Positions 1 to 64,000 of a stretch of DNA of 64,000 bases are shown piece after piece. A model generated the notes under the pieces. It had not been told where the DNA came from. It made no database searches and saw only the letters and a program-made list of their open reading frames with translations. This DNA comes from an uncultured Comamonas sp. (GTDB taxonomy: Bacteria > Pseudomonadota > Gammaproteobacteria > Burkholderiales > Burkholderiaceae_C). How positions within the stretch are numbered: the first letter of the stretch is position 1; each line of letters starts with the position of its first letter. The position numbers were made by a program, and so were the translations under genes. The stretch covers positions 2,445-66,444 of the forward strand of contig CABIIJ010000060.1 of the NCBI GenBank assembly GCA_902175065.1, read 5' to 3'.

Positions 1-906
1 GAACGCATGGGCGAAGGCGACCTGACCGTGCAGACCCACGACAGCCGCCGCGACGAATTCGGCGTGCTGCTGCGGGCGCTGTCGCACATGGCGGGCCGGT
101 TGCAGACCTTGATCGGGGAGGTGCACCAGGGCGTCAATACCGTCTCCCTGGCGTCCAGCGAGATTGCCAACGGCAACCAGGACCTGTCCATGCGCACCGA
201 GCAGACGGCCTCCAGCCTGCAGCAAACCTCGGCCAGCATGGAGCAGATCACCGCCACCGTGGCCCAATCGGTGGAAACCGCCCAGCAGGCCAACCTGCTG
301 GCCGGGCAGTCGGCGCAGGCCGCGCAGCGCGGCAGCGCGGTGATGGAGCAGGTGGTCGGCAGCATGGCCCGCATCACGGAATCGAGCCGCAAGATCAACG
401 ACATCATCGGCGTCATCGACGGCATCGCCTTCCAGACCAACATCCTGGCGCTGAACGCCGCCGTCGAGGCCGCCCGCGCGGGCGAACAAGGGCGCGGCTT
501 TGCCGTGGTGGCCAGCGAAGTGCGGGCGCTGGCAGGCCGCTCTGCCGACGCGGCCAAGGAGATCAAGACGCTGATCGGCGCCTCGGTCGACACGGTGCAG
601 ACCGGCTCCGCCCAGGTGGCCGAAGCAGGCCAGACGATGGACGAAATCGTCCAGGGCGTGCGCCGTGTCGGCGACCTCATCAGCGAAATCACCGCCTCCG
701 CAGGCGAGCAGCGCGACGGTATCACCCAGGTGAAGGTCGCCGTCACGCAACTCGACCAGATGACCCAGCAGAACGCCGCCCTGGTGGAAGAATCGGCCGC
801 CGCAGCCGCCGCCCTGCGCGAGCAGGCCGCCCGACTGGAGCAGGTCATCAGCGTCTTTGAAGTCGGCAGCCCCGCCCGCCGCACGCCCCCGGCACTGGCC
901 GCCTGA
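1..906 (+). CDS. Methyl-accepting chemotaxis protein, C-terminal part (5' end outside window)
   Basis: HAMP tail plus MCP signalling motif [34 protein letters not shown]; frame is open from base 1. Confidence 0.95.
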
Positions 907-913
907 GAAAATA

Positions 914-1000
914 AAAATAGCTGCTTCCGCTGACAAATAAAGGATCTCAGAATTAAAACCATCTGAAATCCAATATTCATCAGTGGAAGAAGCTATTCAA
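914..1000. repeat. Family A fixed-geometry dyad element, copy 1
   Basis: AGCT 919, CGCT 928, TCAG 947, CTGA 963, AGTG 982, AGCT 991; between convergent MCP and dinB. Confidence 0.85.
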
Positions 1001-1001
1001 T

Positions 1002-2246
1002 CTATACGCCGTCAAACAAATCCGGCGTCACTCCCCGCAGCGCAGCCGCCGGTTGCGCGGCCCCCGCATCTTCGGGCGGCGGTGCGCCCTCCTCCAGGCT
1101 GCCGACCCGCACCCCCAGCAGGCGGATGCGCTGCGCCAGCGGCGCCCGGCGCAGGCACAGCCCGGCCAGGCGGCGGATGGTGGCGGCATCCTGCACCAGG
1201 TCCTCCACGGTCATCTCGCGCGTCATGCTTTTGAAGTCGCTGAAGCGCAGCTTGATGCCCACGGTGCGCCCGCTGTAGCCGGCCCGCTGCAAATCCTCGG
1301 CCACGCGCTCGCACAGCCAGGTGAAGGTGGCGCCCAGCTCGGCCTTGTCGTGGACGGCGTGCAGGTCGCGGTCGAAGGTGGTTTCGCGGCTCATGCTCAC
1401 CGGCTCGCTGTGCGTCTCCACCGGCCTGTCGTCCAGCCCCTGCGCCGCACGGTGCAGCCACGCCCCGGTGGCCTTGCCGAAGTGCTGCACCAGCTTGTGC
1501 GCCGGATAGGCGGCCAGCTGGCCGATGGTGGTGATGCCCAGGGCCTCCAGCCTGGCATTCGCCTTGGGGCCGATACCGTTGATCTTGCGGCAGGGCAGCG
1601 GCCAGATCTTCACTTCCAGATCGTGCGGCCAGACGATGGCAATGCCGCGCGGCTTGTTGAACTCGCTGGCCATCTTGGCCAGCAGCTTGTTCGGCGCCAC
1701 GCCGATCGAGCAAGTCAGCCCCGTCGCCGCCAGGATCGCCGCCTGCAACCGCTGCGCCAGCACCAGCCCACCCGCCTCCTGGCCGCCCTCGGCGTGGGTG
1801 AAGTCGATATACACCTCGTCCACGCCCCGGTCTTCCATCACCGGGGCCAGGGCAAGAACCGCCTCCTTGAAGCGCTGCGAATAGGCGCGGTAGCGGGCAA
1901 AGTCGATGGGCAGCAAAATCGCCTGCGGGCACAACCGCGCCGCCTTCATCAGCCCCATGGCCGACCCCACGCCAAACTGCCGCGCCGCGTAGGTGGCGGT
2001 GGTGATCACCCCCCGGCCCACATAGCCGCCCAGGCGCTCGAACGCCGCCAGCGGCATCTGTCCCAGGCTGCCCCAGCGCTGCACCAGCGCCGCCTCCTGC
2101 TGCGGGGTAAAGCGGCTGCCGCCGATGACCACCGGCAGGTCCTTGAGCTGGGGATAGCGCAGCAACTCCACGGAGGCGAAAAACGCATCCATGTCCAGAT
2201 GAGCCACGCGGCGGGCGGGAGCGGAGGGAGAACGGGCAGTCGTCAC
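1002..2246 (-). CDS. dinB: DNA polymerase IV (Y family)
   Basis: HLDMDAFFASVE, YAARQFGV, GVDEVYID, SIGVAPNKLLAKMAS motifs; GTG start approximate. Confidence 0.95.
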   Translation of the reverse strand: MTTARSPSAPARRVAHLDMDAFFASVELLRYPQLKDLPVVIGGSRFTPQQEAALVQRWGSLGQMPLAAFERLGGYVGRGVITTATYAARQFGVGSAMGLMKAARLCPQAILLPIDFARYRAYSQRFKEAVLALAPVMEDRGVDEVYIDFTHAEGGQEAGGLVLAQRLQAAILAATGLTCSIGVAPNKLLAKMASEFNKPRGIAIVWPHDLEVKIWPLPCRKINGIGPKANARLEALGITTIGQLAAYPAHKLVQHFGKATGAWLHRAAQGLDDRPVETHSEPVSMSRETTFDRDLHAVHDKAELGATFTWLCERVAEDLQRAGYSGRTVGIKLRFSDFKSMTREMTVEDLVQDAATIRRLAGLCLRRAPLAQRIRLLGVRVGSLEEGAPPPEDAGAAQPAAALRGVTPDLFDGV

Positions 2247-2305
2247 AGCAGGCGATTGTCGCCATCCGGCGATTCAAGCGCCTCGGAACAGGCCAATCAA
2301 GCCAA

Positions 2306-3229
2306 TCAGGGCAGGCAGATCAACACCAGCCCCGCCAGCATCAAGGCGATGCCGATCTGCTCCGGGCGCGACAGGCTTTCCTTGAGCACGCGGCGCGAGA
2401 CGAGGTAGCTGAACACCACTTCGATCATGCCCAGGGTGCGCACGTCGGCCACGTTGTGCATGGCGTAGGCAGTAAACCAGGCCAGCGAGGCAGCGGCGCC
2501 CATATTCCCGGCCAGCAGGGAGGTGCGCCAGCTGCGGAAGATCGGCCCCAGGCCGGTGCGCCAGGCCACCCAACCGCCCAGGCCGATGGATTGCAGGGTC
2601 TGCGCAATCAGCACGCCCCAGGCCCCGGCCACCCAGGGGGCCACGCCATCGCCCAGCGCCAGGGCACCGCCCCGAAAACCGATGGTGGAAATGGCAAACC
2701 CCGCCCCGGCCAGCAGCCCGTACAGCGCCGACTTGCTGCACCACGCCCGCCACGACAGCATCTGCCCCTGGCGCGGCAGGCTCAGTGTGAGCACGCCCAG
2801 GGTGGCCACCAGCATGGCGGCCACGGCAATGCCGGTGGGCAGTTCGTGCAGCAGCACCACGCTGAACAGACCGACCTGCAGCACTTCGGTTTTCGACAGG
2901 GTGACGGCCACGGCAAAGTTGCGCTCCTGCATGGCCCGCAGCAGCGCAGCCGTGGCGAAGATCTGGAAGAACGCCCCCATGCCGATCCAGCCCAGGTAGG
3001 GCGCATTGAAATCCGGCAGCCGGGCCGTGCTGCCCGGCCCCCAATACAGCAGCGCCACCCAGGCAGCCGTCAGGGGCAGGCCGAACATGAAGCGCACCAG
3101 GGTGGCGGACAGGGGGCCGACTTCATCGGTCAGCGAGCGCTGCGCGGCATTGCGCACCGTCTGCGCTGCGGCGGCAAACAGGGTGCAGGGCACCCACAGC
3201 CAGGCAGTGCTGGCAAGAGAATCGGGCAT
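2306..3229 (-). CDS. DMT/EamA family transporter
   Basis: About 10 hydrophobic helices in two repeats; start taken at ATG 3229 (MPDSLAST) because the upstream extension lies inside a repeat. Confidence 0.85.
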   Translation of the reverse strand: MPDSLASTAWLWVPCTLFAAAAQTVRNAAQRSLTDEVGPLSATLVRFMFGLPLTAAWVALLYWGPGSTARLPDFNAPYLGWIGMGAFFQIFATAALLRAMQERNFAVAVTLSKTEVLQVGLFSVVLLHELPTGIAVAAMLVATLGVLTLSLPRQGQMLSWRAWCSKSALYGLLAGAGFAISTIGFRGGALALGDGVAPWVAGAWGVLIAQTLQSIGLGGWVAWRTGLGPIFRSWRTSLLAGNMGAAASLAWFTAYAMHNVADVRTLGMIEVVFSYLVSRRVLKESLSRPEQIGIALMLAGLVLICLP

Positions 3230-3236
3230 TGGAAAG

Positions 3237-3326
3237 AAAAGAGAGCACTTTGCGCTGGATTCACGCCATTTCACATATATTCAATGCGAAATATGGCGAA
3301 AACCAAGCGCAAAGCGCTCTCTTTTT
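3237..3326. repeat. Family A dyad element, copy 2 (divergent, 71-bp spacing)
   Basis: AAAAGAGAGCACTTTGCGCT...AGCGCAAAGCGCTCTCTTTT with inner CGCCAT/ATGGCG arms. Confidence 0.7.
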
Positions 3327-3348
3327 AAGAATGGCAACAGGTTCGATT

Positions 3349-3370
3349 CTAGAACCTGTCGACGTTCCTA
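3349..3370. repeat. Collapsed family B MITE remnant with CTA duplication at the livM stop codon
   Basis: CTA-GAACCTGTCGACGTTC-CTA; both ends match the termini of the 5302-5367 element. Confidence 0.55.
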
Positions 3371-4354
3371 CGGCTTGCCGCGCCCCTGCAACCAGGCAAT
3401 CAGCTCGCCCATGATGCCCCGGCGGAAGGCCAGCACGCACACGATGAAGATCAGCCCGGTGACGATGGTCACCGACTCGCCCAGGCTGCTGAACCATTCC
3501 AGCCCGGTGGTTCGGGCCAGCCAGGCGCCCAGGTCGCCGATCTTGTTCTCCAGCGCCACCACCACGGCAGCGCCGACCAGCGGGCCGCTCAAGGTGCCCA
3601 TGCCGCCGACCAGGGTCATCAGCACGACGTGGCCGGACATGCTCCAGTGAACGTCCGAAAGGGTGGCAAAACCCAGCACCAGGGTTTTCAGCGCCCCGGC
3701 CAGCCCGGCAATGGCAGCCGACAGCACAAAGGCCAGCAGCTTGAAACGGTTGGTGTCATAGCCCAGCGAGGTGGCGCGGGCCTCGTTTTCCTTGATGCCC
3801 TTGAGCACCTGCCCGAAGGGCGAGTGGATGGTGCGCACGATCAGCAGGAAGCCCACGACCACGATGGCCACGGTGACGTAGTACATCACCATGTCGTTGG
3901 ACAAATCGAGCAGGCCGAACAGCTTGCCACGCGGCACGCCTTGCAGGCCGTCCTCGCCGCCGGTAAACGGCGCTTGCAGGCAGGCAAAGAACAGCATTTG
4001 CGCCAGCGCTAGGGTAATCATGGTGGCGTAGATGCCCTGGCGGCGGATGGTGAACCAGCCCATCACCAGCCCCAGCAGCGCCCCGCTGGCAGTACCGGCG
4101 AGCAGGCCGATTTCGGGGGTGGCACTCCATTCCTTGACCACATGGCCGCAGACGTAGGCCGCGCCGCCCAGAAAGGCGGCATGGCCGAACGACAGCAGCC
4201 CGGTATAGCCCAGCAGCAGGTTGAAGGCCACGGCAAACAGGGCGAAGCACAGCAGCTTCATGACGAAAATCGGGTACGCACCGGCAAACGGCGCAACCAG
4301 CAGGGCCAGCAACAGCAGGCCGTAGCCGATGGGGGCAATTTTTTGCATCTTCAT
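3368..4354 (-). CDS. livM: Branched-chain amino acid-type ABC permease (LivM-like)
   Basis: FNLLLGYTGLLSFGHAAF, GGEDGL, GGMGTLSGPLVGA motifs. Confidence 0.9.
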   Translation of the reverse strand: MKMQKIAPIGYGLLLLALLVAPFAGAYPIFVMKLLCFALFAVAFNLLLGYTGLLSFGHAAFLGGAAYVCGHVVKEWSATPEIGLLAGTASGALLGLVMGWFTIRRQGIYATMITLALAQMLFFACLQAPFTGGEDGLQGVPRGKLFGLLDLSNDMVMYYVTVAIVVVGFLLIVRTIHSPFGQVLKGIKENEARATSLGYDTNRFKLLAFVLSAAIAGLAGALKTLVLGFATLSDVHWSMSGHVVLMTLVGGMGTLSGPLVGAAVVVALENKIGDLGAWLARTTGLEWFSSLGESVTIVTGLIFIVCVLAFRRGIMGELIAWLQGRGKP

Positions 4355-4372
4355 AGCGCTTGGGGCCCCTGT

Positions 4373-5257
4373 TTATTTTTCTTTACCGAACAGACCCGCC
4401 GGGCGGATCAGCAAAACAATGGCCATGATGACGAACACCACGGTGGACGACGCCTCGGGATAGAACACCTTGGTCAGCCCCTCGACCACACCCAGCCCCA
4501 GGCCGGTGAGGATGGAGCCCATGATGGAACCCATGCCGCCGATCACCACCACGGCGAACACCACGATGATGAGGTTCTGCCCCATCAGCGGCGTGACCTG
4601 GTAGACCGGTGCGGCCAGCACCCCGGCAAACGCGGCCAGCGCGGCGCCGAAGGCGTAGGTCAGCGTGATCATCACCGGCACGTTCACGCCGAAAGCTTCG
4701 ACCAGGCGCGGGTTTTCCGTCCCGGCACGCAGGTAGGCGCCCAGCTTGGTGCGTTCGATCACGTACCAGGTGGCCAGGCAGACGACGATCGACGCCACCA
4801 CCACCCAGGCACGGTAGTTGGGCAGGATCATGAAGCCCAGGTTGGTCGCGCCTTCGAGCAGCTCGGGCGCGTCATAGCCCAGACCGGAGACGCCGTACAT
4901 GGAGCGGAACACGCCCTCGATCACCATGGTCAGCCCCAGCGTCAGCAGCAGGCCGTACAGGTGATCAAGCTTGTAGATCCAGCGCAGCAGAAGCCGCTCG
5001 ATCACCACCCCGACGACGCCCACCAGCAGGGGGGCCAGCAGCAGCATCGCCCAGTAGTTGATTCCCAGGTACTCCATCCCCATCCAGGTGAGCAGGGCCC
5101 CCAGCATGAACAGCGCCCCATGGGCAAAGTTGATGACGTTCAGCAGGCCAAAGATCACCGCCAGCCCCAGGCTGAGAATGGCGTAGAACGAGCCATTGAC
5201 CAGCCCCAGCAGGAGCTGGCTGAGCAGCGCCGGGGCGGAGATACCGAAAATTTCCAT
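4373..5257 (-). CDS. livH: Branched-chain amino acid-type ABC permease (LivH-like)
   Basis: GLAVIFGLLNVINFAHG, VVIGGMGSIMG motifs. Confidence 0.9.
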   Translation of the reverse strand: MEIFGISAPALLSQLLLGLVNGSFYAILSLGLAVIFGLLNVINFAHGALFMLGALLTWMGMEYLGINYWAMLLLAPLLVGVVGVVIERLLLRWIYKLDHLYGLLLTLGLTMVIEGVFRSMYGVSGLGYDAPELLEGATNLGFMILPNYRAWVVVASIVVCLATWYVIERTKLGAYLRAGTENPRLVEAFGVNVPVMITLTYAFGAALAAFAGVLAAPVYQVTPLMGQNLIIVVFAVVVIGGMGSIMGSILTGLGLGVVEGLTKVFYPEASSTVVFVIMAIVLLIRPAGLFGKEK

Positions 5258-5298
5258 AGGAATGACTACTGCAAAAAGGGTTGTTCAGACGAGGGCGC

Positions 5299-5370
5299 TT
5301 AGAACCTGTTCACAGTCTCGGCGCGAGGCCGCGCCTGCACACCCGCGTGGAGGCTGTGAACACGTTCTTA
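5299..5370. mobile_element. Family B MITE, complete (66 bp, 18-bp TIR, TTA duplication)
   Basis: TTA-GAACCTGTTCACAGTCTC...GAGGCTGTGAACACGTTC-TTA; TIRs 16/18; the right TTA is the stop codon of the SBP gene. Confidence 0.8.
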
Positions 5371-6579
5371 CTTCCACAGTGCGCACTTGGACTCGGCCTG
5401 GGTCGTCCAGACCTGCTCGGCCGGCAGGGTGGCCACCACGCGGTAGTAGTCCCAGGCTTCCTTGGAGTCTTTCTGGCCCTTGACCTGCATCAGGTACATG
5501 TCGTGGGCATAGCGGCCATCGGGGCGAATCACGCCCTTGCCGTAGAAGTCGTCGATGGGGGTGGACTTGAGCTTGGCCATCACCGCATCGGCATCGATGG
5601 TGCCTGCGGCCTCCACCGCCTTGAGGTAGTTCATGGTGGCCGAGTAGTTGGCCGCCTGCACGTCGGTGGGCATACGCTTGGTCTTGGCGAAGAACTTCTT
5701 GCCGAATTCGCGGCTCTTGTCGTTCAGGTTCCAGTCCCAGCTGGTGGTCAGGTACAGGCCTTCGGTGTTCTTCAGGCCCAGGCTGTGGATGTCGGTAGAA
5801 AACACCAGCAGACCGGCCATCTTCATGTTCTTGTTGATGCCGAATTCACGCGCTGCCTTGACCGCATTCTGAAAGTCTCCCCCGGCGTTGGCCAGACCCA
5901 GGATCTGCGCCTTGGAGTTTTGCGCCTGCAGCAGGAAGGAGGAGAAGTCCGAGGCATTCAGCGGATGGCGCACATTGCCCAGCACCTGGCCGCCGCTGTC
6001 CTTGACGACCTTGACGGTATCGGCCTCCAGCGCATGGCCGAAAGCGTAGTCGGCAGTCAGGAAGAACCAGCTCTTGCCGCCGTCCTTCACCACGGCAGAA
6101 CCCGTCCCCCGGGCCAGCGCCACGGTGTCGTAGGCGTAGTGGACGGTGTAGGGCGTGCACTGCTCGTTGGTCAGCGCCGAAGAACCGGCACCGTTCACAA
6201 AGAACACGCGCTTTTTCTCGTCCGCCACCTTGGCCATCGCCAGAGCGACGCCGGAGTTGGTGCCGCCAAACAGCATGGTCAGGTTTTGCGTGTCCACCCA
6301 CTCGCGCGACTTGCTGGCGGCAATGTCGGGCTTGTTCTGGTGGTCGGCCGAGAGCAGCTCCACCGGCTTGCCCAGCACCTTGCCGCCAAAGTCGTCAATC
6401 GCCATCTGGATGGCCAGGGCGCCGTTTTTGCCATCCACGTCTGCGTACACGCTGGACATGTCGGTGATGAAACCGATCTTGACCTTCTCCTGCGCCTGGG
6501 CCTGGGCCTGGAACGCGCACAGGGCCAGGCCTGCGGCCCCCAGGGCGGCTGCCAGTGTGGTGAGTTTGCGTGTTTGCAT
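5368..6579 (-). CDS. ABC substrate-binding protein (LivK-like, Peripla_BP_6 type)
   Basis: Signal peptide, KIGFITDMSSVYAD, DHQNKPDIA motifs; start ATG 6579. Confidence 0.9.
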   Translation of the reverse strand: MQTRKLTTLAAALGAAGLALCAFQAQAQAQEKVKIGFITDMSSVYADVDGKNGALAIQMAIDDFGGKVLGKPVELLSADHQNKPDIAASKSREWVDTQNLTMLFGGTNSGVALAMAKVADEKKRVFFVNGAGSSALTNEQCTPYTVHYAYDTVALARGTGSAVVKDGGKSWFFLTADYAFGHALEADTVKVVKDSGGQVLGNVRHPLNASDFSSFLLQAQNSKAQILGLANAGGDFQNAVKAAREFGINKNMKMAGLLVFSTDIHSLGLKNTEGLYLTTSWDWNLNDKSREFGKKFFAKTKRMPTDVQAANYSATMNYLKAVEAAGTIDADAVMAKLKSTPIDDFYGKGVIRPDGRYAHDMYLMQVKGQKDSKEAWDYYRVVATLPAEQVWTTQAESKCALWK

Positions 6580-6614
6580 GTCTGTCTCCTGTTGTGGTTG
6601 GGGGAAAAACCGGG

Positions 6615-7325
6615 TCAAACGCCCAGTAACTCGGTCAGCACAGGCATTTTTTCCTGCAACTGGGTTGCGGTGAAGTGTTCGACCATGCGGCCATGCTCCA
6701 TCACGTAGAAACGGTCGGCCAGGGGCGCGGCGAAGCGGAAGTTCTGCTCCACCATCACCACCGTGAAGCCTTTTTCGCGCAGCATGGTGATCATGCGGGC
6801 CAGCGCCTGCACGATGACCGGGGCCAGCCCCTCGGAGATTTCATCGAGCAGCAGCAGCCTGGCGCCCGTGCGCAAAATCCGCGCCACCGCCAGCATCTGC
6901 TGCTCGCCCCCCGAAAGGCGCGTGCCCTGGCTGTTCTTGCGCTCGGCCAGATTGGGGAACATGCCATAGATTTCTTCAATCGACATGCTGGCATGGCCGG
7001 TTTTCAGCGGCGGCGGCAGCAGCAGGTTCTCCTCGCACGACAGACTGGAGAAAATGCCGCGCTCCTCCGGGCAATAGCCCAGCCCCAGGTGGGCGATGCG
7101 GTAAGTGGGCAGGGCAATGGTTTCCTGACCGTAGACCTTGATCGAACCCTGGCGGGCGCCCGTCAGCCCCATGATGGCGCGAAGCGTGGAAGTGCGCCCT
7201 GCGCCGTTGCGCCCCAGCAGCGTGACCACCTCGCCGGGCTGCACCACCATGTCCACGCCGTGCAGCACATGCGATTCGCCGTACCAGGCTTGCAGGCCCT
7301 TGATTTCCAGTGCGGGTGCCGTCAT
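6615..7325 (-). CDS. livF: ABC ATP-binding protein (LivF-like)
   Basis: GRNGAGRTS Walker [14 protein letters not shown]. Confidence 0.9.
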   Translation of the reverse strand: MTAPALEIKGLQAWYGESHVLHGVDMVVQPGEVVTLLGRNGAGRTSTLRAIMGLTGARQGSIKVYGQETIALPTYRIAHLGLGYCPEERGIFSSLSCEENLLLPPPLKTGHASMSIEEIYGMFPNLAERKNSQGTRLSGGEQQMLAVARILRTGARLLLLDEISEGLAPVIVQALARMITMLREKGFTVVMVEQNFRFAAPLADRFYVMEHGRMVEHFTATQLQEKMPVLTELLGV

Positions 7326-7326
7326 G

Positions 7327-8097
7327 TCAATGCGCCCCCTGCAATTCACCGTCGGTGCTGCCCATGTAGGCCTCCATCACTTGCGGGTTGCTTGAAACTT
7401 CAGCGTAATTGCCTTCGGCCAGCACGGCGCCGCGCTGCAAAACCGTAATGCGGTCGGCAATCGAGGAGATCACCTTCATGTTGTGTTCCACCATAAGGAT
7501 GGTGCGGCCCGCAGACACTTTCTTGATCAGTTGCGTGACGCGATCGACATCCTCGTGCCCCATGCCCTGGGTGGGTTCGTCCAGCAGCATCAGCTCCGGC
7601 TCCATGGCCAGGGTGGTGGCGATCTCCAGGGCACGCTTGCGGCCATAGGGCAGGTTGACGGTGATCTCGTCGGCCAGGTCTTCCAGCCCCACCTCGGCCA
7701 GCAACTGGCGGGCGCGGTCGTCCAGCTGGTGCAGGCTTTTGCTGCTGCGCCAGAAGTGGTAGCTGGTGCCCAGCTTGCGCTGCAAGGCCAGCCGCACGTT
7801 CTCCAGCAGGGTGAAGTTGGGGAACACCGCAGAAATCTGGAACGAGCGGATCACCCCCCGACGGGCAATCTGCGCCGGCTGTTCCTGGGTGATGTCCTGC
7901 CCGTTGAAAACGATGCGGCCCGAGGTCGGCACCAGGAACTTGGTCAGCAGGTTGAAGCAAGTGGTCTTGCCTGCGCCGTTCGGCCCGATGAGCGCATGGA
8001 TAGAGCCTCGGCGCACGGCCAGATTCACATCGCTGACGGCGGTGAAGCCCTTGAACTCTTTGGTCAAGCGGGAGGTTTGGAGAATCGTGTCACTCAT
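7327..8097 (-). CDS. livG: ABC ATP-binding protein (LivG-like)
   Basis: GPNGAGKTT, LPYGRKRALEIA, LDEPTQG, VEAYMG. Confidence 0.9.
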   Translation of the reverse strand: MSDTILQTSRLTKEFKGFTAVSDVNLAVRRGSIHALIGPNGAGKTTCFNLLTKFLVPTSGRIVFNGQDITQEQPAQIARRGVIRSFQISAVFPNFTLLENVRLALQRKLGTSYHFWRSSKSLHQLDDRARQLLAEVGLEDLADEITVNLPYGRKRALEIATTLAMEPELMLLDEPTQGMGHEDVDRVTQLIKKVSAGRTILMVEHNMKVISSIADRITVLQRGAVLAEGNYAEVSSNPQVMEAYMGSTDGELQGAH

Positions 8098-8220
8098 GCG
8101 CTACAGCTACAAATGGGTAAATCTGAGCGGTCGATCCTAAGTACGGTTTTCTTGCATCACATCGGGACAAGTGCCTAAGGGCAAACGGCGGTACGTTGAT
8201 CTACCTAGCCCCCATTGAAA

Positions 8221-8251
8221 AAGCCTTTTGATTCAGGCAATCAAAAGGCTT
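8221..8251. terminator. 13-bp perfect hairpin downstream of arsC
   Basis: AAGCCTTTTGATT-CAGGC-AATCAAAAGGCTT. Confidence 0.6.
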
Positions 8252-8299
8252 CTTGGCGTTGCAGCATCAGCGGTGGCTGCTATCGCATTCAAATCATTT

Positions 8300-8656
8300 T
8301 CAAAGTAATTCCAGCACCTTTTCCGGGGGACGGCACAGGGCAGCCCCCTTGGGCGTGACGACGATGGGGCGGTTGAGCAAACGCGGGTGCTGGGCGACCG
8401 CCTCGAAGATTTGCGCATCGCTCATCGCCGGGTTGTCGATGCCCAGGGCCTGGTATTGCGCCTCCTTGCTGCGCAGCAGGTCGCGCACGGGCTGGCCGAT
8501 GTGGGCGATCAGCTCGGCCAGCTCGGGGGCCGTCAAAGGGGTGGCCAGGTAGTCGATGACGGTCGGTTCGATGCCACGCTCGCGCAGCAATTGCAGGGCC
8601 CCACGCGAGTTGCTGCAGGCCGGGTTGTGGAAGATGGTGACGGTACTGGTACTCAT
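8300..8656 (-). CDS. arsC: Arsenate reductase, glutaredoxin-dependent ArsC family
   Basis: HNPACSNSR active site and RLLNRPIV motif. Confidence 0.9.
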   Translation of the reverse strand: MSTSTVTIFHNPACSNSRGALQLLRERGIEPTVIDYLATPLTAPELAELIAHIGQPVRDLLRSKEAQYQALGIDNPAMSDAQIFEAVAQHPRLLNRPIVVTPKGAALCRPPEKVLELL

Positions 8657-8828
8657 AGGGCGGCCAGTGTAGGCAAGGCAGAAAAAATTTTCATCGCCGG
8701 GTGTTTTGCCTGCATGATCTACGATGTCTGATATTCCACAAAACGCTGCTTAAATTCGCATTTCACGATGACAAAGCGGTTTTTTTGCCATTTTCACCTT
8801 CATACTTCGTGATTCAAGAGGACTTGCC

Positions 8829-9770
8829 ATGAAAAATTCTGAACGCAGCTTCGCCCGTCGCATTGACCTGACCTCGCTGCAACTGTTTGTTGCGGTGTGC
8901 GAGCTGGGCAGCATTGGCCGGGCGGCCGAGCGCGAGTACATCGCCGCCTCGGCGGTGAGCAAGCGCCTGTCCGACCTGGAAGCCGCGGTGGACACCGCCC
9001 TGCTCTACCGCCACAGCCGGGGCGTGACGCTGACGCCTGCGGGCGAGAGCCTGCTGCACCATGCCCGCAACGTGCTGTACGGGCTGGAGCGGATGCAGGG
9101 CGAACTCTCCGAATATTCCGACGGCGTGCGCGGCCATGTGCGGATGCACGCCACCATCTCGTCGATCGTGCAGTTCCTGCCCGAAGACCTGGGCAGCTTT
9201 GCCCGTGAACACAGCCAGATCAAGATCGACCTGCAAGAGCATTTGTCCGCCGACGTGCTGCAGGCCGTGCATGAGGGCACGGCCGACATCGGCATCTGCA
9301 ACATGGGCCAGACCGACCCCAACGGCCTGCAAACCCGCCCCTACCGCAACGACCACCTGGTGCTGGTCACGCCCGAAGACCACCCGCTGACCGAGCGCAG
9401 CGCCGTCGCGTTCGAAGAAGTGCTGGACTGGGACGTGGTGGGCCTGCACGGCGGCAGCTCCATCAGCCTGGCCATGCGCGGCGCGGCCACCCGCAGCGGC
9501 ACGACCCTGCGCCAGCGCATCCAGGTGACGAGCCTGGATGCCATGTGCCGCATGATCGACAACGGCCTGGGCGTGGGCCTGATTCCGCACCGCGCTTTCG
9601 AGCTGATGCACGGCGTGGGCCGCCTGCGCAGCGTGCCGCTGACCGATGCCTGGGCACAGCGCACCCTGAGCCTGGTGGCCCGCGACTTCGACGCCTTGCC
9701 GGTGACATCGCGTTTGCTGGTGGAACACCTCGGAAAAGGCTGGGAGCCAGCCGCCCCGAACGCTACCTAG
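8829..9770 (+). CDS. LysR family transcriptional regulator
   Basis: N-terminal HTH ([25 protein letters not shown]) plus substrate-binding domain. Confidence 0.95.
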
Positions 9771-9782
9771 AATCCCTCCCAC

Positions 9783-9807
9783 AGCCTGCTGCGGCAGGCT
9801 TTTTTTC
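9783..9807 (+). terminator. Intrinsic terminator between lysR and leuC
   Basis: AGCCTGC-TGCG-GCAGGCT followed by a T run. Confidence 0.75.
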
Positions 9808-9831
9808 ATCCCTACCCGAGAGTTAGCAAGC

Positions 9832-11253
9832 ATGGGACGCACCCTGTACGACAAGATTTTTGACGAGCACGTCGTCCACACCGAGGACGACGGCACCTCC
9901 ATCCTCTACATCGACCGTCACCTGGTGCATGAAGTGACCAGCCCGCAGGCGTTCGAGGGACTGCGTCTGGCCGGGCGCAAGCTGTGGCGCATCAGCTCGG
10001 TCGTGGCCACTGCCGACCACAACACCCCCACCGACGGCTGGGAGCGCGGCTACGACGGCATTGCCGACCCGATCAGCAAGGAGCAGATCACCACGCTGAA
10101 CAGCAACATCGCCGAGTTTGGCGCCGCCGCCTTCTTCCCCTTCATGGACAAGGGCCAGGGCATCGTCCACGTCATGGGGCCGGAACAGGGCGCAACGCTG
10201 CCGGGCATGACCGTGGTCTGCGGCGACAGCCACACCAGCACGCACGGCGCCTTCGGCGCACTGGCGCACGGCATCGGCACCAGCGAGGTGGAACACGTCA
10301 TGGCCACGCAGACCCTGCTGGCCAAAAAGGCCAAGAACATGCTGGTGCGCGTGGACGGCAAGGTGGCCCCCGGCATCACCGCCAAGGACATCGTGCTGGC
10401 CATCATCGGCAGGATCGGCACTGCCGGCGGCACCGGCTACACCATCGAGTTTGCCGGGCAGGCCATCCGCGACCTGTCCATCGAAGGGCGCATGACGGTG
10501 TGCAACATGGCCATTGAGGCCGGCGCCCGCGCCGGTCTGGTCGCCGTGGACGAGAAAACCATCGCCTACGTGAAAAACCGCCCCCTGGCCCCGACGGGCG
10601 TGGAGTGGGAGCAGGCCGTGGCGTACTGGCAGACGCTGCACTCGGACGACGACGCGCAGTGGGACGCCATCGTCACCCTGCAAGGCGCGGACATCGTGCC
10701 GCAGGTCACCTGGGGCACCAGCCCGGAGATGGTCGTCGGCGCCGACACCCGCGTGCCCGACCCGGACAAGGAAAAAGACGCCAACAAACGCGCCGCGATG
10801 GAGCGGGCGCTGACCTACATGGGGCTGGAGCCGGGCAAGCCGATCACCGACATCTGCATCGACAAGGTCTTTATCGGCAGCTGCACCAACAGCCGCATCG
10901 AAGACCTGCGGGCCGCCGCCGCCGTGGTGCAGAAGCTGGGCCGCAAAGTGGCGAAAAACGTCAAGCTGGCCATGGTCGTGCCCGGTTCCGGTCTGGTGAA
11001 GGCCCAGGCCGAAAGCGAAGGGCTGGACACCATCTTCACCGCCGCCGGTTTCCAGTGGCGCGAACCCGGTTGCAGCATGTGCCTGGCCATGAACGCCGAC
11101 CGGCTGGAGCCGGGCGAGCGCTGCGCCAGCACCAGCAACCGCAACTTCGAAGGCCGCCAGGGCGCGGGCGGGCGCACCCATCTGGTCAGCCCGGCCATGG
11201 CCGCCGCTGCCGCCGTTCACGGGCATTTTGTCGATATCCGCCAATTCGCCTGA
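9832..11253 (+). CDS. leuC: 3-isopropylmalate dehydratase large subunit
   Basis: [40 protein letters not shown]. Confidence 0.98.
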
Positions 11254-11324
11254 ATCCGAAGCACCGGAACTTTTCCTCGTTTCTTACCCCCTCACTTTTC
11301 ATTCACCCCTGCAAGGAGCACACC

Positions 11325-11486
11325 ATGAAAAAGACTGCTGTATTCATCTCCCTGGCCCTGGCTTTCGCCCTGAGCGGTTGCGGCAACACCTGGTCCGGCG
11401 TCAAGCAGGACACCAAACGCGCCGGTCAGGCCACGGGCGAGGGCATCGAAAAAGCGGGCGAGAAGATTCAGGAAATTTCCAAGTAA
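11325..11486 (+). CDS. Small lipoprotein, entericidin A/B-like (53 aa)
   Basis: AAGGAG RBS; MKKTAVFISLALAFALSGC lipobox followed by NTWSGVKQD; missed as a separate ORF by the ORF track. Confidence 0.85.
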   Translation: MKKTAVFISLALAFALSGCGNTWSGVKQDTKRAGQATGEGIEKAGEKIQEISK

Positions 11487-11498
11487 TCCCTCACTGAC

Positions 11499-12155
11499 AT
11501 GCAGAAATTCACCATCCACCAAGGGCTGGTGGCACCGATGGACCGCGAGAACGTGGACACCGACGCCATCATCCCCAAGCAATTCCTCAAATCGATCAAG
11601 AAGACCGGCTTCGGCCCCAACCTGTTCGACGAATGGCGCTACCTGGACCAGCCCGGCCAGCCCGGCGTGCCGGAGTCCGAGCGCAAGCCGAACCCGGACT
11701 TCGTGCTCAACCAGCCGCGCTACCAGGGCGCATCCGTCCTGCTGGCCCGCAAGAACTTCGGCTGCGGCTCCAGCCGCGAACACGCCCCCTGGGCGCTGGA
11801 GCAGTACGGCTTTCGCTGCGTCATCGCGCCCAGCTTTGCCGACATCTTCTTCAACAACTGCTTCAAGAACGGCATGTTGCCCATCGTGCTGCCCGAGGCC
11901 ACGGTCGACCTGCTGTTCAACGAAGTCTTCGCCTTCCCCGGCTACAAGCTCACCGTCGACCTGGAGCGGCAGGTCATCGTGCGCCCCCAGGGCGAGGAAA
12001 TCCCCTTCGACGTCAACCCCTTCCGCCGTGAATGCCTGCTCGGCGGCCTGGACGACATCGGCCTGACCCTGCGCCACAAGGACAAGATCGCCGCCTTCGA
12101 AGCCGAGCGCCTGGCCCGCAAGCCCTGGCTGGCGCACAGCCTGGTGCAACGCTGA
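11499..12155 (+). CDS. leuD: 3-isopropylmalate dehydratase small subunit
   Basis: [24 protein letters not shown]. Confidence 0.98.
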
Positions 12156-12166
12156 TCGCATACAAA

Positions 12167-12250
12167 ACAAGAGCTTATTCCGCTGATGAACATTGATTTT
12201 CAGAGTGTTTCATATCTGAATACCAATGTTTATCAGCGGAAACAGCTATC
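12167..12250. repeat. Family A dyad element, copy 3 (inside the leu operon)
   Basis: AGCT 12172, CGCT 12181, TCAG 12200, CTGA 12216, AGCG 12235, AGCT 12244. Confidence 0.85.
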
Positions 12251-12271
12251 AAAAATATCCAAGGAAATCCC

Positions 12272-13345
12272 ATGACCCAAAAAATCGCCGTCCTGCCCGG
12301 CGACGGCATCGGCCCGGAAATCGTCGCTGAAGCCGTCAAAGTCCTCAATGCCCTCCAGCTTGACCTGCACCTGGAAACCGCCCCCGTCGGCGGTGCCGGT
12401 TACGAAGCCGCCGGCCACCCCCTGCCGCCCGCCACGCTGAAGCTGGCGCAGGAGGCCGACGCCATCCTGTTCGGCGCCGTGGGCGACTGGAAATACGACA
12501 CCCTGGAACGCGCCCTGCGCCCGGAGCAGGCCATCCTCGGCCTGCGCAAGGCCCTGGGCCTGTTCGCGAACTTCCGCCCCGCCATCTGCTACGAGCAACT
12601 GGTCGGCGCCTCCAGCCTCAAGCCCGAGCTGGTCGCGGGCCTGGACATCCTCATCATCCGCGAGCTGACCGGCGACATCTACTTCGGCCAGCCGCGCGGC
12701 CGCCGCACCGCCGAAGACGGCCACTTCCCCGGCACCGAGGAAGCCTTCGACACCATGCGCTACAGCCGCCCGGAGATCGAGCGCATCGCCCACGTCGCCT
12801 TCCAGGCCGCGCAAAAGCGCAACCAGCGTGTCACCAGCGTGGACAAGGCCAACGTGCTGGAAACCTCCCAGCTCTGGAAAGACGTCATGACCGAAATCGG
12901 CCAGCAGTACCCGGACGTGCAGCTCGACCACATGTACGTGGACAACGCCGCCATGCAGCTCGTCAAGGCCCCCAAGCGCTTCGACGTGGTCGTCACCGGC
13001 AACATGTTCGGCGACATCCTCTCGGATGAAGCCTCCATGCTCACCGGCTCCATCGGCATGTTGCCCAGCGCCAGCCTGAACGACAAAAAGCAGGGCCTGT
13101 ACGAACCCAGCCACGGCAGCGCCCCCGACATCGCCGGCCAGGGCATCGCCAACCCGCTGGCCACCATCCTCAGCGCCGCCATGATGCTGCGCTTCAGCCT
13201 GGGCCACGAAGCCGCCGCCCAGCGCATCGAAGCCGCCGTGCAAAAGGTGCTGGCCCAGGGCCTGCGCACCGCCGACATCTGGAGCGAAGGCACCACCAAG
13301 GTCAATACCGCACAAATGGGCGATGCGGTGGTGGCAGCGCTGTAA
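12272..13345 (+). CDS. leuB: 3-isopropylmalate dehydrogenase
   Basis: [33 protein letters not shown]. Confidence 0.98.
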
Positions 13346-13357
13346 TTGCCGCCATCA

Positions 13358-15001
13358 ATCGGCATAGGGGGCCTCCATCCAGGAGGCACCCCTGCCACAC
13401 CACCCGGCATGCGGTTCCGCACCGGGCGGTTCGAGAGCTTGAGGTCATGAGAGTCTGGGCAAGCCCAGCCGGTCGAAGTGCGCAATAGTCAGCACGCTGT
13501 TGAGCAGCTTGGCACTGCCCCGCCACCAGCGCCGGCCATTGACCGACACCTGCCGCGCAACGTCGTGCGTGGCCCCCAGTGAGCGCAGTTCGCGGTAGAT
13601 CGTTGCCCCGCGCTTCCAGTGCCTGAGCTGTAGGGCACGCAGACGGTGGCGCAGCCATTCGTCCAGCTCGCGCCAGACTCCGGGTGTTTGCACCAGCCCG
13701 AAGTACGCCTTCCAGCCCAGCAGGTAGGGCCTGAGCTTGTCCACCACTTGGCTTATGCTGCGCCCGATCGAGCGGCGCGTGAGTTGCCTGATCCGGGCCT
13801 TGAAGTTGCCGATGGCCTTGGCGGCCACCTTGTATTTCACTTCCCGGCCCTTGGCCACCCACAGGGCATAACCCAGAAACTTGCGTCCGAAGACGCTGCT
13901 TACGGCACTCTTGGCTTCGTTGATCTCAAGCCTGAGCTTGCCGTACAACCTCCTGAGCCACCCCATGACCCGCTCACCCGCCTTCTTGCTGCCTACGTAG
14001 ACGTTGCAGTCGTCGGCATACCGCGCGAAGCTGTACGTCCACCACCACACGCTTGCCCGCCTGCACGAAGCTGCGAGCGGCTTTGACTGCGTCGTGCGCC
14101 CGTCTGCCTGGCCTGAACCCGTGGCTGTGTTCGCTGAAGCTGGGGTCGATCAGCGGTTGCAGCACTTGCAGTAGTGCCTGCTGGATAAGCCCATCCACCA
14201 CCGTGGGGATGCCCAGCTCTCGCTGGCTGCCGTCCGGTTTGGGGATCATGACCCTGCGCACCGGCTTTGGCCGGTATTGGCCTGCAAGTATCTGGCCGCG
14301 AATCTCTGTCCAACCCGTTTGCAGCAGTTGGCCGGTTTGCTGGATGTCCAGCCCATCGGCGCCTGCCGCTCCTTTGTTGGCCTTGACCCGCTTCCAGGCT
14401 GCTTGCAGGTTCTCTCGCGTCAGCGCCGCTTGCAGCAGGGTGCCAGCCCCTGCTGCCCGCTTTGCCGACCCTGTGCCCTGGTGTTCACGGGGCGGGCCGC
14501 TGGCTTCGTCGCTGACTGGCTCGCGTTCGGCTTCACCGTGCGCTATCCCCGCCCGCCCGGATGGCTCCGGCATCTGACGCATGGCCTTTGGCATCCCTCG
14601 TGTCCTCGGTCACTCACTCTCGTTCGGCCCTTCGCATTCGCCTTGTAGCCTCATCGGCCCCGGCTCCTGCTACTACGGCCTCTGCTGACTTCTCGCTCCA
14701 GCAGCGCTGTCGCCCTTTCAGGCGCAAGGCGAGATCTCCCCAGGTAAGAGTCGCACTCCTTCATCGCACAACCGCCGCATCTACGCCACTTCGCCTTGGT
14801 CACGAGAGCTTCGTGGTTGCTTGCCCACTCGCCCTGCTCGGCAGCGCCTTCTATGCGGTTCTTGTTCATCGGCTCGCGATTTACGCTTCACGCTTCCTTC
14901 CCACACTCGGTCGCCCTCATGCAGTTGCGCTTCACTTCGCTCGTTGTGACCAACTCGCGGCGGGACTTGCACCCGCAGGAGTGCGCCCATGCTGGGCGCA
15001 C
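13358..15001 (-). mobile_element. Bacterial class C (IIC) group II intron, 1644 nt
   Basis: Minus strand begins GTGCGCCCAGC at 15001; domain V GAACCGCCCGGTGCGGAACCGCATGCCGGGTGGTGT at 13397-13432; ends CCTATGCCGAT at 13358; sits 3-4 nt past a hairpin. Confidence 0.92.
13445..14594 (-). pseudogene. ltrA: Intron-encoded reverse transcriptase/maturase, internally deleted and frameshifted
   Basis: RT0-2 (AWKRVKANKGAAGADG, IPKPDGSQRELGIPT, GFRPGR) ends at VVVDV; the next frame resumes at SFARYADD; DLEKFFD and GTPQGG motifs are absent; junction at 14034/14035. Confidence 0.9.
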
Positions 15002-15004
15002 AAG

Positions 15005-15039
15005 CAAGGGCGCTGCCCCTTCCGGGGACAGCGCCCTTG
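15005..15039. terminator. Hairpin used as the intron target (originally between convergent leuB and globin genes)
   Basis: CAAGGGCGCTGCCCC-TTCC-GGGGACAGCGCCCTTG. Confidence 0.8.
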
Positions 15040-15085
15040 TTGCATTTCCGGCCCCCTGCCCGCTGCTGCCGGGCATGGCCGGCGT

Positions 15086-15484
15086 TTACAGCGAACGCGG
15101 CACATCCACCCCCTGCGCATACGCCTGGTAGCCCATCCACAGGCTTTGCGCAATGCGCTCGGCCGCAGCAACGGCCTGCTCTGCCAGCGCCTGATTGGCT
15201 TGCTCGGCAGCGGTCGTGCGCCACAGGGCCAGCCATTCGCGGAACAGCTCCGCGTTCAGACCGGGCAGGGCAACATGCTTGGGCATGGGCGCACCGCTGA
15301 AGCGCCCGGTACGCAGCAGGACGCTCGACCAGAAATCGACCAGCCGGTCCAGGTGCGCAGGCCAGTCGTCGATATGGCCATTGAAGATGGGGCCAAGGTT
15401 CGGGTGCTGGCGGATGCGGTCGTAGAACTGGTGTACCAGGGCGGTGATTTCTTCTTCGGTGCAGAGTGCGCGAGGGGCATGCAT
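15086..15484 (-). CDS. Group III truncated hemoglobin
   Basis: LVHQFYDRIRQHPNLGPIF, HLDRLVDFWSSVLL, PMPKH, FREWLALW; ATG 15484. Confidence 0.9.
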   Translation of the reverse strand: MHAPRALCTEEEITALVHQFYDRIRQHPNLGPIFNGHIDDWPAHLDRLVDFWSSVLLRTGRFSGAPMPKHVALPGLNAELFREWLALWRTTAAEQANQALAEQAVAAAERIAQSLWMGYQAYAQGVDVPRSL

Positions 15485-15704
15485 GGCGTAGGTTTCCCGG
15501 GGAGAGCATAAAAAATGCGCAGACCCTGCCGCGCAAGACAATGGCTGGATTTTAGGTAAAGCTTTTTATTGCAGCAGCACCATCACCCAGACGAAGGCTT
15601 TATCGAAACGACCAGATCAATCGTGCATTTTCGTCAAAACGACGAAGAATATCGCCATTCCGAAGTAACGCCGGTGACCGGGTTTCCTCTAAAATCCATC
15701 CCCT

Positions 15705-15800
15705 ATGTTCCACGCGCTGCCCACCTCCTGCCCCCTGCCGTCCACCCTGCCGGACGGCGCGGCGCGTGCCTCCATTACCACCACCACGATTACCGGCTGA
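15705..15800 (+). CDS. Putative Thr/Ile-sensing leader peptide (31 aa) of asd
   Basis: MFHALPTSCPLPSTLPDGAARASITTTTITG*; ends 101 nt before the asd start. Confidence 0.7.
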   Translation: MFHALPTSCPLPSTLPDGAARASITTTTITG

Positions 15801-15894
15801 TCCAGCCCGGCTCGTCGTGCGCCCTTAGAACCGGCCAGACGAGCCGGGCGGAAACAGTCCGGCGACACTGTTTTCCCACTTCTAACTGAAAGGG
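15793..15894 (+). promoter_or_regulatory. Putative attenuator hairpin system upstream of asd
   Basis: 12-bp perfect stem 15805-15816/15838-15849; second stem 15850-15858/15867-15876; alternative pairings 15793-15799 with 15803-15810 and 15843-15847 with 15859-15863. Confidence 0.55.
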
Positions 15895-15901
15895 CGTTTT
15901 T

Positions 15902-17014
15902 ATGAGTAAGCAATTGGTTGGCCTCGTAGGCTGGCGCGGCATGGTCGGCTCCGTGCTGATGGAACGGATGCAGGCCGAAGGCGATTTCGACCTGATCGAG
16001 CCGGTGTTCTTCTCCACCTCCAACGCGGGCGGTGCCGCCCCCGCCATGGCCAGGACGCACACCCAGCTCAAGGACGCCCACGACATCGCCGCGCTGGCCC
16101 AGTGCGACATCATCATCACCTGCCAGGGTGGCGATTACACCAACGAAGTGTTCCCGAAAATCCGCGCTGCGGGCTGGAGCGGCCACTGGATCGACGCGGC
16201 TTCGTCGCTGCGCATGAAGGACGATGCCGTCATCGTCCTCGACCCCGTGAACCAGGACTTGATCGAGCAGAAGCTGGCCGCTGGCGGCAAGAACTGGATC
16301 GGCGGCAACTGCACCAACTCCATCCTGCTGATGGGCGTGGGCAGCCTGTTCAAGGCCGGGCTGGTGGAGTGGGTCAGCTCCATGACCTACCAGGCCGCCT
16401 CCGGCGGCGGGGCCAATCATATGCGCGAGCTGCTCAAGGGCATGGGCGTGATCCACAGCGCAGTGGCAGACAAGCTGGCCACGCCATCGTCGGCCATTCT
16501 GGAAATCGACCGCCAGGTCGCGCAAACCATCCGCAGCGATGTGCCGACCGAGTTTTTCGGCGCTCCGTTGGCGGGCGGCCTGATTCCCTGGATCGACGCA
16601 CAACTGGACAACGGCCAATCCAAGGAAGAGTGGAAGGGCCAGGCCGAGGTGAACAAAATCCTCGGCACCCCGACCACCATTCCCGTCGATGGCCTGTGCG
16701 TGCGTGTCGGCGCGATGCGCTGCCACTCCCTGGCGCTGACGCTGAAACTGAAAAAAGACCTGCCCCTGGCTGAGATCGAGGCACTGATCCAGGCAGGCAA
16801 CCCCTGGGTGAAGTTCGTCGCCAACGACCGCGCCCTGACCGTGAAGGAACTGACCCCGGCCAGCATCACCGGCGGCCTGCAAGTGGGCGTGGGCCGTGTG
16901 CGCAAGTTAAACATGGGGCCGCAGTACCTCTCGGCCTTCGTGATCGGCGACCAACTGCTGTGGGGCGCTGCCGAGCCGCTGCGCCGTATGCTGCGCATCC
17001 TGCTCAAGGCGTAA
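15902..17014 (+). CDS. asd: Aspartate-semialdehyde dehydrogenase
   Basis: [47 protein letters not shown]. Confidence 0.98.
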
Positions 17015-17035
17015 CCTTGCGCAACACGGAGAAAG

Positions 17036-17059
17036 GGAGGCCCGCGCGGCCTCCTTTTT
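17036..17059 (+). terminator. Intrinsic terminator after asd
   Basis: GGAGGCC-CGCGC-GGCCTCC-TTTTT. Confidence 0.8.
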
Positions 17060-17271
17060 GTTTCAGAAAAAAACAAACTGTGTTTTAGTCGCCACAATCC
17101 CTGCTTTTCCCCGGACTAAGCCATCCTGCCTGTGCTTATTCTTCGGCAAACAGATGGGGCGTCGCCATAATCGCGTACTTGGCCTGTCGCTCCAATGACA
17201 TCGCACAGGGCAGCACCTCTCGCGCTGCTGCTAGAAAAACTTGCCGCCCAGAAGCGGCTGATGACCGGGAT

Positions 17272-19872
17272 ATGAACACAACTATGCGCCGTTGGAAATT
17301 CTCTGCCCTTGCCTCCGCTGCCTGTCTATGCGCAGCGCTCTACGCTCCCAATGCCGCAGCCCTTTCGCTGGGCGCCATCCACGTGCAGTCGCACTTGGGC
17401 GAGCCTTTGCGGGCCGAAATAGATATCCCGGAACTGAGCGCGGCGGAAGCCGCTTCCCTGCAGACCACGCTGGCTACCCCGGACATTTTCCAGGCCCACG
17501 GCATGGAATTCGGCGCCATTGCCCGCAGCGTGCGTATCGAACTGGTGCACCGCGCCCAAGGCGCATCGAAAATCAAGCTATCGACCACGACGCCGGTCAA
17601 CGATCCATTCATCGACCTGATCCTGCAAGCCAACTGGAACGCCGGCAACCTCACGCGCAGTTACACCCTGCTGCTGGATCCGCCCCCTGCGGCAGCCGCG
17701 CCAGCGCCCACCGTGGCTGCACAGGCCAGCCCCCCGGCACAAACAGGCCGCAGCTACCGCTCCCAGCCACGGGTGCAGGCGACCATCCCGGCCACGGCAG
17801 CGCCCGCTGCAACCACATCGGCCTCCGGTGACGTCACCGTCCGCCCCGGGGACACCGCCGGGCGCATCGCCACAGCCCATGCCATCGCTGGCGTCTCCCT
17901 TGACCAGATGTTGGTCGCCATGCTGCACAGCAACCCCTCGGCCTTCATTGGCGGCAACATCAACCGCATCAAGGCCGGGGCCGTCCTGAACATGCCCGAT
18001 GCCGAGCAAGCGCACAGCACTTCGGCCAAGGAAGCCCGGCAGATCGTTGCCGCCCAGAGCAGAGACTTCAACGCCTACCGGCGCAAGCTGGCCGAACGCA
18101 CGGCCAAGGCACAGGTCGGTGCCGCCGAACGCAGCGCCTCGGGCAAGGTGCAGGCCCAAGTACAGGACAGCGGCACCGCAACCGCCCCGGCCGACAAGCT
18201 GACGCTCTCGAAGGGCGCTGTCGCCGCCAAGGCAGAAGAACAACTGGCACAGGAAAAACAGGCTGCCGCCCAGGACGCCCGGGCGCAAGAGTTGCAGCGC
18301 AACCTTGCCGAACTGGAAAAAATCAGCAACGACACTGCCCAGGAAGCCACCGTGGCCGCCGGCAGCGTAGCCGCTTCGCCGGAAACCACGACGGCACCCA
18401 GCACAGCCCCCGAAGAACCTGTCGCCACGCTCGCCGTGCCCGCCAATTTGCCCACGCCTGCGGCAGACGCCGATGCCGCGACCGAACAACCGGCCCCCGA
18501 ACCCGCCCCCAAGGACGAGGTCAAAAAGCCCGCTCCCAAGAAACCCGCGCCCCCTCCGCCACCGGCGCCCGAACCGTCGTTCATCGACGATCTGCTCGGC
18601 AACCCCCTGGTACCTGCTGGCGCAGCAGGCATCGTGGCCTTGCTCGGTCTGCTGGTATGGCGCAAACGCAAACAGCAGCAAGCCAGCCCCACCAATTTTG
18701 CCGACACCAGCCTGGACGTAGGCCAATTGCCACCGGACTCGCTGTTTGACAGCAGCGGCGGCCAGCAAGTGGACACCAAGAGCGAAGGCGCCCCCAGCAC
18801 GATGGCCTACTCTCCCAGCCAGCTGGATGCCAGCGGCGACGTCGATCCCATTGCCGAAGCCGATGTTTACCTGGCCTACGGCAAGGAAGACGAAGCGCTG
18901 AAAATTCTGCGCGAGGCCCTGCGCACGGCGCCCGACCGCGTGCCCTTGCACGTCAAACTGGCGGAAATCTACGCCAAGCAGCAGGACCTGACCCAGCTGG
19001 AAATCACGGCCCGCACGGTGCACAACTTGACCCAGGGCACTGGTGCCGATTGGGAACGGGTACGCGCCCTGGGCTTTAGCATGGATCCGTACAACACGCT
19101 GTACACCGACGACCAGCCCGCCCCGGCAGCGGCCCCTGCGGCCACCTCCGGGTTCGCCCAGGCTCTGGCCGAATCTGCCGCGCCACAAGCGCCCGCAACC
19201 CCGATTGACGACACGACCGGCCAATTCATTGCAGCCCTGGACAGCCAGCTTGACATAGCCGCACCGCCCTCGCACCAGGATCTGCCCTCGCAAATTCAGG
19301 ATACCCAGTTCGCCGAAGGCCCCCCCAGCACCCAGGATGCCGTACCGGCATTCGACTTCAACGCGCTGGATCTGGATCTGCCGACCGCTGCGGTCGTGAC
19401 GGACACCGCCCCCACTGAAACGGCCGCACCGGAAGCTGCCACACCGAGCGCGGAAGCGCTGGACTTCACCCTGGACAGTAGTTTTGCCCTGCCCGAATCG
19501 CCCGCACCGGCCCCCGCCAGCGCTCCAGCTGCAGCGGCGGATGATTTCGGTCTAAGCACCCTGGATTTCAGCGATGCCGACCAGCCTGCTGCACCCGACG
19601 ACTTTGGCCTGAGCCAGCTCGACCTGGGGGATACCGCCACCCCGGCAGCAGCGTCCGACCTTGGCCTGGATTCCATCCAGTTCAACGACTTGCCAGCCGA
19701 CCCTGCCGACGGCGCCGCCAACGACCCCCTCACCACGAAACTGGATCTGGCCCAGGAATTTGCCATGATTGGCGATGCCGAAGGTGCCCGGGCCCTGATC
19801 GAGGAAGTCCTTGCTGAAGCCGACGGTACCTTGAAAGTACGCGCCCAGAAGATGTTGAGCGAACTGGACTGA
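17272..19872 (+). CDS. fimV: FimV/HubP polar landmark protein
   Basis: [21 protein letters not shown]-terminus, LysM, TM segment, [14 protein letters not shown]-terminal [21 protein letters not shown]; start 17272 or 17284. Confidence 0.92.
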
Positions 19873-19918
19873 TGGCCATTTTCTGCACTCCGTCCCGCCA
19901 TCACGCCCAGGAGCCGCC

Positions 19919-20752
19919 ATGCGCATAGCCCTGGGGGTGAGCTACAGCGGCAGCCGCTACCAGGGCTGGCAAAGCCAGCCGAGCGGCAACACCGTGCAAG
20001 ACCAACTCGAAGCGGCCCTGGGCCGCTTTGCTACGCAGAAGATCAGCACCCTCTGTGCTGGCCGCACCGATGCCGGGGTGCATGGCCTGATGCAGGTGGT
20101 GCATTTCGACACCGACTTGCAGCGAGCGCCCAACTCCTGGGTGCGCGGCACCAATACTTTTTTGCCGTCGGACATCGCCGTGCATTGGGCGCGGGAAGTG
20201 CCCAGCGGGCCGGAAGGCTTTCACTGCCGCGCCAGCGCCACGGCCCGCCGCTATGCCTACGTGCTGCTGCAATCGCCCGTGCGTCCCAGCGTCGAGGCCG
20301 GGCGCGTCGGCTGGGTGTTCATGCCCCTGCAACTGGAGGCCATGCGCCAGGCTGCGCAACTGCTGCTGGGCGAGCACGATTTTTCCTCGTTCCGCGCCTC
20401 GGGCTGCCAGGCGAAAACGCCGGTCAAGACCCTGCATCGCATCGACATCCGCTTCACCCCCGCAGCGCCTGCGCCGATGCGCGAGAACCAGGAAATGCCC
20501 TGCGGCTACTGGCGCTTCGAGTTCGAGGGCAACGCCTTTCTGCACCACATGATCCGCAACATCATGGGCTGCCTGATCTACATCGGCCAGGGCAGCCAGC
20601 CCGTGGCCTGGATGCAGCAGGTGCTCGATGCCCGTTCCCGCGATGCGGCTGCGCCCACTTTCAGCCCCGATGGCCTGTACTTCCTCGGCCCGGTGTACGA
20701 CCCCGGTTGGGAGCTGCCCGGCAGCACCCCGCCCTTTGCCTGGCTGCCCTGA
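19919..20752 (+). CDS. truA: tRNA pseudouridine(38-40) synthase
   Basis: [28 protein letters not shown]. Confidence 0.97.
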
Positions 20753-20753
20753 G

Positions 20754-21458
20754 ATGTCCACAACACTTGCCCGCACCCGTATCAAGATCTGCGGCCTGAC
20801 ACGCGAGCAGGACGTGGATGCTGCCGTCGCCGCCGGGGCAGACGCCATCGGCTTCGTGCTCTACCCCAAAAGCCCGCGTGCCGTCACCGTCCAGCGGGCT
20901 GTCGAACTGGCCCAGCGGCTGCCACCGTTCGTCACGCCAGTGCTGCTGTTCGTCAATCCGACGCCTACGGAAGTGATAGCTGCCTGCGCTTTGGTGGCGG
21001 GCGCAACCGTGCAATTTCATGGCGATGAAACACCGCAGCAATGCTGGCAGGCCAGCGATGCCGGGCGTCTGCCCTTCCTGCGGGCCGCGCGGATTCCGCT
21101 GGGCGAGGCCGGGCGCAGCTTTGACCTATTAAAATACGCCGATCAATACTCTCAGGCCCAGGCCATCTTGCTGGACGCCCATGTGGACGGCTACGGTGGC
21201 GCGGGCCAAACCTTCAATTGGTCACTGCTTCCTCCAAACGTCGCTGCTCACCTCGTTTTGTCTGGTGGACTCACACCTGCAAACGTGACCGATGGTGTGC
21301 GCCTGCTGCGCCCGCGCTGCCGTTCGCTGGCCGTTGACGTCAGCTCCGGCGTGGAAGCCTCCGCGCCCGATGGCAGTCCCCGCAAAGGCATCAAGGATGC
21401 CGAAAAAATCCAGCAATTCGTCGCTGCCGTCCGTGCAGCCGATGCCACCCCTTTTTGA
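20754..21458 (+). CDS. trpF: Phosphoribosylanthranilate isomerase
   Basis: RIKICGLT, QFHGDE, LSGGLTPANV, VDVSSGVE; ATG 20754. Confidence 0.96.
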   Translation: MSTTLARTRIKICGLTREQDVDAAVAAGADAIGFVLYPKSPRAVTVQRAVELAQRLPPFVTPVLLFVNPTPTEVIAACALVAGATVQFHGDETPQQCWQASDAGRLPFLRAARIPLGEAGRSFDLLKYADQYSQAQAILLDAHVDGYGGAGQTFNWSLLPPNVAAHLVLSGGLTPANVTDGVRLLRPRCRSLAVDVSSGVEASAPDGSPRKGIKDAEKIQQFVAAVRAADATPF

Positions 21459-21469
21459 GCCATTGATCC

Positions 21470-22738
21470 ATGTTTGACTACCACTACCCCGACGCCGCAG
21501 GCCACTTCGGCCCCTATGGCGGCAGTTTCGCCAGCGAGACGCTGACCTTCGCCCTGAAAGAGTTGCGCGACGCCTGGGCGCACTACCAGAACGATGCCGA
21601 CTTTCAGGCCGAATACCAGCGCGAGCTGGCGCACTTCGTGGGCCGCCCCTCGCCCGTGTACCACGCCCAGCGTCTGAGCCAGGAAATCGGCGGCGCCCAG
21701 ATCTTCCTGAAGCGCGAAGACCTCAACCACACCGGCGCCCACAAGATCAACAACGTCATCGGCCAGGCCATGCTCGCCAGGCGCATGGGCAAGCCGCGCA
21801 TCATTGCCGAAACCGGTGCCGGTCAGCACGGCGTGGCCACGGCCACCATCTGCGCCCGTTACGGCCTGGAGTGCATCGTCTACATGGGCGCAGAAGACGT
21901 GAAGCGCCAAAGCCCCAACGTGTTCCGCATGAAGCTGCTGGGCGCCACCGTGGTACCGGTCGAATCCGGCAGCAAGACCCTGAAGGACGCGCTGAACGAA
22001 GCCATGCGCGACTGGGTGGCGAATGTGGACAACACCTTCTACATCATCGGCACCGTGGCCGGCCCCGCCCCCTACCCGGCAATGGTGCGCGACTTCCAGC
22101 GCGTGATCGGCGAGGAATGCCTGACGCAAATGCCCGAACTGCTGGCCAGCCTGCAACTGGCGGGCAGCCAGCCCGATGCCGTGGTGGCCTGCGTGGGCGG
22201 CGGCAGCAATGCCATGGGCATCTTCCACCCCTACATCCCCTTCGAGAACACGCGCCTGATCGGCGTGGAAGCCGCTGGCGAGGGGCTGGACACGGACAAG
22301 CACGCGGCCTCGCTGCAAAAAGGCTCCAGCGGCGTGCTGCATGGCAACCGCACCTTCATCCTGCAGGATGCGGACGGCCAGATCACCGAAACGCACAGCA
22401 TCAGCGCCGGGCTGGACTACCCCGGCGTCGGCCCGGAACACGCCTGGCTGCAGGAGCTGGGCCGCGCCCAGTACGTCGGCATCACCGATGGCGAGGCCCT
22501 GGCTGCCTTCCACCGCCTGTGCCGCACCGAAGGCATCATCCCCGCGCTGGAATCGAGCCACGCCGTGGCCTATGCCATGCAGTTGGCCCGGGAAATGCGC
22601 CCCGAGCAATCCATCCTGGTCAATCTCTCGGGCCGGGGCGACAAGGACATCGGCACCGTGGCCGACCTGTCCGGCGAAGATTTCTACGACCGCCCCTCCA
22701 TGCGTGGCCTGAAAGTCAAAGGAAGCGACAAAACATGA
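21470..22738 (+). CDS. trpB: Tryptophan synthase beta chain
   Basis: [42 protein letters not shown]. Confidence 0.98.
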
Positions 22739-23544
22739 GCCGCATCACCGCAACATTCGACAAACTGCGCAGCGAAGGCCGCCAGGCGCTGATCCCCTTC
22801 ATCACCGCCGGGTACCCCTTTCCTGCCATCACCCCGGGCCTGATGCACGGCATGGTGGAAGCGGGCGTGGACATCATCGAGCTGGGCGTGCCCTTCTCCG
22901 ACCCGATGGCCGACGGCCCCGTCATCCAGAAAGCCGGGGAACGCGCCATTGCCAACGGCGTGAACCTGTCCAAGGTGCTGGGCTACGTGCGCGAATTCCG
23001 CCAGAAAAACCAGCACACCCCCGTGGTGCTGATGGGCTACGCCAACCCGGTGGAGCGCTACGACCAGCAGCACGGCGCCGGCGCCTTCGTGCGCGATGCC
23101 GCCGCTGCCGGACTGGACGGCATGCTGGTGGTGGACTACCCGCCGGAAGAATGCAAGGAGTTCGCTGCCCAGCTCAAGGCCCACGGCATGGACATGATCT
23201 TCCTGCTGGCCCCCACCAGCAGCGACGAGCGCATCCAGGAAATCGCCCAGGTGGCCACCGGTTACGTCTACTACGTCTCGCTCAAGGGCGTGACCGGTTC
23301 GGCGGCGCTGGACACCGACGACGTGGCCCGGATGCTGGAGCGCATCAAGCAGCACGTCCACATCCCCGTGGGCGTGGGCTTTGGCATCCGCGACGGCCAG
23401 ACCGCGCACACCGTGGCCCAGGTGGCCGATGCCGTCATCATCGGCAGCCGCATCATCCAGTTGCTGGAAGACCAGCCGCACGAGAAAGTCACCCCCCTGG
23501 CGGTGGACTTCCTGCGCGGCATCCGCAAGGCAATGGACGCATAA
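22735..23544 (+). CDS. trpA: Tryptophan synthase alpha chain
   Basis: [22 protein letters not shown]; ATG 22735 overlaps the trpB stop. Confidence 0.98.
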
Positions 23545-23600
23545 TGCCGCCCTTGGCCAGTGATACCGCTGGCCGCTGTCGCTAGATTGAAGGAGGAGCC

Positions 23601-24476
23601 ATGTCCTGGCTTGAAAAGCTGCTGCCGACCAAGGCCCAAGCAACCGAACCCAAAGAGCGCCACCAGCAGATCCCCGAGGGCCTGTGGGTGAAATGCCCCT
23701 GCTGCGAATCGGTGCTGTACAAAACCGATTTGCAGAAAAACCAGAACGTCTGCCCCACCTGCAGCCACCACCACCGCATCAACGCCCGCGACCGCCTGAA
23801 CCACTTCATGGACGGCGAAGGCCGCTATGAAATCGGCCAGGAAGTCATCCCCGTCGATGCGCTGAAATTCAAGGACAGCCGCAAATACCCCGAGCGCCTG
23901 AAAGAAGCGCTGGAGAACACCGGCGAGACAGATGCCCTGGTCGTCATGGGCGGCACCGTCAAAGGCATCGAGCTGGTCGCTGCGTGCTTCGAGTTCGACT
24001 TCATGGGCGGCAGCATGGGCTCCGTCGTCGGCGAGCGCTTCTGCCGGGGCGTGGAAACCGCCATCGAACAGAAAGTGCCCTTCATCTGCTTCACCGCCAC
24101 CGGCGGCGCCCGGATGCAGGAAGGGCTGCTCTCGCTCATGCAGATGGCCAAGACCAACGCCGCGCTGACCCGCCTGGCGCAAAAAGGCCTGCCCTACATC
24201 AGCGTGCTCACCGACCCCACCATGGGCGGCGTCTCCGCCGGGTTTGCCTTTGTCGGCGACATCGTCATGGCCGAACCCAACGCCCTCATCGGCTTTGCCG
24301 GCCCGCGCGTGATTGAAACCACCGTGCGCGTCAAACTGCCCGAAGGCTTCCAACGCGCCGAATTCCTGCAGGAAAAAGGCGCGGTGGACATGATCGTCGA
24401 CCGCCGCGACCTGCGTGACCGCATCGCCAGCAGCCTGGCCATGCTGCAGCGCCTGCCTGCCGACGCCATTATCTAA
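23601..24476 (+). CDS. accD: Acetyl-CoA carboxylase carboxyltransferase beta subunit
   Basis: Zn finger CPCC...[31 protein letters not shown]. Confidence 0.97.
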
Positions 24477-24498
24477 AACTTTTTTCAATAGCTATCAG

Positions 24499-24532
24499 CG
24501 CCCGCCAGGCATTGCTTTGCGGGCGTTTTTTT
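24499..24532 (+). terminator. Intrinsic terminator after accD
   Basis: CGCCCGC...GCGGGCG-T7; preceded by a family A-like half arm (AGCT 24490). Confidence 0.7.
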
Positions 24533-24545
24533 ATAAATATCTGCC

Positions 24546-25400
24546 ATGTCCGACCGCCTTGCCGTCCTGCCCCAATACCTGCTGCCCAAACAAGCCCTGA
24601 CCCGCCTGATGGGTCGCCTTGCCGGCCTGGAAGGCGGGGCCGCCACCACCGCCGTCATCCGCTGGTTCATCCAGCGCTACAACGTCAACATGGGCGAAGC
24701 GCTGGAGGCCGACCCCGCCGCGTACAAAAGCTTCAACCAGTTCTTCACCCGCCCCCTGCGCCCCGGCGTGCGCCCCCTGGCCGATGCCGACTGGATCTGC
24801 CCCGTCGATGGGGCCATCAGCCAACTGGGTGCCATCACCGGCAACGCAGGCGACCAGATTTTTCAGGCCAAGGGCCACCACTACAGCACCCAGGCCCTGG
24901 TCGGCGGCGATGCTCAACTGGCCGCGCAATTTGCCCACGGCCACTTCGCCACCATCTACTTAAGCCCGCGTGACTACCACCGCATCCACATGCCCTGCGC
25001 AGGGCGGCTGCTGCGCATGATCCACGTGCCGGGCGAGCTGTTCTCCGTCAACCCCACCACCGCCCGGGGCGTGCCCGGCCTGTTCGCCCGCAACGAGCGC
25101 GTGGTCTGCGTGTTCGAGGGCGAGTTCGGCCCCTTCGTACTGGTGCTGGTCGGCGCCACCATCGTCGGCAGCATGGCCACCGTCTGGCACGGCTTGGTCA
25201 ACCCGCCGCGCCCCGGCCAGTTGCGTGAATGGCACTACACCGACCAGCACATCCACCTGCAACGCGGCGAGGAAATGGGCCGCTTCCTGCTCGGCTCCAC
25301 CGTCGTGCTGCTCATGCCCCAGGGTGGCCTGCAATTCAACCCCGGCTGGCAAGCCGCCACCCCCGTACGCCTGGGCGAAGCCATGGCCCGGCAAGGCTGA
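24546..25400 (+). CDS. psd: Phosphatidylserine decarboxylase proenzyme
   Basis: FNQFFTR, YLSPRDYHRIH, FARNER, LLGST self-cleavage motif. Confidence 0.96.
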   Translation: MSDRLAVLPQYLLPKQALTRLMGRLAGLEGGAATTAVIRWFIQRYNVNMGEALEADPAAYKSFNQFFTRPLRPGVRPLADADWICPVDGAISQLGAITGNAGDQIFQAKGHHYSTQALVGGDAQLAAQFAHGHFATIYLSPRDYHRIHMPCAGRLLRMIHVPGELFSVNPTTARGVPGLFARNERVVCVFEGEFGPFVLVLVGATIVGSMATVWHGLVNPPRPGQLREWHYTDQHIHLQRGEEMGRFLLGSTVVLLMPQGGLQFNPGWQAATPVRLGEAMARQG

Positions 25401-25434
25401 CACACCCCGCCCGCCAACCCCACTCTGCGTACCC

Positions 25435-25473
25435 AGCGCCTGCCAGACCACGCTCTGGAGGCGCTTTTTTTTT
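25435..25473 (+). terminator. Intrinsic terminator after psd
   Basis: AGCGCCTGCCAGA...TCTGGAGGCGCT followed by a T run. Confidence 0.75.
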
Positions 25474-25490
25474 ACGCACCCTGAGCGGCC

Positions 25491-25522
25491 CGACACAGTG
25501 TGTCGCACCGGCTTCTTACAGT
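25491..25522 (+). promoter_or_regulatory. Putative WYL operator/promoter 1
   Basis: CGACA-CAGTG-TGTCG-N11-TACAGT; same layout as 27000-27031. Confidence 0.7.
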
Positions 25523-25585
25523 GGCTTGCACGGCACGGCCTTCACCGCTGCGCCTGCTGCCCACCCCTTGAATGGAAAGAAGCCC

Positions 25586-26125
25586 ATGCCCTCCTTTTGC
25601 TCCCAATGCGGCCAACCTGCCCCGGAACACGACCCCTCCTGCCTCGTGCACCGGCTAGCGCAGCAACGCCTGCCGCCCCTGGCCGAGAAAACACCCTTTG
25701 CCAATCCCGCCCCTACGCCAGCGGATAGCAGGCCTCATGCAGCCAAACCGCCCCAGCCCCAGGGCAAGACAGGCCACCGTTATTTCAGCCCCTTGAATAA
25801 ATTTATCTGGGTATTGGCTTTCGCCCCGTTGATCGGCCTGTTTCTTGAATACACCATCGCCCATCTGTTCTACAGCAGCAGTTTCAAGGCCAATGCTGCG
25901 TTTCAGGCTGGTTACTTCTTTTGGGTCACGGTCCTTCTGAATATCAAACTCTGCATGCAGGATGAAAAGCACCTGAAAAAACACGGTATCGACACCCAGC
26001 CCATCGGCGCAGCATGGCTGGTGCCCGTGTATATCTTCAAAAGAAGCAAGCACCTGCAAGACGGCCCCCTGTATTTCTACCTCTGGATTGGCAGCATGAT
26101 TGCCGCCGTTATTTTGAACGCCTGA
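25586..26125 (+). CDS. Hypothetical membrane protein with a degenerate N-terminal zinc ribbon (179 aa)
   Basis: MPSFCSQCG start, Pro-rich linker, C-terminal hydrophobic helices with WLVPVYIFKR; lower GC in the 3' part. Confidence 0.7.
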   Translation: MPSFCSQCGQPAPEHDPSCLVHRLAQQRLPPLAEKTPFANPAPTPADSRPHAAKPPQPQGKTGHRYFSPLNKFIWVLAFAPLIGLFLEYTIAHLFYSSSFKANAAFQAGYFFWVTVLLNIKLCMQDEKHLKKHGIDTQPIGAAWLVPVYIFKRSKHLQDGPLYFYLWIGSMIAAVILNA

Positions 26126-26203
26126 TCTTTTCCGAAGGCGACGCCAGCATTTTCTACAACGGCGAAATCCGGTAATCCGCCCCCATATCCAGAAAGTCCC
26201 ACC

Positions 26204-26542
26204 ATGAGTTTTTGCCGAGGCTGCGGCACCACGCTGCACGAAACCGCCCCCACCTGCCCGCACTGCGGCGCTCCTCAAAACCTGCCATCCGCCGACACCC
26301 CCGGCACGCTCTGGCTGCCCGTACCGGCGCTGGTCGTGGGCATCCTGGCGCTGCTGGCCGCCATCGGTCTGGCAGACTCCGAACTCATCGACCAGGAGGA
26401 ATACATAGGCACCCTGCTGTTCGCCGGCATCGCCATCGCCCTGGGCGCCGTCGGCACCTACCAGCAGGAAAAAGGCCGGGGCATGTCCATTGCCGGATTG
26501 GTACTGGGCAGCATCGCCCTGGTGATTGGGCTTGCAATTTGA
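26204..26542 (+). CDS. Zinc-ribbon plus 3-TM membrane protein (DUF4190-like)
   Basis: FCRGCG..CPHCG and three hydrophobic helices ending GMSIAGLVLG. Confidence 0.8.
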   Translation: MSFCRGCGTTLHETAPTCPHCGAPQNLPSADTPGTLWLPVPALVVGILALLAAIGLADSELIDQEEYIGTLLFAGIAIALGAVGTYQQEKGRGMSIAGLVLGSIALVIGLAI

Positions 26543-26633
26543 AAAAAGAGAGCTGCCAGCGCTGATATTCAGAAGATTTCAAGGATAAAAACACCTGAAA
26601 TCATTGCCAATCAAGCGCGAGCAGCTTCCTTTA
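26543..26633. repeat. Family A dyad element, copy 4
   Basis: AGCT 26551, CGCT 26560, TCAA 26579, CTGA 26595, AGCG 26614, AGCT 26623. Confidence 0.85.
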
Positions 26634-26641
26634 TCGAGAAA

Positions 26642-26896
26642 TTATTCCTCTCGCGCCGCCTGCTGCGCCAGCACGCGACGCTCTGCATCGTCCAGCACAT
26701 CCGCCACCCGCACATCCAGCGCCGCACACAGACGCAACAACATGCGCACGCTGGGGCTGCTGCGGCCCAGCTCGATCAGCGACAGGTAATTGCGATCCAT
26801 CTGCACGCGCAGGGCCAAGTCGGACTGGCTCCAGCCCCGCTCCGTCCGCAACTTGCGCAGCGCCTGCCCCAGCGCCTGATCGACCACATCGCTCAT
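26642..26896 (-). CDS. XRE-family HTH regulator (84 aa)
   Basis: LRKLRTERGWSQSDLA..YLSLIELGRSSPSV; ATG 26896. Confidence 0.9.
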   Translation of the reverse strand: MSDVVDQALGQALRKLRTERGWSQSDLALRVQMDRNYLSLIELGRSSPSVRMLLRLCAALDVRVADVLDDAERRVLAQQAAREE

Positions 26897-26928
26897 GGCG
26901 CAAGCGTGCGGCAGCTTGTGTCTCAAAA

Positions 26929-26946
26929 TGCCGTATAAATACGGCA
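26929..26946. promoter_or_regulatory. Perfect palindrome, probable XRE operator
   Basis: TGCCGTAT-AA-ATACGGCA, 33 bp upstream of the XRE start. Confidence 0.6.
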
Positions 26947-26999
26947 GAATGTGACAGACAAGCGCTTACATATCAAACATAAAGATTCTTTTAGTAACA

Positions 27000-27031
27000 C
27001 GACACAACCTGTCGCACCCCAGAACTACAGT
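27000..27031 (+). promoter_or_regulatory. Putative WYL operator/promoter 2
   Basis: CGACA-CAACC-TGTCG-N11-TACAGT, 30 bp upstream of the WYL ATG. Confidence 0.7.
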
Positions 27032-27061
27032 CCGCCACACCGCCACTCACTGGTACTGAAC

Positions 27062-27988
27062 ATGCCTCCCCGCCCCCCTGCTGCTGCCACCAACGCCAAA
27101 GACACCAAAGGCGAAAAACTCGCCCAGCGCCTGGCGCACATCATTGCCCGGCTGCACCAGGGCGAAACCATCGACAAACACCAGTTGGCGACCAAATTCG
27201 ACGTCGATGTTCGCACCATCGAACGCGACCTGCACCAGCGCCTGCAAGGCATTGCCGAACGCAACCCCCAGGGCCAATGGCAGCTCACCCTGACCGCCCA
27301 AAGCACCATCCCGGCCAGGCACCTGCACGACTACGCCCGCATGGCCGGTACCGAACACCTGTTCCCCAACAACACCCTGCCCTACCTGCTGGAACAACTG
27401 GCCACCCCCAAGCAGCGCCGCGCCACCCACGTCCAGCCCGTGCCGCATGAAGACCTGGACGGCAACACCCCCACCTTCACCGCGCTGGAAACCGCCATCG
27501 CCCAGCGCCACCTGTGCCGCTTCACCTACAAAACCAAACCGCGCAGCGCCCAGCCCTACCGCCTGATTCATAAAAACGGCGTCTGGTACCTGGCCGCCGA
27601 AGAAGCAAGCCGCCTGAAAAACTTCAGCATCGCGCTGATCGAAAACCTGCAAGTCGATACCAGCCAGCACTTCACCCCCAAGCAAACCCACCTGGAATAC
27701 ATCGCCGCCAAAGACGACGTGTGGTTTACCGAACAAACCACCGAAGTCCTGCTGCGCGTGGCCCCCGCCATCGCCCACTACTTCGCCCGCCGCCCGCTGC
27801 TGCCCCGGCAACAGCACCGCCAGGACAGCGACGGCACCCTGCTCGTCACCACCCATATCAACCACATCAACCAGTTATTGCCCGTAGTGCGCTATTGGCT
27901 GCCGCATGTGCGGATTATTCAGCCGGTGGCGTGGCAGGAAGAATTGATGAAGGGGTTGCGGGAGGTGTTGGGGCAGTGGAATCCATAA
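27062..27988 (+). CDS. WYL-domain transcriptional regulator (wHTH-WYL-WCX)
   Basis: HTH LATKFDVDVRTIERDL; PYRLIHKNGVWYLAAEE; C-terminal LLPVVRYWLPHVRIIQP; ATG 27062 preferred over GTG 26951. Confidence 0.92.
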   Translation: MPPRPPAAATNAKDTKGEKLAQRLAHIIARLHQGETIDKHQLATKFDVDVRTIERDLHQRLQGIAERNPQGQWQLTLTAQSTIPARHLHDYARMAGTEHLFPNNTLPYLLEQLATPKQRRATHVQPVPHEDLDGNTPTFTALETAIAQRHLCRFTYKTKPRSAQPYRLIHKNGVWYLAAEEASRLKNFSIALIENLQVDTSQHFTPKQTHLEYIAAKDDVWFTEQTTEVLLRVAPAIAHYFARRPLLPRQQHRQDSDGTLLVTTHINHINQLLPVVRYWLPHVRIIQPVAWQEELMKGLREVLGQWNP

Positions 27989-28011
27989 CCAGCACATAGG
28001 AGACCCACACC

Positions 28012-28332
28012 ATGCAATTCATTCTTTTTTTGCTGCTTGTATTCACCATCGGTTGTGTGATGTATGGAATTTCTGCGGGGGTGCAAGGAATTCAACAGGG
28101 CGCTAGCTGGCTGGCCAATCACAGCCACGACGACAACACCAACCAACTCCAATCTACTAAGCACTCCAACACCACAGACAGTAACGAGCAAGCCTCCAAT
28201 ACTGCACACGGCATTGAAGAACTACAGACGCTTTTTGCCCTACATCAACAAGGCGCACTGACTTCGCAAGAGTTTCAAGAAATGAAAAAGCACTTGCTGC
28301 TCTCCCTTCGCTCCAAACAGCATGGTCACTAA
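28012..28332 (+). CDS. Membrane-anchored SHOCT-domain protein
   Basis: N-terminal TM helix; C-terminal IEELQTLFALHQQGALTSQEFQEMKKHLL; RBS AGGAG. Confidence 0.8.
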   Translation: MQFILFLLLVFTIGCVMYGISAGVQGIQQGASWLANHSHDDNTNQLQSTKHSNTTDSNEQASNTAHGIEELQTLFALHQQGALTSQEFQEMKKHLLLSLRSKQHGH

Positions 28333-28368
28333 AAGCCATTTTTGATTCTCTCCTCTGAAAGATTTTCT

Positions 28369-29334
28369 ATGACTATTCCACTTATTATCGGACTCGCTAC
28401 CACCGCTCATCTTGCCAAAAAGGGCTATGATAATTATCAAAAAAATTCAGAAGCCGATGAAATCATCAAAGAAGCTAATACTCGATATGAGAGCAAAAAA
28501 AACTTTTGTAATGAAAAAGAGAAAGAAGCACGAACAGCTCTTGAACTGCTTGAAAAAAAAGTGCTAAAGATTAGTGAAAGTTTCTCCAAAATAAAAATTT
28601 TAACCAACACTCTTATTGATCAAGATAATATAGAGCAAATAAATAAAACAAACATCAACATTTTAAAATATAAACTACAAAAAATCAACAACTACAGTCA
28701 TTCTTCCATTAATTTATCCACAACCAATTTTATATTTCCCTCACTAAATATTGAATCACTCGTTGGTGATAGTTTTGGCATTTCTGGCTTGCTGAGAACC
28801 GTCGTTACTTCGCCTGCTTTCACCATTGCCAGCCGGACTTATAACAGCCATGGTGACGAAGCCTTAGAAAATTCCTACAAAGACCGCGAAGAGATCAACA
28901 GCGCGATTCGAGAACTCATCAAAAATGCTCAAAAATTTGAAGAAACCGCAAATTATGCCAACAAAATAATAAATGAACTAACCAATAGTTTTGATAAATT
29001 TCAGCAATACTTTGAGAAACTCAAAAATATCAACGATTTTATCGAACAAAGTGAAAAAATCAATATTAACACTGATGCTTCTTTGAAAAATCTAAATAAC
29101 CAATCTTTATCCATCATTCAAAATGGTTATTTAATCGCCACTATTTTGGCAGACGTCATCGCCATTCCCTTCTTCATGCTTCAAAAATCCAATAACGCTG
29201 TTCTATGCAATGAAGATGGCGTACCCGAAATGGCGAAAGATGCCGATGGCTCCCTGATTATTAACAAAGCGGAAATAGACGCATCTTTAGATAAAGCAAA
29301 ATTTGACGCCAGTCTAATAATGGACATTATTTAA
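28369..29334 (+). CDS. Hypothetical helical protein A (321 aa), paralogue of 31127-32125
   Basis: Open AT-rich ORF; MTIPLIIG start; shared block PAFTIA...GDEALENSY. Confidence 0.8.
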   Translation: MTIPLIIGLATTAHLAKKGYDNYQKNSEADEIIKEANTRYESKKNFCNEKEKEARTALELLEKKVLKISESFSKIKILTNTLIDQDNIEQINKTNINILKYKLQKINNYSHSSINLSTTNFIFPSLNIESLVGDSFGISGLLRTVVTSPAFTIASRTYNSHGDEALENSYKDREEINSAIRELIKNAQKFEETANYANKIINELTNSFDKFQQYFEKLKNINDFIEQSEKININTDASLKNLNNQSLSIIQNGYLIATILADVIAIPFFMLQKSNNAVLCNEDGVPEMAKDADGSLIINKAEIDASLDKAKFDASLIMDII

Positions 29335-29525
29335 TCAGCATAATTTACAACTCCTGGATAGTGTCGTATTTTTAATTATTCAATAAATAAAATATGCAAA
29401 CCTCTTATGCCCCTCAGCAACAGCACCACGAAGACAGCGACGGATCTCTGTTCATTAACACTCATATCAACCAGTTACTACCCTTCGTGCGCTCTTGACT
29501 GACGCATATACAGATTAAAGCCCCT

Positions 29526-38310: not shown

Positions 38311-39444
38311 TCACATCACCTTGAAGTGCTCGGTGCCGGCCATCAGGTCGGACTTGGCCCGCTGGCTGTGCAGTTTGATCTGCAGGCGCAGGTTGTTCAC
38401 CGAGTCGGCGTTGCGCAGCGCATCCTCGTAGGTGATGGCGTTGGCCTCGAACAGGTCGAACAGCGCCTGGTCGAAGGTCTGCATGCCCAGCTCGCGGCTT
38501 TTCTGCATGATTTCCTTGATTTCCACCACGTCGCCCTTGGCGATCATGTCGGAGACCAGCGGGGTGTTGAGCAGCACCTCCAGCGCGGCAATGCGGCCCT
38601 TGGTGCCCAGGCGCGGCATCAGCCGCTGGGAGATCATGCCGCGCAGGTTCAGCGACAGGTCCAGCAGCAACTGCTCGCGCCGCTCTTCGGGGAAGAAGTT
38701 CAGGATGCGGTCCAGCGCCTGGTTGGCGCTGTTGGCGTGCAGGGTGGCCATGCACAGGTGGCCGGTTTCGGAGAATACGATGGCGTGCTCCATCGTCTCG
38801 CGGTCGCGGATTTCGCCCATCAGAATCACGTCCGGGGCCTGGCGCAGGGTGTTTTTCAGGGCCGCTTCCCAGCTGTCGGTGTCCAGCCCCACTTCGCGCT
38901 GGGTGATGATGCAGTTCTTGTGCGGGTGCACGAATTCGATCGGGTCTTCCACCGTGATGATATGGCCGTGCGAGTTCTGGTTGCGCCAATCGACCATGGC
39001 CGCCAGCGAGGTCGACTTGCCCGAGCCGGTGGCGCCCACGAAGATGCACAGCCCGCGCTTGGTCATGGCCACGTCCTTGAGCACCTGGGGCAGGCCCAGC
39101 TGGTCGATGGTGGGGATGTCGGCCGGAATCGTCCGCAGCACCATGCCCACGCGCCCCTGCTGGATGAAGGCGTTCACCCGGAAGCGTCCGATCCCGGCGG
39201 GGGAGATGGCGAAGTTGCACTCCTTGGTGCGCTCGAACTCGGCCATCTGCCGGTCGCTCATGATGGAACGCGCCAGCGCCATGGTGTGGTTGGCCGACAG
39301 CGGCTGCTGCGACACCCGGGCCACGGCGCCGTCGACCTTGATGGCGGGCGGAAACTCCGCCGTCAGGAACAGGTCGCTGCCCTTGCGGTTGACCATCAAC
39401 TGCAGCAGGTCGTTGATGAATTTACTGGCCTGATCGCGTTCCAT
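38311..39444 (-). CDS. pilU: Type IV pilus retraction ATPase PilU
   Basis: GATGSGKSTS, TVEDPIEF, LRQAPDVILMGEIRD, TLHANSANQA. Confidence 0.95.
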   Translation of the reverse strand: MERDQASKFINDLLQLMVNRKGSDLFLTAEFPPAIKVDGAVARVSQQPLSANHTMALARSIMSDRQMAEFERTKECNFAISPAGIGRFRVNAFIQQGRVGMVLRTIPADIPTIDQLGLPQVLKDVAMTKRGLCIFVGATGSGKSTSLAAMVDWRNQNSHGHIITVEDPIEFVHPHKNCIITQREVGLDTDSWEAALKNTLRQAPDVILMGEIRDRETMEHAIVFSETGHLCMATLHANSANQALDRILNFFPEERREQLLLDLSLNLRGMISQRLMPRLGTKGRIAALEVLLNTPLVSDMIAKGDVVEIKEIMQKSRELGMQTFDQALFDLFEANAITYEDALRNADSVNNLRLQIKLHSQRAKSDLMAGTEHFKVM

Positions 39445-39515
39445 ATGCCGAGCGTCCCTTCAAAGAAAAAATTTTTGCACCGCGTTGGCGGGTTGCATTG
39501 GTGATTGCATTGGAA

Positions 39516-40559
39516 TCAGCCCGGGAAGTTTTCCGGGGTCTTGGCCTTGGAGCGGGCTTCGGCCGCGCTGACGAGGTTGCGGCGCACCAGTTCGGACAGG
39601 TTCTGGTCGAGCGTCTGCATCCCGAAGTTCGAACCGGTCTGGATGGCCGAATACATCTGCGCCACCTTGGCCTCGCGGATCAGGTTGCGGATGGCGCTGG
39701 TGCCGATCATGATCTCGTGCGCCGCCACGCGGCCATTGCCGTCCTTGGTCTTGCACAGGGTCTGCGAAATCACCGCCTGCAGCGATTCCGAGAGCATGGC
39801 CCGCACCATTTCCTTCTCTTCCGCCGGGAAGACGTCGATGATCCGGTCGATGGTTTTCGCGGCGCTGGAGGTGTGCAGCGTGCCGAACACCAGGTGGCCG
39901 GTTTCCGCCGCCGTCATCGCCAGGCGGATGGTTTCCAGGTCGCGCATTTCCCCCACCAGGATGCAGTCCGGGTCTTCGCGCAGGGCCGAGCGCAGCGCGG
40001 CGGAGAAGGTCTTGGTCATCGGCCCGACCTCGCGCTGGTTCACCAGGCATTTCTTCGACTGGTGGACGAATTCGATCGGGTCTTCCACCGTCAGGATGTG
40101 GCCCTGCTCGTTGCTGTTGAGGTAGTCCAGCATGGCCGCCAGGGTGGTCGATTTGCCCGAGCCGGTCGGGCCGGTGACCAGCACCAGGCCGCGCGGCTTG
40201 AGGGCCAGGTCGGCAAAAATCTTCGGCGCATTCAGGTCTTCGAGCGTCAGGATCTTGCTGGGAATGGTCCGGAACACCGCCGCCGCGCCCCGGTACTGGT
40301 TGAAGGCGTTCACACGAAAGCGGGCCAGCCCGGCGATCTCGAAGGAGAAGTCCACCTCCAGGTCTTCCTCGTAGGCCTTGCGCTGGCCGTCGGTCATGAT
40401 GTCGTACACCATGCTGTGCACCATCTTGTGGTCCAGCGGCTCGACGTTGATGCGGCGCACGTCGCCATGCACGCGGATCATGGGCGGCAACCCGGCAGAC
40501 AAGTGCAAGTCCGAAGCTTTGTTTTTCACGCCGAAGGCCAGCAAACTCGTGATGTCCAC
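39516..40559 (-). CDS. pilT: Type IV pilus retraction ATPase PilT
   Basis: GTG start with GGAG RBS; GPTGSGKSTT, ALREDPD, AIRNLIRE. Confidence 0.96.
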   Translation of the reverse strand: MDITSLLAFGVKNKASDLHLSAGLPPMIRVHGDVRRINVEPLDHKMVHSMVYDIMTDGQRKAYEEDLEVDFSFEIAGLARFRVNAFNQYRGAAAVFRTIPSKILTLEDLNAPKIFADLALKPRGLVLVTGPTGSGKSTTLAAMLDYLNSNEQGHILTVEDPIEFVHQSKKCLVNQREVGPMTKTFSAALRSALREDPDCILVGEMRDLETIRLAMTAAETGHLVFGTLHTSSAAKTIDRIIDVFPAEEKEMVRAMLSESLQAVISQTLCKTKDGNGRVAAHEIMIGTSAIRNLIREAKVAQMYSAIQTGSNFGMQTLDQNLSELVRRNLVSAAEARSKAKTPENFPG

Positions 40560-40599
40560 GTGATTTCTCCTTGTTAGGTTTGGTACGCTCGCAGGGATT

Positions 40600-41316
40600 A
40601 TGACCACGATTGCCGACCAGCTTCACCACGTCCAGGCGCAAATTGCCGCTGCCGCCGCACAGGCGGGCCGCCCCCCCGCTGCGGTGCGGCTGCTGGCCGT
40701 CTCCAAGACCTTCCCGGCCACCGCCGTGCGTGCGGCGGCCCTGGCCGGGCAGCGCGATTTCGGCGAGAACTACATCCAGGAAGGCGTGGAAAAAATCGCC
40801 GCCCTGCGGGCCATGGCGGACATCGCGCCGCTCACCTGGCACTGCATCGGCCCGATCCAGAGCAACAAAACCCGGCTGGTGGCCGAGCACTTCGACTGGG
40901 CGCACACCATCGACCGCCTGAAAACCGCGCAGCGTCTGTCTGACCAGCGCCCGGCGCACCTGCCGCCGCTGCAAGTGTGCCTCCAGGTGAACGTGGACGG
41001 CGGCGCGACCAAGGCCGGTTGCAACCCGGCCGAGGCCGCCGAACTGGCCCGGGCCATCGCCCACCTGCCGCGCCTGCAACTGCGCGGCGTGATGAGCATC
41101 CCCGACCCGCAGCCCGATGCCGCCGCCATGCTGGCCGTCCATCAGCAGGTCGTGGCCGTGTTCGACACCCTGCGCCGCCTGCCGGGGCTGGACGGCCTGG
41201 ATACCGTCAGCCTGGGCATGACGGCGGACATGGACAGCGCGATTGCTGCCGGCAGCACGCTGGTGCGCGTGGGCAGCGGCATTTTTGGCGAGCGCGACTA
41301 TTCCGGGCGCCCATGA
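40600..41316 (+). CDS. yggS: YggS/PLP homeostasis protein
   Basis: LLAVSKT, FGENYIQE, WHCIGPIQSNK, SLGMTAD, VRVGSGIFG. Confidence 0.95.
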   Translation: MTTIADQLHHVQAQIAAAAAQAGRPPAAVRLLAVSKTFPATAVRAAALAGQRDFGENYIQEGVEKIAALRAMADIAPLTWHCIGPIQSNKTRLVAEHFDWAHTIDRLKTAQRLSDQRPAHLPPLQVCLQVNVDGGATKAGCNPAEAAELARAIAHLPRLQLRGVMSIPDPQPDAAAMLAVHQQVVAVFDTLRRLPGLDGLDTVSLGMTADMDSAIAAGSTLVRVGSGIFGERDYSGRP

Positions 41317-41353
41317 CTTTTCCATTCATCCCTTGCAACGAAAGCCTCTTTTC

Positions 41354-41761
41354 ATGAAAAAACTTTTGCATCTGGCCACCGCCGCCGCGCTGCTGGCCGC
41401 CAGCGCTGCCCACGCCGCACCGGAAACCACCGCCAGCGGCCTGGTGTTTGAAACCATCACCCAGGGCAGCGGCCCCAGCCCCAAGGCCAGCGACATGGTG
41501 CAGGTGCACTACCGGGGCTGGCTGCCGGGCAGCAGCCAGGATTTCGACAGTTCCATCGCCCGGGGCAAGCCCGCCGTGTTCGGGCTGGACATGGTCATCC
41601 CCTGCTGGACGGAGGCGGTGCAGAAAATGCAAGTGGGCGGCAAGGCCAAACTGACCTGCCCGCCCGCCATCGCCTACGGCAGCCGGGGTGCAGGCGGGGT
41701 GATTCCGCCCAATGCCACGCTGAACTTCGAGGTGGAGCTGCTGGGCATCGGCAAGCCCTGA
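41354..41761 (+). CDS. Exported FKBP-type peptidyl-prolyl isomerase
   Basis: Signal peptide; VHYRG..FDSS; VIPCWTEA; IPPNATLNFEVELL. Confidence 0.93.
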   Translation: MKKLLHLATAAALLAASAAHAAPETTASGLVFETITQGSGPSPKASDMVQVHYRGWLPGSSQDFDSSIARGKPAVFGLDMVIPCWTEAVQKMQVGGKAKLTCPPAIAYGSRGAGGVIPPNATLNFEVELLGIGKP

Positions 41762-41807
41762 TTCCAATTCCAGATCAATAGATTGCTTTGTCGGCTTCGC
41801 TGGCCTT
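41759..41807. repeat. Family C MITE, partial copy starting at the FKBP TGA stop
   Basis: 41762-41807 is the reverse complement of 47952-47997 (45/46). Confidence 0.85.
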
Positions 41808-41808
41808 G

Positions 41809-41826
41809 GAACCTGTTTACGATCTC
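41809..41826 (+). repeat. Family B MITE single end
   Basis: GAACCTGTTTACGATCTC, 15/18 match to the 5302 TIR. Confidence 0.6.
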
Positions 41827-41835
41827 CGGGAAAAT

Positions 41836-41925
41836 AAAAAAAGAGCTTCTTCCGCTTGGTATTGCTAGATTTCAGAGTGTTTTATCTTTGAAATCCAATA
41901 ATAATCAGCGGAAGAAGCTCTTTTT
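41836..41925. repeat. Family A dyad element, copy 6
   Basis: AGCT 41844, CGCT 41853, TCAG 41872, TTGA 41888, AGCG 41907, AGCT 41916. Confidence 0.88.
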
Positions 41926-41946
41926 ACAGTAGCAAACTACTGAATA

Positions 41947-42984
41947 TCAATCCCGCAGGCTCTCCCAATCCAGAATCACCTTGCCGCTCTGGCCGGAGAG
42001 CATGGCGTCGAACCCCGCCTCGAACTCCCCCACGGGGAAGCGGTGCGTGACGATGGGACTCAAGTCCAGCCCGCTTTGCAGCATGGCGACCATCTTGTAC
42101 CAGGTCTCGAACATCTCACGGCCATAGATGCCCTTGATTTCCAGCCCCTTGAAGATCACCTGGTTCCAGTCGATGGCGGTGTTGGCGGGCGGAATGCCCA
42201 GCAGCGCGATCTTGCCGCCGTGGTTCATGTGCTCCAGCATGGCCGTAAAGGCGGTGGGCACGCCGGACATTTCCAGGCCGACGTCGAAGCCCTCGCTCAT
42301 GTGCAAATCCTCCATCACGCCGCGCAGGCTTTCGCGGCTGACGTTCACGGCCCGCGTCGCGCCCATCCTGCGGGCCAGCTCCAGGCGGTAGTCGTTCACG
42401 TCGGTGATGACCACGTTGCGTGCCCCGACGTGGCGGGCAATCGCCACGGCCATGATGCCGATGGGGCCGGCGCCGGTGATCAGCACGTCCTCGCCCACCA
42501 GGTTGAAGGACAGCGCGGTGTGCGTGGCGTTGCCGAAGGGGTCGAAGATGGCGGCCAGATCGTCCGGAATGTCGTGCGGAATCTTGAAGGCGTTGAAGGC
42601 CGGTATCACCAGGTACTGCGCGAACGCGCCAGGCCGGTTCACGCCCACGCCGACGGTGTTGCGGCACAGGTGGCGGCGGCCCGCACGGCAGTTGCGGCAG
42701 AAGCCGCAGGTGATGTGCCCCTCGCCGGAGACGCGGTCGCCCACCTGGAAGCCGCGCACTTCCTGGCCCATGGCGACGATCTCGCCGACGTACTCGTGGC
42801 CGACGTGCATGGGCACGGGGATGGTTTTCTGCGCCCACTCGTCCCATTTCCAGATGTGGATGTCGGTGCCGCAGATGGCGGTCTTGCGGATCTTGATCAG
42901 AACGTCGTTGGGGCCGACGTCCGGCTTGTCCACGTCGGTCAGCGTCAGGCCGACGGCGGGCTGGAGTTTTGCCAGTGCTTTCAC
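41947..42984 (-). CDS. tdh: L-threonine 3-dehydrogenase
   Basis: [42 protein letters not shown]; GTG start 42984. Confidence 0.96.
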
Positions 42985-43007
42985 GGAGCAATCCTTGGGA
43001 TGAAAAG

Positions 43008-44207
<1,200 letters not shown>

Positions 44208-44223
44208 GGGGTGCTCCTTGTCC

Positions 44224-44945
44224 TTACTCGCCCAGGTAGGCCGCCCGCACCTTGGGGTCGTGCAGCAGCTCGCTGGCCGGGCCTTGCAGGGTCAGCTCGC
44301 CGGATTCCAGCACGTAGCCGCGCTGGCTCACTTCCAGGGCCAGGCGGGCGTTCTGCTCGATCAGCAGAATCGTCACGCCCTGTTTGGAGATGTCCTCGAT
44401 CACCTCGAAGATCTTGTCCACCATGATGGGGGCCAGCCCCATGGTCGGCTCGTCCAGCAGCAGCAACTGCGGTTTGGACAGGATGGCGCGGCCCATGGCC
44501 AGCATCTGCTGCTCGCCGCCCGACAGCGTGCCGGCGGTCTGCAGGCGGCGCTCGGCCAGGCGCGGGAAGCGCTGGTAGACCTGCTCCAGCTCCTGGGCGA
44601 CGTTGATCGCATCCTTGCGGCTGTAGCTGCCCATGTGCAGGTTTTCCTCGATGGTGAGCTGCGGGAAGATGCCGCGCCCTTCCGGCACCATCACCAGCCC
44701 CTGGCGCACCATGGCGTGCACGGGCTGGCCGGCCAGGCTGTGGCCCTTGTAATGGATGGCACCGGCGGCCAGCGGCACCAGGCCGCAGATGGCCCGCAGC
44801 GTGGTGCTTTTGCCCGCGCCGTTGGCGCCGATCAGCGCCACCAGCTCGCCGGGGTTCACATGCAGGTTCAACTGGCGCACGGCGCGGATGCCGCCATAGG
44901 CAACGTCGATGCCGCGAATGTCCAGCATGGGAGTTTGGGCTTCGG

Positions 44946-44949
<4 letters not shown>
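44224..44949 (-). CDS. livF: ABC ATP-binding protein LivF
   Basis: [32 protein letters not shown]; ATG 44949. Confidence 0.92.
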
Positions 44950-45802
<853 letters not shown>

Positions 45803-45806
<4 letters not shown>

Positions 45807-46897
45807 GCCTGCTGCTCCTTGCCACGGTTGAGTTCACGCTTGCGTACCTGCGAAGGCCACAGCCCTTCGGGCCGGAAAATCATGATCGCCACCAGCGCCA
45901 CGCCGAACAGCAACATGCGGATGGCGTCGGGATCGATCAGCACGTCGCCAAACAGCGTTTCCTGGATGGGCACCACCACGTTGCGCAGCACCTCGGGGAA
46001 GATGGACAGCAGCAGCGCCCCGGCGACCACGCCCGGCACATGGCCCATGCCGCCCAGCACCACCATGCACAGGATGGCGATGGACTCGGTCAGGCCGAAG
46101 CTCTCGGGGCTGACGAAGCCCTGCATGGAGGCAAACAGGCACCCGGCCACGCCGCCGAAGCTGGCGCCCATGCCGAAAGCCATCAGCTTGATGCTGCGGG
46201 TGTTGATGCCCATGGCCTTGGCGGCCACCTCGTCCTCGCGCACCGCCTCCCAGGCACGGCCCACGCGCGAGTTTTGCAGGCGGATGCACACGAAGATGAT
46301 GAGGATGACCAGCGCCATCAGCAGGTAGTAGTACTTCTCCGGCCCGGTGATGCGAAAGCCCAGAATCGTCTCGGGCCGGCCCAGCGCCCATTCGCCCACC
46401 TTGAAGGTGTCGATGCGGTTGATGCCCTGGGGGCCGTTGGTGATGTTCACCGGCGCATCCAGGTTGTTCATGAAGATGCGGATGATCTCGCCGAAGCCCA
46501 GCGTCACGATGGCCAGATAGTCGCCGCGCAGCTTGAGCACCGGAAAGCCCAGCGCAATCCCCGCCGCCGCCGCCAGCGCCACGCCGATGGGCAGCACGAT
46601 CCAGAACGGCAGGTGCAGGTCGAAGTGCGGCGAAGCCAGTAGCGCCCAGGCATACGCGCCCACGGCGTAGAAGGCGATGTAGCCCAGGTCGAGCAGCCCG
46701 GCAAAGCCGACGACGATGTTCAGCCCCAGGGCCAGCATCACGTACAGCAGGGCAAAGTTCAGGATGCGAATCCAGCCCTGCCCGGCAGTTGCGCCCAATA
46801 AAAACGGCAGTGCCAGCAGTACCGCGCCGATGGCGAAAGCGCCCAGCCAGACTTTGACCGGCGTGCGATCTTTGGAAGTGGAAAGTGTGTGGTTCAT
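45803..46897 (-). CDS. livM: ABC permease LivM
   Basis: GLNIVVGFAGLLDLGY, LKLRGDYLAIVTLGFGEII. Confidence 0.92.
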
Positions 46898-47823
46898 GCG
46901 CGGTCTCCCGAACGTTCACCCAAGAGGCCCGAGGGGCGGAAGATCAGCACCACCACCAGCACGATGAAGCTGAACACGTCCTGGTAATGGCTGCCGAACA
47001 CGCCGTTGGTCAGGTTGCCGACGTAGCCGGAACCCAGCGCCTCGATCAGCCCCAGCAGCAGGCCGCCGAGCATGGCGCCGCCCAGGTTGCCGATGCCGCC
47101 CAGCACGGCGGCGGTGAAGGCTTTCAGGCCCAGCATGAAGCCCATGGTGTACTGGGCCACGCCGTAGTAGCTGGCGATCATCACCCCGGCAACGGCTGCC
47201 AGGGCCGAGCCGACCAGGAAGGCTGCCGAGATGACGGTGTTGATGTTCACCCCCATCAGCCCCGCCACCTCGCGGTTCTGCGCCGTGGCCCGCATGGCCA
47301 TGCCCAGGCGGGTTTTGTGCACCAGCAGCAGCAGCGCCACCATGATCAGGGCCGAGCCGAGCATGATCGCCAGTTGCAACATGCTCAGGCGGGCATCGCC
47401 GATCTGCAGCACCGAAGGCTCGATGATGTGCGGGAAATTCAGGTAGTTGCGGCCCCAGAACATCATGGCGACGTTCTGGATGATGATGGACACGCCGATC
47501 GCCGTGATCAGCGCCGCCAGCCGGGGCGCACGGCGCAGCGGGCGGTAGGCGATGCGCTCGGCCGTCCAGCCCAGCGCCATGCACACGGGGATCGACACCA
47601 CCAGCGCTGCGCCGATGGCCACGAAAACGGAAACGTCACCATAGTGGCCGACCAGCGCCAGCACCACGCTGGTGGCGATCATGGCCCCGACCATGACCAC
47701 GTCGCCATGGGCGAAGTTGATCAGGCCGATGATGCCGTAGACCATGGTGTAGCCCAGCGCCACCAGCGCATACACGCTGCCAGCGGTCAGGCCGTTGATG
47801 ATTTGTTGCAGAAAGATATCCAT
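46894..47823 (-). CDS. livH: ABC permease LivH
   Basis: GYTMVYGIIGLINFAHG, LKAFTAAVLGGIG. Confidence 0.92.
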   Translation of the reverse strand: MDIFLQQIINGLTAGSVYALVALGYTMVYGIIGLINFAHGDVVMVGAMIATSVVLALVGHYGDVSVFVAIGAALVVSIPVCMALGWTAERIAYRPLRRAPRLAALITAIGVSIIIQNVAMMFWGRNYLNFPHIIEPSVLQIGDARLSMLQLAIMLGSALIMVALLLLVHKTRLGMAMRATAQNREVAGLMGVNINTVISAAFLVGSALAAVAGVMIASYYGVAQYTMGFMLGLKAFTAAVLGGIGNLGGAMLGGLLLGLIEALGSGYVGNLTNGVFGSHYQDVFSFIVLVVVLIFRPSGLLGERSGDRA

Positions 47824-47893
47824 GACGGTCGCGCCGTGCGGCGTGGGCAGTCGGGGGGAAAAATGGACTTGCCGGGAACGTGTTCACACGTGC

Positions 47894-48000
47894 TCATTCC
47901 ATTTCCAGATCAATAGAGTACGCGAAGGCGAAGCGCAGACATTACTGGCGTAAGGCCAGCGAAGCCGACAAAGTAATCTATTGATCTGGAATTGGAATCA
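47894..48000. mobile_element. Family C MITE, complete (101 bp, 21-bp TIR, TCA duplication)
   Basis: TCA-TTCCATTTCCAGATCAATAGA...TCTATTGATCTGGAATTGGAA-TCA; TIR 20/21. Confidence 0.85.
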
Positions 48001-48092
48001 GAACAAGTCCGAAGAAATTGCGGCAGTAGTAACCGCAACGGGCTGCGTTCAAGCAGCCGCCACGGCCCCGGCAGGGCCGTGGCAGAAAGCCG

Positions 48093-49253
48093 TTACTTGG
48101 CCGAATCGACGATGGTCTTCACTTCTTCCCACTGGCCGCCCTTGACGGTGTAGATGGTCACGGCCACTTCGTTCAAGTCGCCGTTCTTGTCGTAGCTGAT
48201 GTTGGTGCTGGTGGCGCCGCTGCGCTTCAGACCGGCCAGCTTGGGCAGGTACTTGTCGGCCTTGGTCGAGCCGGCCTGCTCCATGGCGGTGATCATGTTC
48301 CAGGCACCGTCGTAGGCGTAGGGGGCGTACACGCCAGGATCGACCTTGAAGCGGGCCTTGTAGGCTGCGGCAAACTTCTCGCCCTGGGCCATGGTCTTGA
48401 GGGGCACGCCGGCCAGCGAGGCGTAGGTGCCGTTGGCGGCTTCCCCGGCCAGTTTCAGGAAAGTGTCGCTGCGCGTCATTTCGCCGGAGACCAGGGGCTG
48501 GGTGATGCCCAGGGTTTGCATCTGGCGGCGCATCGGGCCGGACTGCGCATCCAGGCCACCGAAGAAGATGGCGTCCGCGCCCTTGGCCTTGATGCTGGTC
48601 AGGATGGCGGTGAAGTCGGTCGCCTTGTCGGTGGTGTATTCCCGCGCCACGATGGTGCCGCCGGCCCGCTTGACGGCGGCGATCACCTGGTCGGTCAGGC
48701 CCTGGCCGTAGGCGGTGCGGTCGTCGATCACGGCCACTTTCTTGGCTTTCAGGTCATTGACGATGAACACGCCCACGGCAGAACCCTGCTGGGTGTCGCT
48801 GGTCATCATGCGGAAGGTGGTGTCATAGCCCTGCAGCGTGTATTCGGGCGAGGTCGCCATGGCGATCTGGGGGATGCCCGCGTCGTTGTAGACGCGCGAG
48901 GCCGGGATGGTGGTGCCCGAGTTGAAGTGGCCCAGCATGCCCTGCACCTTGGCATCGGCAATCTGCTGCGCCACCTGCACGGCGGTACGCGGGTCGGCCT
49001 GGTCGTCCTTGGACACCAGCACGAACTTGGCCGTATCGCCATCCAGCTTGATGCCCTTGGCGTTGGCCTCTTCCAGCGCCAGCGTCAGGCCGTTGCGCAT
49101 GTCTTCGCCGTAGTGGGCCTGGGGGCCGGTCAGCGGCGCGGCAAAGCCCAGGCGCACGGTGGTTTCCGCGTGGGCGGCGCTCATCAGGCCGCCAAAGGCG
49201 CAGGCCAGGGCCGCACTGGTGGCCAGGGTCTTGAAGGATGGAGAGGTTTTCAT
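48093..49253 (-). CDS. Branched-chain amino acid ABC substrate-binding protein (LivK/J)
   Basis: Signal peptide MKTSPSF.., AAPLTGPQAHYG, GHFNSGTTIPAS, DDRTAYGQGL. Confidence 0.92.
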   Translation of the reverse strand: MKTSPSFKTLATSAALACAFGGLMSAAHAETTVRLGFAAPLTGPQAHYGEDMRNGLTLALEEANAKGIKLDGDTAKFVLVSKDDQADPRTAVQVAQQIADAKVQGMLGHFNSGTTIPASRVYNDAGIPQIAMATSPEYTLQGYDTTFRMMTSDTQQGSAVGVFIVNDLKAKKVAVIDDRTAYGQGLTDQVIAAVKRAGGTIVAREYTTDKATDFTAILTSIKAKGADAIFFGGLDAQSGPMRRQMQTLGITQPLVSGEMTRSDTFLKLAGEAANGTYASLAGVPLKTMAQGEKFAAAYKARFKVDPGVYAPYAYDGAWNMITAMEQAGSTKADKYLPKLAGLKRSGATSTNISYDKNGDLNEVAVTIYTVKGGQWEEVKTIVDSAK

Positions 49254-49327
49254 GCTGGGTTGCTCCTTGGTTGGTGAGGGGAAAAGGAAGGACTGTAGAA
49301 AGGTCGTCGGTAACCGCAAAGGCGGGT

Positions 49328-52300
49328 TTAGCCCACCATCATCAGACTGGCGTTGCCGCCCGCTGCCGTGGTGTTGGTGCTGATGCTCACTTCGCGCAGC
49401 AGGCGCTCGGGGCGGTAGCGCTCGCCGCTGCGGATTTCTTCGGTGGTCAGGCCCTGGGCCAGCAGCAGCGGCCCCGGTCGGGCGCTGAACTGCTGCAGCA
49501 AGGGCAGCAGGGCATCGGTATCGCTCTCGACCAGGGCGGCCTGCAGGGGCCACTGCGCCCATTGCTCCGCCGTGGCCCATTGCAGGGTGGCCTGCTGTTC
49601 CTGCTGCTTTTGCCATTCGGCAACCATGGCCCGCAGCGCCAGGCTGTCCTGCAACAGCAGGGTGTTGCCGCTGGCGTGGCAGGCCTGCCACTGGGCTTGC
49701 AGACCGTCCACGGTCAGCGGCAGGCAGGCGACCAGGCCGCGCGGCTGCAAGCCATATTGATTGGTTTCGCCCGTGGGGCCGTCCAGCAGCACCTGCTGCC
49801 CGGCGGCGATGGGCAGTTGCTGCGTGCCCCGGGCCGTGACGATGGGCAACGATGCCAGCACCGGCGCCTGCGCCAGCAGGCGCAGCAGGTACAGCGGCCC
49901 GCCCGCCTTCGGGCCGGTGCCCGAGAGGCCCTCCCCGCCAAACGGCTGCACGCCCACCACCGCGCCGACGACGTTGCGATTCACGTAGATATTGCCGGCA
50001 TGGACGCGCTGCGAGACATGGGCCACGGTCTCGTCCAGGCGCGTGTGTACGCCGAAGGTCAGGCCAAAGCCCAGGGCATTGATCTGCGCCAGCAGGGCGT
50101 CCACATCCTTGCGGGCATAGCGCAGCACGTGCAGCACGGGGCCGAAGACTTCGCGCTGCAGGTCGGCCACCTTGCCCACCTCGATCAGCGTGGGCGCGAC
50201 GAAGTGGCCGTGGCGGCATTCCGCCGGCAGCGTCAGGCGCGTGACGGCGTGGCCCTGGCCGCGCATGTGCGCGATGTAGCTTTCGATGTCGGCGCGGGCC
50301 TGGGCGTCGATCACCGGGCCGACGTCGGTCGCCAGTTGGTCGGGGTTGCCCACGCGCAGCTCCTGCATGGCGCCGCGCAGCATGTCCAGCACGCGGTCGG
50401 CGCTGTCTTCCTGCAGGCACAGCAGGCGCAGGGCCGAGCAACGCTGGCCGGCCGAGTCGTAGGCCGAGGCCAGCACGTCGCCCACCACCTGCTCCGGCAG
50501 GGCGGACGAATCCACCACCATGGCATTGATGCCGCCGGTTTCCGCAATCAGCGGCACGGGCTTGCCGTCACGGCCCAGGCGCCGGGCCAGACGGCGGTGA
50601 ATGTGCTGCGCCACGGGGTGCGAGCCGGTGAACACCACCCCGTCGGTGCCCGGGTGGCCGACCAGGGCCTCGCCCACGGTTTCGCCCGCGCCCGGCAGCA
50701 GTTGCAGGGCGTGGGCCGGAATGCCGGCCTGGTGCAGCAGGGCCACGGCCTGCGCGGCGACCAGATTGGTCTGCTCCGCAGGCTTGGCGATGACCACGTT
50801 GCCGGCAGCCAGCGCGGCGGCAATCTGGCCGGTGAAGATGGCCAGCGGAAAATTCCACGGGCTGATGCACACCACCACGCCCAGGGGGCGATGGCTGCCG
50901 TTGTTCAACTGCTGCTGCGCCTGCTGGGCGTAGTAGCGCAGGAAGTCGATGGCCTCGCGCACCTCGGCAATGGCATTGGGCAGGGTCTTGCCCGCCTCGC
51001 GGCACAGCAGGCCCAGCAGCGGCTGCAACTGCGCCTGCATCAGATCGGCAGCGCGGTGCAGCGCCTCGGCCCGGGCCTTCACCGGCGTGGCCGGCCAGAT
51101 CAGGGCGGCGTGCTGCGCCTGCGCCATGACCGGGGCCACGGCCTCGGCATCGGCCAGGCGCACTTCGCCCAGCACGTCCTGGACGTTGGCCGGGTTGCAG
51201 ACCGCTTGCGCCGTCAGGTGCGCACCGTGAACAGGCTGGGCCGTCAGCGGCGCCACGCTGCCCAGCAGCGCGGCAGAAAGCGAGGCCAGCCGCTGTTCGT
51301 TGCTCAAGTCCAGCCCGGCTGAATTGCTGCGCCCCTGCGCGGCATACAGCGCGGCGGGGGCCGCAATCTGGTCGTGCGGACGGCCCGGCGGAACCAGCGC
51401 CTGGGCAGCGGCCACCGGGTCGGCGACCAGCTCGGCAATGGCGATGCGCTCATCGCCGATCTGGTGGACGAAGGAGCTGTTCGCGCCGTTTTCCAGCAGG
51501 CGGCGCACCAGATAGGCCAGCAGGGTTTCGTGCGTGCCCACCGGGGCATAGATGCGGCAGGGGCGGGCCAGCCTGCCCTGGGCGGTGTCGCCCACCACTT
51601 CCTCGTACAGGCCTTCGCCCATGCCGTGCAGGCACTGGAACTCGTACTGGCCCCGGTAGTAGTTGTTGCCCGCCATGTGGTAGATGCTGGCCAGCGTGTG
51701 GGCGTTGTGCGTGGCGAACTGGGGAAAGACCGCCTCGGGCGCGTCCAGCAGCTTGCGGGCGCAGGCCAGGTAGGACACGTCGGTATGCACCTTGCGGGTG
51801 TAGACCGGGTAGTCCTCCAGCCCGTCCACCTGGGCGCGTTTGATCTCGCTGTCCCAGTACGCGCCCTTGACCAGCCGCACCATCAGGCGGTGCTTGCTGC
51901 GGCGGGCCAGGTCGATCAGCCAGTCCAGCACGAAGAAGGCGCGGCGCTGGTAGGCCTGCACCACGAAGCCGATGCCGTTCCAGCCCGCCAGCGTGGGCGC
52001 AAAGCACAGCTGCTCCAGCAGGTCGAGCGAGATTTCCAGGCGGTCGGCCTCCTCGGCGTCGATGTTCAGGCCGATGTCGTACTGCCGGGCCAGCTCGGCC
52101 AGTTGCAGCAGGCGCGGGTACAGCTCCTGCATCACGCGCTCGCGCTGGGCGCGGCTGTAGCGCGGGTGCAGGGCCGACAGCTTGATGGAAATGCCCGGCC
52201 CTTCGTAAATGCCGCGCCCCTGCGCCGCGTGGCCGATGGCGTGGATGGCCTGCTCGTAGGCCTGCAGATAGCGCTGCGCGTCGGCCTCGGTCGCGGCCGC

Positions 52301-53161
52301 CTCGCCCAGCATGTCGTAGGAGTAGCGAAAGCCTTTTTCCTCCAGCTTGCGGCTGTTGGCCAGCGCGGCGGCAATCGTCTGGCCGGTGACGAACTGCTCG
52401 CCCATCATGCGCATGGCGGTGTTCACGCCCTGGCGGATCAGCGGCTCGCCGCCCCGGGCGATCAGGCGCGTCAGGGCGCCGCCCAGCTTCTGCTCGCTGT
52501 GCACGCCCACCAGCTTGCCGGTAATCATCAGCCCCCAGGTGGCGGCATTGACGAACAGGCTGGGCGAATCGGTGTGCGAGCGCCAGTCGCCCTTGCTGAC
52601 CTTGTCGCGGATCAGCGCATCGCGCGTGGCGCGGTCGGGGATGCGCAGCAGCGCCTCGGCCAGGCACATCAGCGCCACCCCCTCCTGGCTGGACAGCGAA
52701 TACTCCTGCACCAGCGCCTCCACGCCCGAAGTCTTCTTCTGGCGCTTGCCACGCAGCGCCTGCACCAGCCGCGTGGCCAGGGCCTGCACCTCCTGGGGCT
52801 GGGCGCTGGCGGCAAAGGCCATCAGCAGCGGCAGGCATTCGGTTTCCGGGCGGCGGTAGGCCGCCGTGATGGCGGCCCGCAGCACGCTTTGCGGCTGCAC
52901 ATCCTGGGCCAGGGCATAAAACGGGGTGTAGGCGGGCTGGTTATCCGCCAGGGCTTCGGGTTCTACCGCATCCCCTGCGGGGTTTACCGCACCGAGGTGC
53001 TGCAGTTCGGGCAACGGTTTACCTTGCTCGATGGCCTCCAGATAACTGTGCAGCGCCTGCTTGTGCAGCCAATGGGGCGTGCAGCCCAGTTGCTGGGCTG
53101 CCGCCTTGAGCCGATCCCGCATCAGCTCGTCCACCTTGATGCCGATGGTTGTTGTCGCCAT
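49328..53161 (-). CDS. putA: Trifunctional PutA (RHH regulator/proline dehydrogenase/P5C dehydrogenase)
   Basis: RHH N-terminus (TIGIKVD..TPHWL), RLVKGAYWDSEIK, ISPWNFPLAIF, AETGG, AGQRCSA. Confidence 0.97.
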   Translation of the reverse strand: MATTTIGIKVDELMRDRLKAAAQQLGCTPHWLHKQALHSYLEAIEQGKPLPELQHLGAVNPAGDAVEPEALADNQPAYTPFYALAQDVQPQSVLRAAITAAYRRPETECLPLLMAFAASAQPQEVQALATRLVQALRGKRQKKTSGVEALVQEYSLSSQEGVALMCLAEALLRIPDRATRDALIRDKVSKGDWRSHTDSPSLFVNAATWGLMITGKLVGVHSEQKLGGALTRLIARGGEPLIRQGVNTAMRMMGEQFVTGQTIAAALANSRKLEEKGFRYSYDMLGEAAATEADAQRYLQAYEQAIHAIGHAAQGRGIYEGPGISIKLSALHPRYSRAQRERVMQELYPRLLQLAELARQYDIGLNIDAEEADRLEISLDLLEQLCFAPTLAGWNGIGFVVQAYQRRAFFVLDWLIDLARRSKHRLMVRLVKGAYWDSEIKRAQVDGLEDYPVYTRKVHTDVSYLACARKLLDAPEAVFPQFATHNAHTLASIYHMAGNNYYRGQYEFQCLHGMGEGLYEEVVGDTAQGRLARPCRIYAPVGTHETLLAYLVRRLLENGANSSFVHQIGDERIAIAELVADPVAAAQALVPPGRPHDQIAAPAALYAAQGRSNSAGLDLSNEQRLASLSAALLGSVAPLTAQPVHGAHLTAQAVCNPANVQDVLGEVRLADAEAVAPVMAQAQHAALIWPATPVKARAEALHRAADLMQAQLQPLLGLLCREAGKTLPNAIAEVREAIDFLRYYAQQAQQQLNNGSHRPLGVVVCISPWNFPLAIFTGQIAAALAAGNVVIAKPAEQTNLVAAQAVALLHQAGIPAHALQLLPGAGETVGEALVGHPGTDGVVFTGSHPVAQHIHRRLARRLGRDGKPVPLIAETGGINAMVVDSSALPEQVVGDVLASAYDSAGQRCSALRLLCLQEDSADRVLDMLRGAMQELRVGNPDQLATDVGPVIDAQARADIESYIAHMRGQGHAVTRLTLPAECRHGHFVAPTLIEVGKVADLQREVFGPVLHVLRYARKDVDALLAQINALGFGLTFGVHTRLDETVAHVSQRVHAGNIYVNRNVVGAVVGVQPFGGEGLSGTGPKAGGPLYLLRLLAQAPVLASLPIVTARGTQQLPIAAGQQVLLDGPTGETNQYGLQPRGLVACLPLTVDGLQAQWQACHASGNTLLLQDSLALRAMVAEWQKQQEQQATLQWATAEQWAQWPLQAALVESDTDALLPLLQQFSARPGPLLLAQGLTTEEIRSGERYRPERLLREVSISTNTTAAGGNASLMMVG

Positions 53162-53312
53162 ATCCGCCTAGCTTCCTGAAGAGAACCTGCACACCGTTTG
53201 AAAAAGTGGCGCGATTCTAGGGAGGTGTAACCAAACCAGGTATTGGGGTTTTCCTATCCATTGCGCGGTTAACCTGGAGCACGCCAACCCCGCCACGCTC
53301 CATGGGAAAAAT

Positions 53313-53405
53313 AAAAAAAGGAGCTTTCACCATTTGCCATATCTATATTTCAATGAAAAATTGATCTGAAATACAGATTTGACAAGCGGAAAAAGCAATC
53401 GTTTC
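53313..53405. repeat. Family A dyad element, copy 7 (degenerate)
   Basis: AGCT 53322, TCAA 53350, CTGA 53366, AGCG 53385, AGCA 53394. Confidence 0.75.
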
Positions 53406-53433
53406 AATAGCACATGACACCATCCCTGCGTGC

Positions 53434-53553
53434 GAGAATCTGCCCACCCTGGCCGCGGGCCGCAAGGCCGCCAAGGGTGCCCGCCTGGGTATTCTGGGGG
53501 CCACGTCGATTGGCGATGCCCCCGTGCGTGTGAACGCCTACACGGCAGGTATC
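53434..53553 (+). pseudogene. Fragment of a TonB-dependent siderophore receptor plug N-terminus
   Basis: ENLPTLAAGRKAAKGARLGILGATSIGDAPVRVNAYT resembles LP..YAGGQVARGARLGxLG....DxPFxVxxYT; no in-frame start; ends at a REP. Confidence 0.5.
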
Positions 53554-53581
53554 ACTGTCCTGCCCATCGCCAACGCTGCTG

Positions 53582-53609
53582 CTGGACACCCGCCTGCGCG
53601 GGTGTGACG
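53582..53609. repeat. Family D REP arm
   Basis: Exact 28-bp reverse complement of 33189-33216; adjacent TGCCCATCGCCA is also shared with the 33217-33240 spacer. Confidence 0.85.
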
Positions 53610-53628
53610 GCAAGAAAGAATCCTTGCC

Positions 53629-54618
53629 ATGCCCCTTCATCCCCCCACCCGCCGCACCTGGCTGACCGGCACCCTGGCAGCCGCAGCCACCTCTGCCCTG
53701 GCCCTGCCCGGCTGCGCCACATCCCGGGCCGCTGCGCCGCACCCCACCGCCCGGCCCTGGGCCATGCCCGGCACGTTCTACCTGGATCTGCCCGCCGCAC
53801 CGCTGCCCGGCAGCACGGCGGCGCGGCAGCACCGCATCATGGTCTACCGGCCCGCAGGGGATGTGCCCGCAGGCGGCTTTCCGGTCATCTACGTGCTGGA
53901 CGGCAACCTGATGTTCCCCCTGGTCGCCCAGCTCCTGCACAACCGAGGGGCACGCGGGCCTGCGCTGCGCGGCGACAGCGCCATCGTGATCGGCCTGGGA
54001 CATGCCCTGCCGCCCGGCAGCCAGGAAGTGCATGACCGTGCCGCCCGCACCTATGACTACACCCCGCCCTACCCCGGCATCGGCCCCACCAGCCAGGGGC
54101 AGGCCCAGGGCGGCGCCGATCGGTTTCTGGACTTCATCGCCACCCAGGTGCAGCCGCTGGTGGCCCGCCAATGGCCTGTCGACATGGAGCGGCAAACGCT
54201 GGTCGGGCACTCCTTTGGCGGCCTGTGCGTCCTGCACACGCTGCTGACCCGGCCCGGCATGTTCCAGCGCCATGTGGTCGGCAGCCCGTCGCTGTGGTGG
54301 GAAGGGGGTCGGATACTGGATGCCTGCGCCGCCTTCGTCGCCCACCATGCTCCACCGGGCCAGCGCCTGCCGCAGCCGCTGGCCCTGCACCTGAGCCAGG
54401 GCAGCGAAGAGCAACGCCGCGCCACGATACCCGCCAACCCCGAACGCGAAGTCCGACAGAACAGCAGCGCCGCCGACCTGCCCGCCCTGCTGGCACCGGT
54501 GCCAAACCTGGCGTGCGACTACACCGTCTGGCCCGGCGCCGACCACGGCGGCGCGATACCGTTCGTCTGTATGCAGGCCGTGCGCGTGGCACTGGGCGGC
54601 GCGGGCACGGCACCATAG
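53629..54618 (+). CDS. IroE/BesA-like alpha/beta hydrolase with Tat signal and lipobox
   Basis: TRRTWL..LPGC; PVIYVLDGN, RTYDYTP, GHSFGG nucleophile elbow, SPSLWW. Confidence 0.88.
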   Translation: MPLHPPTRRTWLTGTLAAAATSALALPGCATSRAAAPHPTARPWAMPGTFYLDLPAAPLPGSTAARQHRIMVYRPAGDVPAGGFPVIYVLDGNLMFPLVAQLLHNRGARGPALRGDSAIVIGLGHALPPGSQEVHDRAARTYDYTPPYPGIGPTSQGQAQGGADRFLDFIATQVQPLVARQWPVDMERQTLVGHSFGGLCVLHTLLTRPGMFQRHVVGSPSLWWEGGRILDACAAFVAHHAPPGQRLPQPLALHLSQGSEEQRRATIPANPEREVRQNSSAADLPALLAPVPNLACDYTVWPGADHGGAIPFVCMQAVRVALGGAGTAP

Positions 54619-54639
54619 GCCTGCCGGAAAATACTATTG

Positions 54640-54730
54640 AAAAAAGAGCTCCTACCGCTTGTTATTCATGGATATCAGATTGATTAAATCCTGAAGTCCT
54701 TGAAACAAAAGCGGTAGCAGCTCTTCTTTA
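54640..54730. repeat. Family A dyad element, copy 8
   Basis: AGCT 54647, CGCT 54656, TCAG 54675, CTGA 54691, AGCG 54710, AGCT 54719. Confidence 0.88.
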
Positions 54731-54814
54731 TAGATCAGCACTGCGTACATGCCAGCCGTACAGCAGGGCCAGGGCGGCAAGTTCCAGGGCCAGAAATGTA
54801 GCGACGGTTTCCAT
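54728..54814 (-). CDS. Putative 28-aa single-TM small protein
   Basis: AAGGAG-N6-ATG; METVATFLALELAALALLYGWHVRSADL*. Confidence 0.5.
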   Translation of the reverse strand: METVATFLALELAALALLYGWHVRSADL

Positions 54815-54904
54815 GGTGCAACTCCTTCATAGTCGGTGCCTGCATGGTGCAGGGCCGGTGTGAAGGCGTTGTGCATGGCGGGTAAACCTCTGTGTCGGGC
54901 AGGT

Positions 54905-54932
54905 AATGCCCGTAAAAAACCCGCGCAGGCCG
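54905..54932 (+). repeat. 28-bp direct repeat, left boundary of the AIPR island
   Basis: AATGCCCGTAAAAAACCCGCGCAGGCCG, 26/28 match to 57268-57295. Confidence 0.85.
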
Positions 54933-55098
54933 CAGGCCATGCTTGAAACACCGCATGGCCGACAAGGCGCTACCGTGGCAACGTCAGATGCAACTTAATC
55001 GCATTCTCAAAGACACAGGAACAGCCTGTGCATGTCGGCGAAGCAGTCGTCCAACGTCGAAAGTGAGCCGCTCACATCGAGGAGGTAATAGACCCAGC

Positions 55099-56784
55099 CT
55101 ATGTAGCTTTGATAGACTTCGCCGTCGCGGTAAGGTCTGGAAGAGACTTCGCCGTCAGCTTGACGATTCGGCTGTTGATCTTGCTATCGATCTTTGCAAG
55201 GAACTTGGACGATCTCAGCGTGCTTTTGAATGACCCATACTGCTCGCGGTCATAGCTGTCAACGGCTGCATCGTAGAACATCTCTACCGCCTTCTTCACA
55301 TACTTTTTAAGCGCATTCTCAAATTCGGTTGAACGCATTCTTTGAACCGTAATCTGAGGTGATGAAAGATCAGAGAGCTTTGCGAAAATCTTGAATGTGC
55401 AATACGTTATCCAGTAGGTGCCTGTGACTCCGAGCAGTGGCGCATTCTCGTCACCTCCCAAACCTTCAAGATGCTTCTGTCTTTCCTCATCAGCAAATTG
55501 ACCTACAAGCCACGCGAGATACACTGAGGCCGCGCTGATACCCTTCTTAAAGAGTTTTTGATAGGGTTCGTCGAACAATTCACTCTTGTTATCAATCGCT
55601 TGAATCAAGTAAGCGGGTTCGGTCGATGCGAGGTATTGGGCTACCTTATCCAGTTCGATTGTGAGTGCATCTCGCTTGCGACGGGATCCTGCCTGCTTAG
55701 GTGCATACGTGACCCCGACCTTGTGAAACTCCTTTCGCAACTGCTCCTGAATTTCATCTGCGGCTCGTACAGTCCAGATCTTCACAGCATTCTGCGAGTT
55801 GTTATACCGGACAATCTCATTCTTCAATCCGACCTTTGCCGCGATAACTCTCGTAAGCACTTTCGCCGTATCCTTTGCATTCGCCCGGACGAGACTTGAG
55901 GTGGTTTGACAGCCGTTCACGATGCTGAATCGCTTGAGCTGAAGGCCAGAGCTTTTGGGTTCTCCCAATGGGGCTGCGCTGTCCGCAACAATGGTGATGC
56001 CATTGTTCAAAGCCCAAAAGTTCCCTGGCGACGTCTGGGCAGTCTTCATGATTTGCTCGTTAATCCCCCCCTTGCGAGCGCCTAGGAAAAGACGGATGTT
56101 GCCTGCGAAAAGTTTGTCTTGGTGGGCAGTATGCAGGCGTTTTAACTCACCCGCACTTACGGATCCTACCCAAGCCCGCCCGTACTCTCCCGAGTCTTCA
56201 AAGTAATTCCCGGAGAACTGCAAATGATCCTCTGGTATCCCTGCCTCAGCATCCATAAGGCCTTGGTACTTATTCAAAATAACGTCTTGGGCGTAGTGGA
56301 AAAAGTTAATACCTATGAACGAAGGATCCTTCGAATGAGCAGCGACAGACCGATCAATTTGGTCAGACTTCTTACCTAGAGTAATCAAACCAACGGTGTA
56401 CGTGTAGGTTGGATTCGCCTTCTGAAGCGACTGGAGTTGCTCCGACAAGTCAGGGCGACCAGCATCAGCAAGAAGCTTGGGTTTCCTGATATAGGGAATC
56501 GCAGCCACAACTGCATCCCACTTCGCTTTTGGTGTGGTCTTGCTGAAATTTTCAGGGCAATGCGCTTGGAGAATCACGATTTCTTCGCTGCTCGCGTCAG
56601 CGAAAGCGATATCGATTCCTTGATCGTTGCCGCCATCCGCTGCAGCCGACTCGAGTGCATCATCTTCCTCTATGTCAAAGAAGGTGATTGCAAACCATGC
56701 TGCAAATGCGCGACTCCTAGTGAGTGATCCGCGGTGTGCCAACTCGTCTATCGAGTCAAGAATATCCTTTAGTTCTGCTTGCAT
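55099..56784 (-). CDS. AIPR family protein (abortive infection phage resistance-associated)
   Basis: LFAGNIRLFLG..INEQI, FWALNNGITIVA, IVNGCQTTSSL, YNNSQNAV; codon usage unlike the host. Confidence 0.9.
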   Translation of the reverse strand: MQAELKDILDSIDELAHRGSLTRSRAFAAWFAITFFDIEEDDALESAAADGGNDQGIDIAFADASSEEIVILQAHCPENFSKTTPKAKWDAVVAAIPYIRKPKLLADAGRPDLSEQLQSLQKANPTYTYTVGLITLGKKSDQIDRSVAAHSKDPSFIGINFFHYAQDVILNKYQGLMDAEAGIPEDHLQFSGNYFEDSGEYGRAWVGSVSAGELKRLHTAHQDKLFAGNIRLFLGARKGGINEQIMKTAQTSPGNFWALNNGITIVADSAAPLGEPKSSGLQLKRFSIVNGCQTTSSLVRANAKDTAKVLTRVIAAKVGLKNEIVRYNNSQNAVKIWTVRAADEIQEQLRKEFHKVGVTYAPKQAGSRRKRDALTIELDKVAQYLASTEPAYLIQAIDNKSELFDEPYQKLFKKGISAASVYLAWLVGQFADEERQKHLEGLGGDENAPLLGVTGTYWITYCTFKIFAKLSDLSSPQITVQRMRSTEFENALKKYVKKAVEMFYDAAVDSYDREQYGSFKSTLRSSKFLAKIDSKINSRIVKLTAKSLPDLTATAKSIKAT

Positions 56785-57267
56785 AGTCTCTCCTTAAACT
56801 GGCTGTTCTACACAATAACACATTGAATCTTGGGCTTCTCAGGCGGGCGCTGTCTGTCAGGTTGTTGCAACTACCTCTCTCCAGTTTGCGTCATAGCACT
56901 ACTTTTGATCTGTAGCGCACGCTGATTTATCAGGACTTTCAATCTTGCTTCACGACGTCAACAATGTCCGGTTCAGGATTTGCTGCCAAATGTCCGTTTC
57001 GTGTCGGCAGCAGTAGTCGCGTTGCCATACACCTTGACCACTTCGAAGCATTCTGTGTGGTTTCATCACACCAAACAAAGGCTGTATCGAATGCAAATCA
57101 CTGGCAAGTTTAGCATGCAAATCTGCGGTGGATTTCATGCAAATACTCAGTCAAACTTGATTTATTTCGACCTAGCTAGAAATTCAGGGAGCAGCGTGCG
57201 CAAGCTGAATCTAAGCACTGAGGCCCAGCATACCGTCGATATTGCAAAGCCTCTACTTCCAATAGGC

Positions 57268-57295
57268 AATACCCGTAAAAAAACCGCGCAGGCCG
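57268..57295 (+). repeat. 28-bp direct repeat, right boundary of the AIPR island
   Basis: AATACCCGTAAAAAAACCGCGCAGGCCG. Confidence 0.85.
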
Positions 57296-57314
57296 GGAAG
57301 GCATGCGCGGGAAA
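57277..57314 (-). terminator. Intrinsic terminator of the TonB receptor gene
   Basis: CCGCGCA...TGCGCGG stem with A7 on the plus strand (U7 on the minus strand). Confidence 0.75.
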
Positions 57315-57339
57315 AGGAAAGGTAAGGTAAGGTAAACGC

Positions 57340-59682
57340 TTAGAAGCGGGCGTTCAGACTAATCCAGAAGCTGCGGGCCTTGTCCTTGTTGTTGTAGTCA
57401 TCGGTGTAGACGGGGGTGTATGTCCCATTGCCGTTGTCATCGAATCTGGTGCGGTAGCTGGTGAACTTCTTATCCAGCAGGTTATTGACCCGCCCCGTCA
57501 GCGTCAGGTTCTTGGACAGCGCATAGCTCGCGCCCAGGTGCAGTACGTTGTAGCCTTTGTAATACAGGAATTCGTTCGTGACGGCATCCGTGCCACGGAA
57601 ACGCTTGGAGCGGAATTCTGCCGTCAGGAACGAATTGAATTTGGAATTGACCTGCCAGTCCAAAGTCACGTTCGCCATATGTTTGGCCATATTGGTCAAA
57701 GGCTGACCGGCCGACTTGCCAGATTTCTTCTCGCTATCGGTCCAGGTGTAGTTGCCGCGCACAGCAAAAGCCGATGTGAGCTGATAACGCCCGGCCAACT
57801 CCAGCCCATGAATGGTGGCGCGATCCACGTTGGTCTTCTGGCTGTAGGTGGTATAGCCCAAATCACCGTAGCCGCCCAGGTTCACGCAAGGGCGTGCCCC
57901 ACCCGTCGCATCGCACGTCTGGGCTACGTCACCGCTTTCGATCTTGTCCTTGAAACGGGTATTGAAGATGGTGGCATTGAAGCTGTGCCGATCCGGGTGA
58001 TTCCAGTACACGGCCACTTCGCTGTTCACGCTGGTCTCGGGCTTGAGGTCGGGGTTGCCAGCCCAGGGAGAAACACCCTGGCCGCCGAAACCGATGATGC
58101 CGTCATACAAATCCGTGGTCTTGGGCGTTTTGTAGCCGGTGCTGACGCCGCCCTTGAATGTCCACTGCGGGTTCAGCGTGTACACACCATAAACACGGGG
58201 CGAGACGTGGCTGCCAAACATATTGTGGTGGTCGTAACGCAAGCCGGTGGTCAAGGTGAACGCCTCGTTGGGCATCCAGTTGTTCTCGGCAAACAACGAG
58301 TACATCTTGAATGCCTGCTTGGCCCCTGCGCTATTGCCTTCCAGGCCAAAAACGCCATCGGTCAGATTACCGTCGATATATTGGCCACCCACGACCAGCA
58401 TGTGATCGCCACCCCAGCCTTTCAGGGGAATATCAAACTTGGCATCCAGGGTGTACTGGCTGCTTTCCAACGTGCGCAGCGGACGCGGCAGGAATGTGGC
58501 CTCGGCCAGCGCTTTGCGGTCGGCAACACTCATGCCGGCGTAGGCACCGGTGCCGTCGTACATCTGCTGCAAGTCTTTGCGCTCATCGGGAGAAAACGGC
58601 AAGGAACGGCCATTGTTGCTTGTCTCCACGTAGGAAAGCGCCACATAGCTGCGCCCGAAGTCCCAATCGCCTTCATGCGTCAAAGCCCAACTGTCACGCT
58701 CGAATTTTTGCTGCGCTGTATAGCCCACCCGTGGCTCCACCCTGGTGCCAGCGTTGTTCGTGCGCCAAACGGAAGCAATACCGTCCAGCGTGCCAAGCTG
58801 TGCTTCGCTGTTGTCGTATTTCTGGCGCGAGATGTCGTAGTCCAGGGTCACGCTTTGCCGGGCATCGGGTTTGAACGAGAGGCTGAACCCCAGTGACTTG
58901 TTCTGGTTCTCGACCGTACGCCCGCCGCCGCCAAATCCCAAAGTACGGACATGGGTTGTTCCAGCAGGATCGGTAACGGGAGCGTATTCAGGATCAGAGG
59001 GGTCTTTGTCATAGAAACTGCCACGAATCGCCAAACCCCAACGATCGGACAACGGCCCACGCAGATCAAAGTCCACCGTGGTTTCATCGCCAAACTGGCT
59101 GTCTTGCTGGAAACTGCGGCCCAAGGTGGCTGATCCTGTCCATTTGTCAGTCACTTTCTTGGTGATGATGTTGATCACCCCGCCCATGGCATCCGCCCCA
59201 TACAAGGTGGAAGCCGGGCCGCGAATCACCTCGATGCGTTCGATCGCATCCAGCGGTGGAATATGGTTGAACTGGTTGCCGGAGAAGCTGTTGGGATAGA
59301 TGTCGCCGTGGTTGCTCTGGCGTTTGCCATTGACCAAGATCAGCGTGTAATCGGCTCCCATACCACGCAAGCTGATGGTCTTCTGCCCGGTCTTATCGGA
59401 AGTCTCGCCAATGTCCACCCCTTCCAGATCACGCACGGCATCAATCAGGCTGGTGTAGGGGCGCTTGGCGAGTTCCTCTTTGGAGATCACCGAAATACTG
59501 GCCGGTGCATCGGTGATCTTCTGCTCAAACCCCGCTGCCGACACCACCACTTCCGACAGGGTGGTGGTGGCCACCTCCTGGGCGCTGACCGAGGCGCAAG
59601 CCGCTGCGGCGGCCAGTGCCAGCAACGTAGGGGCCAGCTTCGGAGCGCGAACGCTATGGCCGGGGGGGGTGCGGTGGGACAT
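57340..59682 (-). CDS. TonB-dependent outer membrane receptor (CirA/IrgA/FepA-like)
   Basis: Signal peptide, EVVVSAAGFEQKITDAPASISVI, IERIEVIRGPASTLYGADAMGGVINIITKK, C-terminal Phe. Confidence 0.95.
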   Translation of the reverse strand: MSHRTPPGHSVRAPKLAPTLLALAAAAACASVSAQEVATTTLSEVVVSAAGFEQKITDAPASISVISKEELAKRPYTSLIDAVRDLEGVDIGETSDKTGQKTISLRGMGADYTLILVNGKRQSNHGDIYPNSFSGNQFNHIPPLDAIERIEVIRGPASTLYGADAMGGVINIITKKVTDKWTGSATLGRSFQQDSQFGDETTVDFDLRGPLSDRWGLAIRGSFYDKDPSDPEYAPVTDPAGTTHVRTLGFGGGGRTVENQNKSLGFSLSFKPDARQSVTLDYDISRQKYDNSEAQLGTLDGIASVWRTNNAGTRVEPRVGYTAQQKFERDSWALTHEGDWDFGRSYVALSYVETSNNGRSLPFSPDERKDLQQMYDGTGAYAGMSVADRKALAEATFLPRPLRTLESSQYTLDAKFDIPLKGWGGDHMLVVGGQYIDGNLTDGVFGLEGNSAGAKQAFKMYSLFAENNWMPNEAFTLTTGLRYDHHNMFGSHVSPRVYGVYTLNPQWTFKGGVSTGYKTPKTTDLYDGIIGFGGQGVSPWAGNPDLKPETSVNSEVAVYWNHPDRHSFNATIFNTRFKDKIESGDVAQTCDATGGARPCVNLGGYGDLGYTTYSQKTNVDRATIHGLELAGRYQLTSAFAVRGNYTWTDSEKKSGKSAGQPLTNMAKHMANVTLDWQVNSKFNSFLTAEFRSKRFRGTDAVTNEFLYYKGYNVLHLGASYALSKNLTLTGRVNNLLDKKFTSYRTRFDDNGNGTYTPVYTDDYNNKDKARSFWISLNARF

Positions 59683-59836
59683 GAAAACTCCTCCAAAGGC
59701 CGATAAAGGCCCTCTCTGTTAGTTAAGAAATGAATCGCTTTATGGCAGCAGCGGCAGGGCCGCCTGAGTGCTGGGCTGCACCCGTCTCCACCCAGGGTTT
59801 CCCCGGCATGGACGCCAACGGGAGTGGATTATTACG

Positions 59837-59866
59837 ATAAGCAACATCAATCATTCTTATTTGCAT
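59837..59866. promoter_or_regulatory. Fur-box-like site upstream of the iron receptor
   Basis: Minus strand GCAAATAAGAATGATTGATG; only about 10/19 to the classical Fur consensus. Confidence 0.5.
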
Positions 59867-59986
59867 AATAAAACGGGTTGTTTGTTGGTAAACCGCCACA
59901 ACGCCCGGTGGGCTTTCTTGATCCACTGCAAATTTGCGCCCTCCTTCTCAGGGGAGTTTGGGAAAACCCTCGCCATAATCGCGCCC

Positions 59987-60412
59987 ATGCTTGAGCGCCT
60001 GCGCCGTCACCACCGCCTCCAGACCTTGGTGCTGGGGCTGTTTGCCGCGCTCTGGCTGGTGGCCCTGACCTCCGGCGCCCAGATACGGATGGTGCTGCCC
60101 CTGCTGGGCCATGCCGCCGCGACCAGCACCAGCATGGCCGACATGGGCTACTGCGGCATGGCCCCGCAGGCCAGCGAGCTGATGGCCTGGCTGGGAGAGG
60201 ATGCCGCCCCCGACGACCACAGCGCCAGCGCCCACACCCCGGCCTGTCTGCTGTGCATCGCCTTGGCCGCGCCGGGGCAAGTGCGCTCCACGCTGTACCG
60301 CCCGCCCCTGCTGGCGGGCCTGCGCCTGCCGGGCAACCCCGGTGCCGCGCCCCGGGGCTGGCTGGCCCAGGCCCCGCTGCCCGCGCGGGGGCCACCACTG
60401 CTCCACGGTTGA
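59987..60412 (+). CDS. DUF2946 family protein (CruR-like upstream ORF)
   Basis: TM segment, ADMGYCG, HTPACLLC (CxxC), terminal PARGPP. Confidence 0.82.
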   Translation: MLERLRRHHRLQTLVLGLFAALWLVALTSGAQIRMVLPLLGHAAATSTSMADMGYCGMAPQASELMAWLGEDAAPDDHSASAHTPACLLCIALAAPGQVRSTLYRPPLLAGLRLPGNPGAAPRGWLAQAPLPARGPPLLHG

Positions 60413-60567
60413 AATTCTTGCGCTGATGCGCCCTGGCCCCTGCGTGCAGCCGTGCTGTGCGCAGCGGCAGGCGGCGGCGCGGGCTGCCTGTCTGTGGTCC
60501 TCTTTTTCAACATGCAACGCTTCCCCATGCCCCAATGACGGCAGGGTGGAGCGTGGAGCCATTCCCG

Positions 60568-62553
60568 ATGAAATTCCGTTCCTTTCCCAAAGCCACCCCT
60601 TTGGCGCTGGCGTGCGCCACTCTGTTCGCCCCACTGGCCTACGCACAGGACAGCGCCCCGGTAAAAACGCTGGACGAGGTGCTGGTCACCGCCGTGCACG
60701 ACCATTCGGCCGTCCAAGTGGTCACCGACCCGAAAATCCCCCGCCAGCCCATCCCCGCCAGCGATGCTGCCGATTACCTGAAAACCATCCCCGGCTTTTC
60801 CGCCGTGCGCAGTGGCGGAACGAATGGCGAACCGATATTCCGGGGCCAGTTCGGCTCGCGCCTGCCGCTGCTGACCAATGGCACACAGATGCTGGGTGCC
60901 TGCCCGGGCCGCATGGACACGCCCAGTTCCTACATCGCGCCGGAGACGTTCGACGTGCTCACCCTGGTCAAGGGGCCGCAAACCGTGCTCTGGGGGCCGG
61001 GTGCTTCCGCCGGGGTGGTGCGCTTCGAGCGCGAGCGTCCCGACTTTGCCGCTGGCCCGGTGAACTTCACCGCCAGCGTGCTGGGTGCCAGCGCCGGGCG
61101 CAATGACCAGAACGCCGATCTGGCCGTAGGCAATGACCAGTTCTACGCCCGCGTCAGCGCCAACCATTCGCACGGCCAGGACTACAAGGATGGCGACGGC
61201 AACAGCATCCCCTCCGGCTGGGACAAATGGAATGCCGATGCGGCCCTGGGCTGGACACCCGATGCCGACACCCTGGTGGAATTGAGCGTCGGTGCCGGCG
61301 ACGGCTGGGCACGCTCCGCCGCCCGCGGCATGGACGGTACCCAGTTCCGCCGCGACAGTCTGGGCCTGCGGCTGCAAAAGCAAAACATCACGCCATGGCT
61401 GACCAAGGTGGAGGCCCAGATCTACCGCAATACCGCCGACCATTTGATGGACAACTTCCAGCGCCGCACCCTCTCCCCAGGCAAGATGGCCATGGCCAGC
61501 AACGTCAAGCGCATCGTCACGGGTGGCCGCGTTGCCGCAACCTTGCAACCGACCCCGGCACTGACCGCCGACGTCGGCCTGGACATGCAGCGCAACACGC
61601 ACGAAGGGCGCAGCGGCATGGGCATGAGCTACCTGAACAAGCCGTGGGTGCGCGATGCCAAGTTCGCCAACCTGGGCCTGTTTACCGAGCTGCGCTGGCA
61701 AGCCGCACCCAGCACCCTGTGGGTGGGCGGCCTGCGCCTGGACCGCGCCCAGGCATGGGATTACCGCAACCCGGCCAGCACCGGCAAGCGTGACGAAAGC
61801 GCCCTGCCCAGCGGCTTTGTGCGCTGGGAACAGACACTGGCCAGCGGGGCCACCACCTACGTCGGTCTGGGGCATGTGCAGCGCTTTCCGGATTACTGGG
61901 AGCTGATTTCCGGGAAAGCAGGCAACGTCTTTGCCACACTGGAACCGGAAAAAACCACTCAGTTGGACATCGGAGCGAACTGGAAGGGGGATCACTGGCA
62001 GTTCTGGACCTCCGCCTACGCCGGGATGGTGCGTGACTTCGTTCTGTTTGACTACACCAGCAACCCCAGCAAGGCACGCAATATTGATGCCCGTACCGCC
62101 GGTTTCGAGCTTGGCAGCAGCTACCGGTTCGCACCGGCCTGGACGGCCCAGGCCACCCTGGCCTATAGCTGGGGCCGCAACAGCAGCGATGGCACGGCCC
62201 TGCCGCAAATGCCGCCGCTGGAAGCGCGTCTGGGCCTGGATTACGCCCAGGGCCCGTGGACGGCGGGTGCCCTGTGGCGGCTGGTGGCAGCGCAGCACCG
62301 CTACGCCAAAGACCAGGGCAATGTGGTGGGCCGGGACATGGGGGCCAGCAGCGGCTTTGGCGTGCTGTCCCTGCACGCCAGCTACCGTGTGCAGCCACAG
62401 ATGAAAGTCACCGTGGGCGTGGACAACCTGCTGGACAAAGCCTATACAGAGCACCTGAACCTGGCGGGCAATGCCGGCTTCGGCTTCCCCGGCAATACCC
62501 GGCTGAACGAGCCTGGGCGCACCCTGTGGCTGCGGGCGGATATGCAGTTCTAA
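60568..62553 (+). CDS. TonB-dependent copper receptor (OprC/NosA type)
   Basis: PASDAADYLKTIPGF, GACPGRMDTP (CxxxM), KGPQTVLWGPG, C-terminal Phe. Confidence 0.93.
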   Translation: MKFRSFPKATPLALACATLFAPLAYAQDSAPVKTLDEVLVTAVHDHSAVQVVTDPKIPRQPIPASDAADYLKTIPGFSAVRSGGTNGEPIFRGQFGSRLPLLTNGTQMLGACPGRMDTPSSYIAPETFDVLTLVKGPQTVLWGPGASAGVVRFERERPDFAAGPVNFTASVLGASAGRNDQNADLAVGNDQFYARVSANHSHGQDYKDGDGNSIPSGWDKWNADAALGWTPDADTLVELSVGAGDGWARSAARGMDGTQFRRDSLGLRLQKQNITPWLTKVEAQIYRNTADHLMDNFQRRTLSPGKMAMASNVKRIVTGGRVAATLQPTPALTADVGLDMQRNTHEGRSGMGMSYLNKPWVRDAKFANLGLFTELRWQAAPSTLWVGGLRLDRAQAWDYRNPASTGKRDESALPSGFVRWEQTLASGATTYVGLGHVQRFPDYWELISGKAGNVFATLEPEKTTQLDIGANWKGDHWQFWTSAYAGMVRDFVLFDYTSNPSKARNIDARTAGFELGSSYRFAPAWTAQATLAYSWGRNSSDGTALPQMPPLEARLGLDYAQGPWTAGALWRLVAAQHRYAKDQGNVVGRDMGASSGFGVLSLHASYRVQPQMKVTVGVDNLLDKAYTEHLNLAGNAGFGFPGNTRLNEPGRTLWLRADMQF

Positions 62554-62571
62554 GCCACTGCGGCTTAACGT

Positions 62572-62621
62572 AAAAAGAGCTTGCGGCGCTTATTCGACCA
62601 GCGCTGCAAGCTCTTTTTTTT
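62572..62621. repeat. Short family A variant acting as a probable bidirectional terminator
   Basis: AAAAAG-AGCT-N5-CGCT-N9-AGCG-N5-AGCT-CTTTTTTTT; central module absent. Confidence 0.75.
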
Positions 62622-62632
62622 ATTGATTGATT

Positions 62633-64000
62633 TCAGAAACGCGGCAGATCGGGGTGGCTCATCTTGCCGCCGCGCACCAGCATCTTGCCGTACTCGGCGC
62701 AGCGGTTGAGCGTGGGGATGAGCTTGCCGGGGTTGAGCAGCCCGGCTGGGTCGAAAGCGGCTTTCAGGGCGAACATCTGCGCGTTTTCTTCCACGGTGAA
62801 CTGGACGCACATGCTGTTCAGCTTTTCCACCCCCACCCCGTGCTCGCCGGTGATGGTGCCGCCCATGGCGACGCTGGTTTCCAGAATCTCCGCGCCGAAC
62901 AGCTCGCAGCGGCGCAGCTCGTCGGCGTTGTTGGCATCGAACAGGATCAGCGGGTGCAGGTTGCCGTCGCCCGCGTGGAAGACGTTCACGCAGCGCAGCT
63001 GGTATTTCTTTTCCATCTCCTGGATGGCCAGCAGGATGTCGGCCAGGCGCTTGCGCGGGATGGTCGAGTCCATGCACATGTAGTCGGCGCTGATGCGGCC
63101 GCTGGCGGGGAAGGCGTTCTTGCGCCCGCTCCAGAAGCGCAGGCGCTCTTCCTCGTTGCTGCTCACGGCAATGGCGGTGGCCCCGGCGCCGCGCAGCACT
63201 TCGCTCATGCGGGCGATTTCTTCCTCGACTTCCTCGGGCGTGCCGTCGCTTTCGCACAGCAGGATGGCTTCGGCGCTCAGGTCGTAACCGGCGTGGACGA
63301 AGTCTTCCACGGCAGCGGTCATGGGCTTGTCCATCATCTCCAGCCCCGCCGGGATGATGCCCTGGGCGATGACGGCGGCCACGGCGTCACCGGCTTTGCG
63401 CACGTCGTCGAAGCTGGCCATGATGCAGCGGGCCAGTTGCGGCTTGGGGATGAGTTTGACGGTCACTTCCGTCACCACGGCCAGCATCCCTTCGCTGCCC
63501 ATCATCACGGCCAGCAGGTCGTAGCCGGGAGTGTCCAGCGCCATGCTGCCGAACTCGATGGGTTCACCGGCCACGGTAAAGCCCTGGATTTTCAGGATGT
63601 TGTGCACGGTCAGCCCGTATTTCAGGCAGTGCACGCCGCCGGAGTTTTCCGCCACGTTGCCGCCGATGGTGCAGGCGATCTGGCTGCTCGGGTCGGGGGC
63701 GTAGTACAGGCCGTGGGGGGCCGCCGCATCGCTGATGGCCAGGTTGCGCACGCCGCACTGCACGCGGGCGGTACGGCTGTGCGGGTCGAGGTCGAGGATC
63801 TTGTTGAACTTGGCCAGCGACAGCGTCACGCCCATGGCGTGCGGCATGGCCCCGCCGGACAGGCCGGTGCCCGCGCCGCGTGCCACCACGGGCACCTGCA
63901 GGCGGTGGCAGACCTGGAGCACGGCCTGCACCTGCGCATACGTCTCGGGCAACGCCACGACCAGCGGGCGCTGGCGGTAGGCGGTCAGGCCATCGCATTC
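62633..64000 (-). CDS. glcD: Glycolate oxidase subunit GlcD-like FAD-linked oxidase (5' end outside window)
   Basis: ARGAGTGLSGG, YAPDPSSQIACTIGGNVAENSGG, HAGDGNLHP, TGEHGVGVEK. Confidence 0.92.
   Translation of the reverse strand, partial: ECDGLTAYRQRPLVVALPETYAQVQAVLQVCHRLQVPVVARGAGTGLSGGAMPHAMGVTLSLAKFNKILDLDPHSRTARVQCGVRNLAISDAAAPHGLYYAPDPSSQIACTIGGNVAENSGGVHCLKYGLTVHNILKIQGFTVAGEPIEFGSMALDTPGYDLLAVMMGSEGMLAVVTEVTVKLIPKPQLARCIMASFDDVRKAGDAVAAVIAQGIIPAGLEMMDKPMTAAVEDFVHAGYDLSAEAILLCESDGTPEEVEEEIARMSEVLRGAGATAIAVSSNEEERLRFWSGRKNAFPASGRISADYMCMDSTIPRKRLADILLAIQEMEKKYQLRCVNVFHAGDGNLHPLILFDANNADELRRCELFGAEILETSVAMGGTITGEHGVGVEKLNSMCVQFTVEENAQMFALKAAFDPAGLLNPGKLIPTLNRCAEYGKMLVRGGKMSHPDLPRF

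What the first reader, a model, noticed from the sequence alone, without database searches (positions are those of the whole stretch)
15705..15901. Unannotated ThrL-like leader peptide and competing hairpins upstream of asd
Seen: a 31-codon ORF ending ITTTTITG-stop (5 Thr and 2 Ile codons in 7 consecutive positions), absent from the ORF track. Four nt after its stop begins a perfect 12-bp stem (15805-15816/15838-15849). Its left arm can instead pair with the leader 3' end, and its right arm with 15859-15863, which would disrupt a second stem (15850-15876) lying next to the asd Shine-Dalgarno region. No U-tract terminator is present. Established: E. coli ThrL uses a Thr/Ile run to control the thr operon, and Asd lies upstream of Thr and Ile in the aspartate pathway. 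Inference: ribosome-mediated attenuation of asd acting through translation initiation or Rho rather than an intrinsic terminator; not something I know to be described for this group.
Basis: partly seen in the sequence, partly recalled or inferred. Interest (0 to 1): 0.75.

Follow-up and report, generated by a model that had tools for sequence, protein, structure and literature searches.

The report
Thr/Ile leader-peptide attenuator of asd
A small unannotated gene rich in threonine and isoleucine codons, followed by competing RNA hairpins, sits just upstream of asd and is conserved in over 100 related bacteria, so it very probably lets ribosomes sense amino-acid supply and adjust this central biosynthetic enzyme.

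Summary
The 31-codon ORF (15705-15800) ends ITTTTITG-stop, and a perfect 12-bp stem starts 4 nt later. The Thr/Ile run is unique in the window in all six frames and never appeared in 100 shuffles.

It is conserved. I found 34 of 80 species-representative asd loci and 76 independent metagenome hits carrying the same element, always about 80-155 nt upstream of asd. In the 7 codons before the last sense codon, 214 of 217 are Thr, Ile or Lys.

Three alternative pairings each covary: leader 3' end with left arm, left arm with right arm, and loop with right arm. That fits a ribosome-operated RNA switch.

Stand-alone leaders have a TAnAAT box 6-10 nt before the ATG and no Shine-Dalgarno, which suggests leaderless mRNA. 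In Variovorax, Roseateles, Malikia and others the Thr/Ile/Lys run is a C-terminal tail of LeuB.

A standard terminator is not conserved (5 of 74). Modelling favours masking of the asd Shine-Dalgarno, perhaps with Rho, but that pairing shows no covariation.

There is no match in Rfam, Pfam or NCBIfam and nothing in the searchable literature. Everything rests on sequence analysis; translation and regulation are untested.

The parts
15690..15695 (+). -10-like promoter box TAAAAT, 9 nt upstream of the leader ATG, with no Shine-Dalgarno in between. This implies a leaderless or nearly leaderless leader mRNA.
   Evidence: 18 of 18 stand-alone orthologues from genomes and 65 of 68 from metagenomes have TAnAAT 6-10 nt before the in-frame ATG. 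The transcription start site was not mapped.
15705..15800 (+). Leader ORF of 31 codons plus stop: MFHALPTSCPLPSTLPDGAARASITTTTITG*
   Evidence: ATG 15705 is the only possible start, because the in-frame stop TAA lies at 15690-92. Orthologous ORFs are 30-41 codons long.
15774..15794 (+). Sensor run ATT ACC ACC ACC ACG ATT ACC (I T T T T I T). Both Ile codons are the minor ATT.
   Evidence: Unique in the window, with 0 of 100 shuffles matching; ATT 12 versus ATC 61 in neighbouring genes. T/I/K fill 214 of 217 codons in orthologues.
15785..15819 (+). Hairpin 1:2 (anti-antisequestor or pause hairpin). CACGAT/GTCGTG, CCGG/CCGG and CTG/CAG, with the stop codon TGA in its apical part.
   Evidence: -15.3 kcal/mol. 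Present in all orthologues with compensatory changes (GGCUG:CAGCC, GAGCU:AGCUC, GACCU:AGGUC). Cognate versus non-cognate p<2e-4.
15793..15863 (+). ON-state long hairpin 2:3. Core 12 bp is 15805-16/15838-49. The base helix CCGGCTG (15793-99) with CAG..CCGG (15855-62) consumes the left arm of the downstream hairpin.
   Evidence: The core is 92% paired in 23 sequences with C-G to U-A compensations. 2:3 p<2e-4; base helix p=0.01.
15832..15848 (+). Short alternative hairpin 3':3, CCGGC (15832-36) with GCCGG (15844-48). It is the conserved OFF-state partner of the right arm.
   Evidence: Covaries together with the left arm (CCTGG/CCTGG/CCAGG in L010, L018, L072). p<2e-4.
15843..15863 (+).
   Evidence: Predicted in the window when the left arm is blocked. 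The partner sequence is not conserved in orthologues.
15850..15875 (+). A-rich/U-rich hairpin 'T', GGAAACAGT/ACTGTTTTC, ending in U4. It is a weak terminator-like or helper hairpin.
   Evidence: -9.0 kcal/mol including A:U pairs. The conserved motif is AACAGUC..CACUGUUU, but only 5 of 74 orthologues pass standard terminator criteria.
15819..15830 (+). Candidate anti-SD GCGCCCTTAGAA. It pairs with 15880-84 and 15891-97 when the left arm is unavailable.
   Evidence: Complementarity is present in all 21 close orthologues (-7 to -17 kcal/mol, z -1.8) but shows no covariation (p=0.29).
15890..15904 (+). asd Shine-Dalgarno AAGGG (15890-94) and start codon ATG (15902-04).
   Evidence: Modelled P(SD unpaired) is 0.36-0.40 with a stalled ribosome versus 0.10 with a ribosome at the stop codon.
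15902..17014 (+). asd, aspartate-semialdehyde dehydrogenase, the regulated gene.
   Evidence: Pfam Semialdhyde_dh and Semialdhyde_dhC, E 1e-26 and 1e-43.

Best explanation
This is a ribosome-mediated (leader-peptide) attenuator of asd.

Set-up. A promoter whose -10 box (15690-95) lies 9 nt before the ATG makes an mRNA that starts at or within about 3 nt of the leader start codon. Ribosomes translate the 31-codon leader.

OFF state (inferred). When charged tRNA-Thr and tRNA-Ile are plentiful, the ribosome runs to the stop codon (15798-800). This codon sits in the tip of hairpin 1:2, so the ribosome covers or hands back the left arm (15805-16) while the right arm is being made. The right arm then pairs locally (15832-36/15844-48, or 15857-63 in this window). 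The segment GCGCCCTTAGAA (15819-30) pairs with the asd ribosome-binding region (15880-97), and asd is poorly translated. Untranslated mRNA may then be cut short by Rho or by the weak hairpin-U4 at 15850-75.

ON state (inferred). When Thr or Ile is scarce (Lys as well in most relatives), the ribosome stalls in the run 15774-94. This keeps strand 1 occupied. The left arm pairs with the right arm to form the long hairpin 15793-15863, the anti-SD is held in its loop, and the asd SD is free.

What is shown: the ORF, the conserved Thr/Ile/Lys run, the conserved and covarying alternative helices, the fixed -10/ATG spacing, and exclusive linkage to asd.

What is inferred: that the ORF is translated, that stalling selects the ON fold, and that the main output is SD masking.

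My confidence that this is a Thr/Ile-sensing leader-peptide attenuator of asd is about 0.85. My confidence that SD masking is the main output is about 0.45-0.5. The single confidence value given for this explanation (0.65) is a compromise between the two.
For: - The run is unique in the window and beyond chance.
- The same element occurs in 34 of 81 sources, one per locus, always upstream of asd (CM R1, 50-90 bits).
- A metagenome scan used a pattern that did not include the run or asd. Of 95 unique hits, 76 had asd 110-155 nt downstream, and all 76 had a T/I/K run.
- Codon-level selection: A is invariant at codon position 1 for six codons. 214 of 217 codons are T, I or K, with no Asn, Met, Ser or Arg, and rare ATT exceeds ATC 36 to 13.
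- In 17 genome loci the run is in frame with leuB, so it is necessarily read by ribosomes there.
- Alternative helices 1:2, 2:3 and 3':3 are each better in cognate than in non-cognate pairs (0 of 5000 permutations). The base helix gives p=0.01.
- Masked folding gives the ON and OFF folds recurrently.
- The SD is more accessible in the stalled state in 59 of 69 orthologues: 0.39 versus 0.26 with a ribosome at the stop codon, or 0.24 with the left arm unavailable.
- A terminator is not conserved.
- TAnAAT lies 6-10 nt before the ATG in 18 of 18 and 65 of 68 stand-alone leaders.
- Pathway logic, from established biochemistry: Asd is the common step to Thr, Ile, Lys, Met and diaminopimelate.
Against: - There is no experimental evidence for translation of the ORF, for the transcription start, or for any response to amino acids. 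The public RNA data were assembled contigs and uninformative.
- The anti-SD/SD pairing shows no covariation because both sides are conserved (p=0.29). The SD and a GC-rich loop could be conserved for other reasons.
- The modelled change in SD accessibility is modest on average.
- In the Roseateles/Pelomonas group the SD is predicted open in both states, so the output there must differ.
- In the window the free RNA's minimum-energy fold is the ON form. OFF therefore has to be kinetically trapped.
- The permutation tests do not correct for phylogenetic relatedness.
Confidence: 0.65

Rival explanations
1. Classical transcription attenuation. The hairpin 15850-58/15867-75 with its U4 is an intrinsic terminator. 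The long hairpin, whose base helix 15793-99/15855-62 sequesters the terminator's left arm, is the antiterminator formed when a ribosome stalls early in the run.
For: - The base helix is predicted in the window and shows weak covariation (p=0.018 and 0.01). One example is L009, GGGCUGAUC:GAUCAGCCC.
- An A-rich/U-rich hairpin with U4-U8 recurs in Comamonadaceae, in a region of 46% GC next to one of 74% GC.
- T is less likely to form with a ribosome stalled at codon -6 than with one at the stop codon in 46 of 73 orthologues.
Against: - Only 5 of 74 orthologues meet ordinary terminator criteria, and 34 of 74 meet relaxed ones.
- The hairpins are weak: median -6.8 kcal/mol and z -1 versus shuffles.
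- In the window the core is 4-5 bp with U4, and the scan found no + strand terminator.
- In the window T is predicted at 0.7 when the ribosome stalls late in the run and at only 0.2 when it is at the stop codon. That is the wrong direction.
- No U-run exists in the Roseateles group.
Confidence: 0.2
2. Rho-dependent attenuation as the primary output. The C-rich, G-poor 5' part of the leader, or the untranslated asd 5' region, serves as a Rho loading site. Ribosome position or asd translation decides whether Rho reaches the polymerase.
For: - The first 63 nt of the leader are 49% C and 27% G. C exceeds G in all 12 stand-alone leaders checked.
- A conserved intrinsic terminator is absent.
- Rho polarity is the expected consequence of an untranslated asd 5' end (general knowledge).
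Against: - There is no direct evidence.
- C>G is moderate in most relatives (0.31-0.45 versus 0.23-0.32).
- It does not by itself explain the conserved, covarying three-way competition of helices.
- It could be a secondary effect of SD masking rather than a rival.
Confidence: 0.15
3. It is not a ribosome sensor. Either the hairpins form a protein- or ligand-binding RNA or an mRNA-stabilising or processing element, or the short ORF encodes a functional small protein or LeuB tail whose Thr/Ile/Lys composition serves the peptide itself.
For: - The N-terminus MFAARPF of many stand-alone leaders is conserved, which regulatory codons alone do not explain.
- Databases list the peptides as hypothetical, exported or transmembrane proteins.
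Against: - The same run works either as a tail of LeuB or as the end of unrelated short ORFs (Comamonas MFAAR..., Ralstonia MISIAL...). What is conserved is therefore the codon run and its position relative to the hairpins, not a protein context.
- The order of T, I and K is free while the class is fixed.
- The stop codon is always inside hairpin 1:2.
- Linkage is exclusively to asd.
- No Rfam family matches.
Confidence: 0.05

Closest known systems
E. coli thr operon leader ThrL and its attenuator (Rfam RF00506, Pfam PF08254)
   Same: A short ORF with a Thr/Ile codon run. The end of the ORF overlaps the first of several mutually exclusive hairpins. It controls an aspartate-family biosynthetic gene according to charged-tRNA supply.
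   Different: - No sequence or structure match.
- The target is asd, not thrABC.
- Relatives add Lys codons.
- No conserved intrinsic terminator.
- The leader appears leaderless instead of SD-led.
- In many relatives the run is fused to LeuB.
Mycobacterial polycysteine leaderless short ORFs ('Cys ribulon'; Canestrari et al., bioRxiv 10.1101/834739)
   Same: A leaderless sensory short ORF. [quoted passage not shown] That is translational attenuation, which is the mechanism I favour here.
   Different: - A different phylum (Actinobacteria versus Betaproteobacteria).
- A different amino acid (Cys versus Thr/Ile/Lys).
- An unrelated sequence.
- Here there is an additional 1:2 / 2:3 / 3':3 helix competition like that of classical attenuators.
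- Leaderless status and SD masking are only inferred here.
[quoted passage not shown]
   Same: The same enzyme and the same physiological problem: one enzyme feeding Lys, Thr, Met, Ile and diaminopimelate.
   Different: By its title, the E. coli gene lacks an attenuator. The sampled Oxalobacteraceae, Neisseriales-like, Nitrosomonadales, Moraxellaceae and Cellvibrio loci also lack the element. The Comamonadaceae/Ralstonia solution is therefore lineage-specific.
asd RNA motif of Lactobacillales (Rfam RF01732) and lysine riboswitches upstream of aspartate-pathway genes
   Same: Cis-acting RNA elements upstream of asd or aspartate-family genes (from my own knowledge).
   Different: These are ligand- or unknown-factor RNAs without a sensory ORF. 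There is no Rfam hit in the window region even at E<=10.

Membership tests
Thr operon leader (ThrL; Rfam RF00506 / Pfam PF08254 Leader_Thr / NCBIfam thr leader models) | Match to the family's covariance model | tested here: not met
   cmscan of 15300-16100 at E<=10 gave only spurious miRNA and snoRNA hits.
Thr operon leader (ThrL; Rfam RF00506 / Pfam PF08254 Leader_Thr / NCBIfam thr leader models) | Peptide matches the leader-peptide HMMs | tested here: not met
   No Pfam or NCBIfam family at E<=10 for the window peptide or for two orthologues.
Thr operon leader (ThrL; Rfam RF00506 / Pfam PF08254 Leader_Thr / NCBIfam thr leader models) | Lies upstream of thrA/thrABC and is followed by an intrinsic terminator | tested here: not met
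   The downstream gene is asd. There is no + strand terminator in the window, and only 5 of 74 orthologues have one.
Thr operon leader (ThrL; Rfam RF00506 / Pfam PF08254 Leader_Thr / NCBIfam thr leader models) | Short ORF with a consecutive Thr/Ile codon run | tested here: met
   ITTTTIT at 15774-94.
Ribosome-mediated (leader-peptide) attenuators, general class | Short ORF with a run of codons for end products of the regulated pathway, conserved at the level of amino-acid class | tested here: met
   214 of 217 codons are T, I or K across 31 orthologues, and codon position 1 is invariant. All 76 independent metagenome hits also carry the run.
Ribosome-mediated (leader-peptide) attenuators, general class | Mutually exclusive RNA helices, the first of which overlaps the end of the ORF | tested here: met
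   Helices 1:2, 2:3 and 3':3 are conserved, with cognate better than non-cognate (p<2e-4). The stop codon lies in the tip of 1:2 in every orthologue.
Ribosome-mediated (leader-peptide) attenuators, general class | The ORF is translated and expression of the downstream gene responds to supply of the cognate amino acids | not testable with these tools
   No Ribo-seq or stranded raw RNA data were available. Only assembled contigs were on hand.
Leaderless sensory sORF with translational attenuation (mycobacterial Cys type) | Sequence architecture of a leaderless start: -10 box a few nt before the start codon, and no SD | tested here: met
   TAAAAT lies 9 nt before the ATG in the window. 18 of 18 and 65 of 68 orthologues have TAnAAT 6-10 nt before the ATG.
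Leaderless sensory sORF with translational attenuation (mycobacterial Cys type) | The transcript 5' end is mapped at the start codon | not testable with these tools
   There is only a weak hint: one RNA-run contig begins at about 15702-04 behind adaptor sequence, but other contigs span the site.
Leaderless sensory sORF with translational attenuation (mycobacterial Cys type) | A stalled ribosome prevents a structure that sequesters the downstream RBS | tested here: inconclusive
   Modelled SD accessibility changes in the expected direction in 59 of 69 orthologues (window 0.36-0.40 versus 0.10). The anti-SD/SD helix has no covariation (p=0.29), and the effect is absent in the Roseateles group.

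The most novel reading that the evidence does not exclude
In a large part of the Burkholderiales, the amino-acid sensor for asd is not a separate leader peptide. It is a Thr/Ile/Lys-rich tail of 7-10 codons appended to the C-terminus of a full-length enzyme, LeuB (...[16 protein letters not shown]-stop). This is seen in Variovorax, Roseateles/Pelomonas, Malikia, Xylophilus and Rubrivivax-like loci.

Under this reading, every ribosome finishing leuB reports the charging of three tRNAs to a switch that sets expression of the next gene. That would be an intra-operon attenuator using an enzyme's own 3' end as the sensory ORF. The stand-alone, leaderless leader of the window and of Ralstonia would be the same sensor set free from, or not yet joined to, leuB.

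I found no description of a multivalent Thr+Ile+Lys codon sensor for the common aspartate-pathway enzyme.
Probability: 0.6. Interest if true: 0.8.

Novelty: new member of a known kind. Interest (0 to 1): 0.66.

Why it matters
Asd is the shared, essential step towards lysine, threonine, methionine, isoleucine and the cell-wall precursor diaminopimelate. How bacteria balance one enzyme against several end products is an old question, and the E. coli gene was reported to lack an attenuator.

If this element works as inferred, a whole clade (Comamonadaceae, the Rubrivivax/Roseateles group and Ralstonia) solves the problem with a ribosome-read codon counter for up to three end products.

It would also give proteobacterial examples of leaderless sensory short ORFs. 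In relatives it would give a case where the sensory codons are the tail of an upstream enzyme gene.

Practically, more than 100 small ORFs now called 'hypothetical protein' or not called at all could be annotated. Engineering of aspartate-family amino-acid production in these bacteria would need to take the element into account.

Tried and rejected
- **Rfam.** A scan at E<=10 found no relevant family.
- **Pfam and NCBIfam.** Scans of the peptides found no leader family.
- **Public RNA runs.** I tried runs for the window organism and for C. testosteroni. Only assembled contigs were available, with no usable 5' ends or coverage steps.
- **Intrinsic terminator as the output.** I rejected this as a conserved feature: 5 of 74 pass, the hairpins are weak, and in the window T forms in the wrong state.
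It is real in the window, but the partner is not conserved.
- **Covariation for anti-SD/SD.** None was found, so it remains a hypothesis.
- **RNAalifold on the MAFFT alignment.** It recovered only part of the main stem because of indels in the loop. I replaced it with landmark-anchored duplex tests.
- **Literature.** Seven full-text searches and five papers gave no description of an asd leader in Betaproteobacteria. Subscription papers were not searchable, for example Vitreschak et al. 2004 and Lopatovskaya et al. 2010 on attenuators. Prior description cannot be excluded.
- **Haziza et al. 1982.** The paper could not be opened.

Full report
**1. The observation**

- An ORF from ATG 15705 to TGA 15798-15800 encodes MFHALPTSCPLPSTLPDGAARASITTTTITG.
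- It lies 101 nt upstream of asd (15902-17014; Pfam semialdehyde dehydrogenase domains).
- Four nt after the stop, GCCCGGCTCGTC (15805-16) pairs perfectly with GACGAGCCGGGC (15838-49).
- The alternative pairings exist. Leader 3' end with left arm is 15785-99/15803-19 at -15.3 kcal/mol. Right arm with 15857-63 excludes the hairpin 15850-58/15867-75.
- The terminator scan finds nothing on the + strand.
- The run ITTTTIT is the only 7-of-7 Thr/Ile window in six frames of 64 kb. No such window arose in 100 dinucleotide-preserving shuffles.
- The 221-nt region folds with z = -4.8.
- Both Ile codons are ATT, the minor codon here (12 ATT versus 61 ATC in leuB, asd and fimV).

**2. Conservation**

A scan of species-representative genomes with Asd returned 80 loci. 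In 34 of them a short reading frame ends 72-129 nt upstream of asd in a Thr/Ile/Lys run followed by the same hairpin.
- A covariance model of run plus main hairpin hits once per positive locus, always at that place, with 50-90 bits. It hits nowhere else in the window or in 579 kb of loci. Ralstonia scores only 16.6 bits.
- For an independent test I scanned metagenome contigs with GGCTGANNCAGCCNGGNTCGTC, which specifies neither the run nor asd.
- Of 95 unique hits with enough flank, 76 have the Asd N-terminal motif 110-155 nt downstream. All 76 carry a T/I/K run. The other 19 are chance matches with neither feature.
- The element is absent from the sampled Oxalobacteraceae, Chromobacteriaceae-like, Nitrosomonadales/Gallionellaceae, Moraxellaceae and Cellvibrio loci. 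There LeuB simply ends ...AVVAAL or ...VVKALG shortly before asd.
- It has been lost in a few Comamonas and Macromonas MAGs (L003, L017, L048).

**3. The run is read as codons**

- In the alignment, A is invariant at codon position 1 for six successive codons, while positions 2 and 3 vary.
- In 31 non-redundant orthologues, 214 of 217 codons in the seven positions before the last sense codon are Thr (117), Ile (49) or Lys (48).
- Asn, Met, Ser(AGY) and Arg(AGR) codons also begin with A but never occur.
- ATT outnumbers ATC 36 to 13 in these GC-rich genomes.
- The order of T, I and K is free.
- Most relatives include Lys. The window is one of the few with none.
- Thr, Ile and Lys are all made from aspartate semialdehyde, which matches the regulated enzyme (established biochemistry).

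**4. Two contexts for the same sensor**

(a) Stand-alone ORFs of 30-41 codons occur in the window, Comamonas, Giesbergeria, Macromonas, Melaminivora and others, often beginning MFAARPF. Ralstonia has a 45-50 codon ORF ending RTTTKIITKKTI(F/S).

(b) In 17 genome loci the run is a C-terminal extension of LeuB, for example ...[19 protein letters not shown]-stop. These include Variovorax, Roseateles/Pelomonas, Malikia, Xylophilus, and Rubrivivax/Aquincola-like loci. There ribosomes necessarily read the run.

In the stand-alone form, a TAnAAT box lies 6-10 nt before the in-frame ATG with no Shine-Dalgarno. This holds in 18 of 18 genome loci and 65 of 68 metagenome loci, although the flanking sequence is otherwise unconserved. 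In the window the box is TAAAAT at 15690-95. This is the architecture of a leaderless mRNA. The start site itself is not mapped.

In C. testosteroni, leuB has its own terminator and the leader promoter follows. In the window, a group II intron remnant and a globin-like gene lie between leuB and the leader.

**5. RNA structure**

Four strands compete.
- **Hairpin 1:2.** Strand 1 (last run codons, Gly codon and stop) pairs with strand 2 (left arm). The stop codon sits in the tip of this hairpin in every orthologue. Compensatory variants include GGCUG:CAGCC, GAGCU:AGCUC and GACCU:AGGUC.
- **Hairpin 2:3.** Strand 2 pairs with strand 3 (right arm) to give the main hairpin. It is 92% paired in 23 sequences, with C-G to U-A compensations.
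- **Hairpin 3':3.** Strand 3 can instead pair with a loop segment (window 15832-36/15844-48). In L010, L018 and L072 the left arm, loop segment and right arm changed together (CCUGG, CCUGG, CCAGG).
- **Test used.** I compared duplex energies of cognate versus non-cognate strand pairs over 74 sequences that are non-redundant at 90%.
- **Result for the three helices.** All three are better in cognate pairs (0 of 5000 permutations each).
- **Result for the base helix.** This helix joins the Gly-stop codons to the segment after the right arm (window 15793-99/15855-62; L009 GGGCUGAUC:GAUCAGCCC). It gives p=0.01.
- These tests ignore phylogeny, so they overstate significance. The direction is consistent, and explicit compensatory examples exist.

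**6. Output**

- Downstream of the right arm there is a conserved A-rich/U-rich hairpin (AACAGUC...CACUGUUU; window 15850-75), in a 46% GC stretch next to a 74% GC one.
- It is weak: median -6.8 kcal/mol and z -1. Only 5 of 74 orthologues meet the usual terminator criteria, and 34 of 74 meet relaxed ones.
- Its predicted formation does not track ribosome position consistently. In the window it goes the wrong way.
- With the left arm blocked, by a ribosome at the stop codon or by hairpin 1:2, many orthologues fold differently. The segment right after the left arm (window GCGCCCTTAGAA, 15819-30) pairs with the asd ribosome-binding region (15880-84 and 15891-97).
- That pairing closes a junction around the short hairpin and the A/U hairpin. 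Examples are L004 CGCCCUUUC:GAAAGGGCG and L009 GCCCCUUC:GAAGGGGC.
- Modelled probability that the SD is unpaired is 0.39 with a ribosome stalled in the run. It is 0.26 with a ribosome at the stop and 0.24 with the left arm unavailable. The direction is as expected in 59 of 69 orthologues.
- In the window the figures are 0.36-0.40 versus 0.10.
- Against this reading, the anti-SD/SD helix shows no covariation (p=0.29). In the Roseateles group the SD is predicted open in both states. There the loop pairs with a different downstream segment, for example L074 CCUCUCCCG:CGGGAGAGG, and the output is unexplained.
- I therefore favour translational attenuation by SD masking, possibly reinforced by Rho. 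The leader 5' part is C-rich: 49% C and 27% G in the window. I regard an intrinsic terminator as a minor or lineage-specific contribution.

**7. Comparison with what is known**

- There is no Rfam match, and no Pfam or NCBIfam leader-peptide match.
- Where the peptides are in databases, they are 'hypothetical', 'uncharacterised', 'exported' or 'transmembrane' proteins.
- The element works like ThrL and other leader-peptide attenuators but is not a member of that family by any tested criterion.
- The closest mechanistic precedent I could read is the mycobacterial polycysteine leaderless short ORFs. There, stalled ribosomes block a structure that sequesters the downstream ribosome-binding site (bioRxiv 10.1101/834739).
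[quoted passage not shown] I saw only the title, cited in PMC5481828.
- Seven full-text searches found no description of an asd leader in Betaproteobacteria. Subscription literature could not be searched, so novelty is probable, not certain.

**8. Verdict**

The element is a new member of the leader-peptide attenuator class: a lineage-specific asd attenuator that senses Thr and Ile, plus Lys in relatives. The leaderless architecture and the LeuB-tail variant in relatives are the most interesting extensions. Translation of the ORF, the start site, the amino-acid response and the nature of the output all still need experiments.

Noticed in passing
L012, L015, L019, L020, L061-L064, L066, L068, L070, L071, L073, L074, L078-L080 (about 80-130 nt upstream of asd in each): LeuB carries a C-terminal Thr/Ile/Lys-rich extension, for example ...[16 protein letters not shown]-stop. 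It takes the place of the stand-alone leader peptide and is followed by the same hairpins. LeuB in loci without the element ends ...AVVAAL or ...VVKALG.
   Followed up: partly
window 13445-14594 (- strand): A group II intron remnant lies between leuB and asd. The reverse-transcriptase/maturase reading frame is split into two overlapping ORFs. Pfam RVT_1 positions 1-71 fall in one, and 149-204 plus GIIM in the other, so the middle of the RT domain is missing or frameshifted.
   Followed up: partly
window 15086-15541 (- strand); hairpin plus T6 at 15535-15516 (- strand): A globin-like ORF (weak Protoglobin hit, E 1e-4) is transcribed divergently from the asd leader. A GC-rich hairpin followed by TTTTTT lies upstream of its likely ATG on the same strand.
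   Followed up: no
window 15873-15880: Contigs of related strains in three public runs lack 7 nt after 15873. Relative to them, the window carries a 7-nt insertion between the A/U hairpin and the asd Shine-Dalgarno.
   Followed up: no
L032 2767-2913 (Ralstonia mannitolilytica) and database clusters for R. solanacearum, R. pickettii and others: Ralstonia has a longer (45-50 codon) stand-alone ORF upstream of asd, with a hydrophobic N-terminus and the end RTTTKIITKKTI(F/S). TATATT lies 7 nt before its ATG. It is annotated as an exported, transmembrane or hypothetical protein. Its hairpins differ and it scores only 16.6 bits with the Comamonadaceae model.
   Followed up: partly
Stand-alone leaders in L002-L018, L056, L072 and many of L081-L200: The N-terminus of the leader peptides is conserved (MFAARPFxLN...), and an Arg-Ala (CGC GCA) precedes the run. 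Regulatory codons alone do not explain this. It could reflect requirements of leaderless initiation, extra RNA pairing (GCGCGC with GCGCGC after the left arm), or a nascent-peptide effect.
   Followed up: no
L062, L066, L070, L071, L073, L074, L078-L080: In the Roseateles/Pelomonas/Rubrivivax-type loci the 3' half of the main-hairpin loop is complementary to a segment after the right arm, for example CCAAACCC:GGGUUUGG and CCUCUCCCG:CGGGAGAGG. There is no U-run and no predicted change in SD accessibility, so this is a different and unexplained expression platform on the same sensor.
   Followed up: partly

What the first reader, a model, noticed from the sequence alone, without database searches (positions are those of the whole stretch)
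25491..27031. Twin DriD/PafBC-like promoters define a two-operon WYL regulon
Seen: CGACACAGTGTGTCGCACC (25491) and CGACACAACCTGTCGCACC (27000) match at 16/19. Both are CGAC-N7-GTCG palindromes, and both are followed by TACAGT exactly 11 nt after the palindrome. One precedes the zinc-ribbon membrane genes, the other the WYL gene. Established, from memory: Caulobacter DriD binds ATACGAC-N7-GTCGTAT, and mycobacterial PafBC promoters read TGTCGG-N10-TA-N3-T; both are nucleic-acid-sensing WYL activators. Here both sites read TGTCGC-N10-TA-CAG-T. Inference: this WYL protein may be an ssDNA/damage-sensing activator that uses the same operator-to-minus-10 geometry in a betaproteobacterium, independent of LexA, rather than a BrxR/CapW-style repressor.
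Basis: partly seen in the sequence, partly recalled or inferred. Interest (0 to 1): 0.8.

Follow-up and report, generated by a model that had tools for sequence, protein, structure and literature searches.

The report
DriD-like WYL regulator with twin promoters
Two near-identical boxes in a sludge Comamonas-like bacterium are conserved binding-site-plus-promoter units for the neighbouring WYL regulator, built like the DNA-damage activator DriD, and they probably switch on small membrane proteins and a phage-defence-like gene cassette.

Summary
CGAC-N7-GTCG-N11-TANNNT occurs exactly twice in 64 kb, against 0 expected. One copy follows the psd terminator and precedes two zinc-ribbon membrane genes. 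The other lies 31 nt before the WYL gene.

The box is a phylogenetic footprint. It is found in 32 of 41 related genome loci, always on the WYL-gene strand. All 26 WYL-proximal palindromes found without asking for a -10 carry TANNNT exactly 11 nt downstream.

The operator core equals that of Caulobacter DriD (CGAC-N7-GTCG) and Moraxellaceae DdaA (CGWCA-N5-TGWCG). The half-site-to-minus-10 spacing equals PafBC's tGTCgg-N10-tA-N3-T. No -35 is present.

The protein is wHTH-WYL-WCX and has DriD's base-reading R-x-x-E-R. DriD is its best structural and sequence match in the PDB, ahead of PafBC, with BrxR/CapW behind on fold and absent on sequence. This favours a DriD-type activator over a CapW-type repressor. 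Activation and ssDNA sensing remain untested.

Two corrections. The WYL operon probably runs on through a SHOCT gene and a low-GC PDC-M09 candidate defence cassette. That slot holds other cassettes in other genera. A third, inverted, promoter-less box abuts the XRE gene.

No DNA-repair targets were found. Verdict: a new member of a known kind.

The parts
25435..25474 (+). Intrinsic terminator of psd (hairpin 25435-25465 followed by U9). It isolates the first box as the start of a new transcription unit.
   Evidence: psd is PF02666 at 6e-58. The hairpin folds at -20.1 kcal/mol, z = -3.8.
25491..25505 (+). Box 1: perfect 7-1-7 palindrome CGACACA-G-TGTGTCG, the predicted WYL operator, at about -38 to -24.
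   Evidence: An orthologous box stands before the zinc-ribbon genes in L003 and L001.
25517..25522 (+). Minus-10 hexamer TACAGT of promoter P1. The predicted TSS is about 25529, giving a 57-nt leader with GGAAAGAAG before the ATG at 25586.
   Evidence: Fixed 11-nt spacing. No -35/-10 sigma-70 pair is predicted here.
25586..26125 (+). 179-aa zinc-ribbon (CxxC...) membrane protein. It belongs to a narrow, lineage-specific family.
   Evidence: ORF. No Pfam hit. Only 9 homologues among 5.8 billion proteins.
26204..26542 (+). 112-aa zinc-ribbon plus DUF4190-like membrane protein.
   Evidence: sub-threshold hits only (both below Pfam's gathering score): Zn_Ribbon_1 2.6e-4 (21.1 bits, cutoff 25), DUF4190 1.9e-4 (21.5 bits, cutoff 35). 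The orthologue in L003 is at 3386-3724.
26642..26896 (-). 84-aa XRE/Cro-type HTH gene inserted between the two units. It is present in L001 and absent in L003 and other genera.
   Evidence: HTH_3 at 7e-15.
26906..26922 (-). Box 3: degenerate inverted copy (AGACACAAGCTGCCGCAC on the minus strand) ending 10 nt before the XRE ATG. It has no TANNNT at N11, so it is a binding site without a promoter.
   Evidence: 3 mismatches; I4 (88% complementary to box 2). In L001 it reads CGACACAAGCTGCCGCAC, the same form as that genome's two promoter boxes.
26931..26946 (.). AT-centred palindrome GCCGTATAAATACGGC, 54 nt upstream of box 2. Its role is unknown (UP-like or other factor site, or the XRE promoter).
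   Evidence: L003 has CCGCAATAAATGCGG with compensatory changes although it has no XRE gene. L001 has GCGGTATAAATACGGC.
27000..27014 (+). Box 2: CGACA-CAACC-TGTCG, the predicted WYL operator of the regulator's own promoter.
   Evidence: Conserved before the WYL gene in 28 or more genome loci.
27026..27031 (+). Minus-10 hexamer TACAGT of promoter P2. The predicted TSS is about 27038, and the ATG is at 27062.
27062..27988 (+). 308-aa wHTH-(helical linker)-WYL-WCX regulator. It is a core Comamonadaceae gene.
   Evidence: WYL 5e-11, WCX 2e-10. Homologues at 65-97% identity in Comamonas, Alicycliphilus, Acidovorax and others. DriD is the best PDB match.
28012..28332 (+). 106-aa N-terminal-TM plus SHOCT-domain protein, 24 nt after the WYL stop.
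   Evidence: SHOCT 1.7e-6. The same gene follows WYL in L001, L003, L004 and L014.
28342..29334 (+). 330-aa AT-rich ORF. It has no above-threshold family match (a sub-threshold ferritin-like hit, 4.4e-5, 23.9 bits against a cutoff of 24.5). Its N-terminus resembles that of PDC-M09A. It is absent from L003.
29526..31106 (+). 526-aa PDC-M09B homologue (candidate defence system; glycine-rich membrane segments).
   Evidence: PADLOC PDLC04409 at 6e-20. Orthologues lie downstream of WYL in L003, L004 and L021.
31127..32125 (+). 332-aa PDC-M09A homologue.
   Evidence: PADLOC PDLC04407 at 5e-25.
32138..32181 (+). Strong intrinsic terminator (19-bp stem plus T-run). It is the likely end of the WYL-SHOCT-M09 transcription unit.

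Best explanation
The two boxes are operator-promoter units for the adjacent homodimeric wHTH-WYL-WCX regulator. This regulator is a distant, Comamonadaceae-wide relative of Caulobacter DriD and Moraxellaceae DdaA.

The dimer reads the G and C of each CGxC/GxCG half-site with the two arginines of an R-T-I-E-R recognition helix. The palindrome sits at about -38 to -24. It occupies the place of the missing -35 element, and its promoter-proximal half-site (TGTCGC) is exactly 10 nt from the -10.

In that position the bound, ligand-activated protein most likely recruits or stabilises the housekeeping RNA polymerase holoenzyme on a promoter that is weak on its own. That is the DriD mode, and the proximal half-site has the same geometry as the PafBC '-26 element'.

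P1 would turn on two small zinc-ribbon membrane proteins. P2 would turn on the regulator itself (positive feedback) and, by read-through, a SHOCT membrane protein and a horizontally swapped PDC-M09 candidate defence cassette.

The likely trigger, by analogy with all characterised wHTH-WYL-WCX regulators, is single-stranded DNA from damage or phage or foreign-DNA replication.

Shown here: the sites, their conservation, their fixed geometry, the absence of a -35, and the protein's affinities. Inferred: binding, direction of regulation, ligand and operon read-through.
For: Sites and statistics: 2 matches in the window against 0 expected.

Footprint: the full pattern is present in 32 of 41 related loci, with 36 matches in all, every one on the WYL-gene strand. 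Flanks are unconserved while CGACAC..C.TGTCG and TA..(A)GT are conserved (A2).

Non-circular spacing test: every one of the 26 WYL-proximal CGACA-N5-TGTCG palindromes found without a -10 requirement has TANNNT exactly 11 nt downstream. One-mismatch variants in L003 (CGGC) and L001 (GCCG) change only position 3 or 13, which DriD tolerates, and keep N11 (PMC10853764).

No -35/-10 sigma-70 pair is predicted at either site, and neither has an extended -10 TG.

Protein: WYL plus WCX domains. The PDB sequence search hits only DriD chains. The profile search gives DriD 2.6e-5, PafBC 4e-3 and no BrxR/CapW. The fold search gives DriD 2e-11, then PafBC 7e-9, then BrxR/CapW at 1e-7 or weaker. R51-T-I-E54-R55 is invariant in 16 homologues and matches DriD R37/E40/R41, which read G2, C1 and C4 (PMC10853764).

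Literature geometry: DriD boxes overlap the -35 position, lie at one fixed distance from the -10, and their promoters lack a -35 (PMC13004042). In the published oligos, CAA starts 11 nt after GTCG/GGCG in the driD, didA and bapE promoters (this is my reading). The PafBC motif is tGTCgg(N10)tA(N3)T. The DdaA motif is CGWCA-N5-TGWCG, and DdaA is an activator of damage and defence genes.

Second boxes in other genera also precede small membrane proteins (TM2-domain, DUF4190-like).

Operon: gaps of 24, 10, 192 and 21 nt, no terminator until 32138-32181.
Against: There are no TSS, expression or binding data. The public RNA runs gave only sparse contigs.

The cargo (potentially toxic membrane and defence-like proteins, with the regulator at the 5' end of the cassette) is the classic context of the repressors BrxR and CapW.

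A palindrome over the -35 region is also a good place for a repressor.

DriD itself does not autoregulate (PMC13004042), so the predicted positive feedback has no precedent in the closest relative.

Identity to DriD is only about 20%, and the wHTH was not aligned by HMMER. The structure model is mediocre (pLDDT 66).

Several DriD ssDNA-contact residues are changed in my reading of the alignment (R204 to K186, W206 to F188, R207 to S189). Y156, R161 and Y176 are kept.

No recA, uvr, ssb or other repair gene was found behind a box, but only loci and short metagenome contigs could be scanned.
Confidence: 0.62

Rival explanations
1. The boxes and protein are the same, but the WYL protein is a CapW/BrxR-style repressor. 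It would sit on the -35 region of its own promoter and of P1 in unstressed cells. It would leave the DNA when ssDNA binds, de-repressing the membrane and defence cargo.
For: The regulator sits directly upstream of a PADLOC candidate defence cassette. In other genera it sits upstream of LeoA-like dynamins and JukA, which is the context described for BrxR/CapW (PMC9122601, PMC9122588). The operator overlaps core promoter DNA. A third box over the XRE leader has no promoter and could only act negatively.
Against: CapW operators overlap the -10, and CapW/BrxR read DNA with Ser/Gln/Ser. Here the box never overlaps the -10 and the helix is R-T-I-E-R. BrxR/CapW are the weakest of the WYL fold matches and are absent from the sequence and profile hits. 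A repressor does not need a base-exact 11-nt distance to the -10 in 26 of 26 genomes. The promoters have neither a -35 nor an extended -10, so there is little to repress.
Confidence: 0.22
2. The conserved box is read by another factor and only travels with the WYL gene. Candidates are the neighbouring XRE protein, LexA, or an alternative sigma factor whose promoter this is.
For: An XRE gene lies between the boxes in the window and in L001. 'TGTCGC-N10-TACAGT' could formally be a two-block sigma motif.
Against: The XRE gene is absent from L003, L004, L006, L016 and L033, while the boxes persist. The window has no CTGT-N8-ACAG. The element is a dyad, as expected for a dimeric factor, and is identical in core to the experimentally defined DriD and DdaA operators. 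The same pattern also precedes a distant WYL regulator with CRTIERDL in an unrelated metagenome contig (L056).
Confidence: 0.05
3. The similarity is chance, or a remnant of a dispersed repeat with no regulatory role.
For: The metagenome scan showed that an unrelated dispersed repeat can carry the same 32-nt pattern: 9 copies in sample Ga0123353. Several single hits lay inside coding regions.
Against: 0 are expected in the window. The sites are position- and strand-conserved in 32 of 41 loci across many genera, with diverged flanks. The window copies share no flanking similarity with the repeat.
Confidence: 0.02

Closest known systems
DriD (Caulobacter crescentus), a homodimeric wHTH-3HB-WYL-WCX activator sensing ssDNA (PMC9186387, PMC10853764, PMC13004042)
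   Same: The operator core is the same, CGxC-N7-GxCG, with variation tolerated at positions 3 and 13. The base-reading R-x-x-E-R is the same. The box lies over the -35 position at one fixed distance from the -10, and the promoters lack a -35. DriD is the best PDB match by sequence, profile and fold. Like DriD's target didA, one target set here is small membrane proteins.
   Different: Identity is only about 20%, and this is a different proteobacterial class. The flanking ATA/TAT of the DriD box is absent, and the spacer is C-rich (ACAACCT) rather than AT-rich. The box and -10 point into the regulator's own gene, whereas DriD does not autoregulate. Known DriD targets are didA, bapE, recJ and dnaG; here the targets are membrane and defence-like genes. 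Some ssDNA-contact residues are replaced.
[quoted passage not shown]
   Same: The extended half-sites are identical: CGWCA-N5-TGWCG against CGACA-N5-TGTCG here. The aciT site CGACAATATGTGTCG compares with box 1, CGACACAGTGTGTCG. DdaA is also a homodimeric wHTH-WYL-WCX protein and also controls defence genes.
   Different: DdaA boxes are reported about 50 bp upstream of the TSS (about 160 bp before aciT), not at -31 with base-exact spacing. The DdaA regulon includes recA, ssb, uvrA and aciT, none of which was seen here. I could not obtain a DdaA sequence, so the clade relationship is untested.
PafBC (mycobacteria), a heterodimeric WYL activator acting by sigma adaptation (PMC8635444, PMC11804915)
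   Same: The half-site-to-minus-10 grammar is identical: tGTCgg-N10-tA-N3-T against TGTCGC-N10-TACAGT. There is no -35. The GTC triplet is read by two arginines four residues apart. PafBC is the second-best PDB match.
   Different: PafBC is a PafB/PafC heterodimer that binds a non-palindromic element only together with RNA polymerase. Here there is a single gene and a full dyad.
CapW / BrxR, WYL repressors at the head of CBASS, BREX and other defence islands (PMC9122588, PMC9122601, PMC11662680)
   Same: Both are wHTH-WYL-WCX homodimers. The regulator gene sits immediately upstream of a (candidate) defence cassette, and ssDNA is the likely signal.
   Different: Their operators overlap the -10, and their DNA-reading residues are Ser/Gln/Ser. 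They are mobile with their islands. This gene is vertically conserved at 60-97% identity across Comamonadaceae, while the cassette behind it is swapped. They are the weakest of the WYL structural matches.

Membership tests
DriD-type homodimeric WYL activators | Domain order wHTH, helical (3HB) linker, WYL, WCX | tested here: met
   Pfam WYL 5e-11, WCX 2e-10 and a weak HTH_11. The model shows helices at 77-82, 85-95 and 106-114 between the wHTH and the WYL barrel, but at low confidence. Full-length fold matches to DriD at E = 2e-11.
DriD-type homodimeric WYL activators | Recognition-helix residues Arg37/Glu40/Arg41 that read C1, G2 and C4 | tested here: met
   R51-T52-I53-E54-R55 is invariant in 16 homologues. 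The spacing matches DriD R37-T38-x-E40-R41. The alignment was made by inspection, not by HMMER.
DriD-type homodimeric WYL activators | Operator CGxC-N7-GxCG | tested here: met
   The variants found differ only at positions 3 and 13.
DriD-type homodimeric WYL activators | Box over the -35 position, at a fixed distance from the -10, in a promoter without a -35 | tested here: met
   26 of 26 boxes have TANNNT at N11. No -35 is predicted. The published DriD oligos show the same offset (my reading, as the figure was not available).
DriD-type homodimeric WYL activators | ssDNA binding in the WYL/WCX pocket switches on DNA binding | not testable with these tools
   The pocket residues are partly conserved (Y156, R161 and Y176 kept; R204 to K, W206 to F, R207 to S) according to the alignment.
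DriD-type homodimeric WYL activators | Activates transcription with the housekeeping holoenzyme | not testable with these tools
   No usable RNA data were found.
DdaA (Moraxellaceae) | Operator CGWCA-N5-TGWCG | tested here: met
   Both window boxes and 26 WYL-proximal boxes in the genome loci fit it.
DdaA (Moraxellaceae) | Regulon of recA, ssb, uvrA, aciT and similar genes; box about 50 bp upstream of the TSS | tested here: not met
   No repair gene lies behind any box in the window, the 41 genome loci or the 51 metagenome loci. The box is centred at about -31. Whole genomes could not be scanned, so absence from the regulon is not proven.
DdaA (Moraxellaceae) | Sequence membership of the DdaA clade | not tested
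   No DdaA sequence or structure was available in the libraries reachable here.
PafBC | PafB/PafC heterodimer (or fusion) with a non-palindromic -26 element | tested here: not met
   There is a single 308-aa gene and a full dyad operator.
PafBC | tGTCgg-N10-tA-N3-T promoter grammar without a -35 | tested here: met
   TGTCGC-N10-TACAGT at both sites.
CapW/BrxR repressors | Palindromic operator overlapping the -10 of the regulated promoter | tested here: not met
   The box ends 11 nt upstream of the -10 in all cases.
CapW/BrxR repressors | Regulator gene at the head of a defence system | tested here: met
   PDC-M09B/A lie downstream in the window, L003, L004 and L021. LeoA-like dynamins and JukA lie downstream in L001, L009 and L014. 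PDC-M09 is only a candidate system.

The most novel reading that the evidence does not exclude
A vertically inherited, DriD-like, ssDNA-sensing activator in Comamonadaceae amplifies itself. From the same promoter it drives a 'plug-in slot' that holds a SHOCT membrane protein plus interchangeable membrane-remodelling or defence modules: PDC-M09, Eleos-like dynamins, JukA, or a DUF2779 nuclease. A second box switches on small zinc-ribbon or TM2 membrane proteins, which may be division inhibitors analogous to DidA and AciT. This would be an inducible, activator-controlled membrane-defence and division-arrest regulon. It would also show that one half-site-N10-minus-10 grammar is shared by WYL activators from Actinobacteria (PafBC), Alpha- (DriD) and Betaproteobacteria.
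Probability: 0.3. Interest if true: 0.7.

Novelty: new member of a known kind. Interest (0 to 1): 0.55.

Why it matters
WYL activators that sense ssDNA have been worked out in Actinobacteria (PafBC), Alphaproteobacteria (DriD) and Moraxellaceae (DdaA). My full-text searches found no paper on WYL regulators in Comamonadaceae, and the DdaA paper I read does not mention Betaproteobacteria or Burkholderiales.

This locus gives a ready-made, testable case with two clean promoters, a base-exact operator-to-minus-10 spacing and cultivable hosts (Comamonas denitrificans, Alicycliphilus denitrificans, Acidovorax sp. GW101-3H11).

It also links an activator-type WYL protein to a swappable defence-like cassette. 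Until now that context has been associated mainly with WYL repressors. It could help explain how uncharacterised systems such as PDC-M09 and Eleos-like dynamins are induced.

If the small zinc-ribbon and TM2 proteins prove to be damage-induced division inhibitors, they would be a new family of that kind.

Tried and rejected
1. A Python analysis of all loci failed because the script machine was lost. I replaced it with IUPAC pattern counts over the loci.

2. TSS and expression evidence: public runs holding this sequence are sludge and wastewater metagenomes and metatranscriptomes kept as contigs. Laying four RNA runs on the region gave a few short contigs and no 5' ends.

3. Regulon discovery by a metagenome-wide scan for CGACAC-N4-TGTCGC-N10-TACAGT gave 51 loci.
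- Nine are copies of one unrelated dispersed repeat in sample Ga0123353. The genes downstream of them are unrelated.
- Six lie next to WYL orthologues.
- One precedes a distant WYL regulator (L056).
- One precedes a 'MRGQIL' gene (L049).
- Several of the remaining single hits that I inspected lie in coding regions or precede nothing recognisable; the rest were not examined.
- No DNA-repair gene was seen.

4. XRE as the binder was rejected because the gene is absent where the boxes persist.

5. A LexA/SOS box was rejected: there is no CTGT-N8-ACAG in the window.

6. Homologues of the 179-aa zinc-ribbon protein are too few (9) to test whether the box travels with the gene. One distant relative (L093) lies in a different WYL/DUF2779 island without the box.

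7. The 30-34% identical WYL homologues in Campylobacterota (L038, L039) do not carry the box. The footprint is therefore limited to the Comamonadaceae/Burkholderiales clade and a 42% relative (L036).

8. Co-variation between the GCCG box variant in L001 and the recognition helix was sought and not found: the helix is unchanged, IRTIERDL. This fits DriD's tolerance at position 13.
Full report
**1. The observation**

CGACACAGTGTGTCGCACC lies at 25491-25509 and CGACACAACCTGTCGCACC at 27000-27018. They agree at 16 of 19 positions (D10). Each is followed by TACAGT exactly 11 nt after the 15-nt palindrome.

The composite pattern CGAC-N7-GTCG-N11-TANNNT occurs twice in the 64-kb window, both times on the + strand. 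None is expected in 100 dinucleotide-preserving shuffles. Allowing one mismatch in CGACA-N5-TGTCG still finds only these two sites.

**2. Local anatomy**

- psd (24546-25400; PF02666) ends in a strong hairpin plus U9 (25435-25474; -20.1 kcal/mol, z = -3.8). Box 1, which starts 17 nt after the U-run, therefore begins a new transcription unit.
- That unit encodes two small zinc-ribbon membrane proteins (25586-26125 and 26204-26542).
- An 84-aa XRE-type HTH gene lies on the opposite strand (26642-26896).
- Box 2 lies 48 nt before the ATG (27062) of a 308-aa wHTH-WYL-WCX protein (WYL 5e-11, WCX 2e-10).
- Four co-directional genes follow, at gaps of 24, 10, 192 and 21 nt: a SHOCT-domain membrane protein, a 330-aa ORF, and homologues of PADLOC candidate system PDC-M09B and PDC-M09A (6e-20 and 5e-25).
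- This stretch is 33-50% GC in a roughly 62% GC background. It ends at a 19-bp-stem terminator at 32138-32181, and no good terminator lies before it.
- The second unit is therefore most likely WYL-SHOCT-ORF330-M09B-M09A, not the WYL gene alone.
- No canonical -35/-10 pair is predicted at either box. Neither -10 has an extended TG.

**3. Comparative evidence that the boxes are functional**

The WYL protein is a core gene of Comamonadaceae. There are 487 homologues, and the best 120 are 65-97% identical. They are named from Comamonas, Alicycliphilus and related genera.

I fetched 41 genome loci. The full 32-nt pattern is present in 32 of them. There are 36 matches in all, every one on the strand of the WYL gene, and most lie 30-100 nt before its start. 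An alignment of 29 such upstream regions shows unconserved flanks around a consensus CGACAC-A-A-C-C-TGTCGCA ... TA-n-A-G-T, with a fairly constant distance to the ATG.

That alignment was selected with the pattern, so I made an independent test. Searching only for the palindrome CGACA-N5-TGTCG finds 26 WYL-proximal sites. All 26 are also in the list that required TANNNT at exactly 11 nt.

The closest genomes with no exact WYL-proximal match have one-mismatch variants with the same spacing. L003 has CGGC...GTCG-N11-TACAGT. L001 has CGAC...GCCG-N11-TACATT at both of its promoters. These changes fall at positions 3 and 13 of the half-sites. DriD sites also vary at those positions (PMC10853764).

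**4. The second box elsewhere**

- Box 1 is orthologously conserved in C. denitrificans (L003) and C. nitrativorans (L001), after psd and before the zinc-ribbon genes. L003 has three such genes.
- In Alicycliphilus, Paenacidovorax and Acidovorax (L004, L006, L016), and in metagenome contigs (L049, L065/67/74/78), a second box precedes a different small-protein gene. This gene has a 'MRGQIL...' N-terminal domain, fused to a TM2 membrane domain in L006 and L016.
- In L006 and L016 it is followed by a DUF4190-like membrane protein and a secreted protein.
- In a C. kerstersii-like lineage, a single box drives a 158-aa coiled-coil gene plus the WYL gene.
- The box-plus-minus-10 unit is thus reused before varied, mostly small membrane, genes next to the regulator.

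**5. What lies behind the regulator**

The SHOCT gene follows WYL in the window, L001, L003, L004 and L014. The cassette after it differs:

| Loci | Cassette behind WYL |
|---|---|
| window, L003, L004, L021 | PDC-M09B/A |
| L001 | LeoA-like dynamin GTPase plus JukA |
| L009, L014 | LeoA/LeoBC-like dynamins |
| L033 | DUF2779/PD-(D/E)XK protein |

The regulator is vertically conserved, while a defence-like, membrane-active cargo is exchanged behind it.

**6. Which protein reads the box?**

The XRE gene is absent from L003, L004, L006, L016 and L033, although the boxes persist. XRE is therefore excluded as the binder.

The dyad core equals the experimentally defined operators of DriD and DdaA:

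- DriD: ATACGAC(X)7GTCGTAT, with key bases G2, C4, G12 and C14.
- DdaA: CGWCA-N5-TGWCG; the aciT site is CGACAATATGTGTCG.

DriD reads these bases with Arg37, Glu40 and Arg41. The window protein has R51-T-I-E54-R55, which is invariant in 16 homologues.

DriD is the best match in every PDB comparison:

| Search | DriD | PafBC | BrxR/CapW |
|---|---|---|---|
| Single-sequence search against PDB sequences | only family hit (E about 0.03) | no hit | no hit |
| Family-profile search against PDB sequences | 2.6e-5 | 4e-3 | no hit |
| Fold search against PDB structures | 2e-11 | 7e-9 | 1e-7 or weaker |

The structure model is only moderate (pLDDT 66). Identity to DriD is about 20%. This is a distant relative, not an orthologue.

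The same 32-nt pattern also precedes an unrelated WYL regulator with CRTIERDL in a metagenome contig (L056).

**7. Activator or repressor?**

With the -10 at -12 to -7, the palindrome spans about -38 to -24.

The 2026 cryo-EM study of DriD reports the following. DriD boxes overlap the place of the -35. [quoted passage not shown] Those promoters lack a -35.

In the oligonucleotides printed in that paper, the driD/CCNA_03891, didA and bapE promoters each have CAA starting 11 nt after GTCG/GGCG. The 'optimised -35' TTGACA was placed 17 nt before that hexamer. This is my reading, because the figure is not held.

PafBC promoters read tGTCgg(N10)tA(N3)T with no -35. Here both sites read TGTCGC-N10-TACAGT.

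By contrast, CapW operators overlap the -10, and CapW/BrxR use Ser/Gln/Ser for DNA contacts.

Three features favour activation in the DriD manner: the base-exact spacing in 26 of 26 genomes, the missing -35, and the protein's affinities.

Four points count against it:
- The cargo has the look of what WYL repressors control.
- A box over -35 can also repress.
- Some ssDNA-contact residues differ (R207 to S189, among others).

I put activation at about 0.6-0.65 and repression at about 0.2.

**8. Signal and regulon**

The ligand cannot be tested here. ssDNA is inferred from DriD, PafBC, DdaA and CapW.

'Independent of LexA' is supported only to this extent: no CTGT-N8-ACAG box exists in the window.

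A metagenome-wide scan for a stringent form of the motif gave 51 loci. Nine are copies of an unrelated dispersed repeat. The recognisable remainder are WYL-linked. None precedes a DNA-repair gene. The label 'DNA-damage regulon' therefore remains open. What is seen is a local module of membrane and defence-like genes.

**9. Extra features**

A third, inverted box lies at 26906-26922 on the minus strand. It ends 10 nt before the XRE ATG and has no -10 at N11. In L001 it is as good as that genome's two promoter boxes. It may let the WYL protein interfere with XRE expression.

A palindrome GCCGTATAAATACGGC lies at 26931-26946, 54 nt upstream of box 2. It is conserved with compensatory changes in L003, which has no XRE gene. 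Its role is unknown.

**10. Verdict**

It is a new, uncharacterised clade of DriD/DdaA-like WYL regulators with the family's operator and promoter grammar.

The new points are the lineage (Betaproteobacteria), the predicted self-activation, the small zinc-ribbon and TM2 membrane targets, and the exchangeable SHOCT-plus-defence cassette in the regulator's own operon.

Novelty: new member of a known kind. Interest: 0.55.

Noticed in passing
window 26906-26922 (minus strand): A third, inverted, degenerate copy of the box (AGACACAAGCTGCCGCAC) ends 10 nt before the XRE start codon. It has no -10 at N11. In L001 it is a full-quality copy. It may be a site where the WYL protein interferes with XRE expression.
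   Followed up: partly
window 26931-26946; L003 3862-3876; L001 about 3853-3868: An AT-centred palindrome GCCGTATAAATACGGC lies 54 nt upstream of box 2. It is conserved with compensatory arm changes (CCGCA...TGCGG in L003), even where the XRE gene is absent. It resembles a LexA box in shape but lacks CTG/CAG. Its function is unknown.
   Followed up: partly
window 28012-32181: A low-GC (33-50%) cassette holds a SHOCT protein, a 330-aa ORF, PDC-M09B and PDC-M09A, closed by a 19-bp-stem terminator. In other genera the same slot behind the WYL gene holds LeoA/LeoBC-like dynamin GTPases, JukA or a DUF2779 nuclease. It looks like an exchangeable defence slot behind a conserved regulator.
   Followed up: partly
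L046, L054, L058, L061, L062, L075, L082, L085, L087 (metagenome Ga0123353): A dispersed repeat of about 100 nt is present in at least 9 contigs of one sample: GCGGCAGTTTTTGCGACAAATTTTTCGACACGGCATGTCGCGCC followed by 2-4 CTACAG[CT] heptads and AAAACGGGACTTTTT. It happens to match the motif and is a source of false positives.
   Followed up: partly
L004 3447-3581, L006 1392-1526, L016 1535-1669: Downstream of the second box in three genera, the leader contains a conserved block CAAAAA-GATAGCTGC-TGCGCTTGC before the 'MRGQIL' gene. It may be a leader or regulatory RNA element.
   Followed up: no
L093 (contig of P0125): A distant relative of the 179-aa membrane protein, with a GYF_2 domain in place of the zinc ribbon, lies in another island. 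That island holds a split WYL regulator, a DEAD/ResIII helicase, a DUF2779 protein, an FtsZ/tubulin-like protein and a PDDEXK_4 nuclease. The CGAC box is absent there.
   Followed up: partly
window 32190-32474 and 32795-33127: Beyond the cassette's terminator lie a CxxCxxCC (PF03692) small protein, also conserved after the cassette in L003, and an XRE-type HTH protein that looks like an antitoxin.
   Followed up: no
L083, L044, L050, L068, L090 (freshwater metagenomes): A conserved promoter-like unit, ACGACAC-GAGA-TGTCGCG-N9-TACAGT, stands before a 195-aa protein of unknown family. No WYL gene was recognised nearby. It may be a regulon member in another lineage or on a mobile element.
   Followed up: partly
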